This document shows positions 1 to 64,000 of a stretch of 64,000 nt of DNA, one piece after another. The stretch covers positions 186,001-250,000 of the forward strand of contig CT868152.1 in assembly GCA_000165425.1 (NCBI GenBank), written 5' to 3'. Source of the stretch: Paramecium tetraurelia. Its lineage: Eukaryota. The notes beneath the pieces are model-generated. The model had not been told where the DNA came from. It ran no database searches and worked only from the letters and a program-made list of their open reading frames with translations. The stretch's first letter is position 1. Each line of letters begins with the position of its first letter. Position numbers and translations under genes: made by a program.

Positions 1-144
1 GGAGAATTATTAAACAGAAACTGGAGTTAAAGTCCCTGTCGTATTAGTAAGTGATTGAAATATTATGTTTAGTAACCATTTGTAGGCAAGGATTTCATTC
101 CTTACGTAAAACCATTACCTAAGAAGGAAGATCTAGGTGCATGA
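1..144 (+). CDS. SARS1: Seryl-tRNA synthetase, C-terminal end (partial)
   Basis: ENYQTETGVKVPVVL|QPFVGKDFIPYVKPLPKKEDLGA* across a 26-nt intron (47-72); matches the SerRS C-terminal ENYQ..G..VP..L.P motif. Confidence 0.85.
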
Positions 145-191
145 ATAACATTATATACAAAATAACATAATTCTATAAAATTCATATTCCA

Positions 192-992
192 TCATTAATC
201 TAATGGTGCGTTATTAATAATATTGTTTAATTTATTGGCTTATTTTTGTTAATTCTTTTATTAATTAGTATTTCCTTTTTCACCTTTATTCTTTTATTAT
301 TTATTTGTATTTTAATTCTATTCCTAATTATTTGAATTTCCTTTTTGATTCTAAAAACTCTTTCTTTAAATTTCTTATTCTTATGGCACTTTCAACTTAA
401 CAGTTTGATACTTCAATTCTTAAATTACTTTAATACATACCATCCCCAAGTATTATAGGTATCTCACAAACACTCTCTTTCCTAAAAACATTCATTTGTT
501 CTGTTATTTTCTATATTTTTTACTTAACATCCTCTGGCAATTCGATGTCCTTTTTAGTGAACAAATAAACACAATTTATTCTCTCTATCTTCATAATCTT
601 CTACAAATGTGTCCTTATTATGCGATTAAATAGAAAATACCTAATCTCCTCTTTAGCCAGAATTATTTACTGATTGTATTTCCAAAATACGGTTGAAGCC
701 TGTATTAAAATATCTGTGATGCTTGAAATAATATTGCATTTTACGATTAATCATAAATTAATATTAAAGCCAAAAAATTCGATTAATTCGCTCTTAGCTT
801 TCTTATTGCACTCCTTATTCCCACCTTTGTCTACACATATTAGGACAATTCTTAGTCATTCTTAATCTATTGAATGCATTTGACCAAATCTTGAGAGGAG
901 TATTGGTCCAAAGTTCTGAAGTTGTATTCGAAAGGTTGATGAAGACAAGTACGTATGGGTTACTTACGCTTTTCTTTAATTTGTTGTTTCAT
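192..992 (-). CDS. L7Ae-family protein resembling RNase P/MRP subunit Rpp38/Pop3
   Basis: MKQQIKEKRKQPIRTCLHQPFEYNF...KVGIRSAIRKLRA...ITDILIQAS; 2-3 short introns; resembles the Rpp38 N-terminal KTSL..PY and VG.N.V.R.LE / IT.HLIQLS segments; Q/N-rich tail. Confidence 0.5.
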
Positions 993-1026
993 GGAAAAAT
1001 TGCTTTTATATTAAATAAATATAAAT

Positions 1027-1709
1027 TCATTTATTAGTTGAACTTGAACTTTAACCAGAGTTTTCTTGAAAGTTCCTACTCTGTTGTTTGAGAGTCATAT
1101 AATCAGCCAGTATCAACTTGAGCCACTTCCAGGTCTGTTTGAGTGAAGGTTGTTCTCGAAATGAATTGTCTGGATGGCAACTAACCACCATATGCAAAAG
1201 AGATTCTATAAATTTATGTTCATGGGAATATTTAGATCTTCCTTAATATAATAGTACTTCAATATTTGCAATTCTTCCGACGTATCTTAATTTAATTTAT
1301 TTGTTGTGATTACTTCTTATTCCAATTTTAATATGGTTTTTTTCAATTCGATGTTTATCTTCTGTAATTAGCCATTGTGCATTATTTCACTATGCAATTT
1401 ATCAGACATTTGCTACAGTTCCTTATTTAATTCATCAATGTATTTCTAATTCCTATTCGAATTTTTAAATTGCTCCTCTAACTCAATTTTCAAATCCTAA
1501 ACCTGATTGAGCAACAGCTATTCGACCTTCCTCAACTGCACAATGATATCGTTTAATTTCTATATTTCTTAATCCAAGTTTTGTTATTGTCTGGGTAATG
1601 ATCTACTATAAGATTTTTTTTAAAGATCAGAATTTAGAGATTTCCTTGCTGTATATGAATCTGAAGACAAATTAGCTTCTGCATCAGTCTCCCGAATGGA
1701 ATATAACAT
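1027..1709 (-). CDS. Hypothetical coiled-coil protein
   Basis: Open frame in the ciliate code, MLYSIRETDAE...heptad-rich...PSLKQTWKWLKLILADYMTLK...*; one ~20-nt intron. Confidence 0.75.
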
Positions 1710-1773
1710 TGAAATTTTAACGAAATTTAATAATAAATATATTATATTTTGAAGGGAATTATTGGTGTTAATA

Positions 1774-2940
1774 TCACTATCTAAATATGCCTCCCTTTTT
1801 TAAGGCATTTTCAGCATCCTTAATGGCTAATAACTCATTGTCGTATTATTAGATCAAGGTATTGTGTGATGCAGTTCTTAAATTCAAAGAATACGATACC
1901 TTTCAATCCATCTATTTTGAGTGGCAGAGAGATTGTCTTCAGCTTCAGACAAATTGAGTCTTGCATCATTCAAAATTGAATTGAGTGCCTTGATTTCTCC
2001 ATCCTTGGTCTCAATTTCAGCTTACAACAATGGAATCAACACATCTCTAATTCCGGTGATCTTGGCCTAGATTTCTGATAGAATGTCTTATTGTAATTTA
2101 GACTATGCATCATATTGATTTTGTAATGAGGTTTGTCCATCAATCAAAGATTGTCTTAATTGATTCATATAGTTGATGACTTTGGTTTAAGTTCTCTTAA
2201 TCGACATAATTGTTTTGAGCAATTTGTGTCAATGCCTTAACCAATGGTTAATAAAACACTCTCTTTGAAGATAATTATTTAAGACTAGAAATATAGAATG
2301 ATGAATCATACTGGTTATGCATCTTTTAAGAAACATCCTTTATGTTTTCTGCCTTTTACAAGAGTGAAGTTTCGTCTTTGACTTCATTCAACAATGCAAT
2401 AGCTTAATCTAAAACTGCAATGGTGTCAGCATATTCGTTGAACTATCTGGTGAAGACTGACTTGTCTGAATTGATTTAGGCCTCTTTGGCATTGAATAAT
2501 TTGGTTGCATCGTATAGATCTTATTTAGCCTCTGTCAAAAGTTATTGTAATCTGCCTCTTTCATCTGTCAAGTCTTTAACGTCGACTTCCAATTAGGCAA
2601 TCTGAATATATAGGTTGCCACTCTTACCTTGTTTTTGAAGTCTGTTATTTGATTTTAATAGTATTGAACATCTGCTTGATATTATTGATATTCTTATTCG
2701 TAGAATGCGTTTTCTTCGTTCTTTCTTGCCTTGAAGGATTCAGCCAATTCATCAAGAGCAACGAATAGTTATTGGAAATTGAAATCTTTCGATGCCACTT
2801 CTGATAAACCCACAATAACTGATTGGAATGCATGTACAGATTCTCCAGTTGCTGACAAAATTCCTTAGCTAGATGATCATGAGTCTTATATACTTGGCTA
2901 ATGTCAAATACAAAAGAGACAATGTGATGAACGCTTTCAT
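1774..2940 (-). CDS. Trichocyst matrix protein (TMP) precursor
   Basis: Signal peptide MKAFITLSLLYLTLA; acidic heptad coiled coils; central SLLQ...FYQPLVKALTQIAQNNYVDQENL.KVI segment typical of TMP precursors; several short introns. Confidence 0.8.
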
Positions 2941-2999
2941 TTATTTAATTATATATCCGTTTTTATATGCATTGCGATTCACGATAATTTATTATTTAA

Positions 3000-4007
3000 T
3001 CACTTTGATTTTTCATTCCTGTTAAGCATCATCTCTTAATCTACACTCATTATCAAATTAATCTACAATCAAATCACTTCTCTTACTTTCTATAAGTCAG
3101 AATAAAACATTCCTATAAAAAATGAATTCATCAAATATAAACTATATGACAGTGTAGAGTATATCTCGCTAACCATGTTTGCTATAAAATCTTCAGATGC
3201 ACTCAAACCATCATTCAAACTTGGTTCTCCTTAAGCCATCGGCATTCCCATAAAAATACTAATGAAATTCACCGAAATAACTAAAATAGATTAAATATCT
3301 ATTCAAATACAAGCAGTAAATAAAAAGCAAATTACAGTAAACAAAGCTGCCTTTATTTGTTAACTCAAAGAAAACGGTTATAACTGATTTCTGAGTTTGG
3401 ATGGTTAAGAACCCTACTTGTAACACATGTAATAGCTTGTGAATAGAAAATTCATTATGAACGAAAATGTTAATAAAATTCTGTCTTCGGTATCTAAAGG
3501 GATATAGATGGGTATACATAAAAAGTTGGATTGGTTTTTGTATTCGATGGGAAGTAAAGCAAATGCTAGGAATGCTAGATGGGATAACACTCCACTTAAA
3601 AATATCTAAAATGAAAAGACTTTATGTGGAATCGATCGAGCTGAGTAGCGTTTCCTAATGGGTTTAGATTAATTGGCCTAATAAACCAAATAATATATAA
3701 TAATTCCCATCAAACTTATTAAAGCATTTCCAATCTATAAAATATAATTTATTAAATATAATACAGTAAATAATTAATTCTTTTAAAAAGGCAACTCCAA
3801 AAACAAAGGGAATGTTTGAGCCCTTGCATATTAAAACTGACTCAAAATAGCTGCTGATAAAACTATCAGTGACATTGATAAATATATTGGTGGCAACATC
3901 TTGATTTGTTATTTCAAATTAGTTTGTGTTTGAAGTGTTAACTCTTTCTCATTTATGCTAATAAATGATTGTTGTTCGTCATCTCTTGAAATCTCATTCA
4001 ATATCAT
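3000..4007 (-). CDS. Hypothetical multi-pass membrane protein
   Basis: MILNEISRDDEQQ...; several hydrophobic stretches (IYLSMSLIVLSAAILS, NALISLMGIIIYYLVY, IFLSGVLSHLAFLAFALL); two short introns. Confidence 0.7.
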
Positions 4008-4057
4008 AGCCAGCCTGAAAAAACGAATAAAATATATATAATAATTATATTAAAAAA

Positions 4058-5165
4058 TCAAACCTTATAATTCTTATTTTAACTCTTAGCATGACGACTA
4101 TAGTTTTCCAGATATTGGCTATCCAAAGTGAGATTCTTATGTCCAATAGAAATGTCCAATTTTTTACCCTTGATTGTAGACTCTCTCATTTTGGGTCTAG
4201 TTTATTAAGTAATCAATAGTAGATACCTGGAATTGGGCACGACCTAGTATTGTTATAAACTAATTTCTGGTTCATCCTGTTCAGTTTTGATCCTGATTTC
4301 CTGGAAATTCTTTTTCCCATTTACAACTATGCTATTATTAATATTTTAATTGATGTTGATGTAATTGTTGTTGACTTAAGGAGTTCTCTTATAGAAGGTT
4401 CCACCTATGCTATAAATCTACGATGGAATTACTTCTGATTGTTCATCTGTTTCTGTTGAGTGATCTTCAAGATTTGCTGAATATATTTGGATTTATTTTT
4501 CTTCTCAGACGACAATGTGGGAGTCGCCCTGAAGCCAAGATTCGATGAAGGTTTGGTAATGACACTTTCCCTGCCCTGACTTTGACTTGCTGCATTCACA
4601 GACAACTCTGTGGGCTTTGTAATTGAGGTGTTGGATATATTGGTTCCTCGTAACTTCTACATTCTAAATTATAAATTCCTTAAACCTGGAAGACTTCAAA
4701 TTGGGCGCATAGTTGAACTGCTTAGTTTTAGGTTGTGTTTCTTCGACAATCTGATCTGTTAATTTCATTAATCGCTCATTGAGAGCCTTCATGAAATGGG
4801 GTTGAGTAGCATCGGTCAATCGATCCAGATTATCACAATTCAAGTTATAGGTTGTGACATCTTTTAGAGATTGCAACGATGTGTCCGATGAGGATTCATA
4901 TTACTCTTTAGGAAATTTGAAGGTGTGGTTGATTTTGCAGGTTCTGAACCTAGAATTAAAATGAGTATGTAAATACTTCATTTCTATTTCGAGTTTGAAA
5001 TCTTCAACTTCAGAATCTTCATCTGGTTATGTTTTCATAATCAATTCAGCTGGTACTTGTGGTTTGACAATTTTCTAAAAAATCAAATATTTCATTAGAT
5101 CTTTATCAAAATTTTTGGGTTATTACACTTGTGGAACTTTTGGACTTCTTGTTTCTGTTGGACAT
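4058..5165 (-). CDS. Hypothetical protein
   Basis: MSNRNKKSKSSTS...; contains supplied ORF 4664-4876 in frame; several GT..AG introns; ends ...NKNYKV*. Confidence 0.7.
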
Positions 5166-5214
5166 AAATCTATAAATCTATATTTAAATAATAAAAATAA
5201 ATTAAAAGACAAAA

Positions 5215-6057
5215 TCAATATTAACTCCTGGTTCTCAATTTAGGCAGTTATCTTCTTCTCTCCAAATCCTTATTGGCATCTTCAATTACTTCTATTAAAA
5301 TCGTTGATAATCACTTACTTGTCTTAAATTTCAACCAGTCCTTCTTCCTGGCAATGTCCATTTTGAATTGACTGAAATCAAGGTTCACCTCCTTCTTCAC
5401 TTTTAGATCCAACTCAAACTTTAATAAAGATGATCTATTGATTTTGATTAATGAGCATTCTGAGATAGTTTTGACATTAAATTACATAGCTTTTGAATTG
5501 AGACACTCGTAAATGGCAAAATGTTTCCTATTCTAATTCAGAACCAACTCCACTCCTTCAGTGCTTTTGTATTATTACAATTATCCTTCCACAAGTATTA
5601 TACAATCTGTTGGCACCACTCCTTAATGGAGCAGTATTCTATTATCATTCAACTTCACGAAGGAACTCTCCTTGATTATTTGTTTCAATTGATGATAACT
5701 CAAACCTTTGAAAACACTGATATCTAGGAGCATGTTGATGGAGGTCTCGATCCTTCTTTGCTTCTCTTCCTATTGAAAATACTCGACCAATCCTTTGTTT
5801 ATGAGTATGACGTCGCTGTTCATTGATGCAATTATCTTACCTTCTCTTATTATGATGTCACCAAGCAATAATTTATAGTAATATAGATCGTCCATGTTTA
5901 CAGTTTTATCTTTTTTGATTTCCATTAGTGTCGCTCTCTTAGATAGGAGTTCAATGGCAGCATCATTTTCGATGCCTTCTACAATTTTCAATTGTTTGAA
6001 GAGATTGGGATCGCAATGTCCGAATTTAATTTATTCTTTGAGCAATTATTTGCTCAT
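5215..6057 (-). CDS. Cyclic-nucleotide-binding (cNMP) domain-like protein
   Basis: LLDISVFKGLSYHQLKQI...ILLHQGVVPTDCIILVEGQL...FAIYECL...FNVKTISECSLIKINRS follows the cNMP beta-roll pattern; a degenerate first repeat lies N-terminally. Confidence 0.65.
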
Positions 6058-6082
6058 TAATATTAATATTTTAGATATTGAA

Positions 6083-7185
6083 ATGTTGAGTGGTTTATTG
6101 TACAGTCCTAATTGGACTTTTGTAGACAAAATCTTAAGAGACCCTCAATTAGTAGATCTTGAATACTTCGTTGGAGGTGGTCCAGGACATGATTGGTTAG
6201 CAAAGACAGTTAGAGTAGATCAATAAAAGTAATAATAGTAATGATTATAATAGATACTTGGGTCCAAGAGCTAAATTTGAGAGATAATTCAATGAAGAGC
6301 CAAAGACATGGGAAGTCGTAACAGACAACTTGTATCGTTTAACCTTACTTGCTGGAGTTGAGAGATTGCTCACTTTAAGACAAGCATATGGTGGTTTAAA
6401 GACAAGGTTCACTTTTGGAGATTCAAATACGTACGAAGTCATTTAATATATGAATATAGAGCATGTTTACAATAGATATTCAACCAAGGATTATTTAAGG
6501 GATATTTCAGAGGTGCTTTATTGAATGCTGCTCAATTTTTGACTGTTTGGGCTCATCCATTAGTATATAGTAGAGGTAATGGATACGCCTCTCATTATCT
6601 TTATTCTTCCTTATTTGAATTGATCACATATCCAATTGACACAATCAAGACCATCATCTATTCTGATGTTCAAGGCAGATATAAGGGAGCATTTGATGTC
6701 ATTGAATAGGTTAAATCATAGTGATAAATAGGTTTATGCAAGAAATGGATTCAGTCATTTCTACAGAGGAATAGTATTTAAGTTGGCCTATCAATGGAAC
6801 CCTCATCTATCACCTTAGAAATATCTATGAATAGGATTATATTCAATAAGTATGTGCAATTTAATTATGATAGTTAGTATCAGTTCCATTACTTGCTATT
6901 GGTTATGGATTTTTGACAATAAAGACTAGATTGTAATTGGCTAGCACTGATTTGAGTTTCTAAGAGACTCCATAAAAGGGAAGAATAGCTGCCAATCTAT
7001 TTGCTTAAAAGACTCCATTCAGCATTTACAGAGGAGTAATTCCCTTCTTGTTGTTGACTGATTTCTTCCATTACAAATTATTTGCACTTTACTCATCGAC
7101 TGCTCAATCAAGAACATTGGATGAATTCCTTGTTTAATACAAGCATCATATTGGAAGTCCCAAGGATGAAAATTTATGGCAATGA
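6083..7185 (+). CDS. Mitochondrial carrier family protein (apparent 1-nt frameshift near 6792)
   Basis: YPIDTIKTII (Px[DE]xxK motif), GLFKGYFRG, GFSHFYRG, FLTIKTRLQ, IYRGVIP; 4 short introns. Confidence 0.85.
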
Positions 7186-7224
7186 TTATTAAATAATAAA
7201 TAAAATAAAATGTTCTATATGAAT

Positions 7225-7925
7225 TCAAAATATTTTACAACAACATCCACCTTCGTGTTTAATATTTTCATCTTTCTAAATATTATCTGTTTAATTCCCA
7301 GGTCTTTTGCCTAAATTTCCTTGTCCTATTTGAATTAAGACTCTCTATGTCAAATCTTCAATGACTAAATCAAAGTTTTATCCTGTCAAACAAGAAATCT
7401 CAAAATACGAAATATGCAATTCATCTGCCATTCTCTAAGCATCAGCCTAGGTTTCTCTGTAATCATTTAGGTCTGACAAATCGGATTTGTTCCCAACCAA
7501 TATCAATTACGCATCTAAATAATAATTCAATATCTAATGATACATTAAGAAGACTGAGATGCAATCTAACTGAAATCAGCTCTCAAATTCTAAAGAGTTT
7601 GAGGTCTATATATCTCAAAATGAATTTTACCTCGTGAGATCGAAAATCAAAATAAAACCAAAAGCAAACTTATAAAATCCATAAGAAGCGAATCTCAAAT
7701 TCACATCTCCAGGCTATTAATTTACATTTTATTATAGTGTACTGTGTCGAATATGCAAAGTTTATATTTACCACTATCATACAATTTAGATTTGAAATCA
7801 ACACCTTTACTTTCTTCGTATTTGTCATTGAAATTATTATCACTAAATCTTGACAGAAATGCCGTCTTGCCAACCATATTTGATCCAATCAACATATATT
7901 TAATCACTTGCTATCCATTAGACAT
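7225..7925 (-). CDS. Divergent Rab-family small GTPase
   Basis: GSNMVGKT P-loop, KGVDFK, DTPGD, LVGNKSD, EISC, C-terminal GGCCKIF*; 3 introns. Confidence 0.9.
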
Positions 7926-8039
7926 TTTGTTTATTTTAATATTATTATCGTAAATACTCTCATTTATTATTAATTTCTATCATATTTATAAAAGACACAC
8001 CTTTAATTCACAAAATTTAAAATTTTAAATAATTTAAAA

Positions 8040-9156
8040 ATGGAGCAAACCTACACATTTACAATTGAATCCAAAAAACAAAATATAGATGCCCTTACTG
8101 AAGAATAACAACAAGAATTCAAAACTCATGCAGACGAATGCCAAATTATAGTCTTAAAAGGCAATAGTTACTCAAAACAATTTTTCAATCAATTCTCAGA
8201 GTACATCACATCAGCCAAACAATTGCAAGTATTCTTAATTACTAAACATAGAAAATCAATGGAAATGATATCTTCGTTGGCAAAGGAAAAGATGAAATCC
8301 CTCAATCATTACAAGTATAATACAATCCAATATTGTAGATCCTAGGAAATAGTCTCATCGGATTAAACATCTTGAGTCTTGATCTATCCAACAATGCAGT
8401 CAACCCATTCGGTGCTGAGGCATTAAAACCCTTCCTTAAATAAGCCCACTAATTGCAAAAGCTATTCCTCAATAATTGTGGTCTAGGCATCAGAGGTGTC
8501 ACTTAAATCTCAGAAGGATTATAAGAAGGAGAACACAATCTACAGATTTTGGCTATCGCAAGAAATAGAGCCGAATGCGACGGTGCCATTGAAATATCTA
8601 AAGCATTCCCAACATGCAAAAAACTATAAGAATTACACATCTATTAGAATGGCATCAAATAAAAAGGCATGATTGAATTGCTATCATCACTAAATAAAAA
8701 CTGCACTGAATTAACAACCATTGATATTAGAGATAACTTTGTTCATGAAGCAACAACTTAAGTCTTAAGCGACCTCATAACTAATTGTTCTCATTTGACA
8801 GCTATCAACATATCAGATTGCAACATCTAAGGAAAATAAAATAAGCAAATCTTGGAGGCTTTAACTAAACTAGTCAAAATAGAAAGATTGGGTTACAATT
8901 ATGCTGAATTAAATGATGTCTAGGGAAATGAACTATATGACATTATTGTTAAATAAGTTGAGAATGTTTCAGTAATAATTATTTAATATTTAAGAAATTG
9001 GAATTGAAAGGAAACGAGTTCAAGAAAACTACAAAATAAAAGTTTAAGGAATTATTCGCAACTAAGGAGAAGGTTCTTGGAGCATTCGATAGTGATGATG
9101 AAGATGAGGAAGAGGCAGATGAATTGTAAAAGTTATTTAGTCAGTTGGTTATTTGA
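8040..9156 (+). CDS. RANGAP1: Ran GTPase-activating protein (LRR)
   Basis: DIFVGKGKDEIP, LDLSNNAVNPFG, LFLNNCGLG, IARNRAE, IYQNGI, DIRDNF and acidic tail DSDDEDEEE; 3 introns. Confidence 0.9.
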
Positions 9157-9471
9157 AATTATGAATAATATGTTTAATAATATTATGTAATTAATGATTT
9201 CTTATATCATATGTTATTCATTTATAAGAAAATAATTCTTCTGTTTTTATTCTACTTTGGATAAGGCAATAACTACTATTAATTCATTTATATTGTTTTC
9301 TAAATATGGGATTAAAAATACTAGATAAAAATACGCTTATTTAATAGAATGAATTAATAAGAAATAATGGAACACTTAATAAGTAGAGACTTGAATTGAA
9401 TACACAATAAAATTATAGTTACTTTGAATGATATGATTTCTGTAAACTTATAATCTGATTAGAATATAATA

Positions 9472-10210
9472 TCAAAAAGTATAAAATAATTCATTCTCTA
9501 AATTTCTCAATAATTTTTCATAAAGTTCATAATTATGTGGTTAATGAGTCGGACCTTGTAAAGCGTAATCTTCTCTTTCATCTTAGGGATTCACACTGTA
9601 AAGATTTCTCTCCTAATATTTCTACTACTATCCAACATCTACATACTCCTTAAAAGCCTTAAGAAATCCTGGATTCAATTCTGCTTACTTTTAATATTCT
9701 GGTTTCAATTCAACTTTTCCTTATGATGCAATCCAACTTATACATGGAATTCCCATCACTTAATCTATTGCCTGCTGATACCAAATTGATTCCAATCCTC
9801 TAAAAGCATTAAATATTGGCATACTTTAATTCCTCTTCTACTGTTTTACCTTTCTTGTCATCATAAGAAACGAAGATAGTTTTATATCTATTGACTTTGG
9901 CTTTAAATTAAGGAAAACTAATGGATTCTTCAGTGTTTTCTATGACCTCGTTTGAGATCTTGAGAATCTTAGGGTTGATGATCACTTTGTATTCAGAGGG
10001 AATCATTTTGGAACTCTAAGGCAACATTATGAACAAATTCTATTCCAATCCAACTTAATTGGCTGCAAGAATTCTTATTCTCTTATCTACTGCAGCCAAT
10101 TTCATTTGATTCACCTTTGAATAAAATCTTTTATTGAAGGCACCGTAATATATACACTTTGAAAATAAAGCATTGGACAATTTATCACCAAACACTATAA
10201 TATTAGCCAT
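9472..10210 (-). CDS. Peptide deformylase-like protein, predicted catalytically inactive
   Basis: LAANQVG, VIINPKI, EESISFP (EGCLS site), VNRYKTIFVSYDDKKG, YQQAIDQVMG (HExDH site); one intron. Confidence 0.8.
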
Positions 10211-10212
10211 AA

Positions 10213-10512
10213 ATGAATATTATTAAAGTAACAAAATAATTCTTAAGTGGAAAACCAAAAGGCTTCTATTTGCAGCTTTTTGTTAAACCAAAATCGAAGG
10301 CAGAGATGCTTGAATTTTCAGAAGAATTCGTTATTGCAAAGACCAAAGCTCAACCTATTGACAATGAGGCCAATGAAGATGTAATAAGGATGTTGAGTGA
10401 AAAATTGTCTATTGATCAAAGTTCAATAAAAATAGTGAAAGGACAATAAAGCAAATATAAAACTGTGTTTATTGAAAACGAAATGCAAGCCTATAATAAA
10501 TTAAGGAATTGA
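10213..10512 (+). CDS. DUF167 / UPF0235 (YggU-like) small protein
   Basis: LFVKPKSK...AQPIDNEANEDVIRMLSEKLSIDQSSIKIVKGQQSKYKTVFI, the DUF167 signature; intronless. Confidence 0.85.
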
Positions 10513-10561
10513 GATATACATATATATATTACTTACGTGTTATATTTTTATTATCTAGAAA

Positions 10562-12201
10562 ATGCTCTTGATATTCACATTGTTATTCTCTCTAGGGCAG
10601 AGTGAATTGGTCTATCTTGGATACAAGAACTACACAATGGCAAAGAAGGAACACTAGCCTTTGATTGTCTTCTATTACGGAGATGACAAACAATCTAAAA
10701 AGTTTCTAGATGATTTCATAGCCATTGCCACAGGACAACACAGCCTCCAAAAAACAGGCTCATATCCAACAAATATCAATTTTGGACTCGTTAACTCTGT
10801 TGAAGAAAAAAAACTCATGGAAAAAACTTAGATCTAAGTCACTCCATCAATCTTTCTATTTTATGCCGACACTTAAAAATAAAAGTATTCTGGAGCCTAT
10901 AATGCATAAGCCTTCCTAAACTGGCTAAAGAAGACTTACAGAGATTCTCCAGAATTAAGTATTTATACAATCTAATATTTAGATGAGTTTTACCCATCAT
11001 CTCTCCTTCAAAAATGGGATCAATTTGTTAACAAAATTAACAGTTTCTAGTTAATTGCCTTCTTAGCCACTCCTGAATACAGAGTCTCCCCTTTGAAGGC
11101 TTTCGTCTAAGCAGCCAAACAATTACCATAAGGAGTAAATATTAAACAAAATCTCTTAGTATGTTTTTTGTCACATCTTCAATGCAGAGTTGTACTAACA
11201 TTTAGGATTGAAAAAAGAGGAAAGTGGTCTTGTTATTTATAGTAAATTGGAAGATCTTGAAGATATCAGCGAAGAGAAGACTAAGAAATATCAAACTTAT
11301 TTGCATAAATTTAAGGGAGACATTAAAAATACTGATGAAATCCTTCAATTTTTAAAGATCTATGCTTTTAAAAAAGGATTTGTCTATGTAGATGATACTA
11401 AATTCTAGAAGTTATCCAGAAGAGTAGACTTATTGCCATCAGTTATTTTATTATACAATAAAACAAGTATTATTTACTTATAAATTCTAATTAGATCCTG
11501 AACATGAGCAATATGTCTAAAAGATGCAAGATGCTAGATATCCCTTATTAAATAAAGCTATTGTAGGTGTTCTTGATGTTAATGGAGATTGCGAAGAAAG
11601 ATTAGAGAGAGTTTATGAAATTAATGTCAATACAACTTAATTACCATAATTGATAGCCATGAAACCAATTGATGATAACAGATTCTACAAATATAAAAAT
11701 GGACCAGCAGATCCAATTTAATTTTATGAACAAATTTCATCAGGATAAATAAAACCCTTCTATAGAGACGAAGGCATTTTATAAAATTTATATGATGGTG
11801 CAGGAATCTATAAGTTGACTAGATCTACTTATTATCCATTCATTAAAGAACAAAATGATAAAGGTGTAGATGTTATTGTTACATACACTGCTAAGAAATG
11901 TTAACCATGCAAAGATTTTAGACCAGATTATAATGAAGTGTTTAAGCAGGTAAATTTATCCATCTATTTAATTTAGCATAAATAAGCCATTGAAGGCAAA
12001 GTTATTTTTGCAAGATGCGACATTGAAAATAATGAGATTGATGATCTTCATATTGATAATTACCCTCACGTTAAACTATATGCAGCTGGAAAAGAACATC
12101 CATTTACATTACACTTATAAAAGACAGAAGAGAATTTGACTTAATGGTTAAGCGAATAAAGCAATTACGGAAGTATCTTCAAAGTTAAAGCTGATTTGTG
12201 A
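10562..12201 (+). CDS. Protein disulfide isomerase-like ER thioredoxin-domain protein
   Basis: Signal peptide; multiple thioredoxin folds; only the last has CxxC (KCQPCKDF); RCDIENNEI..YPHVKLY; C-terminal KADL*. Confidence 0.8.
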
Positions 12202-12553
12202 AATTAATTATAATTTATGTTAAAATAAATCATCAATTAATGTTAAATCAATTTCTAATAAATAATAATCTATTGTTATAAACAGTCTTATTTATTTGCA
12301 TGTATTTTTAATATAATGATCTACATGAATAGAAAAAAACTATGGTAGAAGATATTATATAGATTTGATATTAGGATATAATTTTAAACTTATTAGATAT
12401 ATAATTATAGATTTAAAGATTAAAGAATCATAGACAAGAATACTCAAAATTCAAAATGAAATTCAAATAATCAATATAATTTACATAATATATAATTTTA
12501 TATGATTATCTAGAATGAAATAAAAAAAAGATTACGTGTTAATTAAATAAATT

Positions 12554-13964
<1,411 letters not shown>

Positions 13965-14226
13965 TTTTATAATGAAATATAATTTATTCTGATAATTTAA
14001 AGAAGTTATTAATTTAAATTTGCACCATCAGAACTTTAAAGGTGATCAAATAACATCCCAGTAAATACTCTTGTCTTTAAACTAAATTACAAAAGATTTA
14101 CTGCACAAATGTGTTACTATCTTAAGCATAGTTAATTATAAATGAACAAAAATATAATAATAATCTAATTCGGATATGTATTTAGTAATTATATATTTTT
14201 ATAATTATTATATGCCATATCATAAT

Positions 14227-15395
14227 TCACTTCTAATGTGAGAGTTAGTTTCACGATTTTTCTTTAGTTTTATCGCATTATTTAAGGCTTATACTCTATA
14301 TTTTTTCATTCTATCATCACGTATCTTTTCTTGAATGTCATTCTCCTTCTTTATAAAATTGTTGATTTGCTTTATTGTTTATTTTGTATTTTGGTTCTCA
14401 CTTTTTGTGTCTTGAACAATCTATTCTAATCTATTGGCTGGCGAGTTGATTGGCGAACTTAATGTTGAAAATTGAGGAACTATGAGCATTCTATTGTTTT
14501 ATTGAGATGTAGAGGCTCTTCTGCTTAAGAAACTCATTTCTTGAGATTAGGGCCTTAATCCTTAACTTTAATTTCGAGATGCCATTCTACTGTGTTTGGT
14601 TGAAAAGTCTTGGGTTTAATCTTCATTTTAGGATTTAAAATACGAAATCAAACTTTTATGTTGCATCTTAACTTCCTTGTTTGTATCACTTTTATGAGAT
14701 TAGAGATTTTCAGAAAAAAAGGCAGATTCAATAATTTATTTCATTTCAGTAATTGATTGTTATTTTGGTTTTAATTTTTTGATAAAATACTCTTGAAAAT
14801 TCATTATTTACTCTTCATAACTCATTTTGATTTTATTCATTTCCAATAGTTCTGACAATTCTTTCAATCTGGATTAATCATAAATTTGATTTCTCAATTT
14901 TTAAGACCATAATTCATTAGTATAAATGACTCCATTATTTTATTTAAATTGATGTTAATACGTATCGTGTACTTTGTTATTAGAGATTTAACTTAAAATA
15001 TCCTTATAATCAGCTTTGGATGAGATAGATCTTGCAGCACCAGAAGAAGCTTTTTTTAATTATAAATAATATTGTTCTAGTTAAGAGTTTTTGGTAAAAA
15101 TTTCATAGGTTTTCTTCCTCTATACTAATTTAGGATTATTTATTATTTAAGGGATTTAAAATAAGTACTTAAACTTAAATTTACTATCTCCAACAGCTTA
15201 CTTAATTTAATCCTATAATTCATTTTTATTTTCTTAAGTTATAGCATTAAGCCAAGTTTAATCAAATGATTTATTATTTTTTCTTTACAATCTATTAACA
15301 AATTGTAGTTTCTTTTTTTAGTGATTCATATTTTCGAGTTCTTCCTCATCATCTTCCAATATCTAATTATCTTGGCATTTTATTAAATTTTTCAT
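14227..15395 (-). CDS. Hypothetical low-complexity protein (5' structure uncertain)
   Basis: Long TGA-free frame (YEIFTKNSQLEQ...ELWSQKLRNQ...) ending HQK* at 14227; start and introns not resolved. Confidence 0.55.
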
Positions 15396-15803
15396 ATAAT
15401 AAATATTTATAAATCAACAGTATTCATATTCCTTTTATTTAAGAAACAAAGCAACCCCATTACTTTTTTTAAGACTAATTATTTGAAAAAGATAGTTTAT
15501 ATTAAATCCAAAATAATATAATAACTCCTTCTACAAATTTTCAAAGTAATCGCTTTTCTATAATTCTGTATAAATTATTTAATTTTAATGATAATTTTTC
15601 AATAAGTCTCAAATAATTCAATTATGCTCATTTTGACCTTAAATTGATACTTTCTTAGGTACAATTAATTAATTTTGAAAGAACCTAATTAGAAAAGAGT
15701 TATAAATCCTAATTTGGCACTAAATGTGAAAATAATTACTGAATTCAAATTAGAAAGAGCTGGTTTGAATTTGATTATAATATGTAAATTAATTTAGAAT
15801 AAA

Positions 15804-17289
15804 ATGACTTAATTATTAAAGAAGAATATCGAATCCTTATTTCCTTAGTTTAGTGTCCTTGAGATTTTGAGATAGAATGTATACAAGAAAACGATCCTTT
15901 TGAAAAGAGGCAACAAAAATTATGTTTTGAGATTATTTAATTTAGAAGGTATTAATAAGGAAAGGGTGATCTCAATTATAAAAATATTGAACAAACTGTC
16001 TAGAAAGAACAATCCTCATATTGTAAAATTTTATGAAGCCTCTCATGATATAGATAATACCTATTTAGGGTATGATATAAATATATTTCAAAGGGTTATC
16101 AGTGAATACATCGAATGTTAATATTAATGTCCCTTGGAAGAAAAGGATATACTAATAATTCTAATATAAGTATCAACGTAAAACTAAATTAGTTATGTTC
16201 GGCCCTCAGTTTATTTCATCCGAAAAGACCTCATGGAAAAATACTGTTATCAAATTTATTTTGTTTTGGTAAAAATGCAGTTTTGGGAGAGATGAACATC
16301 CTATTTTATTTGCATCCTGAGGAATATTTGGATATTTATCTATTGGCACCTGAATTTGCTAAATCTAAAACCTATGATTGTAAATCAGACATATGGATGC
16401 TTGGTTTTTTAATTTACTAATTCATGTTTAAAGAAGCTCCTTTCAAAGCCAATAACATCAATGTGTTGCATAAATAAATCCTGAAAGGGTTAAAATTTAC
16501 ATACAATCCCTAATATAGCTTGAATATGAATAACTTATTAAGGATTATGTTGTGTTATGATCCTGATCTAAGACCAACTTTAGAATCAATAAGATCATTC
16601 GCATAAACAGCCTTAGCAAGTTCTGAGAAAATAGATATATTCAAATTACTACCTAAATATAAATTAGAGTAAATAGCATTACACAAAAAAAGAGAAGACA
16701 AAAAACCACAATAAATTGATAATTAAATTTATTTAAATGAGGATACATCAAAATATCCTTCATTTCGACCTTCAAAAGTCTTGAAAACCTTTAAGAAAAT
16801 ACTATCCCCAAGTCCATCTCCAAAGCATATTGTTTTGAATTTAATCGAAAAGAATGAGAGCTTAATCAATAATCAAACTCAACCCTCATAAAATCACTTC
16901 TCATAATTAGAATAATTTGATAGCAAGAAGAATTTATCTACCACAGGCAAAAACTCGAATTAATCTTAAAAATTAATCAATTAATCACAAGGAATCTCAA
17001 TTTCAAACCAATAAAGTTAACGAAATTCTCTGTATCCAGTGTAATTACCAAAAGTGTTATAATTTTAATTTAGCAAGATAAAATTTAGACACGAGATGAC
17101 TCCAAAAAAGGAATTAGATGAATCTATGTAATTATTTGAGTTTACCAATTTAGTTAAGAATAACCAATGGCAAAATATGCCCAATTACCATAAAAGATTA
17201 ATAATATCCCACTTAAGAAATCTCCTCCGAAGATGTTGTTTCATCAATACCAAGACACTGTTCTCAGATCTTTTAGCCAAAGATAATGA
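15804..17289 (+). CDS. NEK-like pseudokinase
   Basis: NPHIVKFYEA, APE and KSDIWMLG retained; YVLR, HGKILLSN and LGEMN replace the VAIK, HRD and DFG motifs; S/Q-rich tail; start approximate. Confidence 0.75.
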
Positions 17290-17380
17290 ATATCTATAAT
17301 CATGCCTACTTTAGAATTCTACAAAGCATTCTTTATAATTAAAAATCAAGAAATAAATTTAATATTATATAATAGACACA

Positions 17381-18868
17381 TCACTTTTTACTGAATTTCG
17401 TTTACTTTATAGTTTATCCAGTTGATTAAGGTTATTTTTATAATAAAGGGGATTATTGAGGGGTAGGGGTTTTCTTTTGTGTTTACGTTAATTGTCTCGT
17501 AGATTATGGATGTTATTTAGCGAATTATTTGGAAAACTGAACATTATGTTGTTTATTCGTTGCTGATTATGATTGTTGTTAGACAGGTTAATTGTCACCC
17601 TCATCAATCTATTGCAGTTGAGTTTAGATTTTAGGTCTATGATAAATGTACAAATTACTTATTAGTAGCAGTGCTTAAGGTATTTTCATTAGTAACAAAA
17701 GGGTGGTTTAAGAGTTCGATCGAAGTAATTCTTTTCTTTGGTTCTGGTTCCAAGGCACGATACAAACAATCTAAACAATTTTGGGAGAGCTTGTTATTGT
17801 ACTCATGAGGAATATTGAGTCTCCCCTCTGAAATTTAGGCGATAATCTCTTTGTTAGTATTACCGGCAAATGGTAATGTACCAAATAACATCCCATACAA
17901 TATTATACCCATTGACCACACATCCACCAAGGGAGAGACTGCCTTATCCATTCCTAGTTATAATAGAGGAGTGAAGACTACCTTTGAGCAATTCAGGAGC
18001 CATGTATCTCAGACTGCCTGCATCTGCATTTTCTGGATTGTCGTTGGATGCAAAACCAGAAATACCAAAGTCAATACATTTGATTATGCCCGAATCTTTG
18101 CTTGTCAACAATAAGTTTTCTAATTTTAAATCTCTATGAATTATCTTCTTCTGATGACAGTATGATATCGCACTGACTAACTATTTAAAATAATGTCTAG
18201 CCTCACTCTCCTCAAATCTCCCTTTGGTTTACAAATACTACAGTAATTCGCCTCCCTCCAAATATTCCATGATATAAACAGTTTACAAGTTCTGTAAGAA
18301 GAAGGCATTGTAAATCTTTACGATATTATCATGCTTTAACGATTTGAGTGCCCTTGCCTCTCTGAAGATCATATCAACATCCTGATTATGATAAATTTAT
18401 ACTTAAGCATTTGTCATCATCTATTTCACCATCTTGATAGCCACCTTCTCGCCTGTTTGTTTGTGCCTTCCCAAGACTACCTTTCCAAATCCTCCTTCTC
18501 CGATATCTTACAATTGTTCATACTCTGCCAATTAAAAGCTTTCATCAAATTCTTCACCTTTAAATAACATAGTCATTTAGTTTTACCTTTGGATGCAAAT
18601 AACACAGTTCCGTTTTTTATATAATCCAAATCGTCTTCAGTTATTTCTACTCCTTCCTAATTAAACAGTCTTAGTCTATTAAACTGAGTGTCCCATTTTT
18701 ATTGCAAAGATTTACGTATTTCATTAAATTTAGTATTATCTCGGATTGTTAAGGTACAACATAAATTAGAATTGCCATTCCGATAGATTTTTATCTAGTT
18801 TTAATATTATTTGATTCTACGTCTTTGTTATTTGTAGTTGGCTAATAATCATCATAAAATTGATCCAT
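17381..18868 (-). CDS. Ser/Thr protein kinase (CAMKL/SNF1-MARK-like)
   Basis: IGEGGFGKV, VAIKM, HRDLKLENLL, IDFG, GSLRYMAPE, DVWSMGIILYGMLFGTLPF. Confidence 0.93.
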
Positions 18869-19030
18869 ATTTATAATTAGATTTTAATTGCATATATATT
18901 GAATTAAAATTCCTATTTCCCTCAGTGTTTTCACCTTTTGATATTTCAGACTTCTCCTCTCCATATCTCATTATTATAAATATATATTATTCTATGAGAT
19001 ATTTACTCAATATTTTATTAAATCATAAAA

Positions 19031-19689
19031 ATGAAAGTGGATTTTTTAACGCGTTTTAAAGGGAGGACTTCTACAATGAACAAACGTGAAGGTGTCACTG
19101 GAATCATTAAATCAAATGGTACTCCAATTGAGAAAATGCCTGCCTCATACACTTTTAGTTCCTACATCTCCAATTAGCATGCCTATAACTATTCAGATGT
19201 TGAAAAACACTCACAATAATCAAATGATGTCACTCCTACAAGCAAAGACCCATAAGTTATCACCAACATTAAAACATTTAACAAAAATAGAAAATTATCA
19301 CATGCCTCTCCTTTAAAACCCGGCACTAATATGTCAAACATGTATCGATCACAATTTGTTCCCGATAAGGAAATGTACTCGTTTCCTCTCTCGAAAACAG
19401 GATCAGTCAACCTAAACGATTACGAATTGATTGCTATACCAAAAAGTGTCTTGTGTATAACTATTTAAAAATATTAGAATTTGGTATTAGAGTAGAACAT
19501 ACTGACGGGGATTAACCTAGATAAACTGTCTTGCCAAACATCTCAAGACAGTTCCAATCTAAGTCATAATCCCTTGATTTACAACAAGATAGACCAATGA
19601 TCAAATCAGAAATATTGAATTAAGGTTCTTATGCAAAGTAAAAAGAAAAAAGAAGCCTTCTTATAGCTGGAATGAATTCAATTAAATGA
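19031..19689 (+). CDS. Hypothetical protein
   Basis: MKVDFLTRFKGRTSTM... open to TGA 19687 with one ~23-nt intron. Confidence 0.7.
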
Positions 19690-19889
19690 TTGCCTTTTTT
19701 CTGATATTCTATATATATGTTTTTTTCATTTTCTATTCCCTTAATTTTTAGCAAACAAACCATTTTTTATTTTATAACATTAATGACTCTCATAAGATCA
19801 ATAATTAAAAATTCAAGAACAGAATATCGTAATGTAATTATAAAACAATTTAATATATGTGTACTATTTTGCGCTTTTCATTTAATCAC

Positions 19890-20255
19890 TCAAGCTTATA
19901 ATTCTTAATCGATTCTTGCTTTTCCATCTTAGGTAAGTTGTAAACTGACAACCAACTTCACTCTCTTTCTTCCTTCAATATCAGCTGTGATTGAATTAAT
20001 TTTAGTTATTGTGACCAAACCTTAATATAGATTTTAACTCATACCTTATCTCTATAAATTTTCAGCAACTCTAACACTGATCTTTGTAGCCTCACCTAAT
20101 GCATGCAATTCAACATTTTGGAATTTCTTCAAAAATATTTTTGAAATGAATATGAAATCTCTTGCATTTTTCTTTGAAGAAATATGCAACTTATTATCTG
20201 TTGGATCAAGCTTTTACTTTTAACCTCTTTATTGCTATTAGGTGACTGTGCTCAT
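19890..20255 (-). CDS. Alba-domain nucleic-acid-binding protein
   Basis: LHISSKKNARDFI...VELHALGEATKISVRVAENLQRQGLVTITKI; one 24-nt intron. Confidence 0.85.
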
Positions 20256-21225
20256 TTTTATTTAAAAAATAAATATCTAATTTTAATATAAAAAGGAAAT
20301 TATTTCATGTTATTTCAATTACTTTCAAAATTCATATAGATATACATTGCATATTTCTTAGCCCATCCCTTTTCATATAAATACATAAGTAACCATTCCC
20401 TCTTGATTGATCAACTTATTATTCTTTAATCATATTTCTTAATCTCCATTTTATTAAATCAGAAACTCATCTTAAACATTTTTATTTTGTAAAAAAACAA
20501 TTTAAGCTCTATAATTAAAAGTGCGTATCTTCGTAGAATGATAAACTATTAAATTTATGGATCCAATGCATAAATGAGATCTAAAGTAAAGGCTAATTAA
20601 TTCATATATGCGAAGGTCAATTAGAATCCACAATCAATTAATTTATCTTGATAAACAAACTTAAACAACGGTTTCCTATAATCTAGTCATCTCAAATTAA
20701 ATATTTCTTTGATATTTCGTTAATTATGACTTAAAATTATCAATAAATTTAGTTCAAAGAAATACCTTTAATTGCAAATTCATTAAAGATATCTCATTAA
20801 TCTTAAATATGTTGATAACCATCCCAATATTATGAATCTTTAATTCTCTGTTTACAAATTCTGTAATTAATTCTAACATTGAAAAATTAGTATTCCTCAT
20901 AGTTATTAATAACATATGTTAATCTTAAAAGTGTAATCAATTTGAATTTGAATTCTGATAAATTTTTATTCTAATTTACAGCATTTTCATCATCTAATTA
21001 ATATTATTAAAGAGTTACGAAACATATCAAATCAAATCTTATTAAGAAATTCAGATAAATTCTTTTAACCCCCTTTGGTTAAAAATATTTTTAATGAAAT
21101 TTACCTCCTCTATAATTGGTATTGAAACTCAATAATTATTAACTAATAATCAATTTAACAATATAAGTTATTATATATATATACGTGTAATTATAAAGGC
21201 AATAAAATATTAATTAAAAAAAATA

Positions 21226-21298
21226 TGGAGCAACCGAGCTTCGATCTCAGCGCCTCATGCATGCTAAGCATACGCTCTACCAAATGAGCTATTACCCC
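21226..21298 (-). tRNA. trnA-AGC: tRNA-Ala(AGC)
   Basis: GGGGTAATAGCTCATTTGGTAGAGCGTATGCTTAGCATGCATGAGGCGCTGAGATCGAAGCTCGGTTGCTCCA: cloverleaf, G3:U70 identity pair, followed by an oligo-T Pol III terminator. Confidence 0.95.
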
Positions 21299-21856
21299 AC
21301 GTTCGAAAATTAAGTGATCTATACCTATTTATTAACCCCTATGTGATTATTATCTGATAGTTATCAAATATTATTAACTCATTAAATAATTTCAAATCAA
21401 TCAAACATTATTAAAGCAGATTTAGGGTCACTATGAGATAACTGAAGTTAATTTATATTAAATAATACACAAAATGAAAAAAAATAAATTTAATCCAAAA
21501 CTAATATAAATAATATATATTATTTGTTTTTCTGTTTTAACAAAGAAACGTCAGAACTAAAGAGACAAATTTATAAAACATGTGTATAAAAGTAATAAGG
21601 GAAGTTGTGATACTAAGAGAGAGATTTTATATATAATTAAACAGTTCAAACTTATTTATAAGAATATTTTAATTTTATAAATTAATGAGATAGGTTACTT
21701 TTAGAGAAAAGACTTGATTTGATAGTGACTTAATAGCTAATTCAAGGAGTATTATTGTTTCTCTTGCAAACAAGATGAGGGCTGTGTAGATATATCTAAA
21801 GAGTAAGTAGAATAAGAGATGATGATGCTTTATTATTAATATTTTATTAATGATAC

Positions 21857-22415
21857 TCATGATTACGATAAGATCAATGACACAATTAAACCATACAAGG
21901 CCAATGCTTCTGCGAAAATGAGGATTAAAATCAATCCTACGAATAACCTTTCTTATTATGCATTTCCCCTGACACCAACATCTCCAACAATTCCTATAGC
22001 AAATCCTGCTGCAATACAACTACATCCACAACATAATCCAGAGGCCATATGAGCAAAACCAGATTTATAAGAGTATTCTAAGGGATTTTTTACTATTTTT
22101 ATAATCCAATTGGATTAATACCTTTTTACGATAGCAACACAGCCACGATCATACCATAGATACCCAAAATACCTGCCATAACTACAGGGATTAATGATTT
22201 CATGATAATTTCTGGTTTCCATATACCAATGGCTGCAATTCCAGCTCCAGCCTTAAATGTTCCATATCCTGCTCCCAAATCTATAATAAATATATCGATA
22301 ATATGCCAATACTTGCTAATACCAATGCCATAGTGACTCCCATGAAACCAAAGAATGAGGATGCACTGATTGAAGTAGTATCAGAACTCACCATAGTATC
22401 AAGAATAAAAAGCAT
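21857..22415 (-). CDS. VMA3: V-ATPase proteolipid subunit c
   Basis: [54 protein letters not shown]; 2 introns. Confidence 0.97.
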
Positions 22416-22518
22416 TTTATTTTATTTATTATTCAATATTTTATGGAGAGAAATGTTAAAAAAAGTATTATTAAGAAATATCAATATCAACAAATTAGAA
22501 ATTATTTTTGATAATTAA

Positions 22519-24048
22519 TCATCCTTCTTGTCCAAATTCAGCTGTCCAATCTTCGTATTTCTTAAGATCACCTTAAGAAACAGATGGTCTACACTTTGGA
22601 AGTACACTTAAGAAATCATCCTAAAAAATTCATAATTCTAATACATATTCAGTATTTGGTAAATGAATTTATCCCTTTTTGATATCGAACATTCGCATTT
22701 ATTGACCTTAAGGATCAGAAGGAGAACAAGCTGTGTATTTCATTCCATCTGGAGTTTATATCTATTTAAAATGAGTAGCCCTTTCGGTTTTTCTTAAAGG
22801 TTCAAAACAAGCATCTCTTATTAAAGTATTCATATCAGACCCTGAATATCCCTCCAGCATCTTAGCAATGTCTTCAAATTCAGCTGGGGTTAGATTATTA
22901 GGAGTGCCTTACATTTTGTTTTTCAACAATGACAATCTCCCTTAAAACTCAGGCAGGGGAATGTAAATTCTCTTTTCAAATCTATAAATATCTTAGTGAA
23001 TGATCATACCTTCTTCTAATGGCTGGATCCAAGGTCCATGGTAAGTTTGTGGCACCCAAAACAAGAACTGATTCATTGTTATTGCCAACTCCTTGCATTT
23101 CTACTAAGAATTGAGTCTTAACTCTAGATGAGGCTTCATTCCCACTTCCACTCTCTCTATTACCAGTCATTGAATCCACTTCATCGATGAATATAATTGT
23201 TGGTTTTGATTCTCTAGCCATATTAAATAACTCTTTGATTAATCTCTCTGATTCTCCCACAAACTTAGATATCAAATCTGCTGAAGATACAGAGAAGAAT
23301 GTTCCATCACATTCTGTTGCACATGCTTTAGCTAAGAATGTTTTACCTGTTCCTGGAGGCTAAAATATTTCATTAATGTTGTACTCCATATAATAGGATC
23401 CCCATCCAAGGCTTACGTGCCCCTTAAAAGAGTTCTGGGAATCTCATTGGCGTTATTATAGCTTCTTTTAAGGCTTCCTTTGCTTTCTCTAATCCAGCAA
23501 CATCATCCCATTTGACGTTCGGCTTCTCAGTGACTATAGCTGTTGATAGATTATTCCTAAGAGCTTATTATCCTTCAACAAGTCTAATATAATTCTTATA
23601 TAATAAATTTTACTTTTATTTTCCTTAATCATCCTATTAGTTAGTACTTTTGTTCAATCCATTGTTACCATTTTAGGTTTTTGGTTATTAATAAGGTTAG
23701 GGATTTTATGAGAACTATTATTATTGTTACTATTATTAAGCAGGAAAAGAGTTTTACGCCTATAGACTTGCTCTATAATTATCTAGATAGGCTTTCATAT
23801 TTTGCATCTCTGAAGTAAACTCATTTAATTTTTGACTTGTAATTTATAACAATTAAGGACTTGTTTCTTGTTTAGCATATTTTACTAATTCTTAACATCC
23901 CAATTTCATTTTATCATAACCTCCTTATTTGGCCTCAAGAGTAGCCCCTTTTAAGTATTCAGTTTTTCCTACATTCTATATTTTAAATACCTTCAACTAT
24001 CAATTGAATTGCTTAATCCCTTAACTTGTTTAAATACGATTCTGACAT
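22519..24048 (-). CDS. VPS4: AAA ATPase VPS4 (MIT + AAA)
   Basis: [66 protein letters not shown]. Confidence 0.96.
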
Positions 24049-25222
24049 AAAATAATTAATAATAAATTTTCAATTAAAAGCACCCCTGAAATTATCTGTA
24101 ATCAAAATTTCACCTAGACACTCTAAATCTAATCATATGCACTGTTTTCTATTCTAAGATATACAACATCTTATTCTTATTTAAATTTTTCCATTCAGTA
24201 TACATAAATAATCAATAATGTTACAAACTATTAATAAGTATGGTACATTCTATAATAATTTTTATTCAAATGTTTTGTTTTAAGTTTTTTGATTATTGAT
24301 TGATTTATTCTATTAGATTTATTTGAGTTTGTTGATCCATCAAATATATTTTAGTATTATAATCAATGATTATAATTGTTATCATTATGATCTACATTAT
24401 TAGAACGAACAATAAGCTAGTAAAAATAACTTTTTTAATTATTCTTATTAGTAATCAATATTTTTAGTTACATCTTGCAACGCAATTATATATGAGATAC
24501 TGAAGATAATTTAAATCTGTCTTTGGAAATTTATGATTCAATTCTAATTGAATCATTCTTATCTATTATAAGATAAAAATTAGATGTATTTTAATATTAT
24601 TTCAATTAATAATGTTGTAGATCAACTATTATTTAAATTGTATATAAAATGGGATTATCATTAAAAAGTCTATTAATTAAAGGGAAATCTTATATTATAC
24701 ATATTTAAGAAATCCAAATCTGAACTGAACCCAATTCATTTCAAATGAGAAATCCTTTATTGCAAATTTAAACAAAAGGAGAACTTGAGAATTTCATTTC
24801 GAGTGCCCTCTACCTTTAGTAATTATTAAATTCAATTTAATTGTATTTGGAAATTTAAAATATTATGACATTAAAGGGATTCTCAAAAATAATAAATAAT
24901 ATAAATTCTTCATTCTATCAAACTAAATAAAAATAAGGTCATATTTTTTATTAGTATTGGTAATGATTTAATAATAATATTACTATCTGGACAATTAAAA
25001 CTTGGGCTACTAGAATTATATCAGAGAAGTATTGCTGATATCTAATGAATTTAACTTTTAAATTTTCACAGTTATCAAAATGAAACTTCATTAAAATTCC
25101 ATAAACGATCTTATTTAAAAGTCAAAGACTCATTCCTAAAATTTTATGAATAAAAATAATGACTGACAATTATTTAATGATAATAGTTAATAAAATTTTA
25201 TTGATATATTTAACTACTCCAC

Positions 25223-26150
25223 ATGATCTATTCTCAACATCCATATGATTAACCCATTAGGTAATCTCAAATTTTTATAATCAGTGCTTTTCCTTAAGGA
25301 TACCCCATGTATTATTAGCATTATCAACCATACCCTGCATCATTTGAACCCTATCAAGTATTATCAAATGTGATACCTATCACTGAGCCATTACCATAAG
25401 CAATTATTTATCCACAGGAAACAGTAATTGAAAGATACCCTCCCTTATAAATGCCGAAGAAAGTTGAAGTGGAATATACTCAATAAGAAAAAAGAAAAAA
25501 TTTATACAATTTAGATAACAATCCATATTTGTTTTCATCTGCAAGAGCCAGAAATTATTCGCAATAATTACCTCCATAAAGTTATTAATAATAACCTCAT
25601 GAGGCACACTAAGTTTAATTTTAGACAAATAGAATGGAAAATACTTAAAGAATATTCGACCCCTAAATTTAATCAAACTAACAGAGAGATCTGAGAGTAT
25701 CTGAATCAACAAGATAATTTTACCCACCTCAATAATAATCCATTAATGATTAAATTGATCAGAGACTTAGAAATACTTCACAATACCCAATATCAAATAT
25801 TCAATAGTCCAAAATACTTGAATAAAAAGATTATTACATTCAATCATAGAACATACCTATTTAGGAATATGTACAACCAATTTAAACTTAAAGTTTGCAT
25901 CCTTAGTATTAAATTACTGCATAATTTCAGCCCTTATAATCAAAAAGTCTAAATGATTAAACTGGAAGATAATTGAATGAATCAAAACCTCCTATTATTC
26001 AGTCAACAATTGTAATTTTGAAAATAATATAAATAGCAATACAATGCGCCAAAACAAAGACCCGGACTTAATCTAAACTTAAATCAATATAAATCAGCAA
26101 GTTAAAGCCTTTCACAATCTAAATTAAGAAGATCTAAAATTTTCGATTGA
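25223..26150 (+). CDS. Hypothetical Q/P/Y-rich protein
   Basis: MIYSQHPYDQPI|SAFPQGYPMYYQHYQPYP...VIERYPP...RRSKIFD*; 2 introns. Confidence 0.7.
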
Positions 26151-26742
26151 CTATAATTAATGATGAATATATATTAATTACATTTTATTGTTTTGCCTTC
26201 TGAGACTTTGTGGATTATTAATAATGATATATGTTGCATATAAAAACTACATCCTGTATTCATTTAAAATTGTAAAAATGTGTATCATCATTAAAGTAAA
26301 TTTGAAAAACCTCCATTATTAATGATTTATCTCTAAATTTCTAATTATAAAATTACAATTTAATTTTTCAGATTGGATTATTTTTAAGGTTTTTTTAATT
26401 TCATTTGTTCTTCTCAAAGAGAATCAATCGCTAAATTATATAATTCTTTGTAATTTGAAAGATGATGGAGATAAATTAAATTTTATTTCTATAATTAAGT
26501 ATTATATTTGATAAATATTCAGTCAATTAAATTATTTCTCAATCCATTCTTTCTTATATCCTAAAAGTCTTACATTTCATTTTTAATTCATACTGTGGTT
26601 CCAACATAATTTCTTTAATGTAAAGTATCGTATCATAGATATTTCTTGCAGCTTAGAGCGCTAAAATGGAGTTTAATCAATAAAATTAATTTTCTATATT
26701 TAGTTTATATTATACAATATTAATTTTTTATAGTCAAAAGTG

Positions 26743-27172
26743 TCATTCTTCATCAGTTGTTTCTCTAATTAAGGCAAAATATTTCCTCATAATTTATTTA
26801 CTCCTTAAAATTGGTTTGCTCTATACTTTTATTCTATTTTTGAAGCATTTCTTCTTGCTTTTCTTTATTAGTTAGTTGTAAGGGTTGAATTTTTAATGAT
26901 GTGATCTAGATTTTTATTAAAAAATACCTGCATTGACTTGGTGATCTAGTTCCTATAATCTCACTCATTTTTTTAAATAATGGTTATCCTTTCTTGTATG
27001 AGCCGTCTGCACCTCTAACATTTTATAAAAATTCTAAATATATAGCATGCTCTTAGTCATCCCAATGACCTGTTCGTTATTATGAACAATTATTTGTTTC
27101 TTATTATTTTGAAGTATTTATAGTAGGATCAAGATAATCCTCACCTTGTTAGTCTGAGCCATCGAATTTCAT
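26743..27172 (-). CDS. Single Myb-domain (SHAQKYF-class) transcription factor
   Basis: TGHWDDQEHAIYLEF...FKKMSEIIGTRSPSQCRSHHQKF; one intron; start could lie further upstream. Confidence 0.85.
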
Positions 27173-27777
27173 TTCTAAATAAATCCTAAATTAAATTATG
27201 TAAGTCGAACAATTATTTTCTGATTTATATATCCCATACTGATTACAAATTACGAGCATTAGAATCTGTTTATTTATCTATCTAAGAGTCACTGAACTAA
27301 TTCAAATATTTTTTAAAGCTCTATATTTTTATAGCAATTAGATATTTTACTATTGGTTAGTTTAATTGGATAAAAATTGTTTGCCTTAAATATAGGGAAG
27401 ACTTAAAATTATAAAACCTCTAATCTTTTTTTATAACTCTATTTTTAAAGTACTTGTTATGATAAAATGGCTTATTTGGATAAGATGGGATATTTTTGTA
27501 TCACTATTTATGGTATAAAATAAATGCAATTTCAACCCATTTTTAAATAATCAGGATTGACTATATTAGAATTCATATATATTCAAGAGATTATTGCTAA
27601 TAGTTTCAAAGTTTTAATTAGAAGTATGATTTAGATTGAGAGTTAAAGAATATGAAAGTATTAACTAATGAGTCTACCCTAAGTCATATTTTGATAACTT
27701 ATCCAAAAACTTATAATTAGATAAAAAAGCTGCTGAAAACGAATAAAATTTATGTATGAGCTCAACGACTAAAATAC

Positions 27778-27850
27778 TGCGATAGCCCATTTTCGAACTG
27801 GGGACCTTCAGTGTGTAAAACTGACGTGATAACCACTACACCACAACTGC
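27778..27850 (-). tRNA. trnV-TAC: tRNA-Val(TAC), structurally damaged (probable pseudo-tRNA)
   Basis: GCAGTTGTGGTGTAGTGGTTATCACGTCAGTTTTACACACTGAAGGTCCCCAGTTCGAAAATGGGCTATCGCA; D and anticodon arms intact, but A3-C70, U6-U67 and G53-A61 mismatches. Confidence 0.85.
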
Positions 27851-28225
27851 ATTATAATTTCATAACTAAATTTCACCTTAATTTTTTTAATCATTAATAA
27901 AAATTGATAAACATCTTCTGGTTCTTACTTAAGATATCCATTAAAACTTAAAGTTAATTACAGCTTTAGAATGTTATAATGAAATTGAGAATCTATTTTA
28001 ATATAAAAAGAAGATTTGAAAAAAATCCTTTATAATGAAAAAGAAATATATTTATAAATAAAAATGATTGAATTTTATTTTAATTGTTTTTGTTTATAAT
28101 AACACTTATTATTGTATTAATCCTTTATTTATCTCTTGGAATTCTTCTTATTTATTACCTAAAAATATAATTTAAATATAAGCGATTATTAATTATATGT
28201 GTATATATATATATAATAATATATT

Positions 28226-28996
28226 TCAATAAAGCTGTTATTACTATTAAGATTAAATCTCCTTCAATTTTTAATCATAATGCCTTTAAGCATTATTATA
28301 GATTTATTAATATTATTATTTCTCCTCCTTTGATCTTTCTTAATCATGTATAATTTATTTGATAATGTCGCTTGCTCCCTACGTGTCTCCTTACTTCGCT
28401 TTGTCTTGTCCTTATTTTAAGAGATACAGAATTTGCTTAAAATTAAAAGTGCAAAGTACTTGCTATCCTGGAAAGATGTGCTCCATGTTGGTTAATATCA
28501 TAATAAGTATCTGTTATGTAAGATCTGCCTGTAATTATTACTAGTTCATTTGTTTCATTTGTTATTACATCTATCTAATGGATATTCATATAGAAGCTTT
28601 ACTAGTATTAACTTTATAAATATGGTATTGCATTTAATTCACTTTCCCCATGTGCAAAAGTACAAGTGGGCCCATTCTTGCATTGCCCTGTTTATGGATT
28701 GAAATGCTTGCATAATTATGCTAATTTCATTATCTTGATCATTTACTTTTGTAATTCACAACCATTGGGTTGATCCCTTGAACCTTATTGAAATTGTTGG
28801 CAGGTATAACTTATTCAACATATCCAGCTTATAAACTATTAGCTCTAAGTTCTTATGGTCCATGAGCAAACTAACATCTTAACCCCAAAGCGCAAACCCC
28901 ATTTGATGCTATATTTTGAATCAAATTCTTACTAAAATGTCTACAGAGTTGTGTTTTGTACTTTTGATTCGGATACTGAGTTGCCTATTGGTACAT
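28226..28996 (-). CDS. Tandem CCCH zinc-finger (TIS11/TTP-like) RNA-binding protein
   Basis: KYKTQLCRHF..GVCALGLRCQFAHGPQELR and CKHFNPQTGQCKNGPTCTFAHGESEL. Confidence 0.92.
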
Positions 28997-29573
28997 AATT
29001 TTAAATAATATCTCAATTAAAAGAAATTAATTTATTCATTCTAATAAAAAAAAGATTATTAGATAATTCTTTTTGAGTGCAAAATTTCATGCTATAATTC
29101 TCTCTTCTTTAATACTAAATACTTGATCTTAGAATAAAGATCCTCAAGATTTCAGTTCTTTTTCCTTACAAAATAAATTTTGTGCCTTTTTTAATCATCA
29201 CCAGCTTATCTAATTGAATATACTTTATAGCATTGAGTGGACTTTAATTCATTAGATTTATAAAATTGATAGAAAATTTAAAGATCATAATATAATAAAA
29301 ATTTTATAATAAAAATTTTTGTTCCCATTAGTTCAATTTCAAATATTGACAAATGATGAACAATGTACATATCTATTTCTGGGTTTGAAAAACTATATTG
29401 TATTTAATTCATTATTAAATAGATGTCTATGCAGAATCAATTATTAGAATAATTAACAATCTTTAAGAAAGAACATGTCTTATTATTTATGGATTAGTTC
29501 TAGTTTAATGCAATATGAATAAAGTTAAAATGTTTACGTTTCTTTATTTTATATTATACTTATGTAATATATA

Positions 29574-30106
29574 TCAGAATCTCAATTTTGAGAAAAGGAA
29601 TCTTGATTGAGCTTTCTTGTCAGCCAAACTTCCAGCTGGTAATGTTCTATATTTTTCAGCTAAATATTTTCTCAAATTCTTTCTCAAGTCCTTTCTTTTT
29701 TCAACATTCTTCAATTCAGCCTCTTTTACTCTTTCAATTCTATCTCTGACTTCCTTTAAGGTTGATTCTTCTAATCTGTATCTAGAAACAATCTATATTT
29801 TTAATACCTTGTTGGCATAATGTGATTAAGATTTAATTATTTAATGAAGACTTTCAATGTTGTTCGCTTTCTGATTTACTTTTAACCCATTCTCTTGGTA
29901 ACCTTTCTTGGATATCTTTAAATACCAACAACTAAACCATTTGGGAATTTTGCATCCTAAAAAAATCAAACTTTGATTTACTTTAGTTGATTCTTCATTT
30001 GCTTTAATCAAAATAGCCTTCTTTCCTGCTTATCTGCCAGCAAGCAAAACTACTAGACGACCTGGTTTCAAGCTAGCTATATTACTATTGCTTACAATTT
30101 TCCCAT
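29574..30106 (-). CDS. RPL27: 60S ribosomal protein eL27
   Basis: MGKFLKPGRLVVLLAGRQAGKKA...RYPRKVTKRMG...NHIMPTRY...FLFSKLRF*; 3 introns. Confidence 0.97.
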
Positions 30107-30401
30107 TTAAAAATACTAAATAAATCTTTTAATAATTTATTCCAAATTTTTTGTTACTAATAATCTAACTCATTGATTGAGCACACCTAAAATTATTAAA
30201 ATTTAAAGGCTTTAGAAATACATTTTGAGTACTATAATAAACAACCTGATTAATGATTAATAATTAGAATGTTCGATATAATGAATAACAATTAAGAAGC
30301 TGATGATTTATCAAGGCTTAGAAATTTATAATCTTTTAAAAAAGAATTAGAGTTAATGTGATATATAATATTTTATATTGTACGATAAAATCTTTGAATA
30401 A

Positions 30402-31016
30402 TCAAAAGACTAGGTCATGTGGTCTAGTTGTTTTGCCAATGCTGAAACGTGCACCAAGATATTGTTTCAAGAGTGGTGTTTTCTTAACAGCTGCAATCAA
30501 TGCATCATCAATTGATTTTTAAGTCTTTCTTTTGCCATCCAATCTTGTTTTTTCTGCTGTTTATTATTCAGCTGTGAGCTATACATTATATAGTAATTTA
30601 CTTCTCCTCTCTTGGCCCAGAATCCCTATTCATTTTTACGTCTTTAAGCTTATGTTCTCTTGAAATATTCGTCATCGACTTAACCAGCATTCACTCCATT
30701 AACATCTACTTTAGTGGATGTTGGAATGACATATGCTGAGTTGACTCTCTTGAGTGGGACACCATTAATTTTGAATGGACCTGTAACAAGCAACAATCCT
30801 GATTTAAGCTACTTCAAGAATACTACTCTCTTTCCTTAGAATCTTCCAGCCAACAAGATTAATACTTGTCCTGGAACAATCTTTCTCAACTTAGCTGGTC
30901 TTGGAGCCTTTTTTGATTTTATTTCACTATACTTTTCTCTTTCTAACGAAATGAACGTTTTCATCATCACTCTTATACCAATTACCAATTCTCACAGTTC
31001 TCTTTTTAGCAGGCAT
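30402..31016 (-). CDS. RPL6: 60S ribosomal protein eL6
   Basis: [45 protein letters not shown]...PHDLVF*; 2 introns. Confidence 0.97.
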
Positions 31017-31506
31017 TGATTATATTTAATTAATTTTAAATCTAATTTTAAAATTTAATTATCCTTAATCACTCGTCTCTTTTCCCTATCCATTAATCAA
31101 ATATTGTAATTGAATCAAGATTTAATGAGAGCAACCTACGAATACAATATTAATTATATAATGTGATTAAATATATTCCTTAGTTTATAAGGACAGCTAA
31201 TTCTAGGCAAATTCATCTATTTTTCATCATACTTTAAGGTAGTACAATTTTGATGGTAAATAATAGAAAAATCTTATGGATTTGAAAATAAAATATGATT
31301 TTAAAATTATGTATAAAAAATCATTAAAATTAATTATATTAAAACCTAATTCTATTATGGCTTTATTTCACAAAAAAACAAAACGATGATCATAAGGAAT
31401 TTTAACTATCGAAAAGGGTTATCTAAAGGCTAATGCAAGGCGGATCATGAAAATATTTTCTATTTATAATTTTAATTGTGAAATATATTAATTTTATTAA
31501 ATTAAA

Positions 31507-32849
31507 ATGAAAGGGTGGAATAATTTTTACAAAGTCTCATAAAGAGTGAAGAGATAAGAAAACTACATTACAGATATAACTAATTTCGAAAATAATAACT
31601 ATTTAATAAATTAGAAAATAGATGAGTATCTTGATTATGAATTTCCTTAAAATGAATGTTTTAGTTTGGCTTAGTTAATAGAATCAATGGTATTTTATAT
31701 TATTATGTTAAGAAATGCAATTGCATAAAGATTTATAAAGGATAGGTTTTAATTATTATTTTATAAGTATTAAAACATCTTTAATAATTACATTAAAAGA
31801 GATTATCACATGGAAGATTAAAGCCTTAAAACATTTTTATTTAATTAAAAAATGAAAAAGATAATAAATTAACAATTATATAATCATTTATTACAATACA
31901 ATAGATCTATTTTATAAATTATAGATATATTGATGATGTTGAATATGAAATTAATTACTCTTAAGATGTTTATGATATTATTGATTGTTGTATCGAATTA
32001 ATATAAGCATATTCAAATACACTTTGTGAATTATTGCTATTAATTATTAATAATTTAAATTAGTATAAAAATAATATAGTGGAAGGGGATATATATAAAG
32101 TACTTGAGTTTATTGATTTATTAATTAAAGAGTATTTAATATTATTATTTTAGATGTGTTGATTAAGAAAACTAAAAAGTAAAAAAAACTAAAATTTATC
32201 CTTCTAAATTAAATGAATAAACTACTTCAACTATTTAATGTTAGGAAGGGGAAGAATATAATATGATATCAAAAAGATGGAGAATTTCAACTATTTTTAT
32301 TACAAAGTTTTTGGATGTAATTTGTTCTTAATCAGTTGATTGTGAATTAGGATTGTAAAATGATTCTATAGAAAATAGAATTGATCAATATGTTCAATAT
32401 ATTGATACAAATCTATTGATATAAGAAGAATTACAGATCTATTAAATTGTAGAATCAATAATAAGATAATAAATGATGAAAATAATTTGGAAGAACTATG
32501 GGGAATTCTTAGAATCTTGGTAATAAGAACATGATTCAAAATGTGAGGAAATAGTTAAAATCATAAATAAAAGAAATAAATATATCTTAAATAATCACTT
32601 AATTTTTATTCTTAATGAATATAACAATGTTAAAAAAATAAATGATGAAATACAAGAAGATATTGAAAAGAATTACAAGTTTAATATCGTTTATGATGAA
32701 TAAAAAGCGAAAGATCAATTTATTTTAGAACTTAAGGTTTAGGCATAAAATTAAGATTTTAATAATATTCAAGCATTTATTGACAATATCAAAACCTAAG
32801 TTAAATAAGAATTATAAGAATATTACAATCAAATTTTAGAACTTGAAAT
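31507..32849 (+). repeat. Left arm of a ~1.35 kb inverted duplication (partner 37644-38987)
   Basis: Reverse complement of 37644-38987 matches along the full length, roughly 95% identical by eye. Confidence 0.95.
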
Positions 32850-32877
32850 ATTAACTTTAATACATGATTTAATTTGA
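31507..32877 (+). CDS. Divergent kinase-like (pseudokinase) protein, copy A
   Basis: MKGWNNFYKV...ILQVLKHLQQLHQKRLSHGRLKPQNIFI (HRDLKPxN-like, no Asp); 2 introns; open to TGA. Confidence 0.7.
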
Positions 32878-32911
32878 TTTTCTTTAATAAAATATTAAAA
32901 TGGAAATTTTA

Positions 32912-34887
32912 TCATTTTGGAGACTATAATATATCACTTTTAACTTATAGCTTTTGATCACTTTTAACATCTTACTAATTTACTGATTCTCCGTTTGATC
33001 CGATTTCTAATTCTTAATGTTCTCCCTTTTCATGATGCTTTTTAGCTCCATGATGATGACCTTGATTTAAAGAGTGTTTTATAATTATTAAATCTAAAAT
33101 TAATGTAATAGCAAAGATGACTAAATTAGCTAGATTATATGACCAAGCGAATCTAGTTAAATCATTTTCTAGATTGGTGAAGAAGTAATCGCTTACAGGA
33201 TCTGAAACACAATTATTATCATTGACATCTTTAATTACAAGTCTTTTGGTATCAATGATAGCGAATGAAACACAAATAACAATGATTTCTGCTATTTACA
33301 AAGCTATCTTAAAGCCAATTTCAATCAAAAATATATAATTATATTAAGAATCAGGACGAGCTAAATAATATTTAATTCTTATTACTTGCCATACAAGACC
33401 AAACAAAATTACAAGCTGTCATAATTCCAACAATATTAAATATAAGACCAATAACAATAAAATATGTTATTGTGACACCCAATTAAACTCTTAAGGATAT
33501 ATATACAAATGATAATGTACTTCCCTCATGAATTACATCATCAAATAATTACCCTCTGCAATTTGGAGCCCAAGGAATGTAAGTCTTAGAATGCATAGTC
33601 CAATTATATCTGGTATCTATGTTAAAATACGGTAATTTTTCCTTAAGATAAATTACATTATTGGATAAATAAAATTATTCTTCATCTATCGAATGAATTA
33701 ATTTAAATAAGGGATCTGTATTTTCGCATTATTTTCTTCTATCTGTCATAAGAGGATAATCAATTCTGTTTGGAGAGATATTCTAATTTTAATTCCTTCT
33801 GCACACCTTATCACTTTCTGTAACTCTAAATTCAATAAGAGGTAAATTTGATGTATTCTTTAAGTAATAAAAATAAAACCCCTTTCCTAAATCATAAATA
33901 AATCCAATATTAGTATCATTTAATTTTGATAAATTTTAGTAATTAGAATTAGTTGTAAACCCAATATCTGAAATTGGACAACTCATATCGGGTGGAACAC
34001 AAAATTTATTGTCTCCTGTTCCGCATATAGTTTTATTTTCTGATTCACAATAACTTTAATTTGTTTATAAACTAATTCCTGTTTTTCTTCTAGCGCATAG
34101 AACAAAGGCTAAAATAACAATGTTTCATTTACGTCTTCCATAAGAACCATCGTTCCAAGAGTTAAAGACCTTAGGTTATTACTCATCTACCGTTTCACAA
34201 CTTTTCGTTGTCATATCTTAACTACAAACTCTTCCAAGCATAAAAGATTATTTAAAGAAGCCCTCTACATTTTCTGTGTTTTAATTGTTCAATGAATTAA
34301 AATTAAACCCCTAGCTACAATCACATCCAATCATTGTTCCAGGCCAATAATATTCATATAATGAAGAATACTAAATTTTTTCAAATTATTATTACTTCAC
34401 TTCCAAATTAAGTCTTACAATTTTTATTTGTATAAGTATATTGAATATCGTCTATTACATATGAACCCATGTTATCTAAAAATTGTTTATAATCTCCTTC
34501 ATATACTGTCTGATCTCTATATGATAAAATACTTAATGCTAATACAGTTAGACTTACTAAAAAAAAATAAGCTTAATATGCCAATCTCACTTTATCAACT
34601 GGTTTTTTACGCAATAATCGTTTTAGTCTTCTTGCTGAAATCAATTTTTATTCTTTTTATTGTTTCTTTTTTTTTTTTATTATATCTCTTCTCATCATTT
34701 TAGGATCTTCCTCAATATAAATTTGATTTAACACGCTACCCATTTGATTTCCTTCACTGTATTTTTGTGTTTACTACTGTCCCTCCTAATCTAAATTTTG
34801 ATTATTATCTAAGTCTTGTTTTAAAGGTTATTGATCTTAGTCTGGGTGATATTCCTAAGGTTCTAAGTTTTAGTCTTATTCAGCCAT
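32912..34887 (-). CDS. Ciliate-type multi-pass membrane protein with Cys-rich extracellular domain
   Basis: N-terminal TM (AYFFLVSLTVLALSIL), YWPGTMIGCDC, ICGTGDNKFCVPPDMSCPI, C-terminal TM helices; several introns. Confidence 0.75.
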
Positions 34888-36341
34888 TAATTAATTAATA
34901 TATTCAAAAATATGAAAGGTGTGGCTTAGAATAATACATCATTAGAATATATAAAGAATTAAATCTCATATTTTATTCTTCCCAACAGTGATATCATTAA
35001 ATCATTTATTACAACACGACTTATTCATCTATTTCATTCTGTCTTTATATTTTATATTAAGATTATTTGGAATTATTAATATGTAACAGAAATTATTGTA
35101 AATGGATTTTTTAATAATATTAAGCTATCCTTTTATTTGATATTAATAATATTTTAACTCAAATTACTTTGATGTAATGGTTATTTCTATTGTTTATAGT
35201 ATTAAATCAATCTTGATTAGAAATACATTATAATTTAGTGTAATAATTTCACTTATTTTTTATTATCAAAAGCTAATTTCTTTTGTTATAAGTTATTATA
35301 ATAATTTTGTTGCAAAATGATGATTTCAAAGAATCTGATAATGATCATATGTCAATATTAGTATATAATTGAATTAAAACTCATGATAAGAGAAGAAGCC
35401 TACTACTTCGAAAAATAAATTGGAAGTATCTCCTTTCATCCTACTGAAAAGATCTTGGATAAACTAACATGGAGGATGTAAACAAATCCTTTTTCATCAA
35501 TAAGTGCAAATCAGTAAATCAATTGAAATTGATTGAATTATATTTATTTTTTATCTTCTTTATCTCAATTCTTAATAAAACTTGATATTTAGGTGAAAAA
35601 GTCCAAAATTTCTTTATTTATTTAAATAGTATAAATTTAACAACACCGATGAACATCTTGGAATCATCGTTGCTTTAGTATTTATTAGAAATTCTAAGTC
35701 AGTATTTTGAATACAGAATCGAAATTATTGGAATCTTTAAGGTCATCGAAGAATAGTTGTTGCTAATTCTTAAATAGAGGATCAAACTTTAACATGTAGT
35801 ATTAAAATTTTATAATCTTTACTCTATTTAATAAATTTGAAGGTTAATAAGTTCTTTAGAAATAAAGATTATTCTATTAAAAATACAATTAATAAGAGCA
35901 TCTTCGAGATTTAGTTAATGATAATTTGATATCATTAAAATCTTATGATAAATCATAAAAAAACAAAAATTATTATTAAACAAAATCAAAAATTTATAGT
36001 AATATAAACTAAGAAATAAATTTTATAAAAGCATATTAAGAAATTAAAGCAGTTTTACTCAAAATTGAACTCTGATAAAGTTTTTGATTTTTGATGATAA
36101 TTATTTACTAAATTACTTACCAACATAATCATTATAACATTTATTCAATAATAATTTACATCTTTCATAAGAATCAATAATCAAATAATTGGTAAGTAAA
36201 TTGGCTATTAAACTTGTCAGATTTCAATCTTAATCCGATGATGTTGAAAATTTATTAGAAATTTATTACATTTATTGTAATTATAATTGGTGTTTATATT
36301 AAATTTAATTAATAAAACGTGTTAAATAATTAAATTAAAAG

Positions 36342-37486
36342 ATGAGTTAAGTATCATAAAGATAAAGAAGTCCTTCCCCTTAATCTCCAGAAAAGGTTGC
36401 ATAAAGAGAAAAGGCAGCATAAGCAATGAAAAGACGAAACCAAACATAACCAAGCTTTTTTGATAAATATGCTTACCATTTGGTAATTGGTGCATTTGGA
36501 TTTGTTTGTGTTTATGCTTTATATTCTATACTAACACGTTCAAGCAAGAAGCTGACCACAGCGCCTGTAATAGATGAAGAAGAAATTGCAGGTCATAATT
36601 CTTTAGGATCTTATTTACAAGGGCCAAATGATTTCTTTAAAGATTGGAAATTTAGTGATGCTAAATTCATCTTTAACAATCATTTGACATTCAAAGGAAA
36701 AATCCCATAATGCCCAGAGAGTGGAGTCATTATTCCAGAGAGTTACAATTTTAGAGAAGTTTAACCTGAATGTGCTTAACCAATCTATAATCAAGGTAAT
36801 CTATTGATCAATCGATAGGAAATTGCTCATCCAGTTATTCTATAGCTGCTGTTTCAGCTACAAGTGATAGATTATGTAAAGTCAGAAATGGTGAATTTTA
36901 AGATTAATTATCACCATAATCACCAATCTCATGTGACAATAAAAATTATAGATGTGGAGGAGGAAGTGTTACTAGAGTATTAGAAGTCGGCAAAAAGCAA
37001 GGATTTGTTACAACCTCTTGTTTACCATATACTGGAACTGAAGATGCAAAAGATAATTGTGATGCTCTCTTTACTAATTGTGAAAAATATAAGATCTAAG
37101 ATTATTGTGTTATCTCCAGCGAGGAAAACATTAAAAGAGAAATCTTAAACAATGGGCCTGTTGTTGCAGTTATATAAGTATTCAAAGACTTCCTTGTTTA
37201 TAAAGGTGGAATCTATGAGGTCGTGGAAGGAAGCTCAAAGTATAATTAAATTGTATTAATTAGATTCCAATATGGACATGCTGTCAAGGTTATTGGTTGG
37301 GGTAAACAAGACGGAGTTAATTATTGGGTTATCGAAAATTCATGGGGAGATTCATGGGGTCTTAAAGGTTTAGCCTATGTTGCTGTTGGTATTTAAATCA
37401 TATTATGTCAAGGTTAAAATTAATTGCAATTAGAAGCATATTCAGTAGCACCTATTGTAGCAGCTCCACAAGAAAAGGCTGAATGA
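36342..37486 (+). CDS. Papain-family (cathepsin B/TINAG-like) protein with Cys->Ser at the catalytic site
   Basis: [66 protein letters not shown]-terminal TM anchor; 3 introns. Confidence 0.92.
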
Positions 37487-37615
37487 TTGTATCATATTAT
37501 ATCATTGTACCTTTTATTTCTAATATTAATTTCTTAATTGCCTAAATTAAACTAAAATTATATACTTAAAAATTATATAGGTATGCATATTTATGATAAA
37601 AAAATTAAATCAATT

Positions 37616-38987
37616 TCATATTAAATCATCATCAAGGTGTAACATTTCAAGTTCTAAAATTTGATTGTAATATTCTTATAACTCATATTTAACTTAGTTT
37701 TTGATATTGTTAATAAATGCTTGAATATTATTAAAATCATAATTTTATGCCTAAACCTTAAGTTCTAAAATAAATTGATCTTTCGCTTTTTATTCATCAT
37801 AAACGATATTAAACTTGTAATTCTATTCAATATCTTCTTTTATTTCATCATTTATATTTTTAATATTGTTATATTCATTAAGAATACAAATTAAGTGATT
37901 ATCTAAGATATATTTATTTCTTTTATTTATGATTTTAACTATTTCCTCACATTTTGAATCATGTTCTTATTACCGAGATTCTAAGAATTCTCCATAGTTC
38001 TTCCAAATTATTTTCATCATTTATTATCTTATTATTGATTCAAAAATCTTAAAGATCGGTAATTCTTCTTATTTCAATAGATTTGTATCAATATATTGAA
38101 CATATTGATCAATTCTATTTTCTTTAGAATCATTTTACAATCCTAATTCACAATCAACTGATTAAGAACAAATTACATCCAAAAACTTTGTAATAAAAAT
38201 AGTCGAATATCTCGATCTTTTTGATATCATATTATATTCTTCCCCTTCCTAACATTAAATAGTAGAAGTAGTTTATGCATTGAACTTCGAACAATAAAAT
38301 TTTAGTTTTTTTTACTTTTTAGTTTTCTTAATCAACACATCTAAAATAATAATATTAAATACTCTTTAATTAATAAATCAATAAACTAAAGTACTTTATA
38401 TATATCCCCTTCCACTATATTATTTTTATACTAATTTAAATTATTAATAATTAATAGCAATAATTCACAAAGTGTATTTGAATATGCTTATATTAATTCG
38501 ATACAACAATCAATAATATCATAAACATCTTAAGAGTAATTAATTTCATATTCAACATCATCAATAATTCTATAATTTATAAAATAGACCTTTTATATTG
38601 TAATGAGTGATTATATAATTGTTAATTTATTATCTTTTTCATTTTTTAATTAAATAAAAATGTTTTAAGGCTTTAATTTTCCATGTGATAATCTCTTTTA
38701 ATGTAATTATTAAAGATGTTTTAATACTTCTAAAATGATAATTAAAACCTATCCTTTATAAATCTTTATGAAACCACATTTCTTAACATAATAATATAAA
38801 ATACCATTGATTCTATTAACTAAGCCAAACTAAAACATTCATTTTAATGAAATTCATAATCAAGATTTTCATCGATTTTCTAATTTATCAAATAGTTATT
38901 ATTTTCGAAATTAGTTATATCTCTAATGTAGTTTTCTTATCTTTTCACTCTTTATGAGACTTTGTACCAATTATTCCACCCTTTCAT
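37616..38987 (-). CDS. Divergent kinase-like (pseudokinase) protein, copy B (frameshifted or with an extra intron)
   Basis: MKGWNNWYKV...SHGKLKPQNIFI; inverted paralog of 31507-32877; one extra T near 38297 relative to copy A. Confidence 0.65.
37644..38987 (-). repeat. Right arm of the inverted duplication (partner 31507-32849)
   Basis: Direct sequence match to the left arm, from the ATG to about 25 nt before the stop. Confidence 0.95.
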
Positions 38988-39200
38988 TTAAGAAAAACTT
39001 CAAAATATTATATTTATTAATAATTTTTAATAGAATAATAAGCTTTTATATATAACCCTTGTTTTTATTTACAAATACAGAATATTATTACTCTCCTTGA
39101 TGGATTTATAAGGAATAATATTTTATTGTTTTAAAATAGTGTTTTAAGTTTGCAAGATAATTTTATTCAATTTTAATTAATTATAGGAGAAGAAAATAAA

Positions 39201-39515
39201 ATGTAGGAATCTAGTATTAAAATATAATGGAAACGGATTGAATATTATATAATAGCTTAGATGCGATTGAACACACGTTATAAATGCTCTTCTGATAATA
39301 ACACTTAACAATTGATTTCGAAAAATGGTGATAGGTTTTGCTGTTGTAAAGAAAAAATGAAAGTATTTATTTCAACAATTCAGAAGTATGAAAATAACTT
39401 AAAAACTTGCATGAAAAATCGATTGTGGAAAACTAAACAATAAGAAATTGTTAATGGTATAAAATTAAAAGCTCATTATAAAAGCTAAATCTTAAGCCAT
39501 TTAGTAGCAATATGA
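39201..39515 (+). CDS. Possible short hypothetical ORF or gene relic
   Basis: ATG at 39201 open for about 104 codons in the ciliate code; no recognisable motif. Confidence 0.3.
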
Positions 39516-39725
39516 TTTATTAAATTAATCCTTCTTTAGAAGTTTCTTTGAATAGCTTTTATTAAAACTAAATTTATAAATGTGATGAAGAGAAAAAGAG
39601 ACTTTAAGTAGTGATCATTCATTTCTATTTATTTTATATTTTTTATCAGATATTTATACAATTGGGTATTATAGCAATTAATTTATTTTTTAAGGATTAT
39701 TAATATTTTAATCACATAATCAAAA

Positions 39726-40235
39726 ATGGGAAATGGTCAAGGAATGGAGGAATAAATGGGGACATTCTAACCTCAAGAGATTAAAAGGCTTTATAAGAGA
39801 TTTCAATTCTTAGATAAGGATGGCTCTGGCCAATTAGAACCATCTGAATTGTTTGATGTACCAGAGCTATCTCAAAATCCACTAGTGAAAAGGGTGTTTT
39901 AAATATTTGATAAGGATAATGATGGTAAGATAAGTTTTGCTGAATTTATCACTGGACTTTCTAGTTTGTATGGTAATGATGAAGAAGAGAAGTTAAAATT
40001 TATGTTTAAAATTTATGACATAGATCAAGATGGATTCATTACAAACGGAGAGTTATTCAAAGTGCTTTAAATGATGGTTGGAAATAATTTAACAGATGTT
40101 TAATTACAACAGTTAGTTGATAGAACCATAATCAAGGCAGATGAAGACTTTGATTCTAAAATATCCTTTGCAGAATTTAAAAAAATGGTTAAAGACTTAG
40201 ATGTTGCCTCTAAACTCTAAATGTAAGGAGTTTGA
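39726..40235 (+). CDS. CNB1: Calcineurin regulatory subunit B
   Basis: MGNGQG myristoylation start, EIKRLYKRF, four EF hands (DKDGSG, DKDNDG, DIDQDG, DEDFDS), [17 protein letters not shown]; intronless. Confidence 0.97.
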
Positions 40236-40909
40236 TAGATATATATACAAAATATATTACATTCATTATAATCTTCATTCAAGAATTTGGCGACAAAATA
40301 TTCAAACCTATTCTAATCAATAGTGGAACTTTATTAAAGAGGCAAATTATTCTTCGCATTGGAATAAGGTTATATTGTAAGACTATTGATTAATGCAATA
40401 TTGTTATTAACAAATAAAATATCTACTGATTTTAGAAAACGAATATTAGTTATTCTAATCTCTTATATATTTTAGAGTGAAATTACTAAGCACGGAGTTT
40501 CTAATCTTTTACAATTAATATTTCAAGTTATCTAAATCTTATATTAAATATATGAATTAATATTTGAAGACAATTACTCTAATTATAAAAATTGTAATTC
40601 TAAAAAATGAAATAACAATTCATATCAAACAAAGTTTTAACTATTAATTCATCAATTAATACTTACATTTATCATGTTATTCTTCCTCTAAATCTCAATT
40701 CTAATTTAGATGTTATAAGATTATGGTCCTGTTCGGATGATCAGTGGTTTGATCAGGATAATTAAATCAATTGAGAAAAATTAAATCAAAGATAAGAATG
40801 AAACTCAAAATAAGAATAGATAAAAAAAACAATAAAATTAAATTCTAACTCTATAACATATATACTATTTACTAATAAAACACACAGATAACTAGTGATC
40901 ATTTTAATT

Positions 40910-43900
40910 TCATTTTTTGTTAATAGTTAAAATACTAGCCCGAACCTATTTCATATGACGTAGCTAGCTGATTTCGTTGGCTATAAAACTCTTTTTGGGT
41001 CCCTTATTTCCAGGCACTTCAAGCTTTATAGGATCTTTGATGGATTATCTCGGAATAATCGGTTTTAAGACTGATTATCTTTATGCTTCTTTCGGAGGTG
41101 GTTTAGGTCCTTCATCTGCTCTTCTTGCTGTTAATGGTGTACTCTTCATCATCTATCTTTTCTTTAAGGCTTCTTATCTCTTTGCTCTTTCTTCCCTTTA
41201 CAACTTCTCTAATTTTTATCTTAAAATTTGTCTGAATATTTTCAATATCTTATCTCCAAATTTATCTGAAGGATCTTTGGGATTTTCACCATAAAATTAT
41301 GCGCACATTTTATACTCCTCTTCTAAAAGATTTATCTTCTTGTCAAGTTCTTCAATGTCTTTTGTGATAGATTCATATCCATCCTTAAACTTCTATTATA
41401 CTAAATCTTGAGGATCATCTGTTTATGATTCCATCGCTTTTTTTATAAAGCTACAACCTTTTTTGATGTCTCCCAAATCAACTACTAATTAATGGACTGG
41501 CACTCTCTAAAGAACCTCAAATGTTTTCATTTCTATATATTAATTTCAATATTACTTTCTTCAGAAATAATTTCACATCCTATTATTTACTCAGTTTTCT
41601 CTATTATGTACAATAATAAATTATTATTTTGATTGTCTGATGTTTTAATTTCTGCACATATGTCAAGAGCTTCTATTTTAAAGCCCAAAGCTCTGCCTCT
41701 AGGAGTTTTGGCTGAAATATTAAATATAATCTTATACCATTTAAAAAGTTTCCAATATTCAAAGTTATTAATAACATTTTCTATAATCCTTTTAAATTTC
41801 TTATCTCTTAAAATCTTGATGTTAAAATGCCCAATTTATCAATTAAGTCTTATTTGTAATCATCATAGACTGATCTAAATTTTAGTGATCTGATTCTAAA
41901 TTAAAACCCATTAACTTATCTAATAGTATCAATAAAGGTTTCAACAACTCCAAGCAAATCTCTCTGGCCCTAGAATTCACTAACCTTACATAAATTATAA
42001 AAATAATACAATTTTAATTTCCTCATCAGTTGGGATTATTGTGTCTAAAGAATCTATTGCAGAATCAGTAAGTATGTTTAAGTCAATCGATAACAATGAT
42101 TTCATAATCAAAGCATTTGGTATCTTTATTTTTCCCAATACTAACTCAATATTTTTGGATCTGTCAGTTGCTATTAGTTGTATCTTGGTCTATACTACTT
42201 TCTTAACAATCTAATTTTCATTAGTTTGCTATTAAGTGGATGGTGCTGATTAAATTTTATAAAAGTAGGTTTCTAAATATTTTGGATCTATTTCATAGGA
42301 TTCCTAATAAATCTACTCATAAATTGTATTTTTCATATTTTATGGTTATATCAAAATCCAATTTATAGGTTTAGTAGGAACAGATGGAATAAGTTCAGTT
42401 TTATTGAAGGGAAATAGAATATCTTATGGTTTAGGTGCTTATTAGGCTCCTTTCATAGGAGGAGGAGGTGGTGGAGGAGGGCCACCTGGTTTTAGACTAG
42501 GAGGTGGTGGTGGAGGAGGAGGTGGAGCTACCTTTACTGTTGGTGGTTCAGGAGGTGGGTTAGCCTTTTAATCCTTCTGTACTTAAGCTGCTACTTAAGT
42601 TTAAGGGTTAGGTGGAAATTCAAAAGTAGTTTAGGCTTCTTTTGTTTGATATATTTTCTCATTTGTTTATGTTTCAGAGTCAACCATTAGTTTTTTCACA
42701 GTAATAGTCTCTTTTACATTCTCTTATTATTTTAATTGGTCTGTATCAGATTTGACTACTTCTTAATTTAAATTTTAATCTATTATGTTGTTCTCAATTT
42801 AAAGAGTTTGATTTTATTCTTATTGTTCAGTTTTTTGAACCTACTAATTTTCACTTGATTTTTCTAATGTTGAATCATCCTTCGATTTATCCTCTGCTTC
42901 AATTGGTTATTCTATTAATTTTTAGGAATCGTTGTTATCTTTAATATCCTTAATAACTTGTGATTCACCTTCAGATTTTTAGACTTCATTTAATTTCTCG
43001 TCATTTTTATCTGATATCGATGAAATAGGCATTGATGCGTATTAATCAATATATCGCTAGAGTAAATCAATCTATTATTTCTGGGTTTACACTTTTGTAC
43101 TTTCGATTTAAATTTAATTGATTAACTAATTTTCAATTAAAGTTTAATTCTGTGTTTACTCTTTCAGTTTAGTTAATTCTTCTGACAATTAAGTGATTTG
43201 AATGAGATGCTATTATTTCAGAAATTCTATTTATTCTTAAACTAATGTTTAAATTTAATCTTAGTTTTCACTTGTAGAATGATATAGCAATTTTTCATTT
43301 TATTCTTCGAGCTTTTTGACTTTTTACTGTTCATCAATTAATTAGAGAGATAATTCCCGACATTATTTTTCAGTTTCCTCATATTTAGAGAATAGAATTT
43401 AATGTTTTTCCTCTAGTGAATTGTACTCCTATTGTAAATTAGCATTAGCATATTTGATCATATTTCCTTGGTTTCTAAACTAATCATTATTCCTTATTTT
43501 TGAAAAACTGACTAATCTATTATCGTAATCATCTTCCTCTTCTTCATCTACTTCAGCCAAAGTTTACATTTCATTGAAGACATTATTTGGATTTGAAACA
43601 ATTTCCGTTTGATCGACATCATCATTTTCAATTTATATTAAAATGGAATCTATGTTTAAGATACCATCCATAAGTTCAAAAATTTGAACTTTGAGAATGC
43701 TAAAAAGCTTAATATCGTGTTATTCAAAGTAAAAACAATTTTCGAATTTAATTCTTCCTGTTTCTTCAAGATCAAACTCAATGTTCGGTTTAATAGCATC
43801 CTTTGGAGGTTTATCTGTAATTGTTTTAAATCTCTACATGGAGAAAAAGTCATTCTCTTGAGATTATTTTTCAACAAGAGGATGTTAGAATTAAGCTAGT

Positions 43901-44994
43901 TTTTATCTCACACCTTAATATGTGCATTCTTCAATTTAATAGTAATCTTTGACAATTCTAATTTTCACTTATTGAAACACTTCGTCAATCCTTTTACCAT
44001 TTATTACTGTTTCTAATAATTCCTTATGCAAAATATCAGATTCTGGTTTTTCAACTGAAAACAGAAAGTTAAACAAAAACTAAAGAAGATGATAGATAGT
44101 GATTAAATTCTTTGTATAGTAAATGCTTCGAATTATTACATCAAATCTATAGTTGTTATAAATATCTATGTTACTTAGTTTATAATCTGTGATTATTTTA
44201 AAATTCAGTCATGGCATCAAGGATGTTATCCAAGCATTCTGGTTGCCAACATAAACCAGACTTGCCGCCTAAAACCTAAAGCATCAACCCTGTGATTTCT
44301 GGTTCAACTGGGTGAAAAGTACTAAACATAATTTGGAAAAAATTAGAAGTGTCACATAATAATTATACCCCTATTCAATCATTTACTCATTATGTTTACC
44401 TGATTCGTGATGCAATAGCTTTTCAAAAATTTTGATAATGACAATTTAGTCCCTAAAATTTTTGGAATGTCTTGATAACAATTCTTGAGTTTTCAATTCT
44501 ACAACTAATTTGGCAATGAGATCTGCTTTAACTAATAAAGTGATTTTGTGTTCTAGTAGCTCATCATTTGTTAAATTTCTTGATAAAGCTTATAATGTGG
44601 AATATTAGATGTACCTTCTAATGAAACAACGTCTTGTTGAGATAATACTTTTTAAATTAGTTTATCTGTTTCCTGCATTACTTTCTATTTATATTATTCC
44701 CCTTTAGTTATCTCTTAAATGATTTAGTCATGTTTGTAACATAATCTAAATTTGTATTTCAGAGGAATTCCTTTCAATTTTTCTTTTTCCCTTCTTCCAA
44801 TCACAATCTGATATCATTATAAAATAGTTTACTTTGCTTAGCCATTTTTGAAACATAATTTCAACATCTTTTTCTCTTGAAGGCACTTTAGGAAAATTTT
44901 ACTTTCCCTTTAACTCTTTAAACGGAAGTAGGATCTCCTATCCTTGAATGGTCTAATAAGACAACGTTTGACTAATCTCTATAGAATTTCCCAT
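40910..44994 (-). CDS. Formin (N-terminal GBD/FH3-like region, coiled coil, FH1, FH2)
   Basis: Poly-Pro FH1 tracts at ~42458-42565; PTKPINW, GNFLN..TPRGRALGFKI FH2 motifs; MGNS start. Confidence 0.9.
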
Positions 44995-45213
44995 AATATT
45001 TTCAGTCTATTCAATTTCGAGATTGATAAATAAATTAATGTATATACATTTAATTGAGAATAAAAATTTACTTAATTCTGATAATATATAATTGATAGTG
45101 TCTGATTATCACAATTCAAGTTAATTTATATATTCATTTTGTTATTTTAATAAATCTGATAACTTAATTTTCAATATAAGGTTATTTAATCAAATTTAAA
45201 ATTCTACAAATTA

Positions 45214-52067
<6,854 letters not shown>

Positions 52068-53300
52068 TAATATATTATTCGATTATTTAATATTCACTCA
52101 GATAATCTTAACATCCTTAATTGATAAAAAAATGTTAAATAAAGTCACAAAACGAATTTGAACTTATGACAAGAATAATTGAATCAATTGTTGAACCAAT
52201 AAGATTGTTTATCAATATCTAATTTTTTATGATTCATATCAGAGCAATCATGATTTTATGATAAATTAAAATTATGATTATTTAAGTAGGTATATTTTGA
52301 AACAAGGGTTTTGATGAAAATACGTTGAGAATGAATGCACATAGGATTTGATTTCAAGGATTTAGAAAGGTTTCTAAATCTATTTTAAATAATTTTGTTT
52401 TTAATAATTAAAAGCCCACAGATTTTAAAAAATAAGTGGTTTGTGTTAGAGCGCCAAGAGTATAGGAAATGGGTTGACGTATTGAAGTAACTCTTTCGCA
52501 TGAACACAATAACATTGACAATTAAATTATATATTTCATAAAATCATATTATTATATTTCTTATGGGTTAATTTCTAATTCGCTAGATTGATCAAAATTC
52601 AATAAAATATTTAATTATCAGATCAATTCTTAAGTTGACCATATGTATCCATCAATTTAACAAAAAGGTATATATATTAGAATAGGTTAGGGTATCGCTA
52701 TTATCAGCAGGATTTTATTTGAAATATTGTGATAATAAAATAAATAGTTTTAGAACTTACCTTAATATATAATGACAAAGGAAGAAATAGGAATTAAATT
52801 CAGAGGTTTATAAATTTTTGTTCTATATTTTTATAAATAAAATTAATGAATACCTAAAAACTATGATATACTTATTTAGTATCAATATAATTATTTTGTT
52901 TTATATCAATACTCATTTATATAAATGTTAAAAGATCAAGGTTTCTAGATAATCTTATCTTTCTGATTTATAGAGTTCCATATTTCTAATAATATTAAAT
53001 GATATTGTTAGGTTATTTATAAAACTAGAATAGTACAGATCTTCCAAAATGATCAATTGAATATTCAAGTATTTTTGTTCAGATTAAAAAGACCGATACC
53101 TTAAATTTAACAGTAACATTATATTCTTCTAATATCTATTATTGTATTGTATTTCAATATATAATAATCTTATAAAAATGTAAGTGAATATATATATTGA
53201 AATAACTGATTTAGTGCATAAAATAACAAGATTAAACCATAATTCTAAGATATATTAAAATTATTTTACTAAAAATAATAAAATTTAAAATTAATTTTAA

Positions 53301-55441
53301 TCAATACAGGATTCCTTAAAAATAGTATTAATATTTGTCATACCAATTGGCTCTCCAATTTCCCCTACTCAAATCTATCAATCTATTATAATTAATATAA
53401 ATAGATACTTTTGACATTGCACATAGAGTTATGTGTCAGACAGATCATTTTATAAGAATCTCCTTTCTAAATCAGCTTATGTTTTCTCTTTGAAACAATT
53501 CAAATTTGAATTCTCCATCATTTTCACTAACAAGAGAATTTTATCTTTGTGTCTTCTAATTGCTTTAAAACCTTCAAAGAACATTTTTCTAAATCTCTTA
53601 AACAAATTTGAATCGTATCCTCCCAAAATCTCTACATATTCCTCAGTCAATTTAAATGGGACTTCTTTCTCTAAGTTACCTTTTGGTGCACTCGATAAGA
53701 AAAATCCAAAGTCTATATGAACAATGTTACCATCCCGATGTAATAATATATTTCCATTATGTCTGTCCTTAATTTATAAGAAATAACACACGAGACTATA
53801 AGCAACCAAACTATTTAAGAAATTGGATATCATTGCCTGAGATGAATTCATTCTAAAATATTGACTCAAACACTTGATTTTTAAGATATCATTCAACTTC
53901 TTTTTAAAAGAATCAATGGATAGGGCATCTCTTACTACCTCTATTAAACCATAGCCTGGTCCTAAAGATATAACTTCATAAGTTGTTAATTGCAATTTTA
54001 ACTACTCAATTTTGAAGATCTGATCAAATGTTGATATTAATTGCATAGCAAATTGTTCTTATCTCAAATCATCTCCAGACTTAACAATAAGATGTACTAA
54101 TTTCCAAGTTTTGAAATTTCTAAAAGGAGAGCTGTTCCTTATCTTTTCTGAAGTGTCAGTACCATAAATTGCATCAGTCAATTCCTTCTTAGACATTTTC
54201 TTTAATTATTGTCCTGAAACATTCTATATTGATACTAAATTATTTAAATCCTCATAATATGAATGTGTGACATCGTTATCCCTTAATATATTACTGAATT
54301 GACTCAAATCTTCCTTACCTTCTTCAGCATCCTCTTCAGCTTCTACAATTTTGCATAGGTATGTAGGTCTATTTCTTGTACAATCCTATGTTTCATTATT
54401 TTCACTGCTATTTTTATTATCCATTTTCCCAACAGTTTTTGGAACAGACAAGCGACTGTTTCTGAGTGGATTAGGAATTAGTTCTGCTTCTTCTTCTGGC
54501 CTGTAGATTTCAAAGCACAAATAAAATGGGGATCTGCATTTTGTTGAAAATACTCTGCATTCATCAACGACTATATTGAGTACAACGTAATTTCTAACTC
54601 CCTAAAACGGTATATAAACTGCAGCTGGTAAACCTCTGTTGATTTTTTGAATATCGGCCTTTAGGGATATTATTTTTGGATCTGCCAGATGCAAACTATG
54701 AATCTTAATAAGGTTAATACTTTTATGAAATGTATATGATGTCATCCCAAAAATCAATAGTCGAACAAAATCCTGAAGGTTGAGCTTATCTGAAAATTGA
54801 TTCATAATTTGCTAGATGTAGTGTATCATTAAAGACATGATTAGAGTAAAATAAGGTACCGTATTCTTGAATTCGGTCAGGTAACTTATTAACCTATTAA
54901 ACGATAGGAACCCCTTTAGAAACTTGTTACTCAATGCCATCATTAAATTGATGGTTCTCAAGACAAGCAGCGATTAACATAGTCTTTTTATAGACTCTAT
55001 CTAGTGTTGATAAAAAGAGTCTTAAATAATTTTCGATTTCTGGATTGTTATCATTTACAATGGATCTCCAGGCAAAAAAGAATGTGTGAGCAAAGAAAAA
55101 GTCTACTTCAGCAGCCTTCAGGATAAAATTAAGCACATATTCCAGCTATTTATATAATATTTGGTTGATTAGTTGTGGAACAAAGTACTCTAAATCATCT
55201 CTAAATTAAAGTAAGACTAAGTTGGGATTGAGTCTACAACGAGAGAGTGCTATTTGAGCATTCTAGCCTCTGTATATCATTTCCATAATGATTGATGCAG
55301 ATACAATCTCATCATCCACTTCGATGTGAGAGAACTTCATCCTAAAATCAAATCCATATTATACATATTTTTTTATTTGGAACTACCCAAACAGCCGCAT
55401 CCACTTTGAGAAGATGTAGGTTGATCTTTAAACTTAGACAT
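53301..55441 (-). CDS. PI4KB: Phosphatidylinositol 4-kinase type III beta (Pik1-like)
   Basis: INRGLPAAVYIPF, VKSGDDLRQEQFAMQLI, QIKDRHNGNILL, HIDFGFFLS, PFKLTEEY, YDKYQYYFQGILY*. Confidence 0.95.
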
Positions 55442-55460
55442 AATTTATTTTAATTATTAG

Positions 55461-56830
55461 ATGAATAATTCATCAAATTCTAATTCTAGATAATCTGCTC
55501 AAAACATCATCAACAAATACGAACAAAATAATAATGAGGATAGATTCACATTTTAAGTTAGACCCAATTCACCCAGAGAGACTTTTGGAAAACAAACATA
55601 AGCCAGGAATAGCCAAGTTCAAATCCTAAGAGAAATTGATTAGGCCAATCTTTCTAAGATGCTTAGTGATTTCTCCATTGTTTCAGAATAAGAAGAATCC
55701 ATCTGCCAAAATCAATTCAATAATCCAATTGGAATAGGTACTTGTCTATCTCCATCCTTAGTTTAACCTACTCAAGTGATCCAATAAAAACAATAAGAGC
55801 AAGTCTAAGAAAATCAGAGTTATCGTGGAACCTTTGGCAAGAATCCCTTCTTTCAACCTAAATCAGAAGTTACCGAAATCATCGAAAAAAGTTATTTAGA
55901 AGAAGAACTATACGATGACATGTCCGTTTTAAAAGACAAAGTCATGGGATTGCTATAGGCCTATGCAGACGATCTAAGAAAATCAAATAATGATCCTAAC
56001 ATCAAATCTAAAATCCATGTTGATGCTAAACAAGTCTTAAAAGAGTATTCCCAAATCATCGAGAAAGTTAATCAATCTGAAATTTCCTAATTAAATGTTT
56101 CCCAAAATCCCGGAAAAAAAGTATGATTATCTCCTTTACAATAATTAAGGAACAAGAATTAAACTTGATGTCCAATTTGGTGACTGAATTCTTGAACAAA
56201 TTTGATATGCAAAAACAACCAGTCCTCAATGTCTCATAAGTTTTAGAATAAAAATTAGCCAAATCAAGAGTCAGATCTTCCAATCAGCAATTAGACCTCA
56301 CTGTTATGCATTAAATTCCCTGTGATGAAACATTCTATCAACATGATTAATATAATGATGATAAGTTGGAGGGAAAAATTCAAAAACTTAAACAAATGCT
56401 CTAAGATGAACTTGATAAGTAATAATTAGTTTATTCCAAAAAAATATTATCTGATATGATTTCAAATTTGAATTAAATCTTAATTGCAAATGATACTCAA
56501 ACTGTTAAAACTATAGTCTATAAAATCGAGAATATGATAAAGTAATTGCCATAAGAGGATTGTGGATCAATCTAACTTTATGATTACATGTCAAAAGCAA
56601 TGAAGGCTACCAAAAGAAGAATGAAATAAATGGATCCATAAAATCAACAATAAGAAAAAACACTCAAAAGAAAGTTTTTCGATCTTGCCACTTAATTAAA
56701 GAATAAATTACCCTAAGACCATCCTGGTAGGAATGAAATGATTTCAGTTCTTTATGATCTATATTGTTAGGCCAACAAACCAGTAGAAATGGAGGACTTT
56801 ATTATAAATCAATTGAATTTAGTATAATGA
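55461..56830 (+). CDS. Hypothetical protein
   Basis: MNNSSNSNSRQSAQ... long open frame with a short intron near 55738; ends ...NQLNLVQ*. Confidence 0.75.
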
Positions 56831-56843
56831 TATTATTATTTAT

Positions 56844-57605
56844 ATGAACCAGGAATTTTAATCTCATCAAGGCAAATAGTAAATTAAAATCTAATCTTTA
56901 CTAAAAGGAAAAGCAATTAAAGCAAAAAAACTGAACAATAGCTTTCTCCTTCAGAATTTGAGAACGATAGCGTTACTCAATAATGGAATGCTTGTATACT
57001 ATTCAAAATGCTTCAAATCCATATAATTAGAAGGTGATCTTATTAAGTAAAAACCTAAATATGGAGTCTATTTCAATAATGTGTTTTATTCTTGTGTCTA
57101 AATATCTGAAAAAGAAGTTGAATTAATTGTAAAGTTTAAGAAATCCTAATTATTCAACTTTGATGATAATTTATTTAGTTATTTGATGGATCCCAAGTCC
57201 TAAGACATTGTACTTTGGATCTTTACTATCCCAATAGATGTTTATATCAATAAATAACATTCCGATCTTTTTAAAGGATGTGACAGTTTAAATTCTTTAA
57301 ATAATCTCCAAGTTTCTCAAATAGAAGTAAAATCACAAAAATGTAACAATTAAATGGCTTAAAAGGAAAAAATATCAATTGAATATGTAAATAATACAAC
57401 AAAAACCAAGAGTAAAAAAAGGGTTCAATGGCTTGATATTTGGACTCAAAAATAAATTCCAGAATCAAACATTTAATATTTAAATTCAGAATAGACAACT
57501 TACAATAGTAAATCAATTTAATAAGATGATTAATTAGAAACCTATGAAGAAAAAACAGATCTCAAGATCAAAAACATTGAAATTAGAAGGCTGTCTCTCA
57601 CATGA
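56844..57605 (+). CDS. Hypothetical protein (N-terminus vaguely PH-like)
   Basis: MNQEFQSHQG...LLKGKAIK...RTIALLNNGMLVYYS...KPKYGV; open to TGA 57603. Confidence 0.65.
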
Positions 57606-59139
57606 AATAGATGTAATAATCTGGAGTGAATACTTATTTGTATTTAAACTGATTATAGAATTTAATTTTATTTAATATTTCAAATCAAAGAATTAATTAT
57701 GTTGATAACAATAGTGATTTTATGTAATTTCATTCAAAAAACAATTCTTTAAATGAGAATATGATTAGATTGAATATGATATTTTCACTAAAATAAACTT
57801 ATGACTGTAATACTTTTTTGATAAGATAAGAAATAAATGAATTTAATATTTTAAATTAAATAAATGATTTAAAAATGAATAAGCAATAATAAAAGTAAGA
57901 ATTTAATTAAAATTTATTAATTATTATATATATAAATGAGAACTAGCTTTTAATACATTAACTAGAAATAATTCCATTATTTGTAAACTACATAAGCCTA
58001 TCATGAACTCATATAAAATTTTTTCATATATGAAATGTATTTTTTATTGAGATTTATAGAATTCATTAGTAATGAATTATAAAATTATTAAAAAAGAAAT
58101 TTTTTGCTTGAACCATAGCAAATTTAAATAATACAATGATTGCTAATTAAGTCAATCCTTAGAATTTCTATTTAAAAAAAAAATGTGATTTGACTATTTA
58201 CAATATAAATAGATCAATTATCCTGAAATTAGTTTACAATAAATGATGTTATCGATAACAAAGAATCAGTTATAAGAAGTGAACCCTTATATATCGATTG
58301 CTTAAAATGATAATCCTGAAATTATTTAAAATAATTAGGAATTGTTTTTTCAGAGTATTGTACAGTCTCAGATAAAATTAAATAAATTAATATAGGTTTA
58401 GTTTAAATCCGTTAAAATGAATCCACTCTAATAATTCTAACTCCTATTGACCAACAAAGCTTCTAATACTAAAATGTTTTTGACTAGATAACAAATTATC
58501 GATAAAGTTAAAAAAGAAAAAGAACTTTAACAAATTTAAAATAACAGAATTCAAAACAAAAAAATTTCTAAACCATAATCCGTAATGAAAGTGTCTATAG
58601 CTAAATCATCTACTTAAAAATTGACTCAGCAAAAAAAAACATTTAGTTGCTCCAAGTTTTAAATTAATGAATTAGTTCCTGATTATGAACTAATTTGCAA
58701 AAACACAAATAAAACATAATAAAATTCATAATCAACTTTAAATACAGACTATTTTAACTTCGTAAACACAAAATCTAAAGCCATAAAAGACATTTAAGAC
58801 AGAAAAGATGAATTTTAGTAAAGTGAAATTAATTCCTCTCAAGTTTTATAAGGATTAGGATAGTATTAATAAATGAAGAATGAATTGTTAAAATCCTTTT
58901 TAGATATAGAACAAATGTTATTAAGAAAATCACATTGACTAATAATAATTAATATTGTTTAATATTATACTTGATTAACATTCTTGTTAGTTTATGTTCA
59001 ATATTTTATATTTTATCGTTTTCTATTATTGTCAATTGATTTAAATATGATAGAAACATATCATATTGTCATATATATATATAATTATAATGTTAATATA
59101 TGTAGTAATTACTAGTAACTATGAAATATTATTCTAAAA

Positions 59140-60432
59140 TCACAAAAATAGATCTAAACTAAAATTAATTGTTGAAACATGATTATAATGAGAGTGCTAA
59201 TACTTTTTGATTAGAGATGGAAATGGTTGATTAACTTCATCAAGAAACCAAGTTTAAATTAACTCTTTTGCTAATTTATTGGTTTGATTAGAATCTACCT
59301 AAGAGCTAAATTTTATTGTATTACCTTTAACATTGAGGTATCAATCTTTTTGTTAGAGATTTTTCCAACAATGTTTAGAATAGTGGCCACTATTTAAATG
59401 GGATCTCCATTAGCAAATCCATAACTAAATGATGCCAACTATATCAGATATCAACTAATTAAATTTATATAATCAACCTGATTTAATCATCTACTTCAAC
59501 TACATGTTCAAATATTCGAAGTGGTGAAATGAAAGATAAATTAAAGTTGATATTTTATAGTATTTGCCCTTCTGCCTTCAATATATCTTCTTTGCTATAA
59601 ATTTCATCGCACAACTTTGATAATTGACCACTTTTTGGTACACCATAAACTTCTTGATATTTTGATGCAATGAATAAACAAGCAATTCCAAATAATTAAA
59701 ATCTATTCTTTTATACTAAATTAGTTTCAATAAATCTTATTTATTCTTAATACTTACTTGTCGAGTAACCATATAGTCAGCAAGAGAGTTTCCAATTGCA
59801 ACTTTAATTTATGATGAACTTCAAAGAGCCAATTTATTAGTACATTTCTCATTTTGAGATTAATCTAACTTTATGAATAAAAAGCATTATATGAGATAGC
59901 ATTTTACTATTGTTACTTTTAATTAAGTTCTTCAAGATAGTTATAAATATCTTGTTTGTAGATTGTAACTAATTGTGGATTCCCATTGTTTTCTGTTGAT
60001 TAAAATTTATCTAATCCTCTTGTAACTAAATCTAGAAATACATAAATGTTGCTTACATTTGTTGGTATTAGGTAATGAAATTGAAGCATTATTATTGTGA
60101 TTATTATTCTAAGCTTAATTAATGATTGAAATTTGGATGTTAGTTAGACTTCTATTTTTTAAAGTTCTTTACATATGCTAATATTAATCAGTTTTTTATC
60201 TGGGCATTTCATAACTAATATGTCTATGATCCTCTCTCTTCATATTATCTCTGATATTTTATGACTTATTCCATTTAGAGACTCTTATAATTCTTGGTTT
60301 TATATTTTATTGAGAAAACTCATCTTTTATGAACAAAGTAGATTGAACTCTGTTTTATCTATTTTAAGCAGGTTAAAAGTTTCTATTTTCTTTATTCGCT
60401 TCAAGCATTTTCAAAATATTCACGGATTTCAT
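59140..60432 (-). CDS. A/B-type cyclin
   Basis: KMRNVLINWLFEVHHKLKLQLETLLLTIWLLDK, FQLFGIACLFIASKYQEVY, YSKEDILKAEGQIL. Confidence 0.93.
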
Positions 60433-61244
60433 CGTTGATATTTTAACGACTATATAAATTATAATTAATAAAAATTGGCGAAATATAAAATTTGTAAGCT
60501 TAATGTATTTAAATATTACAAAAGCAAAGAGAATACTATTATTTGACTTATATTGTGGATAAGTAAACAACAATACACTAGAATAATTATAATAATATTA
60601 ATGCACTCACTAAAAACTGGAAGTAAATTGCATGAATGATTTTAGCTGTTATTATAAAGTAAAATGTAATTATAATATCATATTTAATACTGGTTTTGTA
60701 ATTTAGAGTATAAAGAGAATTAAAATATTTAAATTTGGTTCTATTTAATGAATCCCATAATAAATTGAATGTTGCAAAGGAAGGCTTAATTGGAATATTG
60801 TTAATAGTATATCAAGGTCATGCTAGTGAGTTACTTCATTAAAAATCATTTCCTAAAGTTTTGAAAAAGACAGTAGAAAACAGAAACTAGAAAAAAACAA
60901 ACCCCAACTCACGGCGCTCTACCTCAAATCCTTTTTCTATTACAAATTTAATCAATTTTTCTAGAAAGTGAACTAAAAGTTGATCTGAAAAGTCCATAAT
61001 TATTGGAGTTAATAAATGGGTTCACAGCATCATAGTTAGTGAATATAAGAGAATTTGGTCAATCTAAATTTATATCTTCTTATTGTAGAGAGTTTTATAT
61101 TAATATATGTATAATTTATAATATTTGTATTAGAATTAATTAATTTAAATTTTAGGAAATCAGAATATTCATTTTAAATGTAAGTTTATTTTAAACCTGT
61201 TACAGAACAGTTTGCAAACATAAATAAAACAATATATGATATAA

Positions 61245-62241
61245 TCAAGTCGAGTTTGTTCTTTCTCTATTATTAGATATTATCTTTTCAATAAATTCTT
61301 GGCCAAATTAATCAAAGAGAGGGAGACCTGTAGCTTCTTATGAGAATGTCATCTCAGGCCAACTATTGATTTCCAAAACAACAATTCCGTTCTTTCTAGA
61401 ATCCAAAATATCGACTCCTCCAATTGTTAAATGGGGATCAATAGCTGCACATGCCCTTTCAGCAAATTTAAAATACTCTTATTTTTTATCTGAATCCATC
61501 TTTGATTCGATTCTAAAGTCATCGCTGTATCCATTGGACTTGAAATCCTAGATTTAGATGATTATAATTACCACATTGTCTTAGAATTCAGTGACAGAAA
61601 CTGCTTTACCTCCGATAACTAGAACTCTAATTGATCTTCCGACAGTATCATCAACGAAGTCTTAAATGATGGCTTATTCACCATTCCACATGGACTTGCA
61701 GAACAGTTCTGTGCTTTGGTTATGGTTTACTGAGAGTTTAACACCAGTGCCTTCATATCCTTCGACTTCTTTGATGATGGCTTTATCATTGAATCTTCTT
61801 AGGTTTTATTTGAAAGTATTGAGTGAGAAGGAGGCTCCACATCTGGGAATGGGGACTTGGTTTTCGCTAAATTTGAGATATTGAAGCAATTTATTTTAGA
61901 GAATGCTCTCAGTGGAGGGGTGATGAAGGGTGATTTTTCCAGCAGAATGGACAGCGAAATTGAAATACATGTAATCCTAATAGTGCTTTGGAGCCATATA
62001 TCCGTAAGCTAAAAATGCATCAAAGTGGATTGGTTCTCCCTTTCTGTAGAATGTTATTTCCTATATTGATTTATGATCAATGAATTACGTTTCCAACGAT
62101 AACACTCAATTCCTCAAGTTCTGTGACAATTACATTTACTTTTAATCTTTAAAAGGTTTCAATTATTAATTGATCCATCATGCCATAAAAAATGGGGTCT
62201 GGATTGATCATAAAGAGAATAGTCAATTGTTCGTCCGACAT
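61245..62241 (-). CDS. RimK/LysX-family ATP-grasp amino-acid ligase
   Basis: NKLLQYLKFSENQVPIPR, IIKEVEGYEGTGV, IIQDFVDDTVGRSIRVLVIGGKAV, DFKSN, GGVDIL..VVLEINSWP; 2 introns. Confidence 0.88.
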
Positions 62242-62356
62242 AGTAACTAAGGGTATGCAATTTAATTGGATATTATTTTTTTTCTTATTTCTTATCTAAA
62301 TTCAGATTTTATGAATAAATAATTCATGAATCACTTATAAGAATTTATTATAACAA

Positions 62357-63506
62357 ATGAAAAAATCACCATTGTTTATTTATACTACGAGAATGGGGTC
62401 TTACTATCACTTAACCCCATTCAATCAGCAAACGCTTAACTTGGATACATGCTTATTGAGTGCTGGTGACTTTTTACATATGGAAAACACACTGAAACTA
62501 CTTCAATCAGAAACCAATATTAGTTTTCGCCAATACATTAATCAAGAGAATAAAATCCTTTACATGACTTCAATTGATTCTTATAAGATGAAATGTGTTG
62601 AAGGATCATCCAATAAAGATGGAGTTAAAATCGCTTAATTAGAAGGAATCAAACCCATGACCAATTAGTAATATATTGAATTGGCAAAAACCATTAATCC
62701 AGAAATGCTGGTCTCCTTAACTGAAAAACTAGAAATCTAAGCAGGCCAAAAATCTACAAAGAGATCTTCTGCAAAATCAGCCAAATTTTTAAAAGAAAGC
62801 TTGGATTAACTAAAAGACACTCAAATAAGCATTTACGGTGCCATCTAAGGAGGGTTGGACACTGTGTCAAAAATCATTGCAGCAGAAGAACAAAAGTTTG
62901 CCATTGATTATCCAAATTTTAAAGGTTTTACTCTCTTTGGATTCAATCAAGGCAGCACTTGGCAAGAAAAGGAAGATGCCCTCTCTGTAGTATAATCAGT
63001 CTTTGATGGATACAATGTATAATACATTTTGGCAGGATATGGAGATATCTTATCAATTCTTTGGGGTTTGAGTTGGGGAATAGAAGGTTTTGAAATAGAA
63101 GAGCCTTTTAGATTTGCACAAGATCTCAAAGTACTTTTACCACCTAAGTTTGATGCAAAAGATAGTGAACTAGAATAGTTTTCTGATGATAAAATTAATT
63201 TTTATGAATTAGAGGGCAAAAAGATTAATTATTTGAACTTCCCCATAAATTCAGACGTTAAAGAAAATGTATATTTTTGATTATATGTCATAGGTACCAC
63301 TGAACCCAGAGTGTCAATGTTTTTCCTGTCAAAATCATACCAAATTGTACATATCCCATCTTGTCGAATGCAAGGAGATGAATGCTTAAGTATTGTTAAC
63401 AATTCACAACACTTATCAATATTAAAAACTGTAGTAGAAATTATAGGAGATGTAAAATAAAAAGCAATTGAATCAATGGATTAGATGGTATTTATAATTT
63501 CTGTGA
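62357..63506 (+). CDS. QTRT2: Queuine tRNA-ribosyltransferase accessory subunit
   Basis: [26 protein letters not shown], Zn site [33 protein letters not shown]; lacks the catalytic QTRT1 DSGGFQ motif. Confidence 0.88.
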
Positions 63507-63542
63507 TATAAAATACCAAAAATAGCATTACAATTATTTTAA

Positions 63543-64000
63543 TCAATATAATGACTTTCTCGCATAAAACAATATGTATGGACTACTACTGCCATCAGTA
63601 TCATATCTTTGTTGTTTAACATCAATCTCTCTAACATCGGAATCGTTATATCGATACCATTTTAAATTAAATGGATTCAAACTGTCACTTTATTAATATA
63701 TAAATAATAAATACGCTGTGTAGTGGCCTCCATAGAGAGTTCCACTATGATTTACTATTCCACACAAGGAATATTAACAATTTTTGGTAGACTAGTCAAC
63801 TAAAATTAAGAATGTCTTACGTGAATCCTAGATGAATTTAGTCATATCTAATTCCAAAGGGAACTTGACTCGATGATTTAATTTGTCACTGGAAAATCTT
63901 CTGTAATCAAATCTTTTGATATGAAACATCAAAATGTGAGGCAATCTCCAAATTGTAAATTTGCGTTTTACTTTCTAATGCTTTTTGCTTCAACATACAA
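63543..64000 (-). CDS. Ubiquitin-specific protease (peptidase C19), C-terminal part
   Basis: IWRLPHILMFHIKRF, VKFPLELDM, YSLCGIVNHSGTLYGGHYTA, WYRYNDSDV, YILFY. Confidence 0.93.

What the first reader, a model, noticed from the sequence alone, without database searches (positions are those of the whole stretch)
31507..38987. Recent inverted duplication of a pseudokinase-like gene bracketing a membrane protein and an inactive protease
Two ~1.35 kb arms (31507-32849 plus, 37644-38987 minus) face each other around a 4.8 kb core. The core holds a Cys-rich membrane protein and a Cys->Ser papain homologue. Homology starts at the ATG, stops about 25 nt before the stop codon, and the flanks are unrelated. 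Both shared introns are identical, while the exons carry many amino-acid changes (F/W, T/R, P/H, CNC/CGF, R/K). Inference: coding-region-limited gene conversion or DNA-level copying, possibly with diversifying selection. The arms could also allow inversion of the core.
Basis: partly seen in the sequence, partly recalled or inferred. Interest (0 to 1): 0.7.

Follow-up and report, generated by a model that had tools for sequence, protein, structure and literature searches.

The report
Old inverted pseudokinase pair, self-homogenising
In the ciliate Paramecium, two mirror-image copies of a catalytically dead kinase gene look newly duplicated but are older than the last whole-genome duplication and have stayed alike by repeatedly copying from each other, and their gene family sits in such mirror pairs at three of its four known sites.

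Summary
The inverted repeat is real (31507-32877 +, 37616-38987 -, about 95% identical), but it is not recent. The genome is Paramecium tetraurelia. The ohnologous scaffold carries the same convergent pair around the same membrane gene. Its arms are 94% identical to each other but only 71% to these, and 336 of 337 informative sites group partners by locus. Between-locus dS (0.70) matches the neighbouring ohnologue (0.73); within-pair dS is 0.068. Sister species hold same-contig pairs that mostly group by species. This is long-running, patchy gene conversion confined to the gene body; the last 30 nt still show the old positional ancestry. The protein has an N-terminal kinase fold lacking the catalytic Asp, DFG and Gly loop, plus a helical tail. 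dN/dS is 0.59 (0.33-1.15) within the pair and 0.45 between loci, so diversifying selection is not supported, and identical introns are expected by chance (p 0.13). A third pair of the family is divergent. Arm B carries a +1 frameshift, probably an assembly error. The core keeps its ancestral orientation; somatic flipping is untested.

The parts
31507..32877 (+). Arm A: intact pseudokinase gene, 441 aa, three exons
   Evidence: Spliced translation under code 6 equals database protein P0013, 441 aa, named P. tetraurelia; kinase fold over residues 1 to about 210
31690..31712 (+). Arm A intron 1 (23 nt)
   Evidence: GT..AG candidate that restores the frame; an intron lies at the same place in the C58 and C63 copies
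32132..32153 (+). Arm A intron 2 (22 nt)
   Evidence: present in the C58 copies, absent from the C63 copies
32848..32877 (+). Unconverted 3' tip of arm A
   Evidence: Last 30 nt: 25/30 identical to the ohnologue C but 19/30 to partner B, the reverse of the gene body
32912..34887 (-). Core gene 1: Cys-containing predicted membrane protein, no Pfam family
   Evidence: ORFs; no family at cut-off for three exons; ohnologues on C58 (83%), C236 (75%), C225 (73%); dN/dS 0.09. Membrane segments judged by eye
34900..36300 (.). AT-rich interval where the C58 ohnologue holds a GSK3-like kinase gene; no clear remnant here
   Evidence: C58 ORF with HRDIKPQN and DFG (the GSK3 label is recalled from motifs); best tblastn E 3.3 in this interval
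36342..37486 (+). Core gene 2: papain-family homologue, 357 aa, catalytic Cys replaced by Ser, His and Asn motifs kept, N-terminal hydrophobic segment
   Evidence: decayed on C58, conserved on C236 and C225 at about 82%
37616..38987 (-). Arm B: partner pseudokinase gene, with a +1 frameshift as assembled
   Evidence: annotated as P0014 (431 aa), which omits 10 residues, matching a 31-nt third intron
38296..38299 (-). Four-base homopolymer holding the extra base of arm B
   Evidence: the skipped segment is in frame in arm A and in the 7 sister-species proteins of this clade
38341..38362 (-). Arm B intron 2 (22 nt), identical to arm A
38782..38804 (-). Arm B intron 1 (23 nt), identical to arm A

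Best explanation
A fast-evolving pseudokinase gene was duplicated in inverted orientation about 5 kb away, across an existing block of two or three ordinary genes, before the most recent Paramecium whole-genome duplication (shown). Since then the two arms have repeatedly exchanged sequence by germline non-allelic gene conversion, most simply by fold-back pairing within one chromatid or between sisters. Homogenisation is shown; the pairing geometry is inferred. Tracts need homology on both sides, so conversion is confined to the gene body, leaves old divergent patches and spares the 3' tip. The inverted orientation lets the pair persist, because a crossover between arms flips the core rather than deleting it (inferred from general knowledge). 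The product is most likely a non-catalytic scaffold or regulator: a kinase-fold domain plus a helical tail, under weak purifying selection (fold and motif loss shown; role inferred). The core genes are passengers.
For: Same convergent pair on C58, 93.8% within, 70-71% between loci. Informative DNA sites AB|CD 336, AC|BD 1, AD|BC 0 of 1352 columns. dS A/C 0.70 against 0.73 for the adjacent membrane gene; dS A/B 0.068. Protein tree of 25 rows: 7 of 8 same-contig pairs are sisters, the P. primaurelia pair sits in an unresolved fork with P. pentaurelia. Differences are clustered: A/B p 0.011, 0.002 and 0.0001 on three statistics, E/F 0 of 10000 shuffles on all three. B keeps F65 and E79, shared with the more distant copies, where A and both P. 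octaurelia copies have C and Q, as expected for old unconverted patches. The 3' tip reverts to positional ancestry. The catalytic-loop Asp and DFG are missing in 25 of 25 family rows. VIA-align Z up to 11.2 (rmsd 4.6, 191 aligned) to kinases. Core genes show ordinary reciprocal ohnologue loss.
Against: No read data could be laid, so assembly collapse, the frameshift and expression are untested. For sister species I saw only proteins and equal contig lengths, not orientation or spacing. The P. octaurelia pair orthologous to A/B is only 66% identical, less than either copy is to A (72%, 70%), so homogenisation is not universal. Three of the four A-D copies have frame-breaking insertions as assembled (6 against about 0.8-1.2 expected from the published error rate), so some may be pseudogenes. 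Nothing here explains why this family in particular forms inverted pairs twice, in opposite geometries.
Confidence: 0.82

Rival explanations
1. Recent inverted duplication, arising independently at each locus and in each species.
For: Within-pair dS is only 0.05-0.07 in all three pairs; the arms are absent from the older ohnologues C236 and C225.
Against: It needs parallel duplications into the same two slots on C169 and C58, and again in several species. The 3' tip of A is closer to C than to B. Differences are patchy rather than evenly spread.
Confidence: 0.03
2. The arms are an invertible cassette: crossovers between them flip the core in the macronucleus or germline, swap promoters or 3' halves, and homogenise the arms as a by-product.
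For: 1.37 kb arms at 95% identity, 4-6 kb apart, at three loci. Six of seven family copies are in inverted pairs, against no other such repeat in the DNA examined. The excess of +1 indels in arms could reflect mixed reads. I recall, unverified, a report of macronuclear inversions between wide inverted repeats in this species.
Against: The core has the ancestral orientation on both C169 and C58 relative to C236 and C225; chance would give this one time in four if germline flipping were frequent, so this is weak. The core genes are unrelated and differ between loci. The pairs are convergent at two loci and divergent at one, so a flip would have different effects.
Confidence: 0.12
3. Diversifying selection keeps the two arms different in patches against conversion, as in a recognition or conflict gene pair.
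For: 41.5 of 57 differences are non-synonymous, and codon positions are hit evenly (19, 17, 21). The family evolves fast: 55% amino-acid identity between ohnologues against 87% for the neighbour. Within-pair dN/dS is 0.59-0.72 with intervals that include 1.
Against: No estimate exceeds 1; the between-locus interval is 0.33-0.61. Of 39 A/B amino-acid differences only 1 or 2 recur as arm-specific states in P. octaurelia.
Confidence: 0.12
4. Arm B (and C, D) are decaying pseudogenes kept similar only by conversion from, or among, partners.
For: Frame-breaking insertions: B 1, C 4, D 1; no full-length P. tetraurelia protein for C or D appeared.
Against: All six are +1 insertions, the main error type of this assembly (10,339 insertions against 929 deletions corrected; PMC3464196, passage). 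No nonsense codon occurs in B once read in frame. Sister-species partners are full length, and E and F are both intact.
Confidence: 0.2
5. The arms are terminal inverted repeats of a composite transposon carrying the core.
For: Two long inverted repeats bracket cargo genes.
Against: The core is collinear with arm-less older ohnologues, so it did not move. The arms are intron-bearing genes bounded by start and stop codons. No transposase was found in arms or core. The family is small.
Confidence: 0.01

Closest known systems
Concerted evolution of inverted duplicates by arm-to-arm gene conversion (palindromes of Y and W chromosomes; PMC3403216, search listing and start of abstract only)
   Same: Inverted copies around a unique spacer, more alike within a species than between species, older than their identity suggests.
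   Different: Arms are one 1.4 kb gene, with homology cut at the ATG and stop; the spacer is larger than the arms; not on a sex-limited chromosome; identity is about 95%, with patches.
Gene conversion between whole-genome-duplication ohnologues in Paramecium aurelia (McGrath et al. 2014, PMC4199370, passages read)
   Same: Homogenisation of paralogues within species; proposed there to prolong duplicate retention.
   Different: That process acts between chromosomes and was mostly confined to the time just after the duplication. Here it is local and still recent (dS 0.07), while the ohnologues themselves have diverged normally (dS 0.70). The paper counts only 351 tandem duplicates, defined as neighbouring genes; these pairs have genes in between.
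Wide inverted repeats carrying kinase-like 'P genes' in P. tetraurelia (recalled from memory, attributed by me to Duret et al. 2008; paper not held, not verified)
   Same: As recalled: inverted repeats made of kinase-like genes, with inversion of the enclosed macronuclear segment.
   Different: As recalled these belong to a family of hundreds of genes with spacers of tens to hundreds of kb. This family has 7 detected copies and spacers of 4-6 kb, and no further member lies on 460 kb of this scaffold.
Eukaryotic pseudokinases (for example IRAK3, PAN3, BIR2, KKT14, all among the fold matches)
   Same: Kinase fold with loss of catalytic residues.
   Different: The N-lobe is shortened (no Gly-rich loop), all canonical motifs are lost, and the tail is a helical domain with no clear structural match. 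All named relatives are from Paramecium aurelia species.

Membership tests
Concertedly evolving inverted gene pair | Two copies in inverted orientation on one chromosome | tested here: met
Concertedly evolving inverted gene pair | Pair older than its sequence identity (present at an outgroup locus) | tested here: met
   Ohnologous pair on C58; dS 0.70 between loci against 0.068 within
Concertedly evolving inverted gene pair | Partners group by locus or species, not by position | tested here: met
   336 against 1 informative sites; 7 of 8 same-contig pairs are sisters
Concertedly evolving inverted gene pair | Inverted, syntenic arrangement in sister species | not testable with these tools
   Only proteins and contig lengths were returned
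Pseudokinase | Protein-kinase fold | tested here: met
   Model pLDDT 75.7; Foldseek best E 5e-4 to STK17B, all listed rows kinases or kinase-domain proteins; VIA Z 11.2, rmsd 4.6, 191 aligned; Pfam Pkinase E 1e-4, below cut-off
Pseudokinase | Loss of catalytic Asp (HRD), DFG Asp or Gly loop | tested here: met
   HGRLKPQN and INY in A; no Asp at either place in 25 of 25 rows; motif positions assigned by eye from the alignment and model
Pseudokinase | No phosphotransfer activity | not testable with these tools
   Needs an assay
Recent segmental duplication | Absent from the ohnologous locus and sister species | tested here: not met
Wide inverted repeats with P genes (recalled definition) | Member of a family of hundreds of copies | tested here: inconclusive
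   7 copies from five sequence searches and one pattern search that give lower bounds only; the definition itself could not be checked
Wide inverted repeats with P genes (recalled definition) | Both orientations of the enclosed segment among macronuclear molecules | not tested
   No reads were laid
Composite transposon | Element inserted as a unit, cargo absent from the empty site | tested here: not met
   Core genes are collinear on C236 and C225 without arms
Inactive papain-family homologue (core gene 2) | Peptidase_C1 domain with catalytic Cys replaced | tested here: met

The most novel reading that the evidence does not exclude
This Paramecium pseudokinase family is selected to exist as inverted pairs, and the arms recombine in each new macronucleus. 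The enclosed genes would then flip, and each cell would carry a mix of chimeric pseudokinase alleles with swapped promoters or tails. This would be a local somatic diversification system older than the aurelia radiation, distinct from IES excision, which also feeds the germline homogenisation seen here.
Probability: 0.1. Interest if true: 0.8.

Novelty: new member of a known kind. Interest (0 to 1): 0.4.

Why it matters
It shows that near-identical local duplicates in Paramecium can be as old as the aurelia radiation, so dating them by identity is off about tenfold. It offers a small replicated system: three pairs in one genome, two geometries, several species, and one lineage (P. octaurelia) where homogenisation has largely lapsed. 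That suits measuring local conversion rates, tract limits and escape from conversion in a genome where local duplicates are reported to be very rare. The repeated inverted-pair habit of one orphan pseudokinase family is unexplained and makes a cheap test for somatic inversion. The mechanism itself is known.

Tried and rejected
No read-level evidence was obtained; only lists runs that hold about 0.9 of the sampled words, which I did not use as evidence on frameshift or expression. Accession numbers for sister-species proteins could not be looked up, so gene adjacency there rests on equal contig lengths. The helical tail (residues 202-441) gave no clear fold: Foldseek best E 0.37, VIA best Z 9.2, rmsd 2.6, 90 aligned, within the range for generic helical bundles; Pfam P450 E 0.006 is below cut-off and dismissed. 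ESM Atlas gave kinase-like clusters at 0.91-0.93 and TM below 0.5, a lead only. A DNA profile of the four arms found no remnant on C236, C225, C3 or C446. The 52-nt hit on C313 and weak hits on C557, C668, C624, C84 and C44 (E 0.004-0.01) were not counted; the family profile did not recover C557, C313 or C44, and the other three were not tested further. C and D were left out of the protein tree because they are frameshifted as assembled; G was represented only by the similar database protein P0024. Ten paper searches found no description of this locus, family or of wide inverted repeats in Paramecium; the library lacks most subscription papers, and Duret et al. 2008 is not held. A search of the McGrath 2014 supplements for 'tandem' found nothing, with 3 of 14 files not searched, so its tandem list may bear on novelty. 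Three look-ups of earlier findings returned nothing. No complex prediction was run because no binding is claimed.
Full report
Setting. The window is G000:C169:186001-250000 of a 72.09 Mb, 697-contig genome. It reads under the ciliate code with 22-24 nt introns. The arm A protein is identical to a database protein named Paramecium tetraurelia, on a contig of the same length. I call the window arms A and B, the C58 arms C and D, the C63 arms E and F, and the C69 copy G.

The observation. The repeat finder gives two abutting inverted blocks, 693 nt at 97% and 680 nt at 94%, split by a one-base indel. Arm A is an intact 441-aa gene at 31507-32877. Arm B spans 37616-38987 on the minus strand and has one extra base just after intron 2, which ends its frame early. 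The public annotation of B (431 aa) lacks ten residues there, matching a 31-nt third intron, but A and the seven sister-species proteins of this clade keep that segment in frame. In 460 kb of this scaffold there are 7 inverted matches of 250 nt or more, and only this one exceeds 72% identity.

It is old. A DNA search of the genome found two more copies on C58, in the same convergent arrangement, at 71% identity. The surrounding region is collinear with the window at 75-90%, so C58 is the ohnologue from the recent whole-genome duplication. C and D are 93.8% identical to each other. Of 1352 aligned columns, 336 group A with B and C with D, one groups by position and none the third way. Synonymous divergence between A and C is 0.70, the same as for the adjacent membrane gene (0.73), while A and B differ by 0.068 and C and D by 0.061. 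In the last 30 nt the pattern reverses: A matches C at 25/30 and B at 19/30. The pair therefore predates the duplication and has been homogenised within each locus since.

Sister species agree. Three protein searches returned relatives named from P. octaurelia, primaurelia, pentaurelia and sonneborni, often two per contig length. In a tree of 25 rows, 7 of 8 same-contig pairs are sisters; the primaurelia pair lies in an unresolved fork with pentaurelia. Pair identities are 86-98%, with one exception: the octaurelia pair orthologous to A/B is only 66% identical, though its kinase region is still 78-90%. Three more clusters hold 2, 2 and 3 members at 90% or more on one contig, which fits further pairs but could be duplicate records. 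I did not see orientation or spacing in these species.

How conversion looks here. A/B differences are clustered (longest identical run 178 nt, p 0.011; dispersion p 0.002; close neighbours p 0.0001), and E/F more so (447 nt run, 0 of 10000 shuffles). Some patches are old: B keeps F65 and E79, shared with more distant copies, where A and both octaurelia copies carry C and Q. In all three pairs identity begins at or just before the ATG and decays before the stop. This fits tracts that need flanking homology, with the conserved MKGW start holding the 5' edge (inference). The introns are retained, so the template is DNA or unspliced RNA, not mRNA (inference). Their identity is expected with probability 0.13.

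Selection. dN/dS is 0.59 (bootstrap 0.33-1.15) for A/B, 0.72 (0.39-1.51) for E/F, 0.68 (0.43-1.80) for C/D and 0.45 (0.33-0.61) for A/C, against 0.09 for the membrane gene. The gene is constrained but fast. Of 39 amino-acid differences between A and B only 1 or 2 recur as arm-specific states in octaurelia, against 25 species-specific sites. Diversifying selection is not supported, though site models were not run.

The protein. AlphaFold2 on a 17-row alignment gives pLDDT 75.7. Residues 1 to about 210 match protein kinases by Foldseek (best E 5e-4) and VIA-align (Z 11.2, rmsd 4.6, 191 aligned). The catalytic loop reads HGRLKPQN and the DFG position INY; no row of 25 has either Asp, and the N-terminus is too short for a Gly-rich loop. 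The tail is helical with no clear match. A non-catalytic scaffold or regulator is the likeliest role; that is inference.

The family and its habit. Genome searches with the arm DNA, two exons of A, the second exons of F and G, and a start pattern found seven copies at four loci, a lower bound. E and F on C63 form a third inverted pair, 95.3% identical, both intact, but divergent and about 4 kb apart. They share 27% protein identity with A. G on C69 is single and sits where E does in an older ohnologous block; the recent ohnologues C3 and C446 lack the gene. In 533 kb of fetched DNA, chosen for relation to the family and not at random, the only three inverted repeats of 200 nt or more are these pairs. 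McGrath et al. 2014 report that tandem duplicates are extraordinarily rare in Paramecium and mostly old (passages). Why this family paired up twice in opposite geometries is unexplained.

The core. The older ohnologues C236 and C225 carry the membrane gene and the papain homologue in the same order and orientation, between the same flanks, with no arm or remnant. The arms were either added around an existing block between the intermediate and recent duplications, or lost on that side. The core did not move, which rules out a composite transposon, and it has the ancestral orientation on both C169 and C58. C58 keeps a GSK3-like kinase (label recalled from motifs) missing from the window, and its papain homologue has decayed. 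These are ordinary reciprocal losses, so the core genes look like passengers.

The frameshifts. B has one, C four and D one +1 insertion; A, E and F have none. Arnaiz et al. 2012 removed 10,339 short insertions and filled 929 deletions when polishing the Sanger assembly of this species (PMC3464196, passage). All six lesions are of that dominant type, but six exceeds the 0.8-1.2 expected (p 0.0002-0.001, assuming independent errors; three lie within 36 nt). Assembly error is the more likely cause for B; real decay is not excluded, and no reads were available to decide.

Comparison and verdict. It works like palindrome-arm gene conversion and passes the three membership tests I could run for a concertedly evolving inverted pair. 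I recall a report of wide inverted repeats made of kinase-like genes in this species, but could not obtain it, and this family looks far smaller. Ten paper searches found no description of this locus. Papers seen: passages of PMC3464196, PMC4199370, PMC13085455, PMC13076228 and PMC5182062; search listing and start of abstract of PMC3403216. Verdict: a real feature, an old inverted pseudokinase pair kept alike by conversion, a new member of a known kind; interest 0.4. The bolder reading, somatic flipping with chimeric alleles, stays open at about 0.1.

Noticed in passing
L021:5192-6477 (+) and L020/L021, G000:C63:22841-24164 (-): A third inverted pair of the same pseudokinase family, divergent, 95.3% identical, both intact at 420 aa, with a 447-nt identical run; its recent ohnologue C3 lacks both copies.
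   Followed up: yes
Proteins P0015 and P0016 (P. octaurelia): The pair orthologous to A/B is only 66% identical, a possible escape from conversion in one species.
   Followed up: partly
L007, G000:C58 about 236400-237750 (-): An apparently intact GSK3-like kinase gene inside the C58 core that has no counterpart in the window; the papain homologue shows the reverse loss.
   Followed up: partly
G000:C169:65377-66408 with 75921-76956, and 69484-70209 with 79588-80313 (L091-L093): Direct repeats at 97-99% identity about 10 kb apart in a Cys-rich repeat protein, with a 70% inverted relative at 35.3-37.2 kb; a recent duplication, local conversion or assembly artefact.
   Followed up: no
window 208xx-2157xx of C169 (window 22600-29800) against G000:C69:434000-440000 and 484700-485500: Matches at 69-88% suggest that the C169 and C69 blocks are related by the oldest duplication, which would make the A/B and E/F/G loci very old ohnologues; gene order is rearranged and this is not established.
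   Followed up: partly
window 21225-21299 (-) and 27777-27851 (-): tRNA-Ala(AGC) and tRNA-Val(TAC) genes.
   Followed up: no
G000:C225:123600-124700: An unrelated gene-like stretch, partly decayed on C236, occupies the slot where arm A lies on C169 and C58.
   Followed up: no
window 36342-37486 (+): The Cys-to-Ser papain homologue has an N-terminal hydrophobic segment and is conserved at about 82% DNA identity in two older ohnologues, so it is under strong constraint despite the catalytic change.
   Followed up: partly
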